IMG/VR virus record: IMGVR_UViG_3300045988_179274
Span: 1-43,506 of that record
DNA: 43,506 bases
Direction: 5' to 3' (one strand)
Origin: a virus
Position 1 is the first letter of the stretch. Every line of letters begins with the position of its first letter. Below, piece after piece: positions 1-43,506 of this stretch. The position numbers and the translations under genes were made by a program. Below the pieces are notes generated by a model. It did not search any database, was not told the origin of the DNA, and was given only the letters and a program-made list of their open reading frames with translations.

Positions 1-119
1 GAACGCGCCTTGCGCCGTTGAGGTGAGCTGCTAAGAGTGGCAAAAACAGGGGCAAATTTAAAAAACCAAGCCAATTACGCTGACATTTGGGTAGGGTTCG
101 AATCCCCATGGGGACGCCA
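1..119. repeat. Terminal direct repeat, left copy (exact match to 43388..43506)
   Basis: Base-by-base identity of gaacgcgccttgcgccgttgagg...ccccatggggacgcca at both window ends. Confidence 0.95.
92..119 (+). other. tRNA 3'-end fragment (T-arm, acceptor 3' strand, discriminator G, CCA), Glu-tRNA-like; probable att core
   Basis: TAGGG-TTCGAAT-CCCCA T-arm (one A:C mismatch), TGGGGAC acceptor strand, then G and CCA. No matching 5' acceptor strand (GTCCCCA) is present upstream, so this is a fragment and not a gene. Confidence 0.6.
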
Positions 120-130
120 CCGCCAAACAC

Positions 131-158
131 AAGGCCTGCACTCGCAGGCCTTTGTTTT
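131..158 (+). terminator. Rho-independent terminator following the tRNA-like fragment
   Basis: AGGCCTGC-ACTC-GCAGGCCT hairpin followed by TTTGTTTT. Confidence 0.7.
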
Positions 159-220
159 ACCTTCTTTTTTCCTAAAACCCTTGATCCGCGCGGCTTTTGG
201 AGCGCTTCCTAACGTCCGCA

Positions 221-240
221 TACTCCCGACTACTCCCGAC
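221..240. repeat. Tandem 10-mer TACTCCCGAC x2
   Basis: Exact tandem duplication between the att fragment and int. Confidence 0.8.
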
Positions 241-285
241 TGGTAACGGTTCAAAAGATCCAAAACCCGTATACTTTTGGTCAAA

Positions 286-331
286 ACGGGGGCAAAAAAC
301 GGGGGCAAGGATTTTTCCAAAACGGGGGCAA
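286..331. promoter_or_regulatory. Three direct copies of ACGGGGGCAA just upstream of the int start (candidate arm-type / regulatory sites)
   Basis: Copies at 286..295, 299..308 and 322..331. A variant, ACAGGGGCAA, lies at 46..55 inside the terminal repeat. Confidence 0.5.
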
Positions 332-334
332 AAA

Positions 335-1423
335 ATGGCGTCTCTTAAGGTCAGAAAACGCGGGGAAAAAGAATATTGGTACGCTCGGGTCCAGAGGTCG
401 GGAAAGGCGTTCGAAAAGTGCATCGGCCTCAAGTCGTCGATCAGCAAGACGGAGGCCACACTTCGACTGGCCGACTTCATCCGTGAGGTAGAGTCGGGGG
501 CCGTTGAGACGCTGAAAAAGCGTGTCACTTTCGCGGAGCTGTGGGAAAAAGCGCTTGCTTCCATTGCCGAGGTTAAGTGCTGGAAAAATCCAAAGACGAT
601 TGTTTCCTGGCGATTGTCCTTTGGCGTCTATGCGTGCCGAGCTTTTGGCGGCAAACCGGTAAGCGCTATTACGAGAGACGATATCGTCGCGCTACTGAAG
701 CCAATCTGGGCGACGAAGACGGCGACGGCATCAAAGGTGCGCGTCCGTATGGAAACGTTTTTCGCCTGGGCGATCGCAAGCGGCTACTACTCGCAGCCGA
801 ACCCCGCAGTCTGGAAAGGCAATCTTGACCTCTTCCTGCCCCCAAAGTCGAAGGTTCACCAGGAAGACCACCACGAGGCGCCCGAGATGGATGAGTTGCG
901 CAAAGCCGTCCGGTACTGCCTCGCACATCCGTCGCCTGCGAGCGGCCTGCTTCTTTTTGTGATCGCGACCGTCTCGCGAGTGAGTGAGGCACGTCTGGCG
1001 CGGCCGCGTGAAATCGAAAATGCTGTTTGGGAATTGCCGGCAGAACGCCGTAAAGATGGGAAAGATGAGCCGCACCGGGTGCCGCTGTCGAAGCTTGCAA
1101 GTCTTGCTTTGACGATGCGCTCGAGTGAGGGCGACTATCTTTTTAGTGCTGATGGCAGAAAGCCCCTGGCGCTCGATACGGCGCGCCTGAAGCTTTGCAT
1201 GATTCTTGACCGAAAGGTGACCGTTCATGGAATACGGTCTACCTTCCGCGATTGGGCGGCCGTTTCCGGCATCGATTTTGTCGCTGCCGAAAAGGCGCTG
1301 ATGCATTCGGTGGGAAGCGCCGTGACGCGAGCGTACCTGCGAGAGGATATGCTCGACGCCAGGCGCGAAATTATGGAGAAATGGGCCGACGCGCTGCTCA
1401 TTGCTGAAAAGCACTCGCCCTAA
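335..1423 (+). CDS. int: Tyrosine recombinase / phage integrase
   Basis: ORF 197..1423 trimmed to ATG 335, because the upstream part is translated DNA repeats. Motifs: SRVSEAR, HGIRSTFRDW, TRAYLR (R..HxxR..Y). It lies next to the att fragment. Confidence 0.9.
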   Translation: MASLKVRKRGEKEYWYARVQRSGKAFEKCIGLKSSISKTEATLRLADFIREVESGAVETLKKRVTFAELWEKALASIAEVKCWKNPKTIVSWRLSFGVYACRAFGGKPVSAITRDDIVALLKPIWATKTATASKVRVRMETFFAWAIASGYYSQPNPAVWKGNLDLFLPPKSKVHQEDHHEAPEMDELRKAVRYCLAHPSPASGLLLFVIATVSRVSEARLARPREIENAVWELPAERRKDGKDEPHRVPLSKLASLALTMRSSEGDYLFSADGRKPLALDTARLKLCMILDRKVTVHGIRSTFRDWAAVSGIDFVAAEKALMHSVGSAVTRAYLREDMLDARREIMEKWADALLIAEKHSP

Positions 1424-1613
1424 CGTTTTTTTCGGTGGCGGCGCGCATCTTCTCCATTGCCATGACGACCGACCGGCGGAACCAGACGTTTTTGCGTCCG
1501 CGTCGGATCGGCGCGGGGAGGCGATGTTCGCGCACCTCTTGGCGCAATTTGTCTTCTCCATACCCAAGAAATCGGCACATTGCTTTGACGTCCAAAAATT
1601 CGTTCTCTTCCAT
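1398..1613 (-). CDS. xis: AlpA/excisionase-type helix-turn-helix protein
   Basis: 71 aa with LDVKAMCRFLGYGEDKLRQEV..LPAPIRRGRKNVWFRRSVV, the typical AlpA/Xis wHTH pattern. Convergent with int, overlapping its 3' end. Confidence 0.7.
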   Translation of the reverse strand: MEENEFLDVKAMCRFLGYGEDKLRQEVREHRLPAPIRRGRKNVWFRRSVVMAMEKMRAATEKNVRASAFQQ

Positions 1614-1693
1614 TTGTCCCTCTATCGAAAAAAAATCCCGAGGGCGTTCGGCTCTCGGGGTTGTGGTTTTGATGCTGCTGGCGGCCTAAGAGG

Positions 1694-2143
1694 TTACGGT
1701 TTATATGGGGCGGGCAGCTCTGCCCAAGCGACAACGTTTTCGAATTGGGCAAACGCTTGAGACTGTGCGTTAAACATTTCAACTTCGTACTTTCCATCGG
1801 AAAGTGCGACCAAAAACGCTCCTTCCTTTGAAGGGAGACCGTTTTTCACTTCGTGCCAGAATGCACTTTCTCCCTTGGTTTCGTCAAACAAGGGAAAAGT
1901 CGTCCAAGCGACTACGCAGCCGCAGTCGTAAAAGAACCAATCATCGATGCCGGACAAGATCCCATATTCATCGAGATCAACTTTGCCGTTGCTTGTGGTG
2001 ACAAGGCAAACGCTGCCTCGCTCAGGCTGTTTGCCTGTTGGCATGGTTCTAGGAGCTTGCAGACGATGCTTGACTCGCTGCTCGAACTCTTCTGGCGTTG
2101 CCAATCTGGTCCCGACGGGGTTCCAAACAAAATTCTCGGTCAT
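1694..2143 (-). CDS. Hypothetical protein (possibly DUF551-like, two W-containing half repeats)
   Basis: 149-aa ORF with non-biased composition. The family call is weak. Confidence 0.6.
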   Translation of the reverse strand: MTENFVWNPVGTRLATPEEFEQRVKHRLQAPRTMPTGKQPERGSVCLVTTSNGKVDLDEYGILSGIDDWFFYDCGCVVAWTTFPLFDETKGESAFWHEVKNGLPSKEGAFLVALSDGKYEVEMFNAQSQAFAQFENVVAWAELPAPYKP

Positions 2144-2252
2144 CAGAGTGTTTCCTTGTACGGTTCAGGCATTTCCGCCCAGGTCGTGGGCGGTGATTTT
2201 TGGGTATGTAAAAAATAAGGTTGGAAATTGGTTGTAGGATTGGAATTGTCTT

Positions 2253-2585
2253 TCAGCATTCGCTTTCCTCCTCATTACCATCCAGCCTGTTGATGGTTCG
2301 CTGGGGCTTGAATATCTCGATACTGCGCACCATCCTGGCGGCGTCGTATGCAGGCTCAAAGCGCTGCTGCACGAGGTAGACAACCTGCTCGAGAATCACG
2401 CGCACGTCGGCAATTTCCTCGAGCAGGTTCGACAGGCGGCCCCGCTTGTCGCGTCTTTCGTCGTCCAGGTGGCAGATGGCCACAATGCACTCTGCAAGCT
2501 CTTCGGTCGCTTTCCGCATCTGATGCTCGTAGCCGTAGTGGTCAGCGATGCGCTTCAGTCTTTCGTCAATTTTTCGGTCCTTCAA
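2253..2585 (-). CDS. MazG-like nucleotide pyrophosphohydrolase-like small protein
   Basis: ORF 2253..2831 trimmed to TTG 2585, which is preceded by AGGAGA. The upstream part is Arg-rich shadow of the neighbouring gene. Motifs EELAECIVAI and EEIADVRVILEQV resemble MazG helices. Confidence 0.5.
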   Translation of the reverse strand: MKDRKIDERLKRIADHYGYEHQMRKATEELAECIVAICHLDDERRDKRGRLSNLLEEIADVRVILEQVVYLVQQRFEPAYDAARMVRSIEIFKPQRTINRLDGNEEESEC

Positions 2586-3076
2586 GACATTTCTCCTGCG
2601 AGTCGAAGCGCGTAGGTGCAGCGGTTGACGCGCGCCATGCGCTCGATGATCGATTGAATCTCTTTGGTGTTTTCCAGTTCGCGTCGAAGCTCTTCGCGTG
2701 ACGCGCTCTCGTAATTTTTCCGCGGCGGCGCAAGCATGCCCGCTTCTTGTGCTGTCGGTCGGGGAGGGTAAAGAGACACTCTCGCGAAGTCGAAGCCGTA
2801 AGCGCACGACGCCTTCAGGCATTCCTTGCAAACCGTGTCAGCGTCGATTTGAGCTTTCGGATTTACGTACGCCCAGTAGGGCCGGCGGCCGTCCGAGACG
2901 TTGGTTTTCGGGAGCTCGATTTTGAACCTCCCCCACCCGTGGGCTTTCCTGAGGGATTCTGCGAGCATAAAACGACCGCTTCGCTTGGGCGTGTTGAAGT
3001 CGACGAAAAACACCGCCACGCTGCTGCTGAAAAAAGCGGCGTCAGCGTAACTCTTTGCGGAACCTTTCACTTGCAT
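2582..3076 (-). CDS. Hypothetical protein
   Basis: 164-aa ORF in the leftward operon. Its stop overlaps the next start (ATGTCTTGA context). Confidence 0.6.
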   Translation of the reverse strand: MQVKGSAKSYADAAFFSSSVAVFFVDFNTPKRSGRFMLAESLRKAHGWGRFKIELPKTNVSDGRRPYWAYVNPKAQIDADTVCKECLKASCAYGFDFARVSLYPPRPTAQEAGMLAPPRKNYESASREELRRELENTKEIQSIIERMARVNRCTYALRLAGEMS

Positions 3077-3638
3077 CTCCTACTTGCGGGAGTCTCCCGC
3101 ACTTTTTTCTGAGTTCGCGGTAATGCGTGATCTTGCGATTGAGCCACATGACTCTATCAACCGCCTCTACGGGCATGTCGTCCATGTCTTCGCTCACCAT
3201 GAAAATGTCGAGCACGCGCACGGGGTCGGCATCGAGGGCTGCGTTGAGGACGACACCCGCGATCTGGATGCCGTTGCGGATAGCCTCAACCTCATCTCCC
3301 GTTGCCGTGTAGTGCCCGAGCTTTTCGCCTCGCTTCTCGAGACTCGAGACGGCCTTCTGCAGCGCAACCCATTCGTCGGCGTATGTCTCGATGCAGTAAT
3401 CCGAGTCGATTCCATAGGCGGCATACAGGCAGAAGGTGACGAGCGTCACCATCTTGTGCAGGTGGATCATCTCTTCTCGGCTCATCTGTCCCGTGTGCAG
3501 CTTGAGCTCGACGGCCAGCTCGATACGTCTGTAGTCTTCCTTGACCTGTGCCAGGGACGCTTCGGTGAATGTCTGAGGCGCCTTCAAGTACTTCGTTGGG
3601 TTGTAGTGCTTGGTGCGCTTTTTATTTGGCTTTGGCAT
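3042..3638 (-). CDS. Hypothetical protein
   Basis: ORF 3042..4019 trimmed to ATG 3638 (MPKPNKKRTKHY...). The upstream part overlaps the P63C gene and two terminators. Confidence 0.6.
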   Translation of the reverse strand: MPKPNKKRTKHYNPTKYLKAPQTFTEASLAQVKEDYRRIELAVELKLHTGQMSREEMIHLHKMVTLVTFCLYAAYGIDSDYCIETYADEWVALQKAVSSLEKRGEKLGHYTATGDEVEAIRNGIQIAGVVLNAALDADPVRVLDIFMVSEDMDDMPVEAVDRVMWLNRKITHYRELRKKCGRLPQVGDASERFRKELR

Positions 3639-3650
3639 TTCTGCCTCTCG

Positions 3651-3677
3651 AAAAAAAAAGCCCCGCGATTGCGAGGC
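3651..3677 (-). terminator. Rho-independent terminator (minus strand)
   Basis: Minus-strand RNA GCCUCGC-AAUC-GCGGGGC followed by a 9-U run. Confidence 0.65.
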
Positions 3678-3690
3678 TGTGTGTGGGTAC

Positions 3691-3713
3691 GAAAAAGCCG
3701 CCCGGAGGCGGCT
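3691..3713 (-). terminator. Rho-independent terminator after the P63C gene
   Basis: Minus-strand RNA AGCCGCC-UCCG-GGCGGCU followed by UUUUU. It shares the 13-mer AAAAAGCCGCCCG with 4819..4831 and 5845..5857. Confidence 0.7.
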
Positions 3714-3730
3714 CAAAAAAGAATTAGAGG

Positions 3731-4693
3731 TTAAGAATTCGGCTCCAAGGGCAGTGTCATTTGACCGCCAAATCGGTCGACAATCTTTTGTTCGTACTCT
3801 TCCCTGGTTTGAGATGATTCGGCCATCTCCAAAACTCTGCCAAGCTGGAAACGAAGCGCCTTGGTGCCGATGTCGCTCAGGAACTGGAACAACTTCTTGT
3901 TTGTGCCGGTATCGTGACTGTGTTTTTGTTCTCGTAAGAGCTTCAAAATTCTCCCGTTGCTTTTTGCCAACGGCGTGTATACATGAGCGATTGTGAGAGA
4001 CTTGAACTTCCAAGGCCATCCGCGCTCAGGCATAGGAATGTCATACAGTCGCGTCCATTCCTGATACAACTCTATTGGGAATTCGCTTTCGTATCGTTTT
4101 GCTTCCTCTTGAACAAAGCGTCGGAAAGCGATCAGGAATTGTTCTTTGGTAGAGTCAAGTCCAACAACCTTGTAAATAAGTTCCTGAATGCCTAGCTTTG
4201 CGCAAGCTCCAGTGATAATCGTTGCGGCTCGAATGAGGTGTTGTTGGTTTTTTGTGAGCTTCCCATCCTCGTTGGCCTTGATGATCGCTCTGCAAACGTC
4301 TATAAGGATCGTCACGTCGTAGCCGTAGACCTCAACTTCGGGGCCATTGAGGGAGCTCTGAAATACAAGGGGTTTTTGAACTTTTTTAGAAAGTTCCGGC
4401 CCAGCATAAGCGCTTATTGTTTTCCCGCTCATGAACCGAATGAAAGCGGTTCCGCCGCCCCCCATCAACCCCAACGCTACTGCCACTCCTCTCTGGCTTA
4501 TGACGGCGGTTCGATTATCGTCGTTCAGGACGTAGCAATCGACATCAACCCCCAAGTCCTTCTGAAGGTTTCCGAAATACAGCGCTTTCAGATGCCGATA
4601 TTGAGCTGCTTTTCTAGCGATTTCGCTTCTATCTTTCGGAGTCAGAGATTTTGCTCTTGCCTTTCCTCCTTTTGATTGTTTTGTGTCTTGCAT
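3731..4693 (-). CDS. P63C-domain phage protein
   Basis: N-terminal KGGKARAKSLTPKDRSEIARKAA, then CYVLNDDNRTAVISQRGVAVALG, which I recall as the P63C family pattern. ATG 4693 was chosen over the TTG at 4735. The region looks AT-richer by eye. Confidence 0.6.
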   Translation of the reverse strand: MQDTKQSKGGKARAKSLTPKDRSEIARKAAQYRHLKALYFGNLQKDLGVDVDCYVLNDDNRTAVISQRGVAVALGLMGGGGTAFIRFMSGKTISAYAGPELSKKVQKPLVFQSSLNGPEVEVYGYDVTILIDVCRAIIKANEDGKLTKNQQHLIRAATIITGACAKLGIQELIYKVVGLDSTKEQFLIAFRRFVQEEAKRYESEFPIELYQEWTRLYDIPMPERGWPWKFKSLTIAHVYTPLAKSNGRILKLLREQKHSHDTGTNKKLFQFLSDIGTKALRFQLGRVLEMAESSQTREEYEQKIVDRFGGQMTLPLEPNS

Positions 4694-4729
4694 ATAGATA
4701 CCACATGAATTAAATACATGTGCAAATTC

Positions 4730-4762
4730 TAGCAAGCATGCGAGAAAATATCTTGCTTGCTA
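4730..4762. promoter_or_regulatory. 9-bp perfect inverted repeat TAGCAAGCA-N15-TGCTTGCTA upstream of the P63C gene (operator-like)
   Basis: Read directly from the sequence. It lies in the AT-rich promoter region of the minus-strand gene. Confidence 0.45.
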
Positions 4763-4840
4763 AAAAATTGCCCAATATAAGCGCAAAGCCCGAGTGTTCC
4801 AGACTTGAAGAGAGTGCGAAAAAGCCGCCCGGGGGAGACC

Positions 4841-4878
4841 CAAAAAGAAAGAGCCCCTGACATGGTCAGGAGCCCTTT
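4841..4878 (-). terminator. Rho-independent terminator after hicB
   Basis: Minus-strand hairpin GGCUCCUGAC-CAUG-UCAGGGGCUC (imperfect) followed by UUUCUUUUU. Confidence 0.6.
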
Positions 4879-4905
4879 CAGTGTTCGTTTCGAAGGGACG
4901 ATGAG

Positions 4906-5340
4906 TTATGCAGAAGAAACAGAAACGTTCAGCTGGCGGTTCAAAGCATAAAGGGCTCGGGCAATAGTGTCAATTTTGGTCGCATGATGCAGATCGGTTA
5001 TGCGATTGACCTCTTGTCGAGAAACGCCCAATTTTTTGGCTAGGTCGACGGGGCGTGTCTTTGTTTCGACCATAGCATTTAAGAGCAGGACTTTAGCGAT
5101 GACGGAAGGAGGCAATTCTACGATTAGGTCTTCTGGGGAAGCGCTGGATGGGTTAGGGAACGGACGCTGCTCTTCGATGTAAAAATCGATGGCTGTAATA
5201 AGTGCGTCCAGCGCGTTAGCTTTAAGTTCCTCCATGGTGGCTGCTTCGGTCAAAGCTTCAGGGACATCCTTGAAGGAAGCAATAAATCCGCCATCGCCGT
5301 TCGGCTCAACTTGCGCGGGAAAGCGGAAAGCAGACGACAC
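4906..5340 (-). CDS. hicB: HicB antitoxin (N-terminal HicB fold + C-terminal Xre-type HTH)
   Basis: Colinear with my memory of E. coli HicB: FPAQVEP..GGFIASFKDVPEALTEA..., LLLNAM..., ITDLHHATKIDTIARAL. GTG 5340 with AAGGA upstream gives 144 aa. The alternative start at 5403/5406 lacks an SD. Confidence 0.85.
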   Translation of the reverse strand: MSSAFRFPAQVEPNGDGGFIASFKDVPEALTEAATMEELKANALDALITAIDFYIEEQRPFPNPSSASPEDLIVELPPSVIAKVLLLNAMVETKTRPVDLAKKLGVSRQEVNRITDLHHATKIDTIARALYALNRQLNVSVSSA

Positions 5341-5415
5341 GGCAAATTTTCCTTTTCTTTTTCCGCTGATGATATCGAGGGGGAGCCACCCCCCTCGGTT
5401 CATCAAACGAACTTG

Positions 5416-5595
5416 TTAACTAGGTAACCCAAGTTGTCTTTTGATCTTCTTTGCGAACGCGTCGGAGATCTCTTGGCTTGGGTGCCGCGGGCAAGTGGCT
5501 TGCTTGCCTTTGTAGTAGAGCTTGAGGTGGCGGGTGCCGTTCTCAATCCTTACCCCTGCGGCCCTTAGTTCGTCGATGAAGGTTTTATGCTTCAT
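5416..5595 (-). CDS. hicA: HicA mRNA-interferase toxin
   Basis: MKHKTFIDELRAAGVRIENGTRHLKLYYKGKQATCPRHPSQEI...KRQLGL matches the HicA pattern. ATG 5595 lies 6 nt after AGGAG. Confidence 0.85.
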   Translation of the reverse strand: MKHKTFIDELRAAGVRIENGTRHLKLYYKGKQATCPRHPSQEISDAFAKKIKRQLGLPS

Positions 5596-5623
5596 AGGCA
5601 TCTCCTTCAAAACGAACACTGCA

Positions 5624-5652
5624 ACTGTACACATATTTGTGCACGTTGTCAA
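5624..5652 (-). promoter_or_regulatory. Sigma70-type promoter of hicAB with an imperfect inverted repeat in the spacer
   Basis: Minus strand TTGACA-17 nt-TACAGT. The spacer contains GTGCACA-AATA-TGTGTAC, a candidate HicB operator. Confidence 0.65.
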
Positions 5653-5844
5653 CAAAAATGATTGCAAAAGTCTCGCTGGGGCGGCTTGGTGATTAGTTCA
5701 GAAGGAAGGCCGCCGCCTGCGCAGTACCCTACGCTTGCACACATCACAGACGGCGGCCGAAGGGGTTACGGGTGGGGAGGCTCTGGCAACTCTGCCCAGG
5801 CCGTGACACACCAGCCCTTATCGGTGCCATCCCAGTCGAGCAGC

Positions 5845-5866
5845 AAAAAGCCGCCCGAAGGCGGCT
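5845..5866 (-). terminator. Rho-independent terminator after the Rha/antirepressor gene
   Basis: Minus-strand RNA AGCCGCC-UUCG-GGCGGCU followed by UUUUU. Confidence 0.7.
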
Positions 5867-5877
5867 TACTGAGTTGC

Positions 5878-6639
5878 TTACGCAGCGTCAAACTTCAGAG
5901 TCGGCTCAAGCAGCCCGTCTTTAGCCAGCTTCTCGCAGATGTACTGCAAGCCCTTTGCGGTGAGGTGGCAGTACGGCTTTTCCTGCGGGTTCCCGTTCGA
6001 GTCGGTCCAGTGGGCGTAGCGCAGGACCGCGCGGCCGGCAAGGATGTGCTCCTGCTTTGGCGTGTCCGCGCTCGCGTAGAGAAACCCGATCTGCCGCATG
6101 TAGTCCTTGAACTTGCGGGGCGGGTAGCCGATGACCTTTGCCGCGTTGGTGATTGTCATCGACTCGTTGGCCGCCATGATCCTATCGAGGTAGCTGATCT
6201 TGGGCTCGTCTTCCTTGACCTTCAGCGCGAGGGTCTGATTCTTTTCGGCGAGGTCCGCGGCAAGTCGCAGTGCCTCGGGCAGGCTCTGGGGGATTTGCTG
6301 AGCGCGGCTCTTGGAGAGTTCGTCCCGGCACTGACGGAACGCCTGCACGAGACGGATCTTGAGCTTGCGGGCGATCTCGGTGTTTTTCAGGAAAGTGAAG
6401 AGCAGTGTTGTCTGATCTTCGTTGAGCCAGGCAACCTCGGTTGCCTTCGCAAACCCGCCCTGGGGGAGCGCTTTACCCTTCCGCGTTTCAAATGCGATAG
6501 GGCCAAACGCTTCAAAATCAGGGATGTACTTGCGGATTAGCTCGAGGACATTCTTATGCTGGACATTGACGCCATCGGCGATTGTGATAGAGTCGACGAC
6601 GGCCACGCCGTCATTGTTGATGGTGATGAGTTCTTGCAT
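5878..6639 (-). CDS. Rha-family phage regulatory protein with C-terminal KilAC/ANT antirepressor domain
   Basis: N-terminal ...NDGVAVVDSITIADGVNVQHKNVLELIRKY... (pRha-like). C-terminal ISYLDRIMAANESMTITNAAKVIG... (KilAC-like). Confidence 0.75.
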   Translation of the reverse strand: MQELITINNDGVAVVDSITIADGVNVQHKNVLELIRKYIPDFEAFGPIAFETRKGKALPQGGFAKATEVAWLNEDQTTLLFTFLKNTEIARKLKIRLVQAFRQCRDELSKSRAQQIPQSLPEALRLAADLAEKNQTLALKVKEDEPKISYLDRIMAANESMTITNAAKVIGYPPRKFKDYMRQIGFLYASADTPKQEHILAGRAVLRYAHWTDSNGNPQEKPYCHLTAKGLQYICEKLAKDGLLEPTLKFDAA

Positions 6640-6641
6640 GA

Positions 6642-6917
6642 TTATTCCTCTTCGATTTCGGTTGCGTTGTGAATGACTTCGAGCGTCTCGAGCAGGGAGG
6701 CGCAGAGACGGATAGCGTCGGTCGCAGACTGGATGTCGAGCAACGAGCTTTTTGAGAGAAGAGCGTCGGATAGGGCGGTCATAACCGCCTGACAGCCGCG
6801 AGAAATTTCGGAACGCGCGGTGGAGAGGTCTTCGGATGCCAAATCGCCGGTGATGGCGTGGCTTACAGCGAACGCGAGGTCGTATGTCCTCAGTTCGGAG
6901 GATGATGTGGCTTGCAT
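6642..6917 (-). CDS. Hypothetical protein, first gene of the antirepressor operon
   Basis: 91-aa ORF. AGGAG lies 7 nt before the ATG. Its stop sits 2 nt before the Rha gene start. Confidence 0.6.
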   Translation of the reverse strand: MQATSSSELRTYDLAFAVSHAITGDLASEDLSTARSEISRGCQAVMTALSDALLSKSSLLDIQSATDAIRLCASLLETLEVIHNATEIEEE

Positions 6918-7163
6918 GGCAAGACTCCTGTAGTGTTTTTTAGGAGCCTCGCGCCACTTTCTGACGGTGGTGAGCGAGGCACTGCGGGGTCAGAAAACCG
7001 CCCTACAGGACACGGCCAGCACGAAGCTGCCCGCAGGCCTCACCCATGAAGGTGATGCGTGCGCACAAAAAATCCGCTCAGACGAGTGAACGAAAGGCGG
7101 TTATGTGCGCCTGTAGGTGTCATCCGGGTTTCTGACGCCCGATCACGCTTTTTACTCGCGTGA
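6918..7163 (-). promoter_or_regulatory. About 245-nt structured 5' leader of the antirepressor operon
   Basis: There is no ORF. Long-range pairing joins 6986..7009 with 7110..7140. Local hairpins lie at 6945..6979 and 7141..7165. CTCCT pairs with the AGGAG SD near 6925..6945. Confidence 0.5.
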
Positions 7164-7170
7164 CGGAGTG

Positions 7171-7200
7171 ATTATGCGACATGAGGTGTTCTCCTGTCAA
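7171..7200 (-). promoter_or_regulatory. Sigma70-type promoter (leftward) for the antirepressor operon
   Basis: Minus strand TTGACA (7200..7195)-18 nt-CATAAT (7176..7171). Confidence 0.6.
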
Positions 7201-7275
7201 CTCTAAAATGGCGGCAGGGACATGCCAGAGAGCCGCGCGGAGGCGGGGCTGTTACAAAAAAGTGTTTCGGTCACG

Positions 7276-7305
7276 TTGACAAAAAGCCTTGGAGACCGCT
7301 ACATT
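7276..7305 (+). promoter_or_regulatory. Sigma70-type promoter (rightward), divergent from the 7171..7200 promoter
   Basis: TTGACA (7276..7281)-18 nt-TACATT (7300..7305). Confidence 0.6.
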
Positions 7306-7311
7306 TTCAGT

Positions 7312-7548
7312 GCGGGTAGTAGAGGCTACGCCGTATACCTTGCGGTATCGAACTGAGGTTTAAGCGATCTTGTGAGATAGCCGACCGCGAGGGGGAGGAG
7401 CCGCCAGTGAGCGGCTCTTCTTGTATCCGGCTTCGCCACCCTCCAATTTGCTTGCGCACATTTGCGCTTCACCGCTTTTCACGGCCGTCCGCTCATTTAG
7501 TTGGTGTACCACAGATACACAAACTGGAGGCGCCTTCTGGTTTGTTTT
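7312..7548 (+). ncRNA. Candidate orphan small RNA (about 110 or 235 nt depending on terminator used)
   Basis: It lies downstream of the + promoter. There is an internal hairpin with a U-rich tail at 7398..7424 and a strand-specific terminator at 7520..7548. It contains only a poor 55-codon GTG ORF. Confidence 0.4.
7520..7548 (+). terminator. Plus-strand-specific intrinsic terminator
   Basis: An 11-bp stem, CAAACUGGAGG/CCUUCUGGUUUG, has three G.U pairs that would be A.C mismatches on the other strand. It is followed by UUUU. Confidence 0.6.
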
Positions 7549-7551
7549 GCG

Positions 7552-8205
7552 TCACGCGATTTTTTTCTTAAGCGCACTCAGCCGCTCATCGACGATCGCC
7601 AGAAACTCTTGGCACTCTTCAAGCGCGGCGGAAAGTTCGGCCTGAGTCGGCTCGAACCGGATAAGAAAGAAGCGGGCCTTTTCCCACGGACCGATAAGGC
7701 GCGGATCGTAGCTGACGAAATCCACCCACTTGCGGCCAGTGCAAAGGAGCTGCACGAGCATCTGCGGCTTGTACTCTTCTGGAACGGCGCCCTCAGCCAC
7801 GCGGGCAAGGTGCTTTTGCGAGGAGTACGGGCACTTTATCTCGAGCAGGCCATCAGAACCGACAAGCCCGTCCGGGGACGCGCCGAAGTAGCTCACCGAC
7901 GGGTGCGGGATGAAGCCGACGAGGTCAACAAGCTCTCCTGTGCGCTCCTCGTACACCTCACGCGCCTCGTCCTCATGGTCAACACCCCATTGCATTGCGG
8001 CCGTGGTGCCGATGCCTTCGCACTGCCCCGTCACGCGCTCACAGATGAGGGTTTCGATCAAGGCCTCATAGGCCGCCGTGGGCTTGCCGTCCTTGCGGCG
8101 GTTGAGCACGGCCGCGGCGCGGGATGCCGTCAGGCAACCGCACCGATCGTGGAACCACGCGGCTGTGCGCTGTAGCGGGTTACCCGCAACTTCGACTTCG
8201 GTCAT
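7552..8205 (-). CDS. YqaJ-type (lambda Exo-like) recombination exonuclease
   Basis: PD-(D/E)XK signature ...GASPDGLVGSDGLLEIKCP..., with N-terminal WFHDRCGCLTASR as in the YqaJ family. It is adjacent to ERF. Confidence 0.8.
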   Translation of the reverse strand: MTEVEVAGNPLQRTAAWFHDRCGCLTASRAAAVLNRRKDGKPTAAYEALIETLICERVTGQCEGIGTTAAMQWGVDHEDEAREVYEERTGELVDLVGFIPHPSVSYFGASPDGLVGSDGLLEIKCPYSSQKHLARVAEGAVPEEYKPQMLVQLLCTGRKWVDFVSYDPRLIGPWEKARFFLIRFEPTQAELSAALEECQEFLAIVDERLSALKKKIA

Positions 8206-8810
8206 TACTCAGCCCCCTTATCGGCCTCGGTAGCCATTCGCTTCAGCTGGTCGTGCCACCCGCTCGTGGTGAGAGCGCGGCGCGCGTCACTGCCGAGACC
8301 CTTCCAGAAGGCCGTATAGCCCTGCATGCCGCAGGACGCTGCGTGCTTTGCAGAGTCGACAAGTTCTTGCGTCAGTGCCTGCTCGGCCTCCTGCCTGCGG
8401 CCTGCGCCGGCGCCGTCATCATCGTCGTCAGCGGCAATGCCAAGGAAACTCGCAAGAGAGTATCGGCAGGCGTATGTGCGCGCGCTGCCCATGGCCTGAG
8501 CGGCGTTGCCGCCCTTTACCGCCGTGATCGGCATGAAAAGTTTGCCGCTCGTCAGAGTCTCGCCCTTGTGACAGAGCAGGGTCTCGACCGTCAGGCCGCC
8601 GTCTGCCGCTTCAACCTTCTGGCACAGAAAAATCCCGTGACGGTTGAGAGCAGGTCGCGTGGCCGTGAGGATTTCATCGAGCGTGGCGTACTTGCCGTAG
8701 TTCGCCTTGCCGTTCTTCCGGACGGGGCCGAACTCTGACTGCGCAGCGGCAAGCGCGTCAAAGATGGTGGGGGCCGCCTTTGCCTCGGCGGCGGGGGTTG
8801 TGTCTGTCAT
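8205..8810 (-). CDS. erf: ERF-family single-strand annealing protein
   Basis: NGKANYGKYATLDEILTATRPALNRHGIFL... and ...GSARTYACRYSLASFLGI are ERF hallmarks. The C-terminal linker is acidic. Confidence 0.8.
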   Translation of the reverse strand: MTDTTPAAEAKAAPTIFDALAAAQSEFGPVRKNGKANYGKYATLDEILTATRPALNRHGIFLCQKVEAADGGLTVETLLCHKGETLTSGKLFMPITAVKGGNAAQAMGSARTYACRYSLASFLGIAADDDDDGAGAGRRQEAEQALTQELVDSAKHAASCGMQGYTAFWKGLGSDARRALTTSGWHDQLKRMATEADKGAE

Positions 8811-8819
8811 GTCTGTTCC

Positions 8820-9011
8820 TTAAAGCAATGGGAGAATTTCGGACGCTGCGGCAGCGAGTGCCGCGGCGGTGATGACTGTCGCAATCACTGCGGGGCGCCA
8901 GCGCTCCCACGTGAGGCGCCGGCGGCGCATCTTGTCGGCCCGGGCGAAGTTGTGTTTCCATTGCGCAAGCGCCGGGTCTGTGTCGAAGAGTTCGTCGATC
9001 GTGTGTTTCAT
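8820..9011 (-). CDS. Hypothetical small protein with C-terminal TM helix
   Basis: 63-aa ORF with hydrophobic tail AVIATVITAAALAAAA. ATGA-type overlap with the upstream gene. Confidence 0.55.
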   Translation of the reverse strand: MKHTIDELFDTDPALAQWKHNFARADKMRRRRLTWERWRPAVIATVITAAALAAAASEILPLL

Positions 9012-9241
9012 GGGAGAGTCTCCTCATTTACCAGTGTGCGCAGGCGCAGCAGCATTTCGCGCTTCTTTTGAAGAACCTTGTCAAGCGCATCGAGATACCC
9101 GACCGCGTCAGCGTAGTCGTCAAGCTTGATGCGGGAGCGGGCGTACTTGAAGTAGCACTGCTCGTACGCCGACCACGACTCGTCAGACTTGAGCCGCGCC
9201 AGTTCGGCCATAAGCTCAAGTCGCGCTTCACAAGATCGCAT
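9008..9241 (-). CDS. Hypothetical protein
   Basis: ORF 9008..9346 trimmed to ATG 9241, which lies 7 nt after AAGGAG. Confidence 0.55.
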   Translation of the reverse strand: MRSCEARLELMAELARLKSDESWSAYEQCYFKYARSRIKLDDYADAVGYLDALDKVLQKKREMLLRLRTLVNEETLP

Positions 9242-9360
9242 CGAAAATCTCCTTGAGGTGCGGCAGGTAGCCGAGCCACAGGAACGTGACAATGAAAAAG
9301 GCCGCAAACGCGGCCATGGAAAGCGGTGAGTCTCCGTGTTTGTCACGGGTTGTCAGGCGC

Positions 9361-9726
9361 TTAAAGATCGAGGTCATAACCTTCGCTCCTTGCGTAGCCG
9401 AAGAAGTCTTCGAGCTGCTCGCAGATGTCCTTTTCTCGCCAGTCGGCGCTGATCTCGACGCGGCAGTTGCTCCACGCCAGCGTCAGCGTGCCGTAGCTTT
9501 TTTCAACCCGCAGCGCCGCTTCGGCGGGTGTAGAGAAGCACTCGCCCTCGCTCAGCTTGAGCGTCCAATACATTTGCTTAAACTCAGCGAGAGGCACGCC
9601 CAAGAAGCAGGTCCGGTGCGCATGATCGTCATGGATCACGATGTCCCACGTCTTCCCGGCATCGGCCGATACGAAGCGAATCTGCGTGCGGTTGCAGGTG
9701 GTGACGCATTCGAGCTTTTTCATCAC
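9361..9726 (-). CDS. Hypothetical protein
   Basis: 121-aa ORF in the early-left operon. Confidence 0.6.
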   Translation of the reverse strand: MMKKLECVTTCNRTQIRFVSADAGKTWDIVIHDDHAHRTCFLGVPLAEFKQMYWTLKLSEGECFSTPAEAALRVEKSYGTLTLAWSNCRVEISADWREKDICEQLEDFFGYARSEGYDLDL

Positions 9727-9735
9727 GCTCTCCTT

Positions 9736-10038
9736 TCAGGCCCAGCGCATGGCCTGCTGCTCTTCTTCGAGCTCGAGCGCGTCGTTGAGGTCGTCCACCA
9801 CGCTCTGGCGCAACTCGCGTGCCTCTTGCTTAGCGCCGAAGCTCTCTTCCAGCGTCTCAGCGATCCAGTCCGTCAGGCAGACCATGACCTCGGTCGTGCT
9901 CGCGTGCTGTTCAGCGTACTCGGTGGCCATGTACTCGAATTGAGCAGCGATTTCCGACCAGATCGGACGTGCCTTTTCGCAGTCTCTGCTTGTGTACTGG
10001 TCGCTGAAGTGCTCAAGCAAAACCCGCTCTTTTTTCAT
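9736..10038 (-). CDS. Hypothetical acidic protein
   Basis: ORF 9736..10176 trimmed to ATG 10038 (MKKERVLLEHF...). The upstream part is an Arg-rich shadow. Confidence 0.6.
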   Translation of the reverse strand: MKKERVLLEHFSDQYTSRDCEKARPIWSEIAAQFEYMATEYAEQHASTTEVMVCLTDWIAETLEESFGAKQEARELRQSVVDDLNDALELEEEQQAMRWA

Positions 10039-10214
10039 TCCTCGTCCTCCTCGTCGTCTTCGTCCCAGTCTCCGCAGTCGATCTCGTCGTAAAGCTTTTC
10101 GACATATCCCTGCTCCACGCCGAAGCGCTCGGCGACGGCGGAGCAGATTTCCAAAAACTCGCCGCCTTCGTCGCATGCGGCTTTGATCGCGTCTACGATT
10201 TCGCGCTCTCTCAT
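10035..10214 (-). CDS. Hypothetical small protein with poly-acidic tail (first gene of the early-left operon)
   Basis: ATG 10214 is preceded by GGGAGA. C-terminus WDEDDEEDEE. 4-nt overlap with the next gene. Confidence 0.55.
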   Translation of the reverse strand: MREREIVDAIKAACDEGGEFLEICSAVAERFGVEQGYVEKLYDEIDCGDWDEDDEEDEE

Positions 10215-10239
10215 GGTGTTCTCCCTGGATTCGGGCAAT

Positions 10240-10265
10240 AAAAAAGCCCCCGATTTCTCGGAGGC
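10240..10265 (-). terminator. Rho-independent terminator
   Basis: Minus-strand RNA GCCUCCGA-GAAA-UCGGGGGC followed by UUUUUU. Confidence 0.7.
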
Positions 10266-10274
10266 CTGGATACG

Positions 10275-10297
10275 AAAAAGCCCGCGCGAGGCGGGCT
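10275..10297 (-). terminator. Rho-independent terminator after the DUF2335 gene
   Basis: Minus-strand RNA AGCCCGC-loop-GCGGGCU followed by UUUUU. Confidence 0.7.
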
Positions 10298-10316
10298 TGT
10301 GGTTAGTACGCGTTCT

Positions 10317-10694
10317 TCATTTGTTAGATCGGCTAATTGCGTAAACGACAACTCCGAGAGTGGAGCCGACCAGTCCGACGGCTGCCCAATCGTGGCCATT
10401 AAATGCCAGGTAAATGGCTCCCAGGAACGCCACAATAGCCACTGCGACAGAACCGCCTGCCGAAAGCATGTTTTGCCGATGAATGAACGTATCGATCCTG
10501 AGCATCCTTTCGCGTCGGAACTTTGCTTCCTGCTCTGTCATAGTCAGAACCTTGTCGACTAGATCCGGGCGGAATTGGTGAAGCTTTTCAAGCTCGCCAA
10601 CGGGCGGCAGTGGAAAGTCGTTTTCCTGAGATACGGCCCGAAGCTGATTGCCGGACGGATCCTTCATTTCAACGGCGGTGTGCTTCTGCGGCAT
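10317..10694 (-). CDS. DUF2335-like membrane protein
   Basis: LPPVGELEKLHQFRPDLVDKVLTMTEQEAKFRRE, then two TM helices, which I recall as the DUF2335 pattern. The region looks AT-richer by eye. Confidence 0.6.
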   Translation of the reverse strand: MPQKHTAVEMKDPSGNQLRAVSQENDFPLPPVGELEKLHQFRPDLVDKVLTMTEQEAKFRRERMLRIDTFIHRQNMLSAGGSVAVAIVAFLGAIYLAFNGHDWAAVGLVGSTLGVVVYAISRSNK

Positions 10695-10896
10695 TTTCTT
10701 CCTTCACTTTGGCGATACTCCTGCGGAGATCTTTTTGTACGCGCAAGTAATCCTGATGCAGTTTCTTGCGATCATCCGAAAATGGAGTGTTGCTGAATTT
10801 TGGGTACCGTTTCGGCATCCAGGGAGAGCCTAATGCTACAACCCCGGCAGAGACGACCCGAAGCACATTGGTCATTTGCGAATCCTTTCTCAACAT
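10669..10896 (-). CDS. Hypothetical small protein
   Basis: 75-aa ORF. It overlaps the DUF2335 start by 26 nt. The start codon is uncertain. Confidence 0.45.
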   Translation of the reverse strand: MLRKDSQMTNVLRVVSAGVVALGSPWMPKRYPKFSNTPFSDDRKKLHQDYLRVQKDLRRSIAKVKEENAAEAHRR

Positions 10897-11030
10897 CAGA
10901 ACTATAACGAATTTCTCGACGAGTCCAGTTAAAAGCCGGCAAGACCGTTACATCTTTCCGCGCTAGGCCTTTGGTTTGATCCAGCCGTCATGGCTCCTTT
11001 GGCTCAGAACCTCGAGCTTCTTGCAGATGG

Positions 11031-11258
11031 TCAAAGAGATTGCGCAAAGCCGTAGGCCTGCTCGACGGCGGCCTGATCGTCAGCGCCAATTTGCTCGAGG
11101 TAGGCGCCGTCACAGAGCGCGTCGAGCACGTCGCCACGATCGGCGCGCTCCCCGTTCGCCTCGGTGCAGCCTTCGACGGCATCGATGAGGATGCGCTTGG
11201 CTTCTTTGGTCATGTCCGACTCTTCGATCTTGGTGGTGACTTCGTTGACGTTCAGCAT
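11031..11258 (-). CDS. Hypothetical small acidic protein
   Basis: ORF 11031..11570 trimmed to ATG 11258, which lies 6 nt after AAGGAG. It is preceded by conserved element E1. Confidence 0.6.
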   Translation of the reverse strand: MLNVNEVTTKIEESDMTKEAKRILIDAVEGCTEANGERADRGDVLDALCDGAYLEQIGADDQAAVEQAYGFAQSL

Positions 11259-11264
11259 GATTTG

Positions 11265-11320
11265 CTCCTTGAAAAAACCCACATCAGCCCTCGTCGCCAA
11301 GGGCTGAAATTGGCCTTCTC
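11265..11320 (-). promoter_or_regulatory. Conserved leader element E1: GAGAAGGCCAATT / hairpin / TGTGGGTTTTTT / AAGGAG
   Basis: The flanks match element E2 (11851..11908) almost exactly, while the 8-bp GC-rich stem has a different sequence. Confidence 0.6.
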
Positions 11321-11396
11321 CCTCTTCAGGTGCGATCATCGAGGCGTCAGACCACCAGTTTGACGTTCGATCAACCACAACCTGAAGAGGAAGAAA

Positions 11397-11726
11397 GTGA
11401 ACCCGATTACTACACTCACATTTACTGGGGCGGACGGCAGCAAATACCGTTTCTCCGTCTATCCGAAAAACATCAGAGTCAACTGCGGCCCGGCCCTGTA
11501 CTCGTTCCTCAAGAGAACCGACGGGAAGTACTACGTTCTCTACATAGGGAAGTCGGAAGACCTCGCGCAACGACTATCGGATCACCATAAATGGGATGAG
11601 GCCGGCAGACTCGGATTTGAGTTTCTTGCTATCTGCCGTGGCGTTCGAGCGGGCGATCTTGAGGCTGCCGAGGCAGCCCTGATTCGCCAGTACCGTCCTC
11701 GGTGCAACGAAGTGGTTCCCCGCTGA
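11397..11726 (+). CDS. Minimal GIY-YIG nuclease domain protein
   Basis: GTG start. Motifs: ALYSFL...YYVLYIGKSEDLAQRLSDH...EAAEAALIRQYRPRCN (GIY, YIG, R, E, N). It is the only + strand gene in a minus-strand block. Confidence 0.65.
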   Translation: MNPITTLTFTGADGSKYRFSVYPKNIRVNCGPALYSFLKRTDGKYYVLYIGKSEDLAQRLSDHHKWDEAGRLGFEFLAICRGVRAGDLEAAEAALIRQYRPRCNEVVPR

Positions 11727-11844
11727 CGGGGGAGACAACAGCCCGATATGCCGTGAACGCTGCGAGGAGCCCGTAGATTTCTGTGAGTTCCTCGAGCGTG
11801 TCCGGCGTCACGATCAGCTTTCGGTCGATGATTTCGATTTCCAT
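11629..11844 (-). CDS. Hypothetical small protein (3' third runs antisense through the GIY-YIG gene)
   Basis: ATG 11844 lies 6 nt after AAGGAGA and is preceded by conserved element E2. The C-terminal 33 codons overlap 11629..11726. Confidence 0.4.
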   Translation of the reverse strand: MEIEIIDRKLIVTPDTLEELTEIYGLLAAFTAYRAVVSPVSGEPLRCTEDGTGESGLPRQPQDRPLERHGR

Positions 11845-11850
11845 CGTTTT

Positions 11851-11908
11851 CTCCTTTAAAAGACCCACAGATGCGCCCGCCGAGGCAGGCGCATCAATTG
11901 GCCTTCTC
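11851..11908 (-). promoter_or_regulatory. Conserved leader element E2: GAGAAGGCCAATT / hairpin / TGTGGGTCTTTT / AAGGAG
   Basis: Second copy of E1, with stem GAUGCGCC/GGCGCAUC. Confidence 0.6.
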
Positions 11909-12131
11909 ACAGTCGTCCTGCCGTCGCACCCAGATGGGGTCTGTTTCACGCTTGTGGGCTCAGCGCCCCGGCAGGAGTCCGATCCGCTCCTCGCGTCCCG
12001 GTCTGGCTTCCGATTTGCCCCTCGGTAGCCACAGGGAAGAACTTTCGGGCTCCCCGGGGTGCCGCCCCCGGATCGTGGCCGTCTATATCTCTTTGCGCTA
12101 TTTCATAGCGCTTTCTGATATGAGCGAACTA

Positions 12132-12146
12132 TAGCACGGCGTGCTA
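12132..12146. promoter_or_regulatory. Perfect 7-1-7 palindrome TAGCACG-G-CGTGCTA (candidate leftward operator)
   Basis: Read directly from the sequence. The same GTGCTA half-site recurs in the CI/Cro intergenic region. Confidence 0.5.
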
Positions 12147-12166
12147 CTCTGCGCAATATAAAAAAA

Positions 12167-12179
12167 TGCACAGCGTGCA
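12167..12179. promoter_or_regulatory. Palindrome TGCAC-AGC-GTGCA (candidate operator)
   Basis: Read directly from the sequence. It lies 20 nt from the 12132..12146 palindrome. Confidence 0.35.
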
Positions 12180-12209
12180 ATGTTTGATATCGATCAAAAG
12201 TTTTGGGCA

Positions 12210-12233
12210 CAAAAAAACCGCCTTTGGGCGGTT
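12210..12233 (-). terminator. Rho-independent terminator after the repressor gene
   Basis: Minus-strand RNA AACCGCC-CAAA-GGCGGUU followed by UUUUUUU. Confidence 0.75.
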
Positions 12234-12251
12234 TGCTCGATCAGGAGAGAG

Positions 12252-12950
12252 TCACATGAGTCTACCTGTCCAAAGATAGACAATTCGTCCGACGATTTGA
12301 ACTCCGGAGTACGACTCCAGTGGCTGAGCCGTCTCGGTAGGATGACCATCCGCACTCACCATCAAAACTCCGTCAAGGCGCATTGTCAGCCTGCGCAAAA
12401 GGTAGCGGCCTGCCGCAAGCAAGCAATAGCAACCGTCTTTTGAAAACCCCGGGTTGCTTGTTTCAATGAGTACTCTATCGCCTTGTTTTATCGTAGGGGC
12501 CATCGAATCGTCCTGCACGGCAGCCGCCGCGTAATCTTCTGCTTTCGCCCCTGGGAAATACTTTCTAAAAATAGATTTATCTAAATTGATCGGATCCGCC
12601 ATCGTCGCCACACTCCCCTGCAACGCAATTGTCTTCACTCGGAATAGTCCGGCGTCATCGATGTATTTAAATTCGGCGGGCTGTTCTGAGTGGTCCTCGT
12701 CCATCCAACCGGCGGGCAACCCCAAACTCTCTTCTATCTTTCTTGCGATTTTGGCTCCCATCACCCTGGGTTTGCCTCTATTTGGCTGCCGGTTCTTTAT
12801 GAGGGCCACTGTTGGATCGTTTCTTTTCCGCCCAAGGGCTGCGTTGAACTCGGCGATTGAGGGGTGTTTGCTCAACTGAATGAGCAAATTTGCGCGTCGG
12901 ATTTCATCGATTGTAGGCATTGGAGTCTCCAGCAGTGATCCGTTGTCCAT
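12252..12950 (-). CDS. CI-type repressor, HTH + S24 (LexA-like) autopeptidase domain
   Basis: ARKIEESLGLPAGWMD (phage repressor HTH tail) and DDSMAPTIKQGDRVLIE (S24 Ser motif). An alternative start at ATG 12920 has a GGAG SD; the 12950 start would be leaderless. Confidence 0.85.
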   Translation of the reverse strand: MDNGSLLETPMPTIDEIRRANLLIQLSKHPSIAEFNAALGRKRNDPTVALIKNRQPNRGKPRVMGAKIARKIEESLGLPAGWMDEDHSEQPAEFKYIDDAGLFRVKTIALQGSVATMADPINLDKSIFRKYFPGAKAEDYAAAAVQDDSMAPTIKQGDRVLIETSNPGFSKDGCYCLLAAGRYLLRRLTMRLDGVLMVSADGHPTETAQPLESYSGVQIVGRIVYLWTGRLM

Positions 12951-12953
12951 TTT

Positions 12954-12991
12954 ATGCTAATCGTGCTACAAAACAATTGCTTGCTGTGCTA
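12954..12991. promoter_or_regulatory. CI/Cro intergenic operator candidates (ATGCTA, GTGCTA, GTGCTA half-sites)
   Basis: Hexamers lie at 12954, 12963 and 12986. TATAGT at 13009..13014 is a possible rightward -10. Confidence 0.4.
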
Positions 12992-13024
12992 TGATTGCGC
13001 TATTGAGATATAGTGTAGGTCGCT

Positions 13025-13273
13025 ATGAAACTTACAAATTACATCGATAATTGCCCGGCGGGAGAGCAGGCGCGACTTGCTCGTGTGCTTGGATGTGACC
13101 CGTCGAGAATTTCTGAGATCAAGCTCGGGAAAAGGCTCCCGTCGCCCAGACAGGCGATTGAAATTTCGCTTGCGACAGGCCGTGCTGTAACCCCTGAAGA
13201 GTTGCTCCCGACAGAAGATTGGTCCGCGTACAGGCAGGCACTGCGCGTCAAGGCGCGGGCGGCAGAGGTCTGA
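13025..13273 (+). CDS. Cro/YdaS-like HTH regulator
   Basis: 82 aa with GEQARLARVLGCDPSRISEIKLGKRLPSPRQAIEI (HTH). Divergent from CI. Confidence 0.7.
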   Translation: MKLTNYIDNCPAGEQARLARVLGCDPSRISEIKLGKRLPSPRQAIEISLATGRAVTPEELLPTEDWSAYRQALRVKARAAEV

Positions 13274-13274
13274 G

Positions 13275-14057
13275 ATGCACTATTACACGCACAACATTGG
13301 CGAATTCGCGGCGAAGACGCGTTTCCTGACGCCCGAGCAGATCGGCATCTATGTGATCTTGAAAGACGAATATTTTGCGAATGGCATGCGAATCGCATGC
13401 GATCGCATTGCGAACTTAATGCCACTGGAGTGCGAATCGAGTCTTCGCATCGTTTTGAAGCGTTTTTTCACTGAAAAAGACGGTTTTTATGTCTGTCATG
13501 AGTTCGATGAAGAGCTTGCTAGCTTCAAAGATAGGGGTTCGATCAACGCCGAAAACGCAAAAAAACGCTGGTCAAAGAAGCGAGTCGCATCCGAATTGTC
13601 TGCGAACGCATGCGAATCGCATGCGAACGTATCCGAAGCGCATGCGAAACCATGCCTAACCAATAACCAAGAACCAATAACCAATAACCAAGAACCAGTA
13701 GTAGTAGCTGCTCAAGAAAAAGTAGAAAAAGAAGCGAAAAACTCGAAAAGAGAGCCGACCGTTTCTTTCCCTGACGAACTGCCCGACGAGTGGCGTACAG
13801 CGGCTCAGAGCATCCGCCGGGACATCACGCCTGAGCGCGTGTTCCTCAAGCTCCGCGGTCGCTATGCGCCGACCACGACGAAGAAAACCGTCGGCAACTG
13901 GCGAAAAATTTTCCTCGGCTGGATCGGCAGAGAGTACCCGGAGAGCTCTCAGAGCAAGACAACCGTACCTGACCACAAGAACACGCACATTCGCTTCGAC
14001 GAGGACTACTACGCCGATGCGAAGAAACCCGATGGAAGCATCGACTGGGGAATCTGA
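13275..14057 (+). CDS. DUF1376 (YdaU)-family replication initiation-associated protein
   Basis: N-terminus MHYYTHNIGEFAAKTRFLTPEQIGIYVILKDEYF matches the DUF1376 pattern. The gene contains the iteron clusters. Confidence 0.7.
   Translation: MHYYTHNIGEFAAKTRFLTPEQIGIYVILKDEYFANGMRIACDRIANLMPLECESSLRIVLKRFFTEKDGFYVCHEFDEELASFKDRGSINAENAKKRWSKKRVASELSANACESHANVSEAHAKPCLTNNQEPITNNQEPVVVAAQEKVEKEAKNSKREPTVSFPDELPDEWRTAAQSIRRDITPERVFLKLRGRYAPTTTKKTVGNWRKIFLGWIGREYPESSQSKTTVPDHKNTHIRFDEDYYADAKKPDGSIDWGI
13387..13697. repeat. Candidate replication origin: two clusters of helically phased TGCGAA iterons plus a 21-nt tandem repeat and an A-rich tract
   Basis: TGCGAA/T at 13387, 13398, 13409, 13431 and at 13601, 13611, 13622, 13643. 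CCAATAACCAAGAACCA occurs twice, at 13660 and 13681. Confidence 0.6.
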
Positions 14058-14929
14058 TGAAACTCGAAAACGAATTTTTGGACGAAGCCGAACCGATGCC
14101 GCTCGGCACAATCCTCAACTGCAAGGATTTCGGCGGCTTGCACTGGCACGACGAGCAGCGCAGCTGTCCGCTTCACGGCCCGTACCTGGCGCGAGTCGTT
14201 TTTGCCAACGGCCAAAAGCAAAGCGACGGCTACTGCCCGGAGTGTCGCCGCATTCTCGAGCAGGAGAGAGCAAAGGTGCAGGCGGCTGAGATGGCGCAGA
14301 TGGAAGCTGAGCGCGAGCTGCGACGCATCGAGGAGTCTCTCGGACGAGCCTGCATCCCCGAAGACTTTGCCGAAAAGTCCTTCGAGACTTTCGATGCCGA
14401 TACCGACGAGCTCAAGCAGGCGCTGGACCTGTGCAAGCGTTTCGTAGCGGGTTGGGACAAAGCCAGGGCAGGCGGCTATGGCCTTCTTTTCTTCGGAAAC
14501 CCCGGCACGGGAAAGAGTCATCTGGCGGTTTCGATCCTCAAGGAGCTTATCCCCCAGGGCGTCACGGGCCTCTACACGCGCGTGTCGGACTTAATCGGCT
14601 ACATCCGCGCGCAGTGGCGCCCGGACTCCGAGACGTCTTCCTATGCCGCCGTTCGCCGGTACGTCGACCTTGACCTTCTCGTGATCGATGAGCTCGGCGT
14701 GCAGTCCGGCACCGCCAACGAGCAGGCGCTGCTCTTCGAGGTGATCGACGCGCGGCTGTCAGAGAACCGCCCGACCATCTTCCTGTCCAATCTCAAGCCA
14801 AAGATGCTTGCGCCTGTGATCGGTGAGCGCCTCGTCGACCGCATAAAGGGAAAGTGCGTGGCGCAGCGCTTCTCCGGTGAGTCCCGCCGCAAGCCGCTCT
14901 CGGCGGACGTTTTCGGGGTGGCGGTATGA
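14057..14929 (+). CDS. DnaC/IstB-like AAA+ helicase loader
   Basis: Walker A GNPGTGKSHL and Walker B LLVIDELG. ATGA overlap with the upstream gene. Confidence 0.85.
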   Translation: MKLENEFLDEAEPMPLGTILNCKDFGGLHWHDEQRSCPLHGPYLARVVFANGQKQSDGYCPECRRILEQERAKVQAAEMAQMEAERELRRIEESLGRACIPEDFAEKSFETFDADTDELKQALDLCKRFVAGWDKARAGGYGLLFFGNPGTGKSHLAVSILKELIPQGVTGLYTRVSDLIGYIRAQWRPDSETSSYAAVRRYVDLDLLVIDELGVQSGTANEQALLFEVIDARLSENRPTIFLSNLKPKMLAPVIGERLVDRIKGKCVAQRFSGESRRKPLSADVFGVAV

Positions 14930-15258
14930 GCCAGATCCTCCACGACTCCGACTGCGCCGTGCACAACGAGCCTGCTTATCCGGCAGGCCCGTGTGATTGT
15001 GGAGCACAGGCTAAAGCTCAGCGTAGATATCTGAGATTCCTTTATCTCCGGGCTTGTAGCCGACTGGCGCGGTTTCGAAACGAATCCCGGTATCGACTAG
15101 CGCTTGCATGTCTGAGACACGGTAAAGCGTCCAAAACGGAACGCGTCGTCCTGACTGGCTACCGCCTTCTGCTTGGTAGCCGCGAAGCACGAGGTTTTTT
15201 GCGCTACTTAGGCCGAATGCGGCAGGTACAACAGTACGGCTGTAGCCGTGATAGGTGA
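14926..15258 (+). CDS. Small Cys-rich protein (only the first ~30 codons look genuine)
   Basis: ATGA-coupled to the loader gene. It starts MSQILHDSDCAVHNEPAYPAGPCDCG, then turns into an Arg-rich shadow of the antisense gene 15011..15310. Confidence 0.3.
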   Translation: MSQILHDSDCAVHNEPAYPAGPCDCGAQAKAQRRYLRFLYLRACSRLARFRNESRYRLALACLRHGKASKTERVVLTGYRLLLGSREARGFLRYLGRMRQVQQYGCSRDR

Positions 15259-15310
15259 ATCGAACGATGTGTCTCTCTTGAATGGCGCGACACAAAACAT
15301 CTCTAACCAT
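15011..15310 (-). CDS. Small WYL/SH3-like domain protein (antisense moron in the replication module)
   Basis: ATG 15310 lies after GGAGGA. IVRFTYHGYSRTVVPAAFG...LRGYQAEGGS...WTLYRVSDMQAL resembles WYL-type domains. The patch looks AT-richer by eye. Confidence 0.5.
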   Translation of the reverse strand: MVRDVLCRAIQERHIVRFTYHGYSRTVVPAAFGLSSAKNLVLRGYQAEGGSQSGRRVPFWTLYRVSDMQALVDTGIRFETAPVGYKPGDKGISDIYAEL

Positions 15311-15393
15311 AGAAAGAAATCCTCCGTGGGGTGGTTGATGAGCGTTCTGGCGAGAACACTTCAATCATCTCACGGGGGACCAAGGGAGGAAAT

Positions 15394-15540
15394 ATGGTTT
15401 TCAAAGTGGATTTGTCCGGTGACGAAATCGTCACGCTGCTCGCGGTCATGGAGTCCTCGGGACACACGGCCCTGGCCGTCAAGGTGCGCGACCAGATCCA
15501 GACGCAACGGGAGGAGGCCGGCGATGACGCAGAAGAGTGA
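15394..15540 (+). CDS. Hypothetical small protein
   Basis: ATG 15394 is preceded by GGGAGGA. 48 aa. Confidence 0.5.
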   Translation: MVFKVDLSGDEIVTLLAVMESSGHTALAVKVRDQIQTQREEAGDDAEE

Positions 15541-15736
15541 TCAGCGCGAGAGGGACGCGTACCGAACGGGCCGGCACGCGGGCCTGGAGGATGCATGCCC
15601 GAGCCAGTTCGCGCCGTCAATGGGCGGGCGCTCAAGCCCTTTGTGGCAGTCCTTCATGCTCGGCTACCTCGAGGGCCGCAAGGAGCGCTTACGAAATCTT
15701 GAAGCTCAGCGCAAGGGAGGCGGGCATGTTCGCTGA
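15524..15736 (+). CDS. Ribosome-modulation-factor (Rmf)-like small protein
   Basis: ATG 15524 lies after GGAGGAGG. The ERDAYRTGRHAGLEDACP......W..G spacing resembles the E. coli Rmf motif ERAHQRGYQAGIAG....CPY...W.GGW. Confidence 0.45.
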   Translation: MTQKSDQRERDAYRTGRHAGLEDACPSQFAPSMGGRSSPLWQSFMLGYLEGRKERLRNLEAQRKGGGHVR

Positions 15737-16103
15737 AGGCTTGGCCGCACAGAAAAAACTCATGGCGCGTGGCCGCTTGAAGGCCGGCACCATGAACCGC
15801 ACCGAGAAGTCCTACAGCGTTTGGCTTGAAGGCGAAAAGCACGCGGGGCGCATTCAGGCCTGGTGGTTCGAAAGCCTCAAGGTGAGAATCGCCCAGGACG
15901 CGTGCTGGTACACGCCCGACTTCATGGTGCTGATGCCCGACGGCACGCTCGAGCTGCACGAGGTAAAGGGCAGCCCCGCGATCTTTGCCGATGACGCAAA
16001 GGTCAAGGTCAAGGCGTGCGCGACGCAGTATCCCTTCCCTGTGAAGGTCGTTTATCCGAAAACCAAGAAATCAGGAGGAGGCTGGGATGTCCAGGCCTAC
16101 TAA
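15726..16103 (+). CDS. Putative PD-(D/E)XK nuclease (DUF1064-like, resolvase candidate)
   Basis: ATG 15726 lies after GGGAGG. The pattern YTPDFMVLMPDGTLELHEVKG with a downstream K resembles DUF1064/VRR-NUC type nucleases. Confidence 0.45.
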   Translation: MFAEGLAAQKKLMARGRLKAGTMNRTEKSYSVWLEGEKHAGRIQAWWFESLKVRIAQDACWYTPDFMVLMPDGTLELHEVKGSPAIFADDAKVKVKACATQYPFPVKVVYPKTKKSGGGWDVQAY

Positions 16104-16320
16104 GAACCAGGGAGAAAAGGATGTCTTCGAACCCAAAGAGTTCGTTTCGAGCTTTCTACCACCAATGGCAACAGCTCTCCTTGTTCGAGCAGCTCGAGCG
16201 GCCGCCGAGCTCCCGGAGGACAGCGTCGAGCGAAAGAAGCTCATCGAGGACGCCATTGCGAAGACCCGAGAAATGTGCCCGAATCACTTCAGGCGCGGGG
16301 ACTCGAATTGTGGCTATTAG
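16087..16320 (+). CDS. Hypothetical protein
   Basis: 77-aa ORF with AGGAGGAGG upstream. Confidence 0.55.
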   Translation: MSRPTKNQGEKDVFEPKEFVSSFLPPMATALLVRAARAAAELPEDSVERKKLIEDAIAKTREMCPNHFRRGDSNCGY

Positions 16321-16528
16321 CGACAGAGGCGTGCGCATCGGCGAGGATTCGATCTTCGCGCGCTGGACCGACCACGAGGTCGACCAGGTCCTGGCCCTGC
16401 GCGAAGAGGGCTGCGCGATACGAGAAATCGCGCGGATTATGGACATGCCGAAGTCCACGGTGTGGGCCCTGTGCGCGGGGATCATCCGCGGCAAATTGCC
16501 AGCACGATATAAGAGGGTGAAGCGATGA
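16310..16528 (+). CDS. HTH-domain protein (possible late regulator or terminase accessory)
   Basis: C-terminal part of ORF 16016..16528, starting at GTG 16310. WTDHEVDQVLALREEGCAIREIARIMDMPKSTVWAL is HTH-like. The start is uncertain. Confidence 0.45.
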   Translation: MAISDRGVRIGEDSIFARWTDHEVDQVLALREEGCAIREIARIMDMPKSTVWALCAGIIRGKLPARYKRVKR

Positions 16529-16887
16529 CTGACAGCGAGAAAAAGCCCGCCCGCCCGGGCTCTGAAAACTTGGTGACGATGCGGGAGCGAAGCAAGGAAG
16601 AAGCAAGGGCCTTGGGCAAGAAAGGCGGCATCGCCTCGGGCAAGACTCGCCGTGAGCGCAAGACCTTCAGGGAGCTCTTTAACGTGGCCCTTGCGGCCCG
16701 CAATGAGCAGCTTGGCTGCACCAACGCCGAGGCCATCGTGGCCGCCATGATCGGCACGGCTCTGGACGGGGACACCAAGGCTTTCTCGGCCATTCGCGAC
16801 ACCATCGGCGAGAAGCCCGTCGAGATGGTCACCAAAGCGCTGTCGGGCGATGTCACCTTCAAGTGGGGCGAGAAGACAGACGAATGA
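16525..16887 (+). CDS. Putative terminase small subunit
   Basis: 120 aa, basic N-terminus GKKGGIASGKTRRERK. ATGA-coupled to terL. The call rests on position and composition only. Confidence 0.5.
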   Translation: MTDSEKKPARPGSENLVTMRERSKEEARALGKKGGIASGKTRRERKTFRELFNVALAARNEQLGCTNAEAIVAAMIGTALDGDTKAFSAIRDTIGEKPVEMVTKALSGDVTFKWGEKTDE

Positions 16888-18224
16888 CAGAGATCGTAAT
16901 CCCGTACCAGCCTAGATTTCCGCAGGACGAAATCCACCGCCAGCTCGAGACGCACCGCTTTGCCGTGCTGGTGGCGCATCGACGCATGGGCAAAACGGTT
17001 CTGGCGGTCAACCACCTGATCAAGCGCGCCATCGTCGACGGCAAGGAGCGCGGCTTTTACGCCTACCTTGCGCCATTTCGCATTCAGGCCAAGGCCATCG
17101 CCTGGGCGTACCTCAAGCACTACACGGCCCCTATCCCAGGGCTCAAGGTCAACGAGGGCGAACTCAGTATCGTTCTGCCCAACGGTGTGACCATCCGCAT
17201 CTTCGGCGCCGACAACCCCGACGCGCTGCGCGGCCTGTACTTCGACGGCGTCGTGCTCGATGAGGTGGCTCAGATGAAGCCCGAAGTTTGGGGAGAGATT
17301 CTCCGCCCGGCCCTTGCAGACCGTGGGGGCTGGGCCGTCTTTATCGGCACACCCAAGGGCGTCAACCTCTTCTCCCAGACTTACGACAAGGCGCTCGAGC
17401 TCATGGGAAAAGGTGATCCCGAGTGGGTGTCCATGCTCTACAGCGTCGAGCAGACGCACGTGATACCCGACAAGGAGCTTGAGGCCCTGCGGCAGGAAAT
17501 GAGCGAGAACGAGTTCAGGCAGGAATTCCTGTGCGACTTCAACGCCGCGGCGAACAACGCACTCATCAGCATCGACGACGTGCGCGCTGCAGCCGGTCGA
17601 CACTACGAAGAAAAGGACTACGCCTTCGCGCCGCGCATCATGGGTGTGGACGTGGCTCGCTTTGGCGACGACGCAAGCGTCATCTTTAAGCGCCAGGGAC
17701 TTGCGGCCTTTGAGCCTATCGTCGTCCGCAAGTTCGACACGCAGGCCGTGGCCGACCGCGTGGCAATCGAGATGATGGCTTTCCAGCCTGACGCTGTTTT
17801 CATCGATGCGGGTGCCGGTGCCGGTGTTATCGACCGCCTTCACCATCTCGGGATGGACGTTACTGAGGTGCCCTTCGGCGGCCAGGCCGTGGACCCTCAG
17901 CATCACAACCGCCGGATGGAGATGTGGTGGGGTGTCCGCGAGTGGCTCCGATCAGGAGGCGCGATTCCTTCGAGCGTGCAGTTGCAGGCAGACCTTTGCG
18001 CGCCAACGTATGGCTACACCCCCGCAGGCAAGAAGATTCTCGAGCCAAAGGAAAAGCTCAAAGAGCGCATCGGACGCTCACCTGACCTTGCCGACGCTCT
18101 TTGCCTGACCTTCGCCGCCCCCGTGCGCCCCGCCATCGATCGCAACCTCGAGCGCCAGATCTACGGTGATCGTCATCAGGACTGGGACGCGGACGACGAG
18201 TTTGACCGCGCTTGGCGTCGATAG
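16884..18224 (+). CDS. terL: Terminase large subunit
   Basis: Walker A-like VLVAHRRMGKT and Walker B GVVLDEV. The C-terminal nuclease region has DVARFGDD. ATG 16884 overlaps the terS stop. Confidence 0.9.
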   Translation: MTEIVIPYQPRFPQDEIHRQLETHRFAVLVAHRRMGKTVLAVNHLIKRAIVDGKERGFYAYLAPFRIQAKAIAWAYLKHYTAPIPGLKVNEGELSIVLPNGVTIRIFGADNPDALRGLYFDGVVLDEVAQMKPEVWGEILRPALADRGGWAVFIGTPKGVNLFSQTYDKALELMGKGDPEWVSMLYSVEQTHVIPDKELEALRQEMSENEFRQEFLCDFNAAANNALISIDDVRAAAGRHYEEKDYAFAPRIMGVDVARFGDDASVIFKRQGLAAFEPIVVRKFDTQAVADRVAIEMMAFQPDAVFIDAGAGAGVIDRLHHLGMDVTEVPFGGQAVDPQHHNRRMEMWWGVREWLRSGGAIPSSVQLQADLCAPTYGYTPAGKKILEPKEKLKERIGRSPDLADALCLTFAAPVRPAIDRNLERQIYGDRHQDWDADDEFDRAWRR

Positions 18225-18234
18225 TGTCCATAGA
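18222..18234 (+). promoter_or_regulatory. Stop-associated conserved motif TAGTGTCCATAGA (copy 1, overlaps terL stop)
   Basis: Identical 13-mer at 35640..35652. Variants at 20660..20670 and 26510..26520. Confidence 0.6.
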
Positions 18235-18263
18235 CGAGACGCAAACCATGGGAGGATGCGCTC

Positions 18264-18707
18264 ATGAAATTTGAAGTCATTTCGCCATTGGAAGCGACGC
18301 GCTCCTGTCGTGAGCTCATTGAAGAGAACTTTGCGGAGTCGGGCATGCGCGGCACCAAGCTCAAGCTGCAGGAAGAGTTCTATCGGTCCCTCGCGGGCAC
18401 GCCGTCTTTCTGCATTGTGGCCAAGGTAGGTGCCGAGCCCGTTGGCCTTGTGTGCGTTCTCATCCTGCGGCACATGCACACGGACGAGTGGATCGCCACG
18501 AACGACACGCTTTTCGTGTCCAAACCTTGGCGTCCGACGGGCGTCGGCGGCCGACTCTTCATCCGGGCCGAGCGCCTGGCCTACGAGCGGGGCGCAACCA
18601 CTTTCCAATGGCAGACGGATGAGGATTCACCGCTTGATGCCGCCTTGGCGCGGCGTGAGCATTTCGAAAAACAGGTAACCTACTTTAGGAAATTGCGTCA
18701 TGGGTAG
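18264..18707 (+). CDS. GNAT-family N-acetyltransferase
   Basis: 147 aa. LFVSKPWRPTGVGGRLFIRAERLAYERGA matches the acetyl-CoA binding motif A (R/Q-x-x-G-x-G/A). Confidence 0.7.
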   Translation: MKFEVISPLEATRSCRELIEENFAESGMRGTKLKLQEEFYRSLAGTPSFCIVAKVGAEPVGLVCVLILRHMHTDEWIATNDTLFVSKPWRPTGVGGRLFIRAERLAYERGATTFQWQTDEDSPLDAALARREHFEKQVTYFRKLRHG

Positions 18708-19008
18708 CAGCGTTTTTGGAGCCATCACGGGCGGCCTTCTTGGCACGGTCGAAAGTCTTTTGGGCATTAAGGAGTCTCGGGATCAGAAGGAGCTCGCGGA
18801 AAAGCAGCTCGAGCTTCAGCGCCAGACGGCGCAGCAGGAAGAGCAGACCCGCAATAAAGCGAACCAGCGCAAGCCCGACATCGATTCGCTGTTGAAGGCC
18901 AACACGTCCAGCGGCATGGGGAGCACGTCCCTGACGGGCACCGCGGGCGCGCCTATTGACCCGACAAAGCTGGGCAAGGGCAATAGTCTTCTGGGCGGAG
19001 GCCTGTAA
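18700..19008 (+). CDS. Hypothetical protein (Gly/Gln-rich, possibly virion-associated)
   Basis: 102-aa ORF overlapping the GNAT stop, immediately upstream of the portal gene. Confidence 0.55.
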   Translation: MGSSVFGAITGGLLGTVESLLGIKESRDQKELAEKQLELQRQTAQQEEQTRNKANQRKPDIDSLLKANTSSGMGSTSLTGTAGAPIDPTKLGKGNSLLGGGL

Positions 19009-19010
19009 CC

Positions 19011-20657
19011 ATGCCCGTGACGGATCCCAAAAGCGTACGCCAGCGCTTCCAGGAGCTCAAGGACCAGCGGAGCCAATGGGAGCCGTTATGGCAAGACATC
19101 CGCGATTATGTTGTGCCCGATCTCGGAGTCTTCCCCGGCGAAGAGCAGACCGAAGGCGGCAAACGCTACGCGCGGCTCTATGACGCCGAGGCAACGTGCT
19201 GCGCCGACATTCTGGCAGCGGGGTTGCTCAGCGGCGTCTCCTCGCCCTCTCGCCCGTGGCTCAAGCTCACGACGATGGACCCCGACCTCGACAAAGTGCC
19301 GGGCGTCAAGGAGTACCTCGCGGAGCTCGAGCACCGAATGCTTCTGCGCTTTGCCAAGGCCGAAGCGTACAACGCGCTCCATCAGTCCTACGTTGAGCTT
19401 GCCGCTTTCGGGCAGGCCTGCACCATTATCAAGCCGCACCCGAGCCGCTTGCTTGCCTTGCAGAACCTGACCGTCGGCGAGTACTGGCTCAGTGCCGACC
19501 CGTACGGTACAGTCGACACGATGTACCGCAGGTTTCGCATGACCGCCAAGCAGATCGTACAGCAGTGGGGGCTGGACGAGGTTTCTTCCCAGGTCAAGTC
19601 CGCCTACGAGACCGACCCGTTCAAGCGCTTTGATATCGTCCACGCCATTGAGCCGCGATGGGACCGCGACGAGGCCAAGCGCGACAAGCTCAACAAGCCA
19701 TTCAAGTCGATCTACTTCGAAGAGGGACAGGACGATTCGCTCCTCTCTGAGTCGGGCTTTGATACCTTCCCCGTCATGTGCCCGCGGTGGATGACGTGCG
19801 GTCCTTCGGTGTACGGCCGCGGCCCCGGCGCTCGGGCCCTGTCGGCGAGCAAGTCTCTGCAGCGACTGCAAAGCCGCCTCGCCACGCTCGTGGATTACCA
19901 GACGAACCCGCCGCGCAGCTACCCCGCCTCATACAAGGGCACGCTCTCCGAGTTTCGGCCCGGGGGACTTATCCCCATCACGACGCAGGACCAGCCTGCG
20001 CTGCGCGTGGCCTGGGAGCCTGCGGGCGACGCCAATGCCGTGCAGGCCCTCATCATGGCCCGCAAGCAGGAGATTCAGCGTTACTTCTTTGCGAACGTTT
20101 TCCAGATGATCGCCGCCAGCGCGGGCGATCAGCGTACGGCCACGGAAGTGCAGGCTCTCGAGCAAGAAAAGGTCTTGCTCCTTGGTCCCGTGCTCGAGCG
20201 CCTGCACTCCGAGTTGCTCGATCCGCTTGTCAGCACGACCTTCAACTTGATGGTCGAAAACGACGAGCTTCCCCCGAACCCACCAGAGGAACTGCTCAAT
20301 CGCAACCTCAGCGTCGAGTACATCAGCGTCTTGGCCAAGCAACAGAAGAACGCCAGCATGCAGGGCATCGTCAATGCGGTCACGCAGATCGGCGCTCTGG
20401 CGCAGATGAATCCGACGGCTCTCGACAAACTCGACACCGACGCTGTGATCGATGAGCTGGCGGATATGAATGGCGTGCCGCCCTCGCTCATTGTGGCCGG
20501 CCAAAAGCTTGCCCTTATTCGTCAGACTCGCGCCGAGCAACAGCAGGCCTTGGCTCAGCAACAGCAGTTTGCCGAGGCCGCCAAGGTGATGAAGGACGTG
20601 GGATCCGCAGCCGACTCACAAGGGCTCCAGCAGGCCTTGGCCGAGCCCGCTTACTAA
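19011..20657 (+). CDS. Portal (head-to-tail connector) protein, T7/podovirus type
   Basis: 548 aa. N-terminus ...RFQELKDQRSQWEPLWQDIRDYVVP... is typical of the T7-like connector family. It sits after terL. Confidence 0.8.
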   Translation: MPVTDPKSVRQRFQELKDQRSQWEPLWQDIRDYVVPDLGVFPGEEQTEGGKRYARLYDAEATCCADILAAGLLSGVSSPSRPWLKLTTMDPDLDKVPGVKEYLAELEHRMLLRFAKAEAYNALHQSYVELAAFGQACTIIKPHPSRLLALQNLTVGEYWLSADPYGTVDTMYRRFRMTAKQIVQQWGLDEVSSQVKSAYETDPFKRFDIVHAIEPRWDRDEAKRDKLNKPFKSIYFEEGQDDSLLSESGFDTFPVMCPRWMTCGPSVYGRGPGARALSASKSLQRLQSRLATLVDYQTNPPRSYPASYKGTLSEFRPGGLIPITTQDQPALRVAWEPAGDANAVQALIMARKQEIQRYFFANVFQMIAASAGDQRTATEVQALEQEKVLLLGPVLERLHSELLDPLVSTTFNLMVENDELPPNPPEELLNRNLSVEYISVLAKQQKNASMQGIVNAVTQIGALAQMNPTALDKLDTDAVIDELADMNGVPPSLIVAGQKLALIRQTRAEQQQALAQQQQFAEAAKVMKDVGSAADSQGLQQALAEPAY

Positions 20658-20659
20658 TG

Positions 20660-20670
20660 GTGTCCATACA
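20660..20670 (+). promoter_or_regulatory. Stop-associated motif variant GTGTCCATACA (copy 2, 3 nt after portal stop)
   Basis: See 18222..18234. Confidence 0.5.
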
Positions 20671-20681
20671 GGGAGCAAGAC

Positions 20682-20996
20682 ATGGATCAGACTTTGCCGC
20701 AAGAAGAGGGCATCTTCGCCGAACAGGAGCGCATCAAGCTCGAAGCCTTGGAGGCCAAAAAGCGCGAGGGGCTGCTCGACGCGGACCTGCGTTCTGTCCT
20801 ATCCACAACCACGGGACGCAGGGCGCTCAAGTGGATCCTCGATCAAACGGGCTTGTTCGAGTCGGTGAGCTCCACAGATCCGACATCGATGGCGCTTCTT
20901 TCCGGACGCCGCGATGCGGGCCTTGCGATCGCACGCCGCCTGCAAAGCGTCGATGAATCACTCTTCTACCAAATTTTCAAGGAGTCCGATAGGTGA
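20682..20996 (+). CDS. Hypothetical protein (Bbp19-like by recollection)
   Basis: 104-aa ORF between portal and scaffold. LRSVLSTTTGRRALKWILDQTG...LLSGRRDAGLAI resembles the Bbp19 family. Confidence 0.5.
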   Translation: MDQTLPQEEGIFAEQERIKLEALEAKKREGLLDADLRSVLSTTTGRRALKWILDQTGLFESVSSTDPTSMALLSGRRDAGLAIARRLQSVDESLFYQIFKESDR

Positions 20997-21631
20997 CTGA
21001 AGAAATCGCAACCACCGAAGCGCCGGCAACTGAAGTTGTCGAAGACGGCATCGGTGTTGAAGCTCCCGCCCAAGCCCCTGCGGCTGAAGGCACCGCTCCC
21101 CAGACCGCTCCCCAGACCGAGGCTGATGAAGCCGGCATCGGGGCAGAGCCAGAACAGCAGGCCGCTCCTGCGGCGGCCGAGTACACCACGGACGGGATCG
21201 AATTGCCCGAGGGCATGGAGCTTGATACGAAGGCCGTAGGCCAGCTCGCCGATGTGTGCCGTGAGCTGAAGGTTTCGCCAGAGGCCTTCCGCACCATCAC
21301 GGCCAAGATGACGCCCGTTCTCGCGGCCCGTCAGGCCGAGCAGTTGGGCGAAGTGCGCAAGGCATTCTTGGCTCAGGGCCGCGCCGACAAGGAAATGGGC
21401 GGCGCGAACTGGGCGGCAACTAAAGCCACGGCCAGCAAGGCCTTCGCCAAGTTCGTCGACCCAGAGACGCGCAGTCTCTTCGTCAAGCTTGGCCTGGATT
21501 GCCACCCGGGCGTGATCCGCGCGTTCAAGCGCATCCAGGAGTCCGTCTCCGACGACGTGGTCGTGCGCGGCGAGACGGCGGCACAGCGCGACGTGCTCAA
21601 GAACTTCTACGACCATTCGGACATGAACTAA
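20993..21631 (+). CDS. Putative scaffolding protein
   Basis: 212 aa, with an acidic Ala/Glu/Pro-rich N-terminus and a helical remainder. It sits between portal and capsid. Confidence 0.6.
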   Translation: MTEEIATTEAPATEVVEDGIGVEAPAQAPAAEGTAPQTAPQTEADEAGIGAEPEQQAAPAAAEYTTDGIELPEGMELDTKAVGQLADVCRELKVSPEAFRTITAKMTPVLAARQAEQLGEVRKAFLAQGRADKEMGGANWAATKATASKAFAKFVDPETRSLFVKLGLDCHPGVIRAFKRIQESVSDDVVVRGETAAQRDVLKNFYDHSDMN

Positions 21632-21659
21632 TTATTAACCCTAACCAGCAAGGTGAAAA

Positions 21660-22649
21660 ATGGCTGTTCTCACTTCCACGAAGTACGCGACGCTTGCTGA
21701 TTTGGCCTCTCGCCTTGACGGCGAGGGTCGAATCGCTCCGATCGCTGAAATCCTCAACAAGCAGTTGCCCATTCTGAACGACTTGGGCTTTGTTGAATGC
21801 AATAAAGCTGACGGTTACCTGCACACGATTCGCACGGGCCTGCCCACGCCGACGTGGCGCAAGCTCTACGGCGGCGTGCAGCCCTCCAAGTCCACGACCG
21901 CTCAGGTCACGGATACGTGCGGCAACCTGGAAGCCTACGCCGAGGTCGACAAGGACATTGCAGATCTGAACGGCAACACGGCTGCGTTTCGCCTCTCGGA
22001 AGACCGCCCCTTCATCGAAGCGATGGGGCAGGTGATGGCTGAGACCATGTTCTATGGTGACACCACCAAGAACCCCGAGCGCTTCATGGGTATCGCGGCC
22101 CGCTACAACCGCCTGCCCGGTGCGAAGGCTCCCGCCTCCTCGCGCAACGTGATCAGCTGCGGCGGCACGGGCGACCACCTCACGAGCATCTACTTCATCA
22201 GCCACGACGTCTTCCATGGCATCTACCCGAAGGGCTCGAAGATTGGCCTGAACAAGTCCGACAAGGGACAGGTGACGATCACCAAAGAAGACGGCTCGCT
22301 CTTTGAGGCTTACCGCACGCACTACAAGTGGCAGGCCGGCACGATCCTTGATGACTGGCGCGGTTGCGCCCGCGTGTGTAACGTGGCCCTGTCGGGCACG
22401 GCCACCACGGGCGACGCCCTGATCAATGCCATGATCAAAGCCAAAAACATGATCGAAGCCAAGTACCTCTCCAAGCTCAAGATCTACGTCGCTCGCGACG
22501 TTAAGACCGTGCTCGAGCTCGCGGCTCTGGATAAGTCCGCTTCGTGCCTGTCGATCACCCAGGCAGCGGGCCAGTTCCAGACAAGCTTCTTCGGCATTCC
22601 CATCGAAGTGTGTGACGCGATCAGCACTTCTGAAACTCAGGTTCAGTAA
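21660..22649 (+). CDS. Major capsid protein
   Basis: 329 aa. Strong SD (AAGGTGAAAAA). Its position and the N-terminus MAVLTSTKYATLADLASRLDGEGRIAPIAEILN... are typical of podoviral HK97-fold coat proteins. Confidence 0.8.
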   Translation: MAVLTSTKYATLADLASRLDGEGRIAPIAEILNKQLPILNDLGFVECNKADGYLHTIRTGLPTPTWRKLYGGVQPSKSTTAQVTDTCGNLEAYAEVDKDIADLNGNTAAFRLSEDRPFIEAMGQVMAETMFYGDTTKNPERFMGIAARYNRLPGAKAPASSRNVISCGGTGDHLTSIYFISHDVFHGIYPKGSKIGLNKSDKGQVTITKEDGSLFEAYRTHYKWQAGTILDDWRGCARVCNVALSGTATTGDALINAMIKAKNMIEAKYLSKLKIYVARDVKTVLELAALDKSASCLSITQAAGQFQTSFFGIPIEVCDAISTSETQVQ

Positions 22650-22663
22650 GGAGGAAAACGATC

Positions 22664-23041
22664 ATGCGCTTTGACGAAAACCTTTACACGAAGATGACCC
22701 TCACGGGCACGAGCGTGTCCTCCGATACGTTCGACCTCGGTGCCGCCGGCATTGCCGAGGGACCGGGCGTCTTTGTCGTGACCGTCACGACGAAGGCCAC
22801 GGCCGCCACGAAGGTTGAGCTGCAGGCCTGCGACGACAACGCCACGTTCGCCGCCGTGGGCACCGCTTCTATTGCCGCCAACTCCGACGTCGGCACCCAG
22901 GCCGTCATCGATGTGCCGCCGGGCGTGGGCCGCTACCTCAAGCTTGTGGCCACGGGCACGAGCATGGGCGGAGCCCTGGAAGCGGGCTTTACGCTCGCGG
23001 CCACGTCGGCCAAGGGCATCGAAGACTATGCCGCAAACTAA
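22664..23041 (+). CDS. Possible head decoration / cement protein
   Basis: 125 aa, beta-rich, with AGGAGGAAAA as SD. It lies directly after the capsid gene and before a terminator. Confidence 0.4.
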   Translation: MRFDENLYTKMTLTGTSVSSDTFDLGAAGIAEGPGVFVVTVTTKATAATKVELQACDDNATFAAVGTASIAANSDVGTQAVIDVPPGVGRYLKLVATGTSMGGALEAGFTLAATSAKGIEDYAAN

Positions 23042-23082
23042 GAGGGTGTGATCCTTCTATCTCGCAGGCCACGGCCTGTGTC

Positions 23083-23107
23083 GCGGGGGCCTGGTGCCCC
23101 CGTTTTC
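23083..23107 (+). terminator. Rho-independent terminator after the capsid genes
   Basis: GGGGGC-CTGGT-GCCCCC followed by GTTTT. Confidence 0.65.
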
Positions 23108-23121
23108 GTATGAGGTAAAAG

Positions 23122-23760
23122 ATGGCTACTGTCGTCGACATTTGCAACCGCGCTTTGGTTCTTCTTGGTGACCGCGGCACCGTCTCTTCAATCGATCCGC
23201 CCGAGGGTTCGGCGCAGGCCGACCATTGCGCTCGCTTCTACCCGATGGCCCTGAAGGAAGCCCTGACAGCCTTCCCGTTCTCTTTCTCCATTAAGCGAGG
23301 CACCCTGCCGCGCTCTGCCACGGAAGTCGTGGGGGAGACCGACAAGTACGCGTTTGTCTTGCCGTCCGACTGCCTGTACCTCGTTGAGGCCTACTCGCAG
23401 GACAACTGCAACCTTCCCGTCGAGTACAACATTGAGCAGATCGGCGGCGTGCGATGCGTGATCAGCAACCAGCCTTCGATGTGGGCCAAGTACGTCTCGG
23501 GCGAAGTCAACGCTTCGACCTTTACGGCCTACTTCGAGTCGGCCCTCACGCACCGTCTGGCGGCGTTTCTGGCGGGGGCGTTGATGCCCGGCTCAAGCGG
23601 AATCAGCCAGGCGCAAGATCAGCTCAAGCTCTACGAGTACGAGATCCAAAAAGCGATCGGCGCGGACGTGATCCAACAGCGCGTTCAGCACGAGCAGGTC
23701 ACGATGCTGATGGGTGACTACACGGGCGATTTGACGGGAGGCGCCTATGTCTACGACTAA
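23122..23760 (+). CDS. Head-tail adaptor / tail tubular protein A-like (T7 gp11 position)
   Basis: 212 aa. N-terminal VVDICNRALVLLGDRGTVSSIDPPEGS resembles gp11-type proteins. Synteny supports the call. Confidence 0.55.
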   Translation: MATVVDICNRALVLLGDRGTVSSIDPPEGSAQADHCARFYPMALKEALTAFPFSFSIKRGTLPRSATEVVGETDKYAFVLPSDCLYLVEAYSQDNCNLPVEYNIEQIGGVRCVISNQPSMWAKYVSGEVNASTFTAYFESALTHRLAAFLAGALMPGSSGISQAQDQLKLYEYEIQKAIGADVIQQRVQHEQVTMLMGDYTGDLTGGAYVYD

Positions 23761-26509
23761 AGCCATCCAAGTCTCCTTTGCCGGCGGAGAGTTGTCCGAG
23801 TCCATGTACGGCCGCATGGATGACCAAAAGTACCAGACGGGCCTTGCCAAGTGCTCGAACTTTTTGGTCTTGCCGCAGGGCGTGGTCCAAAATCGGCCTG
23901 GCTTTTCCTACGTCAATGCCGCCAAGTACTCGGACAAGCCTGTGCGCTTGATCCCGTTTCGCTTCAACTCGGAGCAGACCTGTGTGATTGAGCTCGGCGA
24001 CAAGTACGCCCGCTTTCACACAATGGGCGCGACGCTCTTAGCAGAGGGCGGGGAGCCTTATGAGATTGCCACGCCCTGGGACGCCAAAGACGTATTTGAT
24101 CTGCACTATGTGCAAAGCAACGACGTGCTCACGTTTGTGCATCCGCACTACCCGCCCCAAGAGATTCGCCGTTATTCTTTGACGGACTGGCGCGTTGAGG
24201 CTCCCGATTTTGGCTTGAAGCTTGACGCGCCCAAGGGGGTGAGCGCCAGGCGCAAGACGAGCGCCGACAACGATAGCAACGCGGAAAAGTACGCGTTCGA
24301 CTACAAGGTCAGCGCTCTGAATTCCGACAAGACGCAGGAGGGCCCTGCCTCCGAAAAGGTCACGGTGACCGCGAACCTCTACGCCACGGGCACCACGGTT
24401 GAGATCAGTTGGGAGGCCGTCGCGGGCGCGTCGTTCTACCGCGTGTACAAAAATAAGGGCGGGTTGTATGGCTACATCGGCGACACCGAGGACCTGTCCA
24501 TCATCGACGACGGCATCGCGCCCGAGACGGACGTCACGCCCAGACGGCTTGACGAAGTCTTCAAAGCCGCAAACGCCATCACTTCTGTGACCGTCACCAA
24601 CGGCGGATCTGGCTACATTCAGAATCTGCACGGCGCAAAGCTGCCCGAGGCCTTTGCCTTGGACAAGCCCGACGAATGCTCGAGATACTACGACACGAGC
24701 GGCAACCCGCGCACGCTCCCCTTCAGCGGGAACATCTCCAACCCCGGCAGGCCGCAAACCTCATACAGCGGAGGCTCCTCGGGGCAGGCAATGATCGACA
24801 AGACTCTGATTGAGATCGTCGACCTTGCCGGCACGGGTTCGGGCGCTCAGGTGTCGGCAACCTTCGTGACGGGGACGGGAACCTACGAAGTGCCGGACTC
24901 AGTGGAAGGCTACGACACGTTCACGTACACCTATGCCACCGTTACGTCCGTGACGATCACCGAGGCCGGCAACAGCTACAAGAAGCCCGCTCTGCGCATC
25001 TACACGGAGTACTTCAGATATGGCGCTCTGGGCTATAGGAACTACATGACCTACCGCTACACGTGGGAGCTCGAGCGCCTGGACACGGGCATCACCCTGA
25101 ACGTCATCGACAGCACGGGGCGTGGCGCAGAGCTTGAGGCGCAGGTTGTAGACGGGGCCATCGCGAGCGTCAAGGTTCTCAAAGGCGGCGAAGGCTACAC
25201 CGATCCTCAGATTCGGGTGATTTCCACAACCGGTACGGGCGCAGTCCTCGATCCCGTTGTGTCGGGGGGTGGCAGCTACCCCGCCGCCGTGGGTTACTTC
25301 GAACAGCGCAAATGTTTCGCGGGCATGGCCATGGACCCGCAGGCTTTTGTGATGACACGCACGGGGACCGAGACCGACATGTCATACTGCCTGCCTTACA
25401 AAGACGATGATCAGGTTTACGCGCGTTTGGCTTCCAATGAGTTCGACTCCATCGAGCACATCGTCAGCCTCGGGCAGATGATCCTGCTGACCTCTGGCTC
25501 GGTGGCCGTGATCAGCACGAAGAACTCGGACGCCATCACGCCCGATTCCGTGAACGCCGTGGTGCAGTCTTCCGTAGGAGCCACGACGGTGCGGCCCTTG
25601 GTGGTCAACAACGTGGTCTTGTATGTCGGTGCGGCGGGCGCTCACGTGTGGGAGCTCGGGTATCAGTACGAAAAGGGCGGATACGTGCCAGGCGACATGT
25701 CCCTGAGAGCGGCGCATCTTTTTGACTTCAAGACGATCGTCGACTCGGCGCAGTCGCGAAGCCCCACGCCCATCATGTGGTTTGTCTCCTCCGACGGCAA
25801 ACTGCTGGGCATGACGTACATTCCCGAGCAGGCCATCGGCGCGTGGCATCAGCACGCGACGGACGGGTCTTTCGAGTCCTGCACCTCGGTGATCGAAGAC
25901 GGCGAGGACCGCCTCTACTGTGTGGTGCGCCGTGAGATTCAAGGGCAGATCGTGCGCTATATCGAACGCATGAACTCGCGGCAGATCGTCAAGCTCGAGG
26001 ATGCGGTCTTCGTCGATTGCGCGGGGCAGTACAAGGGGCCCGCCACAACCGAGATCAGCGGCCTGACGTGGCTCGAGGGCAAGACCGTTTCGATCCTTGC
26101 CGACGGCGCGGTGCGCCCGCAGCAGACGGTGGTCGACGGCAAGATCACCCTGGACGCGCCGGCAAGCGTGGTGCAGGTAGGTCTGCCGTACACGTCTGAC
26201 CTTCAGACCCTGCCCGTGACGCTCTCCATCCCCGGGTACGGGACGGGCAACACGAAGAACGTGAGCCGAGCGTTCATCCGCGTGCGGCAGTCAAGCGGCA
26301 TCTTTGCCGGCCCGTCGTTCGACGAAGCCGACATGATCGAGCACAAGCAACGCACCACGGAACAGCCGGGCACGCCTCCGAGTCTTGTAAGCGGTGTCAT
26401 CGACCTACAGCTCTATGGTAAGTGGACGGACTCGGGCGCGATCTGCCTGCGACAGAGCAACCCCTTGCCGCTCGAGGTGTTGAGTGTGACGTTAAAGGTC
26501 GACTACTAA
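23747..26509 (+). CDS. Tail tubular protein B / nozzle-like (T7 gp12 position)
   Basis: 920 aa. The call rests on synteny and the N-terminus ...FAGGELSESMYGRMDDQKYQTGLAKCSNFLVLPQGVVQNRPGF. Confidence 0.6.
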   Translation: MSTTKAIQVSFAGGELSESMYGRMDDQKYQTGLAKCSNFLVLPQGVVQNRPGFSYVNAAKYSDKPVRLIPFRFNSEQTCVIELGDKYARFHTMGATLLAEGGEPYEIATPWDAKDVFDLHYVQSNDVLTFVHPHYPPQEIRRYSLTDWRVEAPDFGLKLDAPKGVSARRKTSADNDSNAEKYAFDYKVSALNSDKTQEGPASEKVTVTANLYATGTTVEISWEAVAGASFYRVYKNKGGLYGYIGDTEDLSIIDDGIAPETDVTPRRLDEVFKAANAITSVTVTNGGSGYIQNLHGAKLPEAFALDKPDECSRYYDTSGNPRTLPFSGNISNPGRPQTSYSGGSSGQAMIDKTLIEIVDLAGTGSGAQVSATFVTGTGTYEVPDSVEGYDTFTYTYATVTSVTITEAGNSYKKPALRIYTEYFRYGALGYRNYMTYRYTWELERLDTGITLNVIDSTGRGAELEAQVVDGAIASVKVLKGGEGYTDPQIRVISTTGTGAVLDPVVSGGGSYPAAVGYFEQRKCFAGMAMDPQAFVMTRTGTETDMSYCLPYKDDDQVYARLASNEFDSIEHIVSLGQMILLTSGSVAVISTKNSDAITPDSVNAVVQSSVGATTVRPLVVNNVVLYVGAAGAHVWELGYQYEKGGYVPGDMSLRAAHLFDFKTIVDSAQSRSPTPIMWFVSSDGKLLGMTYIPEQAIGAWHQHATDGSFESCTSVIEDGEDRLYCVVRREIQGQIVRYIERMNSRQIVKLEDAVFVDCAGQYKGPATTEISGLTWLEGKTVSILADGAVRPQQTVVDGKITLDAPASVVQVGLPYTSDLQTLPVTLSIPGYGTGNTKNVSRAFIRVRQSSGIFAGPSFDEADMIEHKQRTTEQPGTPPSLVSGVIDLQLYGKWTDSGAICLRQSNPLPLEVLSVTLKVDY

Positions 26510-26520
26510 CCGTCCATAGA
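26510..26520 (+). promoter_or_regulatory. Stop-associated motif variant CCGTCCATAGA (copy 3, directly after the nozzle gene stop)
   Basis: See 18222..18234. Confidence 0.5.
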
Positions 26521-26568
26521 AGAGCGATCAGAAGGGGTACCTTCTTGGCAAACTCAAGAGGTACCCCT

Positions 26569-27291
26569 ATGCCTTCCAATTTCACAGGCCTGACGCAATC
26601 GGGCTACTCTCAAATGACGCCCTACGGGGCTTTCCAAAACGTCGGCGATAGCATTGAGAAGATGCCAACGGGCGGCTCCGATTTTGTGCAGGGCATGAAG
26701 TGGGGATATGCGGGCTCGCAAGCCTCCGTCGGCGTCTTCACGGCCTGGCACGAGGCCCGCTATCAAAGAAGCATCCTATACATGCAGGCCCAGCTTCAGG
26801 ACATGCAGACCAAGCAGCTCGACACCGCCGCCGATGATGCGATGCGTGCGGGCTACCAGCAGGCCGCTTCAATCTCTTTCCAGGCCGGCCAGGCCAAGGG
26901 CTCCCAACGCGCCAGCATGGGCGGCTCGGGTCTTCAGGTAGGCGTGGGCTCGAGCGCCCGAGTTCTGACGAGCATCGATATCGCCAAAGAGATGAATGTG
27001 AACCAGGCCTTGGCCAACGCCGTCACGGCCTCTTTTGGTTACCGCCGGGCGGCAACGAATTCGCGTGCCGAAGCCATGGCCATCCGTCAGACGGCCTCCA
27101 ACATCAAGCCGTGGGCCGCGGCCCTCTCGCAACTGGTGAGCGCATCGATGAATGCGATGAGCATGAGCGGCTTTGGTGGCGGCTCGAGCGCAGGCTCTTC
27201 GATGGGCGGCAGTATCGACTTGAGCAATCTGAGCTCTGCGGCAAGCGACAACGGGCAGGCGTTCAGCATTGCCGGAAACTTCTCGTGGTGA
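26569..27291 (+). CDS. Internal virion (core/ejection) protein, gp14 position
   Basis: ORF 26422..27291 trimmed to ATG 26569. 240 aa, Gly/Ser/Ala/Gln-rich. Synteny supports the call. Confidence 0.55.
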   Translation: MPSNFTGLTQSGYSQMTPYGAFQNVGDSIEKMPTGGSDFVQGMKWGYAGSQASVGVFTAWHEARYQRSILYMQAQLQDMQTKQLDTAADDAMRAGYQQAASISFQAGQAKGSQRASMGGSGLQVGVGSSARVLTSIDIAKEMNVNQALANAVTASFGYRRAATNSRAEAMAIRQTASNIKPWAAALSQLVSASMNAMSMSGFGGGSSAGSSMGGSIDLSNLSSAASDNGQAFSIAGNFSW

Positions 27292-27296
27292 CGTAA

Positions 27297-29153
27297 ATGG
27301 CAAACATGCAGGTACCTAATCCTTACTCCCAGGGAGTGCAGGTAACCCGTCCGACGGAGATGGGTCTTGTCTCCGCGCCCCTACAGAACAACCCCGCGAA
27401 TGAGCGTGCGGCCGACTATGCCGCGCATCAGAAAGAGTTCGCGCAGGCCATGCAAAAGTACCAGGACGAGGTCGATCGTACGCGCGTGATGGACCTCACG
27501 AACCAACTCGACGACGTGGTTCAGGATCTTACCTATGGCGAGAAGGGCTACCAAAAGCTCGAAGGCGTCAATGCGCTTGAGCGCCCCGACGGCAAGAGTC
27601 TTGCCGAGGAAATGGACGATGGCTATCAGACCCGCGCCGCCGCCATCATCGCCAAGGCCGGTAATCAGAAACAGCGCATGATGATCACTGAGATTTCATC
27701 CCGCATGCGCCAGGGTCTGCGCGGCAACGTTGACGGATGGATGGTCCGCCAACAGCAGGCCTACACGGCCGCAGTTGAGGCAGACAAGCTCGAGCGTGCG
27801 GGGCGCAAGGCTCTCTCGACAGACCCCGCCGAGTCCGAATCGGGCTTTTATCTTCTGCGCGAAACCGTCAGCCAACAGGCCAAACGCAAGGGGGTGCCCG
27901 CGGACTATGCGAGCGTACTCGGTCCTCTGCACCTCGAGCGTGCCGCCGACATCGTCGACGCTCAGGGATCGGACGCGGGCAAGTCCTACCTCAAGCGCTA
28001 CCGTCAGGAGATGACGCCGGCGCAGATCAGCAAGCTTAACGACATCATCGACAGCCGCCGTGAGGCCGAAACGATCACGAACCTGACGGGAAACATCCTC
28101 TCCAAGGGCTACAGCAAGCAAGACGCTCTGGCGCAGGTTGACTCGCGTGCCGCTCCCGAGATTCGCAGCAAGGTGCGCAAGCTTGTCGAGGATGCCTACG
28201 ATACGGTCGAGGTTGCCCGCAAAGAGCGCGTCGACGCGCTGACGAACGAAATCTACAAGGCCTACGCCAACCGCCAGGCAATTCCAACCCTCGTCAAGCA
28301 AGAGCTCAAGGAGCTCGACCCGAAAAAGTACACCTCGCTCTTCGACGGTGACGGCGTCTTTTTGGAGTACGGCAAAGCGCCGGCGAACTCGGATTCGCAG
28401 ACTCTTGCTTACCTCGAGGGGCTGGAGTGGGTCGACCCCGACGAATTCTCCCTGACCTCGCTCGAGCAGTACGCGCACAAACTGAGCAAGGCCGACTACA
28501 CGCGCTTGCAGACCGTGCAGGAAAAGTACGGCAACAGCAACTACAAGCAGTTCCAAAAGGAGCTCAAGCTGCGCATGCAGATGGCCAACATCGACCCGTC
28601 GACGCCCAAGGGCAAGAAAATCCTCAAGGCCGGCGAGATCGCCTACGATCAGGCGGCCGTCAACTACAAGGGCGGTATCCCCAAGGAACAGCGACAGGAC
28701 ATTATCGCCACGATCTTTACCGAGACGCCCGGGTTCTTCAGCGACAAGCCCATGTACTCGCGCATCCTTGAAAAGCCCGATCAGAGTGTCTCGCAGACGC
28801 TCATGGAATACAGGGCCGTCAACGAGCAGGGCGCAAAGGACTACTACGCCAAGCGCGTCGAAGGCTTCAAGGACATTACGGGCCTGGACAGCATGCCGAC
28901 GTGGGAGAACCTCAACGACACGCAAAAGCGGGCCTTCATCTCCCTAGCCACAGGCTTTGGCTGGCCGTCTGATCTTTTCGAAGAGGCACGCAAGAAGGTG
29001 TCCGACTACATGCAAGAGGACGCCCGCAAGGGCATCTACCACAAGGTCGACAACCAGACCGTTGAGGCCATGCTTGTCTACAGCCTCTTCAAATCCAAGA
29101 AGGCCCCGCCCTCGGCCGTGGTCAAAGGAAAACAGAGCACCGAACAGGACTAA
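27297..29153 (+). CDS. Internal virion (core/ejection) protein, gp15 position
   Basis: 618-aa helical protein. The call rests on synteny. Confidence 0.55.
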   Translation: MANMQVPNPYSQGVQVTRPTEMGLVSAPLQNNPANERAADYAAHQKEFAQAMQKYQDEVDRTRVMDLTNQLDDVVQDLTYGEKGYQKLEGVNALERPDGKSLAEEMDDGYQTRAAAIIAKAGNQKQRMMITEISSRMRQGLRGNVDGWMVRQQQAYTAAVEADKLERAGRKALSTDPAESESGFYLLRETVSQQAKRKGVPADYASVLGPLHLERAADIVDAQGSDAGKSYLKRYRQEMTPAQISKLNDIIDSRREAETITNLTGNILSKGYSKQDALAQVDSRAAPEIRSKVRKLVEDAYDTVEVARKERVDALTNEIYKAYANRQAIPTLVKQELKELDPKKYTSLFDGDGVFLEYGKAPANSDSQTLAYLEGLEWVDPDEFSLTSLEQYAHKLSKADYTRLQTVQEKYGNSNYKQFQKELKLRMQMANIDPSTPKGKKILKAGEIAYDQAAVNYKGGIPKEQRQDIIATIFTETPGFFSDKPMYSRILEKPDQSVSQTLMEYRAVNEQGAKDYYAKRVEGFKDITGLDSMPTWENLNDTQKRAFISLATGFGWPSDLFEEARKKVSDYMQEDARKGIYHKVDNQTVEAMLVYSLFKSKKAPPSAVVKGKQSTEQD

Positions 29154-32100
29154 GTGATGCAAGAGACGAATGAAGCTGTGGCGACAGACGGCGTCGATCA
29201 GATGCTGGTCCCCGAACAAAAAGCCCCTGAGCGCGAGTTTGACCCGTTCAAGTATCAGGAGCAAAAGCTGATCAGCCCTGCGGCAGACGCCATGGGCGGA
29301 AATGAAGCCAAGGCCGTACGCTCCCGACAGATTGCCAAGGATCTGGGCGTGTCCCGCACGGCCGTTGACCTGAACTACGACAACATGCAGACCTTGGCCG
29401 AGAAGGCCGACCGACAGCGTGCTCTGTCGCGTGCGCCGTCCGTGGCTCGGTGGGCGGTCAAAAACCCGTACGACGCCGCCGTTCTCAAAACCGACATCGG
29501 TTTCTTTGAGGGCATTGAAAACGAGATCGGCGAGATCGGCTCGTCGATCTCCCGCGGCTTTCAGGTTGGCGATATGGTGGCCGAGCAGGGCGCGGATTGG
29601 GCGCGTCTTGGCAACGCAAAGCCGAGTGAAGGTTTTCTCAAGGCCGACAAAGCGCGCGATCAGCGCATGCAGGATCTGACGGCCGGCGATGACGGCTTTT
29701 TCTTTTCGGCCTCGCAGGTCGTCGGCACGATGTACCGAGGGATGATTGAAGGCCTTGAGGGCGGCGCGGCAACGGCGGCCTTGGGCGGCGCGGCAATGGC
29801 TGCGGGCGCCATCCCCGTGGCGGGGCAGGCGCTTCTTGGCGCGACCGCCATCGGGTCTGCCGCTTACGGCACGTATCTGATCGAGGGCGGGCTCAACCTG
29901 AAGGAGCAGTACGACGAGGGGGTTGACTACGACAAGGCACGCACCATCGCCACGGGCGTTGGCTTTGCCAACGCCCTGACGGAAATGGTTGGCCTTCACC
30001 TGCTTGGCAAGGCGGCGGCACCAGCCCTGCGGCCTTTGGTCAAACGATTTTCTCCCAAGACTGTCGAGTCCCTCGAGAACATCACTACCATCGGCGCTCT
30101 GCGCGACGCGGCCAAGATGCTTGCCGTCGGCACCGGGCAGGAAGTGGTGACGGAAGTCATTCAGGAAGTTAACGCGATTGCAGGCGAAGAGCTTGGCAAA
30201 GCGTGGTCCGGAATCGGCAGCGACCTGACGGCGGAGGCTTTCGTCGACCGATTGCGCGATGTGGCCGTGCAGACGGCCAAGGCCATGGTGGTACTCGGCG
30301 GCATCTCGGCGGGCCCGGCAATCGTGGCAAACATGAACCGCGTCCGTGTGGCCAAGCAAAACGCCGAAGCGTTGGGACGCATCCTTGACAACTACAGCTC
30401 CTCCCAGGCGGCCAAGACCTCGCCCGAGGTGGCCGAGGAAGTGCTCGACTCGCAGGCCAAGGAGGCAGGTGCAGACACGGTGTGGATCGACGCGCAGAGC
30501 CTGCGACAGACCATGATCGAGCTCAATGTCTCGGTTGAAGAGCTGCAGACCGCGTTCCCCGAGATGGCCCGCCAGGTCAACGAGCAGGCCGCCGTGGGCG
30601 GTGACGTGAGCGTGCCCCTGGCCAAGTTCGCCTCCAAGCTCGGGAGCACGAACCTCGGCCTGGCCCTGCGACAGCACGTGCGATTCAATCAGGACGGGCT
30701 CTCAGAGTACGAGGCCGCGCAGGTTGAAACGGCATACAAGCAACTGAGAGCCGACGCCATCAAGGCTGCGCTTGACCCGAACGCCAAAGAGGCGGCGTTG
30801 CCGACAGAACAGCAGGCACGCCGCAAGGCGGACCGCAACGCCATCAATGCGTTTAAGGAGAAACTCAAACTCGACCTACAGGAGCATGGCTTCACGCCCT
30901 CTCAGTCCAAGGTGCAGGCTTCTTTTGCCGCAAAGGTTATTTCAGGTCTGATCGATCGAACGGGCATGACGGCCGAGCATGTGTTGGGCCTCGCTCCTCG
31001 TTTGATCGTTTCAGATCTCCAAGAATCGGGGCCGAAGCTGTTACAGGCTGTTGCCGAGCAAGGACCGCAAGTGCGACTCGATATGCTCAAGCGATCGCGA
31101 AAGCTTGATGAGCAAATCAAGAAGTGGAGGCAAGGAGATTCGACGGAGATTTTTAACCTCGGGGCTCCGTCTTGGGTGCTTCAGCTGTTTGGTACCAGCA
31201 AGCAAGAGAACGTCAAGATGTTTGGCCTGAACATGCTTCATGCAATCCTCAAGCCCGGTGAGCATCTCCATCGACAGAAAGGGAAACACGGCTTGACGGA
31301 CGATGAGATCCGCGGCATTTTGGCGGGTATTCAGAGGCCTATTGCCGTGTTTCGCTCAACGAATAAAGGGGCGAAGCCGGGAGAAGATAGCCTTGTGCTT
31401 TTAACCGAGCTCAAGCAGAACGGGAAAAACATTGTTGCCCCGATTTGGCTGACGACGCAGGTCAATGGTTCTATAGTCGTGGACAACCGGATTCCGACGG
31501 CGTACGCCAAAGCGAACATTGGGCAGTGGGTCGAAGACGGGCTTCTGTTGGGCTATGAAAAAGAAAAGGGGCTCAACCTCCTGTTGGAGAGCATGGGCTC
31601 CAATCGCCGGCAGCTCGGCACATCCAACAGGGGTAAACCCCTTATCCCGGGGGCAATTATATATGAAAATGACACCTCTGTTGGCGACCTATATCAAGTC
31701 GACAACGATGTTCGCGGCTCGTACTCGCCCGAGTCGCGCGCCATCACCCTGACCCCCGATGCGGACCTCTCGACTTTCTCGCACGAGATGGGGCACTGGT
31801 ACATGGCCACGCTCATCGATCTGGTGCGTACCGGACAGGCCAACGATTCGATCCGCGAGGACGTGGCGGCGCTCTTCAAGCAGTTCGGCGTCGCCGACGT
31901 CGCATCTTGGGACGCCCTTGGGTTCGAAGGTCAGCGCAAGTATCACGAGCAGTTTGCCTCGTGGGTTGAGCAGTACTTGGCCGAAGCGAAAGCACCCAAG
32001 GTCTTGAAGCGCTTCTTTATCAACCTGGGCAAGTTCATCCGCGACGTCTACCGCAATTTCACGGGCGGCGTCGTCGAGGCCACGCAGGAGCGCTACCGCG

Positions 32101-35100
32101 CCGAGGTCGGCGAAGAACTGCCGGCGCTCTCGGCCGAAGTGCGTCAGGTGCTCGACCGGATGGTCATGAGTGAAAAGGCCGTCAACGAGTACCAGGCCGC
32201 CGAGTCTTTGCATCCTCTCTTTGACACCAAGCCCGCGGACATGTCTGAGGCCGACTGGCTCGAGATGCAACGCGCCCGCGAAGAGGCCGACGAAGAGGGC
32301 ATGGCAGAGATCGTCCAGAGGCGTGCCAAAGACGACAAGTGGTACGACACTCAGCGAGGCAAGCTCCTTCGCGAGAAGAACAAGGAAGCCAAGGAGTACC
32401 GCGCCAAGGTGCGAGAGGGTGTAGAGCGCAGTCTCAACGGGCGCAAAGAGTTCATCGCGCTCGATATTCTGGCAAGTCGCGGCAAAGACTTTGCTTTGGA
32501 TAACTTCAAGTTCTCGGCCCAGAGCGTGCGTGAGCTTGGCTTTACGGAGCAGACCGTGGCCAAGCTACGCACAATGGGTGTGATTGAAGACAGTGGAATG
32601 ACTGTTGAGCAGGCCCGCGCAGCCCTTGAGCCCATGGCGCGGTTTTCCAGTGCGAAGGGGCTGATCAGGGGCCTTTTGTCGACCGAAAATCGGGAACAGA
32701 GGATTGAAGAGGAAACGACGCGACTGTGCCTGGCGCGGCGCTCGGACCTGTTCGACCCGCGTGAGATCGACCGCACGATCACGTCCGCCCTGCACAACGA
32801 GGCTCGGGCCCGCATGGTGGCCGCTGAGCTCAAGTACCTGACCAAAGACTTGACCAGCAACTCCAGAGTCTTGGCCGAGGCCGCACGCCGTGCCGCCCGC
32901 GACATCCTGGACCGCACGCCCGCCAAGGGTTTTACGCCCCGCGCGATGATGGCGCTCGAGTCGCGTGCTTCCCGAAAGGCTTACCAGGCCATCCGAAACG
33001 GCGACAAGGCCGCCGCCGGCGCATACAAGCGCCAGCAGTTGGTCTACCACGAGGCTGCCCGCCTGGCCGTCGAGACCGAGAAGAGCGCCAAGAAATTCAA
33101 GGAACTCAAGGCCTCGGTCTTTAAGAGCGACAAGGCTCTTTCTAAGACCTACGACGTCAATGTGATCGCCGTTGCCCGTGCGATTCTTGCAAACCGCGGA
33201 TACGGCAAGGTGCGTGCCGGCGAGATGGTGCCCGCGGAAACGTACCTGGATAAGGTCAAGAAGTACGACCCCGATCTTCTTGTGGGCCTTCAGGCTTACC
33301 TTGCCCGCCACCCCTACACGGGAGCCGACGTGCAGGCTGGTAGCGAGACCGCAGGACAGATGCTCTCCATGCTCGAAGACTTGCAGGCTCTGGTGAAGCT
33401 TGCCCGCGATCGGCGCACGGTTGAGCTTGACGGCAAGACGATGGACATCGATGACGCCGTCTCGGCTCTTGTCGCGAAGGCATGGGGCAAGGAATACAAG
33501 CCCTCGACAGGGCACGCTGTCACCAAGAAGGAAAAGCGCGTCAAGCGCTGGCTCACGGCCAAGGCATACCTGCGCCGCGTGGAGGATTGGTGCCGGACTA
33601 TGGACGGCGGCGAGGCCGGTCCATTTACCCGCTACATTTTCCGTCCCGTTGTAAATGCCGCGACCCGCTATCGCAACCGTAACGTTGAGATTCAAAAGCG
33701 CCTCGTGGATATTCTTGAGCTCCGCCGCCGGGCATGGGACAGCCTCACCGACATTGAGGCCCCCGAGATCGGCTACACGTTCTCGCGCAAGCAGGAACTC
33801 ATCGCAGCCATTCTGCACACGGGCAATGCCTCCAATAAGGAGAAGCTCCTGCTTGGCGGGCGTGGACCCGACGCCCCGTGGGCCGACATGATCGAATTGC
33901 CCGACGGCGAGCAGCGCATGGACACGTCCCGTTGGGACACGTTCATGGCGCGGTGCTTTGACGAGGGAATCATCACCAAGGAAGACATGGACGCTGTGCA
34001 GGCGATCTGGGACTTGCTCGAGCAGATCAAGCCCGACTCGCAGAGGGCCTTCCGCGAGTACTACGGCTTTTACTTCGAAGAGATCCCCGCCTCACCCGTG
34101 ATGACTCCCTGGGGGCAGTACCGCGGCGGCTACGTGCCTGCGGCGGCTGACATCGATCGTGTGGCGCAAAGCGATAAGCAAGCCGAGCAGGACCTCTTTG
34201 ACAACTCGAGCGAATTTCTCGACCAGATGCCGGTTACGCGCCCCGGCTTTACGCAGTCCCGCACCAAAGTGCACAGACCTCTTTCGCTTGACCTGAGCTT
34301 CTTGTCTTCACACGTGCAGAAGGCCACAAAGTTCGCGATGATGGCACCGACCATCAAGCAGGTGCAGCGCATCCTGCACACGAAGGAGCTCAAGAACAGG
34401 CTCAACGAGATCGACCCGCAGCTGCTCGGCGAAATGCTCGAGCCGTGGCTGCGGCGTTCTGCCACGCAGTCTGTGAGCACCCCCGCGAACTGGTTTGACA
34501 AAAAGCTCGATGCGCTGCGCGGCTTGGCGGGTATGGCTATTATGTCCGGCAACATCATCAATGCGCTACAGCAGTTTACGGGCTTGTCTGTGGCAATCAG
34601 TCAAGTGGGCGCCAAGCCTATGGTTAGGGCGCTTGCCGCTTACACGGCGCACCCCAAGGGCTACATTTCCACCGTCAAGGCCATGTCGCCTTACATGAAG
34701 GCGCGCCTTGAGAACTTTGAGTTTGAGTTCCAGGAGCGCATCCAAAAGATCGCCCAGGTCGAAAAGCCCACGACGCTCGAAGCAATGCGCGGCTGGACGA
34801 TGCGGCACGCTTACTTCCTTCAGATGTGGATCCAGATGGTGGTGGATACGCCCACGTGGATGGCCGGCTATGAAAAAGCTCTGGCCGCTGGCAAGACCGA
34901 CGCCGAAGCAGTACAGGAAGCCGATGCAGTTGTGCGCAGAACGCAATCGGCCTTTGAGGCCGAATCGCTGGCGCGCGTCGAGACGGGCTCGCCCCTGGCT
35001 CGCACTCTCTTGGTCTTCTATAACTACTTCAACATGCAGGCCAACTTGCTCGGGACGTCGTGGGCCCTGAACCGCGAGGCCGGCCACTACGGCAAGTTCA

Positions 35101-35642
35101 TGATCGATTTCGCGCTTATCCTGGCTATCCCGTCGATCCTCTCGCAAGTACTGATCGAGTCCTTCATGGGCTTTGACACTGGCGACGACGATGACTGGGA
35201 CGCGTACGACGCAGCCCGCCTGCTCATCAGTCCGGTGGTCAAAAACGTGGTGGCGCTCGTGCCTTTTGCCGGCCAAATCGTCAACGCGGCCGCTACGGAA
35301 CTCTCCAAGGCCATGGGCGACAAGGAAAACTTGTTCCAAGTCGTCTTCGCGCCGAACTCCTACAATAGCCGCCTTGTGAGCATCCCAGCCGAGTCGCTGA
35401 TACAGAACTCTCTCAAGGCCGTGGGGCAACTGTCGAAGGCCGCCACTGGCGAAGAGGTTAATGCTCGCAGCACGATGAGAAACACGCTCGACGCGCTGAC
35501 CCTTGTGACAGGCATTCCTTTTGCCGCAGCCAAGCGTCCCCTCAGCTATGCCGCCGGCGTTGCCGCAGGGCAGATCGAACCCGACTCGGCTGCCAACGCC
35601 GTGCGCGGGGCGATTGCGGGCAAAGAGGTCAAGTCCGAGTAG
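29154..35642 (+). CDS. Giant internal virion / ejection protein (gp16 position), polyvalent, with HExxH metallopeptidase motif
   Basis: 2162-aa uninterrupted ORF. HEMGH at 31782..31796. Hydrophobic Gly/Ala-rich segments lie near both ends. GTG 29154 or ATG 29157 could be the start. Confidence 0.75.
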   Translation: MMQETNEAVATDGVDQMLVPEQKAPEREFDPFKYQEQKLISPAADAMGGNEAKAVRSRQIAKDLGVSRTAVDLNYDNMQTLAEKADRQRALSRAPSVARWAVKNPYDAAVLKTDIGFFEGIENEIGEIGSSISRGFQVGDMVAEQGADWARLGNAKPSEGFLKADKARDQRMQDLTAGDDGFFFSASQVVGTMYRGMIEGLEGGAATAALGGAAMAAGAIPVAGQALLGATAIGSAAYGTYLIEGGLNLKEQYDEGVDYDKARTIATGVGFANALTEMVGLHLLGKAAAPALRPLVKRFSPKTVESLENITTIGALRDAAKMLAVGTGQEVVTEVIQEVNAIAGEELGKAWSGIGSDLTAEAFVDRLRDVAVQTAKAMVVLGGISAGPAIVANMNRVRVAKQNAEALGRILDNYSSSQAAKTSPEVAEEVLDSQAKEAGADTVWIDAQSLRQTMIELNVSVEELQTAFPEMARQVNEQAAVGGDVSVPLAKFASKLGSTNLGLALRQHVRFNQDGLSEYEAAQVETAYKQLRADAIKAALDPNAKEAALPTEQQARRKADRNAINAFKEKLKLDLQEHGFTPSQSKVQASFAAKVISGLIDRTGMTAEHVLGLAPRLIVSDLQESGPKLLQAVAEQGPQVRLDMLKRSRKLDEQIKKWRQGDSTEIFNLGAPSWVLQLFGTSKQENVKMFGLNMLHAILKPGEHLHRQKGKHGLTDDEIRGILAGIQRPIAVFRSTNKGAKPGEDSLVLLTELKQNGKNIVAPIWLTTQVNGSIVVDNRIPTAYAKANIGQWVEDGLLLGYEKEKGLNLLLESMGSNRRQLGTSNRGKPLIPGAIIYENDTSVGDLYQVDNDVRGSYSPESRAITLTPDADLSTFSHEMGHWYMATLIDLVRTGQANDSIREDVAALFKQFGVADVASWDALGFEGQRKYHEQFASWVEQYLAEAKAPKVLKRFFINLGKFIRDVYRNFTGGVVEATQERYRAEVGEELPALSAEVRQVLDRMVMSEKAVNEYQAAESLHPLFDTKPADMSEADWLEMQRAREEADEEGMAEIVQRRAKDDKWYDTQRGKLLREKNKEAKEYRAKVREGVERSLNGRKEFIALDILASRGKDFALDNFKFSAQSVRELGFTEQTVAKLRTMGVIEDSGMTVEQARAALEPMARFSSAKGLIRGLLSTENREQRIEEETTRLCLARRSDLFDPREIDRTITSALHNEARARMVAAELKYLTKDLTSNSRVLAEAARRAARDILDRTPAKGFTPRAMMALESRASRKAYQAIRNGDKAAAGAYKRQQLVYHEAARLAVETEKSAKKFKELKASVFKSDKALSKTYDVNVIAVARAILANRGYGKVRAGEMVPAETYLDKVKKYDPDLLVGLQAYLARHPYTGADVQAGSETAGQMLSMLEDLQALVKLARDRRTVELDGKTMDIDDAVSALVAKAWGKEYKPSTGHAVTKKEKRVKRWLTAKAYLRRVEDWCRTMDGGEAGPFTRYIFRPVVNAATRYRNRNVEIQKRLVDILELRRRAWDSLTDIEAPEIGYTFSRKQELIAAILHTGNASNKEKLLLGGRGPDAPWADMIELPDGEQRMDTSRWDTFMARCFDEGIITKEDMDAVQAIWDLLEQIKPDSQRAFREYYGFYFEEIPASPVMTPWGQYRGGYVPAAADIDRVAQSDKQAEQDLFDNSSEFLDQMPVTRPGFTQSRTKVHRPLSLDLSFLSSHVQKATKFAMMAPTIKQVQRILHTKELKNRLNEIDPQLLGEMLEPWLRRSATQSVSTPANWFDKKLDALRGLAGMAIMSGNIINALQQFTGLSVAISQVGAKPMVRALAAYTAHPKGYISTVKAMSPYMKARLENFEFEFQERIQKIAQVEKPTTLEAMRGWTMRHAYFLQMWIQMVVDTPTWMAGYEKALAAGKTDAEAVQEADAVVRRTQSAFEAESLARVETGSPLARTLLVFYNYFNMQANLLGTSWALNREAGHYGKFMIDFALILAIPSILSQVLIESFMGFDTGDDDDWDAYDAARLLISPVVKNVVALVPFAGQIVNAAATELSKAMGDKENLFQVVFAPNSYNSRLVSIPAESLIQNSLKAVGQLSKAATGEEVNARSTMRNTLDALTLVTGIPFAAAKRPLSYAAGVAAGQIEPDSAANAVRGAIAGKEVKSE

Positions 35643-35652
35643 TGTCCATAGA
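35640..35652 (+). promoter_or_regulatory. Stop-associated conserved motif TAGTGTCCATAGA (copy 4, overlaps the giant gene stop)
   Basis: Identical to 18222..18234. Confidence 0.6.
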
Positions 35653-35699
35653 GATGCGGGGGATCGGTCGAAAATCGAGGCACAGTATTGGAGTTGCCC

Positions 35700-36710
35700 A
35701 TGGCTATTTCGACCGAGACCCGCCGCTCAGATCGGTACGCATGCGACGGTACGCAGACCGCTTTCCCCTTTGCTTTTAAAGTCTTCGACGCCACCGAAGT
35801 GGGCGTCACGGTAGCGCTCGACGGCGAGACCGAATCGTCGCTTACGACGGATCAGTACACAGTCAGCCTAAACGCCGATCAGGACAACAGTCCCGGCGGA
35901 ACGGTCACGGTCAACACGGCCCCCGCATCGGGCACGGTGCTTGTGGTCGTGAGTCAAGTGGCGTACGAGCAGCCCATTGTGATCACAAACAATGGTGGCT
36001 TCTATCCTGCCCTATTAAACGAAGCCAACGACAGAAGCGTCATCCTTTCCCAGCAGCTCAAGGAAACTTTGGACCGTGCGCTCATCGTGCCTGTGACTCA
36101 GAACAAGACGCCCGCGCAGGTGATGAACAATCTGCTCGACGCCGCAAACACCGCTACCATCGTCGCAAAAGGCTACGCAGAAGCGGCGGCGGCAAGCGCG
36201 GCAGACGCCAAGCAAAGCCGCGACGACATCCTCGACCACAAGCAGGGGATCGTCGACGCCGTGACCGCCGAAGGCGACAAGCAAAATCAGCGGCTCGTCA
36301 CCGAAGGCGACACACAGATCGGACGCATAAAAGCGGAAACCGACAATACGCTGATCGCCAACGGCATGGGGTGCGCCGAAAGGTTTTGGACGCTCTCAGC
36401 GAATGTGCCCGCGGGCACCGACATCACCATCCCTTCGGGCGCCAAATACTTGGTGAATCGTCACCACCTTCGCGTCGCGTGGAACGGCCTTGTCCTTGCA
36501 ATCGGGCAGAACTTCACGGAAGTCGGGGCGCAGGACACGTTCTCCTCCGCGTTCCGCCTGACGTTTGACGCCAAGGCAGGCGACGAGATTGACGTTTGGA
36601 TTGGAGCCCTGGGCAAGGGCGATGTGGCTGAGGCACTGGCCTTGGCGGGCGAAGCGTCGGCGGCTGTGGCTGAGCTTTCTCGCAAGGTCGTTTACAAAGA
36701 AGAGGTTTAA
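35700..36710 (+). CDS. Tail fibre / tail spike adaptor protein
   Basis: ATG 35700 lies 6 nt after GGAG. N-terminus RYACDGTQTAFPFAFKVFDATEVGVTV...YTV is typical of podoviral tail-fibre N-termini. Confidence 0.65.
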   Translation: MAISTETRRSDRYACDGTQTAFPFAFKVFDATEVGVTVALDGETESSLTTDQYTVSLNADQDNSPGGTVTVNTAPASGTVLVVVSQVAYEQPIVITNNGGFYPALLNEANDRSVILSQQLKETLDRALIVPVTQNKTPAQVMNNLLDAANTATIVAKGYAEAAAASAADAKQSRDDILDHKQGIVDAVTAEGDKQNQRLVTEGDTQIGRIKAETDNTLIANGMGCAERFWTLSANVPAGTDITIPSGAKYLVNRHHLRVAWNGLVLAIGQNFTEVGAQDTFSSAFRLTFDAKAGDEIDVWIGALGKGDVAEALALAGEASAAVAELSRKVVYKEEV

Positions 36711-36712
36711 GA

Positions 36713-37684
36713 ATGCCTGAAAGTCTCGTAAAGACTCAACTCTATTCACACGAAGGCAACGCCAACACGCCGCTTGCGCCCAAAACGCTGGCTGACGCGG
36801 TGGCGATGAACGACGTTAACGGCAGCGCGTCCACGGTCGAAGCTGAAATCGTCGCGCTCCGACAGGCGGTTGAGGCCGCTGTCGGCAAGGGTCAGAATTT
36901 CCGTGGCGTGGTCAACTCCACGAGCGGCCTGCCGACTGTGAACTACAAGGCGGGGTGGCTTTACTCCGTGCAGGAAGCGGGCACCTACGCGGGCAATGTC
37001 TGCGAGGTCGGAGACCTCATCATCTGCATCAAAGACTATGCCTCGGGAAGCGCCGCAAACTCCGACTGGGCGGTGCTTCAGGCGAACTTGGACGGCGCTG
37101 TGACCGGTCCCGCCTCGAGCGTCGCGGCTCACGTCGTGGTGTTTGACGGGACGTCGGGCAAGCGGATTAAGGATTCGGGCTTCACGATTGCCGCAAGCGT
37201 ACCCGCCAATGCGAAGTTCACCGACACGACCTACAACGCCGCGACGGACGCCGCCGATGGTTTGCTGACTGCGGCGCTTCATAAGAAGCTGGTAGGCATC
37301 GAGACGGGCGCGGATAAGACGGACGCGGACAACGTGAAGGCCGCGGGCGCCTTCATGACGGCCTCGAACACCGCCGACGACATTGCCGACGGCACGACAA
37401 AAAAGCTGATGACGACCGCTGAGCGCACCAAGCTGAGCGGCATCGCCGCTGGTGCGGAAGTCAATCAAAACGCCTTTGCCAAAGTGAAGGTCGGCACGAC
37501 GACTCTTACCGCGTCCGCAAAGCAGGACACGCTTGAGATCGAAGCGGGTGAAGGCGTGACCATTACGGCGTCGGGCAAGAAAGTGACGATCAAAGAGACG
37601 TATGTCGATTCGTGCGTGGTGACGTCGCTCGACAACGTGCCCGCCAATTTGAGAAACGGTGGGCTGGTGATTCTCAAGAGTTGA
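36713..37684 (+). CDS. Tail fibre protein with repeated (T/K)KLxGIExGA motifs
   Basis: LHKKLVGIETGADKT and ERTKLSGIAAGAEVN repeats are typical of phage fibre shafts. Confidence 0.65.
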   Translation: MPESLVKTQLYSHEGNANTPLAPKTLADAVAMNDVNGSASTVEAEIVALRQAVEAAVGKGQNFRGVVNSTSGLPTVNYKAGWLYSVQEAGTYAGNVCEVGDLIICIKDYASGSAANSDWAVLQANLDGAVTGPASSVAAHVVVFDGTSGKRIKDSGFTIAASVPANAKFTDTTYNAATDAADGLLTAALHKKLVGIETGADKTDADNVKAAGAFMTASNTADDIADGTTKKLMTTAERTKLSGIAAGAEVNQNAFAKVKVGTTTLTASAKQDTLEIEAGEGVTITASGKKVTIKETYVDSCVVTSLDNVPANLRNGGLVILKS

Positions 37685-37688
37685 CGCT

Positions 37689-38021
37689 ATGGACTCGCTC
37701 TATGTGAAGACCGCCAGCGGCCTTCAGAAGGTTGAGATTGCGGGAAGCGGGGGAAGCAGAGTCAGCGTCGTTCGTGAACGACAGGTGCTTACGTCCGCAA
37801 TCCCTGCGGGTACGGCGTATGCAGTGCCCGAGCATGTGGTTGGTGGGTCTGATCTTGTCGTGGTCTTCAATGGTGTTCTGTGCGTTGAAGGTGCCTCAGA
37901 ACAGTACACCGACGTAAACACCACGAGTATTCAATTCAATTTCAATTTACCCATTGGGTCTGAAATTGACGTGATTCAATTCGACGGAGGCCTCTATGAG
38001 CTATCCAAAAATTTATCGTGA
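37689..38021 (+). CDS. Hypothetical tail-fibre-associated protein
   Basis: 110-aa ORF within the fibre cluster. Confidence 0.5.
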   Translation: MDSLYVKTASGLQKVEIAGSGGSRVSVVRERQVLTSAIPAGTAYAVPEHVVGGSDLVVVFNGVLCVEGASEQYTDVNTTSIQFNFNLPIGSEIDVIQFDGGLYELSKNLS

Positions 38022-38580
38022 CCTATTTCAAAACGACGGGGCGGGAAGCAAGCTCAGAGAAGATATTCTGCCGGACATGCCGGATACGGGTACGTACATC
38101 CCGAAGACGGGCAACGCGGGGGTGGTGTCTTCTTACGGTACCGTGGAGAAGCACACCTACAAATACGTATACGCGGGCGGCAATGGTGACGACGTAACTA
38201 TTAGTTTGAATATTAATAGTGGCAACGACATTCTTTATTACCAAACCACCGAAGGTGATATCGTCCCGGCGGCTCCAGCGCAACCAAACGTCGTTACTTT
38301 CAATATTACGGCAGGGACGTATGACGAAGCTTGTGTTAAGCGCTTGTGCGTTGACGGCACCGACAATGGGCTAAGTCAACTTGGCTCTGTCGTGTTCTCT
38401 GGGACGAATGTGGTGAACGTAAATACTTCCGAGCATACCGTCGGAACGTATGAGTTGCGATTCAGCCAAGGGAAGGTCTACGTCACGTACCTGAATCCTG
38501 GGTACTCCTACGGCACAACGGACTTAACCGCCGGCACCTCCCCCTTGGAAACAGGCAAGCTGTACTTCGTGTACGAGTGA
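37996..38580 (+). CDS. Hypothetical tail-fibre-associated protein
   Basis: 194-aa ORF in an AT-richer region. The C-terminus LETGKLYFVYE resembles a motif I recall in gut phage fibre proteins. Confidence 0.5.
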   Translation: MSYPKIYRDLFQNDGAGSKLREDILPDMPDTGTYIPKTGNAGVVSSYGTVEKHTYKYVYAGGNGDDVTISLNINSGNDILYYQTTEGDIVPAAPAQPNVVTFNITAGTYDEACVKRLCVDGTDNGLSQLGSVVFSGTNVVNVNTSEHTVGTYELRFSQGKVYVTYLNPGYSYGTTDLTAGTSPLETGKLYFVYE

Positions 38581-38588
38581 GGTGACGC

Positions 38589-39554
38589 ATGACCAAGGCT
38601 GCATACATTGGCGTCAACGGTAAAGCGCGAAAAGTTAAGAAGGGCTACGTAGGCGTCAACGGCAAAGCGCGAAAGATCAAGAAGGCCTATGTCGGTGTCG
38701 GCGGCGTTGCCAGACCGTGTTGGGGCGGCGGGGAGCTGAGCTATTACGGCACTATTACGCCGTTGTCTCAAGGTAGATATGCTCACGCGGCTACCACGGT
38801 TGGAGGCTATGCCCTGTTTGGGGGTGGATACAGAGAAAGAAGTGTAGACGCATATAACACATCCCTAACGAGAAGTACACCTACAGCGTTGTCTAATAGA
38901 CCGCGGAGCCTTGCGGCTCCAACTGTTGGGAACTATGCCCTTTTCGGGGGAGGGTATGACATCGATTTAAACAACTCATTTCTCAGCACTGTAGACGCCT
39001 ACGACTCGTCTCTGACGAGAAGTACGCCCTCGTCGTTGTCTATAGGTAGGAGTAACTTAGCGGCTACAACTGTTGGGGGCTATGCCCTTTTCGGGGGTGG
39101 GAATGACAACCGCGGCAATAGCATAAACGTAGACGCCTACGACTCGTCTCTGACGAGAAGTACGCCCACAGCGTTGTCTCAAGCTAGGGGTTACTTAGCG
39201 GCTACAACTGTTGGGGGCTATGCCCTTTTCGGGGGTGGGTCCGGCAACGCCATCGTAGACGCCTACGACTCGTCTCTGACGAGAAGTACGCCCACAGCGT
39301 TGTCTCAAGCTAGGGGTTACTTAGCGGCTACAACTGTTGGGAACTTTGCTCTGTTTGGAGGCGGAGCCCCTAGCAGCCTCGGCAGCAACGTTGTAGACGC
39401 CTACGACGATTCTCTGATGAGAAGCACACCCACGGCGTTGTCTCACGATAGCCTCAGCTTAGCGGCTACAACCGTTGGGAACTATGCCTTATTTGGCGGC
39501 GGAATCCTTGACGGCATTGTCAGCATCGATGTGGACGCCTATACGGTAGTTTAA
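38589..39554 (+). CDS. Kelch-type beta-propeller protein (six blades), probable receptor-binding protein
   Basis: Six repeats of ...VDAYDSSLTRSTPTALSQARGYLAATTVGGYALFGGG... The N-terminus has AYIGVNGKARKVKKGYVGVNGKARKIKKAYVGV repeats. Confidence 0.75.
   Translation: MTKAAYIGVNGKARKVKKGYVGVNGKARKIKKAYVGVGGVARPCWGGGELSYYGTITPLSQGRYAHAATTVGGYALFGGGYRERSVDAYNTSLTRSTPTALSNRPRSLAAPTVGNYALFGGGYDIDLNNSFLSTVDAYDSSLTRSTPSSLSIGRSNLAATTVGGYALFGGGNDNRGNSINVDAYDSSLTRSTPTALSQARGYLAATTVGGYALFGGGSGNAIVDAYDSSLTRSTPTALSQARGYLAATTVGNFALFGGGAPSSLGSNVVDAYDDSLMRSTPTALSHDSLSLAATTVGNYALFGGGILDGIVSIDVDAYTVV
38991..39341 (+). repeat. In-gene tandem DNA repeats (blade units); two 87-nt copies are identical
   Basis: 39129..39215 equals 39255..39341, with a period of 126 nt. 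A diverged copy starts at 38991. Confidence 0.85.
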
Positions 39555-39568
39555 TAGGAGAACGAAAA

Positions 39569-39907
39569 ATGAAAATCATTGAAAAATACACGGGTGAAAA
39601 AACCTACATGTTTCCGAACGGATCCTTGGCAACCAAGGAGGCCGTTCTTCAGTCATTCCCCGCCGCTTTGACGTTTACGCACATTGTCGAGACGGACGAG
39701 GAAGGACAGGTCATGTGGGCGTTTCAGAACTTGGCGGCCATGAAGACCATTCATGGTATCGCAAAAGAAACAGCCGAGGCAGACGCCATTGCAAAGATTC
39801 AGGAGATCATCAACACGCCTCCTGCCGAGCCTGAGCCTTCCGCCGAAGAGCGCACGGCCGCCGCAATGGAGCTTCAGGCTCTTAATTCCCTCACTGACGT
39901 GGAGTAA
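39569..39907 (+). CDS. Hypothetical protein
   Basis: 112-aa ORF with AGGAGAACGAAAAATG as SD context. Confidence 0.6.
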   Translation: MKIIEKYTGEKTYMFPNGSLATKEAVLQSFPAALTFTHIVETDEEGQVMWAFQNLAAMKTIHGIAKETAEADAIAKIQEIINTPPAEPEPSAEERTAAAMELQALNSLTDVE

Positions 39908-39913
39908 TACGCC

Positions 39914-40336
39914 ATGAATTTCGCAAACATCAAGCGTAACTACGACCGTGGCCTGTGGACCGCGGCAATGGTTAAGGTCGCCGTCAAGAAGGGCGTCATC
40001 ACCCACGACGAGTATGAAACGATCACTGGGAAGTCCTACGGCGATACGCCCGAAGAAGTGCAGGCCATGCTCACGGCGAAGGTGCAGAAGTACCTCGACA
40101 CGACGGCTCAGAAGCTTGGGTACGACTCGTGCCTGTCCGTGTGCTCCTACGTGGACACTGGGGTTGCCAAGTTCGACGAGGAGGGCGCGGCATTTCGCAA
40201 GTGGCGCTCGGCCGTCTGGCAGAAGGGCTACGAGATCGTTGCCGCGGTGCGGGCGGGAACCCGTGGTGTTCCCACGGAAGCAGAGCTTTTTGCCGAACTG
40301 CCGGCAATTGAGCTTGATCGAGAGGCGCTGAAGTAA
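39914..40336 (+). CDS. XkdX-like N-terminal domain protein with C-terminal extension
   Basis: IKRNYDRGLWTAAMVKVAVKKGVITHDEYETITG matches the XkdX family pattern. It carries an extra ~95 aa. Confidence 0.55.
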   Translation: MNFANIKRNYDRGLWTAAMVKVAVKKGVITHDEYETITGKSYGDTPEEVQAMLTAKVQKYLDTTAQKLGYDSCLSVCSYVDTGVAKFDEEGAAFRKWRSAVWQKGYEIVAAVRAGTRGVPTEAELFAELPAIELDREALK

Positions 40337-40578
40337 TGCGGCATCCTGACGGTTTTCAGTTTTTGGTCGCGCTGGATCAGCTCTTCAACACGCTGATCCC
40401 CAACGGCTACGCCGACGAGACGCTTTCGAGCAGAGCCTACCGCCACGCCTGTATCAAGCAAGACCGTAAGTGGCCGATGTGGCTGATCGACCACCTTTTC
40501 TTTTGGCAATCCGAGCATTGCAAGTCGGCTTACGAGAGCGAAGTTGAGCGCTCTCAGCTGCCGCCGAGCTTGCGGTAG
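40336..40578 (+). CDS. Hypothetical protein (last gene of the rightward late operon)
   Basis: 80-aa ORF. ATG overlaps the previous stop (TAATG). Confidence 0.55.
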   Translation: MRHPDGFQFLVALDQLFNTLIPNGYADETLSSRAYRHACIKQDRKWPMWLIDHLFFWQSEHCKSAYESEVERSQLPPSLR

Positions 40579-40611
40579 ATCACACAAAGGGCGCCTGAAT
40601 CCCGGCGCAAG

Positions 40612-40650
40612 AAAATGCCCCGCTTACCTCAACAGCAAGCGGGGCATTTT
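40612..40650. terminator. Bidirectional rho-independent terminator between convergent operons
   Basis: AAAATGCCCCGCTT-loop-AAGCGGGGCATTTT: a perfect 12-bp stem flanked by A and T runs. Confidence 0.8.
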
Positions 40651-40667
40651 CGCTTTCGCAAGGCCGC

Positions 40668-40853
40668 CTATTCCTTGCACACAGCCTTGATGGTGGCTAC
40701 TGCGCACCACGCTTTTTCGAGCGTGCGAACGTCCTCACTACTGAGTCCGCCGCCATCGCGGGCTTCGTCGCACACCTTGTCGATCTTTTCGAGAAGACAG
40801 TGCATGGACTGTTCCGCGCGGGCTTTCATCAGTTCCTTCATTTCCATGGTCAT
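40668..40853 (-). CDS. Hypothetical small protein (third gene of Com-associated cassette)
   Basis: 61-aa helical ORF with four Cys. 4-nt overlap with the upstream gene. Confidence 0.5.
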   Translation of the reverse strand: MTMEMKELMKARAEQSMHCLLEKIDKVCDEARDGGGLSSEDVRTLEKAWCAVATIKAVCKE

Positions 40854-41185
40854 TCTCCATGTCTGTTCATGATTTCTTTGAGCGCGTCCAGGTCTCCCTT
40901 GTCAGGCTTATACGGCCCGATGGAGAAGGGATGCGCTTCAAGATTCTTTGAGGCTTCGGCGTACAGCAAGTCCACGTCGATGCGGTTTTGCTCGTCCACC
41001 GCCCCCAAAGACTTCAGAAGCGGTAGATAGCCTTCGATCATCGTCGGGGCTCGCTGAGCGACGAGCCCCGAGATGATGCCGACGGTGAAGGGCAGAGAAC
41101 CGCCTTGCTTTCCTGCGGCGGGGATGAGAACTTGCTGTGCAAATTCTGCGATCACCGCAGGCAGATTCCCGATCGGCATCTTCAT
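40850..41185 (-). CDS. Hypothetical protein (second gene of Com-associated cassette)
   Basis: 111-aa ORF. Its start lies 2 nt after the upstream stop. Confidence 0.55.
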   Translation of the reverse strand: MKMPIGNLPAVIAEFAQQVLIPAAGKQGGSLPFTVGIISGLVAQRAPTMIEGYLPLLKSLGAVDEQNRIDVDLLYAEASKNLEAHPFSIGPYKPDKGDLDALKEIMNRHGE

Positions 41186-41187
41186 GG

Positions 41188-41811
41188 CTAGCTCCGCTGA
41201 ACCTTGACGGTGCCGCTAATCGGCTGAGTAGCCGGTGCGGTGTCGGTCGCCGTCGGAGCCGTCCACGAGTTGTACCGCGGCATGACGGGCGGACAGATGA
41301 CGGACTGCGGGACGATCGTCTGAGTGATGCCGTTCACCGTGTTCTGCAACGCGGCAATGGCCGCAGAGTTCTGACTGATGCCGCAGTTGCAGGCCTGCGC
41401 AACGGAGTCGATGCGACCGCCCAGTTCACTGCGCACGAGCTTCTCGCGCAGGTCGGCGATTTCAGCGTTCTTGGACACGTTGGTTTCAAGAACCGCGATG
41501 CGCTCACGATTCGCCGCGGCCTCCGCGGAGAGCGGGCGGATGAAGCCCATCAGCTCATCGCGAAGCACTTTATTTTCAGCGCGCGAAGCAACGTAGACTT
41601 CGGAATCCTTGTTGTCGGAATACTTTTCTGCGCGAAGGTTGGCGTTCTCGGCCATCAGGGCATTGAGCTGATTGCAGTTGCCGCCGCCAAGGATGCCGCC
41701 GAGAATGCCGCCGTTGCCGTTATTGGCGGAGCCGAGGAAACCGAGGGAGCCCAGTACGAGGGCGGGGATGCCTACGCCGTTGGCGAGGCCTTTTGTGGCA
41801 AATTCACCCAT
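41188..41811 (-). CDS. Hypothetical protein with Gly-rich hydrophobic N-terminus and coiled-coil-like centre (first gene of Com-associated cassette)
   Basis: 207-aa ORF. GIPALVLGSLGFLGSANNGNGGILGGILGGGNC, then a heptad-like region. The start codon is buried in a hairpin. Confidence 0.6.
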   Translation of the reverse strand: MGEFATKGLANGVGIPALVLGSLGFLGSANNGNGGILGGILGGGNCNQLNALMAENANLRAEKYSDNKDSEVYVASRAENKVLRDELMGFIRPLSAEAAANRERIAVLETNVSKNAEIADLREKLVRSELGGRIDSVAQACNCGISQNSAAIAALQNTVNGITQTIVPQSVICPPVMPRYNSWTAPTATDTAPATQPISGTVKVQRS

Positions 41812-41831
41812 AGCAAACTCCTTTTGCTATG
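41809..41831 (-). promoter_or_regulatory. Translation-initiation hairpin: perfect 9-bp stem with SD in the loop and AUG in the 3' arm
   Basis: Minus-strand RNA CAUAGCAAA-AGGAG-UUUGCUAUG. The AUG is the start of 41188..41811. Confidence 0.7.
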
Positions 41832-41868
41832 GAACTCGAGGTTCTCTGGATTGCGCGCTCGACCGGCG

Positions 41869-42075
41869 CTAAGAAGTTGGCTCGTTGGCCTTATTTGAGG
41901 CAGAGACCGAACGGCTCTGCGGGATGACCCTATTGTATGACGAAAGGTCTAGAACATCAAGCGCTTTGCACTTCGGACACTTGATGCACAAAACCCCACT
42001 AGCCGGGCGGGGCGAAGCAATGTCGAAAAGACGACGCCCACAGCAAGGGCATCTAACAGTTACAGCTACCTCCAT
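41869..42075 (-). CDS. com: Mu Com-like zinc-ribbon translational regulator
   Basis: VRCPCCGRRLFDIA...VLCIKCPKCKALDV matches the Com pattern RCxxC...(I/L)KCPxC. AGGAGAG is the SD. Confidence 0.7.
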   Translation of the reverse strand: MEVAVTVRCPCCGRRLFDIASPRPASGVLCIKCPKCKALDVLDLSSYNRVIPQSRSVSASNKANEPTS

Positions 42076-42162
42076 TTTTCTCTCCTATTAGAGAACGAAA
42101 ATCGGACAAGACGGCATTGAGCGTTGTTTTGTCGCCGCATCCGTAAGCTAAAACAAGATTCG

Positions 42163-42573
42163 TCATTTCAAAATTTCCGTCAGTGCGTCGTGGTTTTTGG
42201 CGCATCGCTGATAGAGTCGGCCGCACTCTGAACCAGAGTCAGCCAGTCTTTGAACCAAGTCTTCCAGTCGGGCAACTCGCTTTCTAAGAGCGTCTGCGGA
42301 ATCTCCGGAGGAGGCGCGGTTACCGTCCGAGTGGCGCATCCGGGCGCGAGCACGATCAAGCTCAGCGCGCAGATCGTTGTACTCAGCCTGAGCCAAGTTG
42401 ATCGTATCGGTTGCTTTCGAAAGTCCTTCAGCATTTTTTCTCTCCGCCGCCCGCAGTGCTTCAGACTGCGCCGCTTCCATGAGGGCAATTTTTCGGTCGT
42501 AGTGCGAAGAGGCCAGCCAGACCCCCGCGAAGAAGACCAGGCCAGCCGCAACCGCATAAACGTAGTCTTTCAT
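42163..42573 (-). CDS. i-spanin (Rz-like)
   Basis: ATG 42573 overlaps the endolysin stop (ATGA). N-terminal TM YAVAAGLVFFAGVWLA, then a coiled-coil periplasmic domain. It contains the embedded o-spanin frame. Confidence 0.75.
   Translation of the reverse strand: MKDYVYAVAAGLVFFAGVWLASSHYDRKIALMEAAQSEALRAAERKNAEGLSKATDTINLAQAEYNDLRAELDRARARMRHSDGNRASSGDSADALRKRVARLEDLVQRLADSGSECGRLYQRCAKNHDALTEILK
42180..42434 (-). CDS. o-spanin (Rz1-like lipoprotein) embedded in the +1 frame of the i-spanin gene
   Basis: ...ICALSLIVLAPGC ATRTVTAPPPEIP...: a signal-like segment, a lipobox-like APGC, then a Pro-rich mature part. The start is uncertain. Confidence 0.6.
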   Translation of the reverse strand: MLKDFRKQPIRSTWLRLSTTICALSLIVLAPGCATRTVTAPPPEIPQTLLESELPDWKTWFKDWLTLVQSAADSISDAPKTTTH

Positions 42574-42944
42574 TTGCGTCGATAATCCCAACGAGCGCGG
42601 TGCCCACGCACGTCTACATGAACGAACGAATCGTACAGTCCGACGCCGCCTTCTTTATTGAGTTCCAGACACAGGTCCTGGAGCTCGGGGATCAGGCGCG
42701 GATCGTCAGGTCGAATGTCAGCCGCCATACCTTTCGTGTGATAGCTGTTAGCCACAGCGCCGGTGATCGTCGCGTTGTATTCGGGGCTTCGATAGCCCGA
42801 GTTAACAATGATCGGCTTGCCCCACGCGCGGCGGATGCGATTGAGTAAATTCAGCAATTCATCAGTGACAACGTGCGGGAAGGGAGACCTGTTCGGGTCT
42901 TTTGGACTCTGCAACTCCTTTTCGTCAAAAAAACCGTATTTCAT
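42570..42944 (-). CDS. Endolysin, peptidase M15 (DUF882/M15A-like) family
   Basis: SGYRSPEYNATITGAVANSYHTKGMAADI and ...SFVHVDVR carry the H..D..H zinc ligands typical of M15 peptidases. Confidence 0.85.
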   Translation of the reverse strand: MKYGFFDEKELQSPKDPNRSPFPHVVTDELLNLLNRIRRAWGKPIIVNSGYRSPEYNATITGAVANSYHTKGMAADIRPDDPRLIPELQDLCLELNKEGGVGLYDSFVHVDVRGHRARWDYRRK

Positions 42945-43228
42945 CGGGCACCTCTCTCCAAAAAACCTTTCAAGATGCTCACACCATCTTTTCCCATCAT
43001 GCCGCCCAATCCTGCCAGCGCTCCCGCGGCCTCATCAGACAGGCCGTAAGAGTGCGCCGCCATACAGATCAGAAAGCCAATGAACCCCGAAAGGGTCACT
43101 ACCCCAAAGAATTCCAGCCAAAGAAAAGGCTTGGCTTTACCAACCGAGTTCAAGTACATCAGACACTGAGCCAAGGCACCCACCGCAAACGAAAAGAGGT
43201 ATCGGAAATATTCGTTGTAGTCCTGCAT
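42941..43228 (-). CDS. Holin
   Basis: 95 aa with at least two TM helices (FSFAVGALAQCLMYL; FFGVVTLSGFIGFLICMAA). It lies immediately upstream of the endolysin and overlaps it. Confidence 0.7.
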   Translation of the reverse strand: MQDYNEYFRYLFSFAVGALAQCLMYLNSVGKAKPFLWLEFFGVVTLSGFIGFLICMAAHSYGLSDEAAGALAGLGGMMGKDGVSILKGFLERGAR

Positions 43229-43387
43229 AAAGTCTTCAACTCTTATGTAGCCCGCAGTATCTGCTCGACACGTCTACCTACGCGACTAGTCAAGAAGCAT
43301 ACGCGCAGGTGGGGGATTTCAATGGACGCTTTTTGCCGCTGGCGACGGCGGTATTTCGAGCGCCTAGAGCAAAGTGCTAGACTATCG

Positions 43388-43506
43388 GAACGCGCCTTGC
43401 GCCGTTGAGGTGAGCTGCTAAGAGTGGCAAAAACAGGGGCAAATTTAAAAAACCAAGCCAATTACGCTGACATTTGGGTAGGGTTCGAATCCCCATGGGG
43501 ACGCCA
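43388..43506. repeat. Terminal direct repeat, right copy (exact match to 1..119)
   Basis: Same 119 nt as the left end. The window stops exactly at the CCA. Confidence 0.95.
43479..43506 (+). other. Second copy of the tRNA 3'-end fragment (inside the right terminal repeat)
   Basis: Identical to 92..119. Confidence 0.6.

Follow-up and report, generated by a model that had tools for sequence, protein, structure and literature searches.

A probable Com-type translational switch upstream of an unrecognised three-gene cassette beside the lysis genes of a temperate gut phage

Translational control by the zinc-ribbon protein Com and an mRNA translation-inhibition structure (TIS) has hitherto been regarded as peculiar to Mu-like phages and the DNA-modification genes that they carry. 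The zinc ligands of Mu Com are C6, C9, C26 and C29 (PMC3299994), and the Com target recovered by SELEX is GAGNNCC(N)2-3GAGNNCC, located in a short hairpin beside the TIS (PMC6483171). Com homologues are also encoded by FluMu, Pnm1 and Pseudomonas phage B3 together with DNA adenine methyltransferases at the mom position, and the 5' end of hin1523, the FluMu cargo gene, is reported to contain putative Com sites (PMC3299994). As of 2019 no structure of a Com-RNA complex had been solved (PMC6483171).

The locus described here lies within a 43,506-nt stretch of viral DNA (the window) from a gut phage that is temperate, with a podovirus-like genome encoding an integrase and a CI-like repressor. It contains a com-like gene followed by three genes, referred to as A, B and C, and is likely to be a translational switch of the Com/TIS kind known from phage Mu com-mom, fitted with a different cargo. 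The features of the locus and of the surrounding operon are as follows.

42941..43228, minus strand: holin, the first gene of the late lysis operon (PF16083 Phage_holin_3_3, E 2.9e-9; phrog_6384 holin).
42570..42944, minus strand: endolysin, an M15 peptidase (PF08291, E 7e-16; phrog_894 endolysin, E 4e-28).
42163..42591, minus strand: i-spanin-like protein with an N-terminal transmembrane segment and a coiled coil (Kyte-Doolittle 19-residue maximum 1.81).
42180-42557, embedded +1-frame open reading frame: candidate o-spanin, so called because of its lipoprotein-like signal LIVLAPGC and Pro-rich mature part.
41869..42075, minus strand: com, encoding a 68-aa CCCC zinc-ribbon protein (MEVAVTVRCPCCGRRLFD...LCIKCPKCKALDV), a homologue of the phage Mu Com translational activator.
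41855..41869, minus strand: HP1, hairpin GCGC-CGGUCGA-GCGC, present in the minimum-free-energy fold; it begins at the G of the com stop codon.
41846-41831, minus strand: HP2, a bipartite putative Com-binding motif GAGAACC-UC-GAGUUCC (GAGAACCUCGAGUUCC) that abuts the TIS.
41808..41832, minus strand: TIS, a 10-bp hairpin CCAUAGCAAA-AGGAG-UUUGCUAUGG in the minimum-free-energy fold.
41188..41811, minus strand: cargo A, 207 aa, starting 57 nt after the com stop.
40850..41185, minus strand: cargo B, 111 aa, starting 2 nt after the A stop.
40668..40853, minus strand: cargo C, a small acidic protein of 61 aa, with a 4-nt ATGA overlap with B.
40608..40650, both strands: bidirectional intrinsic terminator closing this operon and the converging tail-fibre/XkdX genes.

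The reading-frame coordinates, the 57-nt spacing, the 2-nt gap and the 4-nt overlap are all as given in the original prediction, which was made from the DNA sequence alone. A bidirectional terminator distal to the lysis operon had also been anticipated, and the 15-18 bp stem is indeed followed by a U-run on each strand, with folding energies of -39.8 kcal/mol (z -4.9) on the minus strand and -31.1 kcal/mol (z -4.5) on the plus strand. The spanin-like assignments at 42163-42591 we infer from architecture together with weak Rz-like PHROG matches (E 0.03-1). A sigma-70 promoter scan gave nothing above chance, and the com promoter was not located.

The window Com has both the RCxxCxxxLF / IxCxxCK pattern and an N-terminal CxxC...CxxC zinc ribbon, and at 68 aa is within the ~40-75 aa expected of a Com protein. 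Residues C9, C12, C33 and C36 are invariant in 12 Com variants and correspond in alignment to the four Cys of Mu Com. By BLASTP the Mu and window proteins are 34% identical over 32 aa, and hhalign of a 12-variant Com profile against Mu Com covers the whole finger with a probability of 96.7% (E 4.4e-10). The window protein matches phrog_6417 'translational regulator' (E 1.8e-8), as do 11 of the 12 variants; six variants match phrog_13819 'gpCom' and five match PF10122 (Zn_ribbon_Com), the best of these sister copies at E 8.6e-6. For the window copy PF10122 is not listed at E <= 1 and the Pfam gathering threshold is not reached; the Com of the related locus L001 scores 19.5 bits against a cut-off of 22.9. 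A search with the Com profile returns proteins named 'phage FluMu protein Com' or 'Com family', PF10122 members included. The Com-like identity originally proposed for the 68-aa protein therefore holds, and these comparisons strongly support its assignment as a Mu Com homologue, for which RNA binding is predicted.

Between com and A the leader RNA contains three elements. HP1 resembles the native Mu Com site AUGC-CUGCGA-GCAU (Mu 19-mer: PMC6483171). HP2 has a weak stem (GAAC/GUUC, loop CUCGA), too weak to be seen in the minimum-free-energy fold; counted from the sequences, its site is identical at 16/19 bases to the designed Com-binding RNA II (PMC6483171). The pattern GAGNNCC(N)2-3GAGNNCC has a single match on the two strands of the 43.5-kb window, where 0.33 would be expected anywhere, and that match is HP2. 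The TIS had been recognised as a 9-bp hairpin (CAUAGCAAA-AGGAG-UUUGCUAUG) with AGGAG as its loop and a buried AUG; both features are confirmed, and this core extends to 10 perfect pairs at 41808-41832. The loop (41818-41822) is the Shine-Dalgarno sequence of A, and the AUG (41809-41811) lies in the 3' arm with a pairing probability of 1.0. The window contains just four distinct perfect hairpins with stems of 9 bp or more and loops of 3-8 nt, against 1.9 +/- 2.0 per window in Markov simulations, so that one placed exactly on a Shine-Dalgarno sequence and AUG is not a chance expectation. The folding energy of the whole leader is unexceptional relative to shuffles (z = -0.95), and the signal is the local hairpin and its conservation rather than whole-leader stability. 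An Rfam search assigned the leader to no family. The TIS was also considered as a terminator and rejected, as no U-run lies 3' of the hairpin.

Related loci share this organisation, and the search of relatives called for at the outset found com/hairpin/cargo synteny together with compensatory changes in the stem. Among 52 distinct leaders of homologous cassettes (20 with com and 32 lacking it), the AUG is paired at p > 0.8 in 18/20 com+ but 4/32 com- leaders (Fisher 2.6e-8) and the binding motif is present in 19/20 against 1/32 (Fisher 5e-12), although both statistics overstate independence because related sequences are counted. In the aligned leader structure 87% of cells are paired, compared with at most 47% in slid controls, and seven pairs (21 cells) have changed on both sides, compared with at most four pairs (five cells) in those controls; the observed pairing and covariation values were reached by 0/500 shuffles. 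HP1 is paired in 100% of cells across 19 leaders, with one CG to UA double change, and HP2 in 92% of cells, with pair 47-56 being AU in 14 leaders and GC in five. There are at least seven different TIS stem sequences, all of which bury the AUG or the Shine-Dalgarno sequence with the register kept, and the CC-N2-3-GAG motif persists in spacers that are non-coding. A covariance model has a single hit in the window and also detects the element, at E 4e-12, in the held-out loci L103-L105, which have the gene order holin, M15 endolysin, spanin-sized open reading frame, com, A, B and C, and a Com with a PF10122 match. One locus (L034) keeps the leader with no local com gene. Profile homology, the unique motif, co-occurrence with com, covariation and the held-out loci all support the earlier proposal of a putative Mu Com-type gating of a cargo other than Mom.

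We propose that com, A, B and C are carried on one late transcript, probably also fed by read-through from the holin, endolysin and spanin genes. In naked mRNA the TIS would enclose both start signals of A, the Shine-Dalgarno sequence as its loop and the AUG within its stem, and thereby keep ribosomes from initiating on A. Once Com has accumulated it would bind the short CC-N2-4-GAG hairpin or hairpins directly 5' of the TIS, namely HP2 and probably HP1; this binding would shift the RNA, open the TIS and allow translation of A, with B and C translated by coupling to A through the 2-nt gap and the ATGA overlap. RNA binding by Com, hairpin opening and activation of A are thus inferred steps, and their expected outcome is a cargo output that is delayed, thresholded and leak-proof.

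A different account of the leader is translational coupling alone, in which ribosomes arriving from com unfold the structures and re-initiate on A while the zinc-ribbon protein acts elsewhere, in DNA binding or autoregulation, and not on the leader. The com stop UAG does lie inside the 5' arm of the TIS in L001-L003, the stop falls within HP2 in L007, L031, L032 and L049, and the mom start of Mu itself is inside the com reading frame; in such variants, with the stop inside HP2 or the TIS, ribosome-mediated coupling could contribute. However, in the window and many relatives the com stop is at least 57 nt upstream of the AUG (114 nt in L012), a distance at which a terminating ribosome could not open the TIS, and the CC-N2-3-GAG kept in non-coding spacers matches the experimentally selected Com target. 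Coupling as the sole explanation appears distinctly unlikely. It is very improbable that the hairpin and motif have no regulatory connection with the zinc-ribbon gene and either arose by chance or serve the stability or processing of the mRNA. Such an origin would sit well with a leader no more stable than its shuffles (z about -1) and outside any Rfam family, but it is at odds with the covariation and register-specific pairing, the strict co-occurrence of the leader elements with com, the generalisation of the covariance model to held-out loci, and a motif found once in the window at the predicted place. Hairpin loss in most com+ homologous loci, which such an origin would require, is not seen.

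The Com/TIS switch would gate three proteins that match no described family. The N-terminus of A (residues 9-45) is Gly-rich and weakly hydrophobic by hydropathy, residues 47-166 form a single long helix of 120 residues in an AlphaFold model, and the C-terminal motif ICPPVMPRYNSWTAP (172-186; ICPxVMPRYNSWxAP) is near-invariant in the family alignment and followed by a Pro/Thr/Ala-rich tail. This 15-residue motif is conserved across phyla in a family of 793 relatives forming 459 clusters at 50% identity. Among the 150 representatives listed, each of 73-259 aa, no domain fusions of A were present. B is modelled as a helical/small-strand domain (pLDDT 91, pTM 0.80) and has no strongly hydrophobic segment.

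The expectation that the cargo is not Mom-like and belongs to no known family is upheld by Pfam, PHROGs, NCBIfam, PADLOC and PDB folds. Comparisons of A, B and C with the four family collections gave nothing meaningful even with distant homologues included; PADLOC has no match for A, B, C or Com of the window, and for distant homologues only weak isolated ones, the best at E 2.4e-4 to PDC-M37A. By Foldseek, B has no match in the PDB (best E 2.9) and its BFVD matches are all uncharacterised phage proteins, while A, a single helix, has no useful match. PDB sequence-profile searches returned coiled coils and non-significant influenza HA2 matches for A (E 0.06-0.2), only noise for B (a designed HEEH mini-protein), and no match for C; the resemblance of A to HA2, a Gly-rich N-terminus followed by a coiled coil, is probably compositional. 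The profile and Foldseek searches that the original prediction had called for therefore matched none of the three proteins to an ordinary virion or lysis accessory family. A blastn search of the locus against 50,697 phage records gave no match, and in the annotated, cultured Bacteroides phages DAC16-23 the A homologue is listed as hypothetical only. The motif MPRYNSW appears in no paper in the literature searched, and none of the papers found describes Com in lysis cassettes.

Com, the leader and A-B-C move jointly, and are found after spanin genes, after the integrase at a prophage end, and between holin and lysozyme genes. The neighbouring lysis genes belong to unrelated families (holin_3_3/M15, holin_4_1/lysozyme, holin_2/GH108, r1t holin/SpoIID and Amidase_3), and in some phages the cassette instead lies between capsid and connector genes (L019) or at prophage ends. 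Its carriers include a cultured Bacteroides phage and contigs assigned to Clostridia, Ruminococcaceae and Alphaproteobacteria, and it is also found in lysis modules of the diderm type. Podo-, sipho- and myo-type genomes whose capsids and tails are unrelated all contain it, a breadth that speaks against a specific virion docking site.

Judged by this gene context, a role linked to lysis or the envelope is more probable than DNA modification, and a Mom-like or DNA-modifying role was rejected in the absence of an enzyme-like domain, A being a single helix and B having no PDB fold match. We propose that the cargo acts on the envelope or in lysis, would be harmful if made early, and is gated for that reason. 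Tentatively, gene neighbourhood and composition point to A-B-C as an envelope-acting accessory of the lysis module, in which the weakly hydrophobic Gly-rich N-terminus would anchor A in the membrane, the helix would form a coiled-coil stalk of ~18 nm (assuming a straight helix), the near-invariant C-terminal peptide would engage a target conserved across bacterial phyla, and B and C would be cytoplasmic partners of A. A broader version of this idea is doubtful at present: A-B-C would be an unrecognised lysis-module accessory found across phyla, with A possibly releasable and its ICPxVMPRYNSWxAP peptide engaging a universally conserved envelope component, and one proteobacterial phage lineage would have captured Com/TIS, which would keep the harmful cargo silent until late. 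If true, it would be the first Com control outside Mu-like phages and outside DNA modification.

Prophage ends are the usual place of morons, and the cassette could be one of these, benefiting the lysogen through superinfection exclusion, defence or lysogenic conversion. It is found at prophage ends beside integrase and host genes (L032, L038) and at a prophage terminus after an amidase gene (L022), it behaves as a self-contained mobile module, and A has a membrane-type N-terminus typical of exclusion proteins. We nevertheless judge this rather unlikely, given that PADLOC has no match, that the cassette lies between holin and endolysin in L035 and, in L072 and L080, immediately upstream of these two genes on their own strand, and that Com-type gating is a late-gene device in Mu. 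The positions between major capsid and head-tail connector genes (L019, L026) and after a tail-fibre/XkdX block (L036) might instead place A in the virion, for instance as a coiled-coil fibre of the head or tail. Its long helix and conserved anchor-like terminal peptide would suit such a role, B and C would then be assembly chaperones, and Com would set stoichiometry only. But a Gly-rich hydrophobic N-terminus is atypical for a fibre and the position of the cassette is not fixed relative to structural genes, and this role for A is highly unlikely.

Temperate gut phages of podovirus-like type appear to carry the Com/TIS switch as a portable module joined to another cargo, with a site that agrees at nearly every base with the in-vitro-selected Com motif. 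The 12 Com variants and at least seven TIS solutions form a natural panel of co-varying Com/RNA pairs that could help decode Com-RNA recognition. The predicted switch would also flag a large uncharacterised three-gene cassette as something that phages must keep off until late. Given its breadth (459 A clusters), lysis-gene adjacency and cross-phyla motif, the cassette is a testable candidate for a missing step in lysis or envelope interaction.

Several known systems can be compared with the locus. A has features in common with Rz/Rz1 spanins, namely an N-terminal hydrophobic segment, a long coiled coil with Cys and a position at the end of a lysis operon. A spanin identity for A-B-C was nevertheless rejected because B and C have neither a lipoprotein signal nor a strongly hydrophobic segment; also against it are the separate spanin-like pair already present at 42163-42591 (the i-spanin-like frame and the embedded lipoprotein-like one) and the homologues in contigs assigned to Clostridia and Ruminococcaceae, which normally have no outer membrane. 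The T4 antiholins RI and RIII and SAR (signal-anchor-release) proteins are encoded in lysis cassettes and have a weakly hydrophobic Gly/Ala/Thr-rich N-terminal anchor. By analogy only, they resemble the A anchor accompanied by small proteins without a hydrophobic segment near lysis genes, and timing control, or a factor released at holin triggering, would fit; however, no sequence or fold similarity to them was found, and the persistence of its motif beside unrelated holin families argues against a holin-specific partner.

The remaining comparisons are with Com systems. FluMu, Pnm1 and B3 demonstrate that Com can control a cargo other than Mom, although those cargoes are DNA-modification enzymes of Mu-like prophages, whereas here it is a lysis-linked three-protein set that includes a coiled-coil protein of membrane type. 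The locus differs from Mu com-mom itself in that the cargo is neither Mom nor a recognisable enzyme, the phage is temperate and podovirus-like and not a transposable Mu-like phage, the start codon is AUG where Mu has GUG, there are two tandem Com-type hairpins, and the C-terminal tail of Com differs, with the window copy below the Pfam threshold. In both, however, the gene just upstream of the regulated one encodes a small CCCC zinc-ribbon protein, the operon is late and lies at a genome end, and the target of Com adjoins or overlaps the 3' end of the com gene. In both, too, one or more short CC-N-GAG hairpins, with the motif in or beside the hairpin loop, immediately precede a hairpin in which the start signals of the following gene are buried.

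The minus strand of the window from 40608 to 43228 is a single tightly packed operon, in which the genes and the terminator follow one another in this order:

42941-43228, minus strand, holin (PF16083)
42570-42944, minus strand, M15 endolysin (PF08291)
42163-42591, minus strand, i-spanin-like ORF with an embedded lipoprotein-like ORF
41869-42075, minus strand, com, the 68-aa zinc-ribbon ORF
41188-41811, minus strand, A (207 aa)
40850-41185, minus strand, B (111 aa), after a 2-nt gap
40668-40853, minus strand, C (61 aa), with an ATGA overlap with B
40608-40650, strong bidirectional terminator closing the operon

The rest of the window encodes an integrase, CI-like repressor, large terminase, T7-type portal, major capsid protein and tail proteins; it is a temperate podovirus-like genome, and Bbp19 and GP7 domains are present in its relatives. 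The ORF embedded in the +1 frame of the spanin-like gene (42180-42557, minus) combines a lipoprotein-like signal (…ALSLIVLAPGC) with a Pro-rich mature region, and this putative Rz/Rz1-type pair points to a diderm host. The tail/injection region of the 43.5-kb genome includes a single ORF of 2162 aa (29154-35642, plus), and downstream of the tail-fibre genes is a 321-aa protein (38589-39554, plus) with about six tandem repeats (…VDAYDSSLTRSTPTALS…AATTVGGYALFGGG…), whose sole match is phrog_19111, of unknown function.

Judged by sequence, the 68-aa zinc-ribbon protein is a Com homologue, as the original prediction of a Mu Com-like zinc finger held. It matches phrog_6417 ('translational regulator') at E 1.8e-8 and is 34% identical to Mu Com over 32 residues, with four Cys in register. 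A profile of 12 distinct Com variants, each 31-58% identical to the window protein and taken from homologous loci, aligns with the whole Mu Com finger (hhalign probability 96.7%, E 4.4e-10), and a database search with this profile recovers proteins called 'phage FluMu protein Com' or 'Com family' by JGI and NCBI. Eleven of the 12 variants match phrog_6417, six match phrog_13819 ('gpCom control of modification') and five match Pfam PF10122; the window copy scores under the Pfam threshold for PF10122, a strict test whose outcome we do not count against Com homology. In one variant (L007 and L009, ~5755-5967; L008, ~5645-5942) CxC replaces CxxC in both zinc knuckles (MEIQVRCRCGKRLFD...ILCRCKT), and in L008 a frameshift splits the reading frame. 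These copies may be decaying or bind metal differently; the leader is intact in all three loci. Other Com-family proteins are found in different contexts (L100-L102, 2501-2662; L097, 2992-3162), one flanked by a 565-aa protein and an XRE-type regulator, with a PemK toxin nearby, and another in a [Clostridium] innocuum phage with a terminator directly after it. Com relatives may have uses outside the mom-type arrangement.

The window leader folds into a translation-inhibition structure (TIS; 41808-41832) of 10 perfect pairs, CCAUAGCAAA-AGGAG-UUUGCUAUGG, with the Shine-Dalgarno as its loop and the AUG of A inside its 3' arm. The start-burying fold is thus as predicted, with a stem of 10 rather than 9 bp; the whole window contains only four distinct perfect hairpins that long. 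Nowacka et al. (PMC6483171) obtained RNA ligands of a Com zinc finger by selection, and the published target, GAGNNCC(N)2-3GAGNNCC, has exactly one match in the window, counting both strands, GAGAACC-UC-GAGUUCC at 41846-41831 (HP2), with ~0.33 matches expected anywhere in 43.5 kb. It shares its final base with the start of the TIS hairpin. By direct count, the 19-mer AGAGAACCUCGAGUUCCAU is identical at 16/19 positions to the designed Com-binding 'RNA II' (AGAGAACCCGGAGUUCCCU; PMC6483171). A second hairpin, HP1 (GCGC-CGGUCGA-GCGC, 41869-41855), starts with the G of the stop codon of com and is built like the native Mu Com site, AUGC-CUGCGA-GCAU.

Scans for relatives of A yielded 19 viral, 6 genome and 57 metagenome loci, supplemented by loci fetched by exact protein. 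The A-B-C cassette is conserved well outside the window's lineage, and com is confined to a single clade, whose A proteins are at least ~47% identical to that of the window. Pairing of the AUG with upstream sequence has a probability >0.8 in 18/20 leaders with com versus 4/32 without (Fisher 2.6e-8), and a CC-N2-3-G[A/U]G motif occurs in 19/20 versus 1/32 (Fisher 5e-12); these 52 distinct leaders include related sequences, and the p-values overstate independence. The TIS stems vary in sequence between loci and keep their register.

TIS stems in the window and homologous loci (5' arm / 3' arm)
Window: CCAUAGCAAA / UUUGCUAUGG
L035: GCAUAGCA / UGCUAUG
L049: CCAUGAC / GUCAUGG
L054: CCAUGACAA / UUGUCAUGG
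L012: CCAUGAUUUC / GAAUGUCAUGG
L062: CCCGUGUUUUCC / GGAAAUCAUGGG
L103: CUCCUUA / UAAGGAG (anti-Shine-Dalgarno pairing)

In L103 the TIS 5' arm overlaps the HP2 3' arm, so the two structures are mutually exclusive. A 19-leader alignment scored against the three-hairpin structure, with which RNAalifold agrees, has 87% of cells paired (≤47% with slid partners) and two-sided changes at 7 pairs (21 cells), where slid partners give no more than 4 pairs (5 cells), values matched by 0/500 shuffles; HP2 pair 47-56, for example, is AU in 14 of the leaders and GC in the other 5. The resulting covariance model has one match in the window (E 2e-24) and matches L103-L105, which are outside the training set, at E ~4e-12; these loci have a PF10122-positive Com ahead of A, B and C, downstream of holin and M15 endolysin genes. 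It does not match Mu, and matches com-less loci only marginally (E 0.19-0.59). A com-less cassette with A at 41% identity (L013, 5792-5877; L067, 2292-2377) has an AUG-burying hairpin, CACACAUGA-GAGGAGAAAA-UCAUGGGUG, that scores marginally (E 0.19), and sequestration of the A start may predate the link with Com. L034 (2307-2500) retains the full leader (HP1, an HP2-like site and TIS) and the last com codons and is missing the com gene; its cassette is divergent from a holin-endolysin operon. Either this copy is silent for good or a Com encoded elsewhere acts on it.

Homology and identical anatomy make a Mu-type mechanism the most likely at this locus, with Com binding and activation being what we infer. 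The TIS would block initiation at A; Com, building up from the same transcript, would bind HP2 and probably HP1 as well, the TIS would open or lose out in competition, and B and C would be translated through coupling. In L001-3, L007, L031, L032 and L049 the com stop codon lies within HP2 or the TIS, and ribosomes terminating there may contribute to its opening; in the window the stop lies 57 nt upstream, making coupling alone unlikely in that case. The com-leader-A-B-C unit occurs downstream of spanins, downstream of an integrase where a prophage end adjoins host ABC-transporter genes, between an oppositely oriented acetyltransferase gene and tail genes, and between holin and lysozyme, and therefore behaves as a portable module.

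None of A, B and C has a family in Pfam, PHROG, NCBIfam or PADLOC. The A family comprises 793 relatives at 90% clustering (459 clusters at 50%), on contigs assigned to Clostridia, Ruminococcaceae and Alphaproteobacteria and with matches in Bacteroides phages; the listed representatives are all short and without domain fusions. The N-terminus of A (MGEFATKG...) has a Gly-rich, weakly hydrophobic segment, its Kyte-Doolittle 19-residue maximum of 1.25-1.72 over the family being borderline for a membrane span. Residues 47-166 are predicted to form one unbroken helix, and a C-terminal motif, ICPxVMPRYNSWxAP, is invariant or close to it among ten diverse aligned homologues, with one variant in L104. 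A radical-SAM enzyme (PF04055 + Fer4_12; L014, 4042-5325) is encoded two genes ahead of the com-less cassette of an AT-rich phage. With the invariant Cys-Pro motif of A this raised the idea of peptide modification, but the association is not general. The B model is of high confidence (pLDDT 91, pTM 0.80) and matches no PDB fold; B otherwise matches only uncharacterised phage proteins, including those of two crAss-like phages. C is small, with neither a hydrophobic segment nor a family match. Extra small genes lie between A and B or after C in L023 and L074 (A, 129 aa, B, C, 64 aa) and L072 (A, 174 aa, B), indicating a core set of A and B with variable partners. A second perfect 10-bp hairpin lies inside B (41044-41071, minus; UCGGGGCUCG-ucgcucag-CGAGCCCCGA); it is kept in close relatives, in some via G-U pairs only, and is missing where B has diverged (L001, L012).

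The clearest clue to cargo function is the neighbourhood. The cassette directly adjoins lysis genes belonging to unrelated families: holin_3_3 with M15, holin_4_1 and Phage_lysozyme (with the cassette between them), a holin_2-type holin with GH108, an r1t holin with a SpoIID-type protein, Amidase_3, and Phage_lysozyme with a small transmembrane coiled-coil ORF alongside. In L019 it lies instead between capsid and connector genes, and other copies sit at prophage ends. A moron or exclusion function is conceivable if rather unlikely, and that A is a virion fibre seems very improbable. From the lysis-gene neighbourhood, with its exceptions, we infer tentatively, at somewhat less than an even chance, that A-B-C is an envelope-acting lysis accessory, harmful if expressed early.

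The leader switch belongs with the Com/TIS systems, and the cargo is the part of greater interest. Our literature search found no paper describing such a Com/TIS-gated non-Mu cassette, and Com homologues are already known ahead of non-Mom methyltransferases in FluMu, Pnm1 and B3 (PMC3299994). Four features are new relative to known Com systems: a lineage that is not Mu-like, a cargo class other than DNA modification, the tandem-site leader and the modular mobility of the unit.
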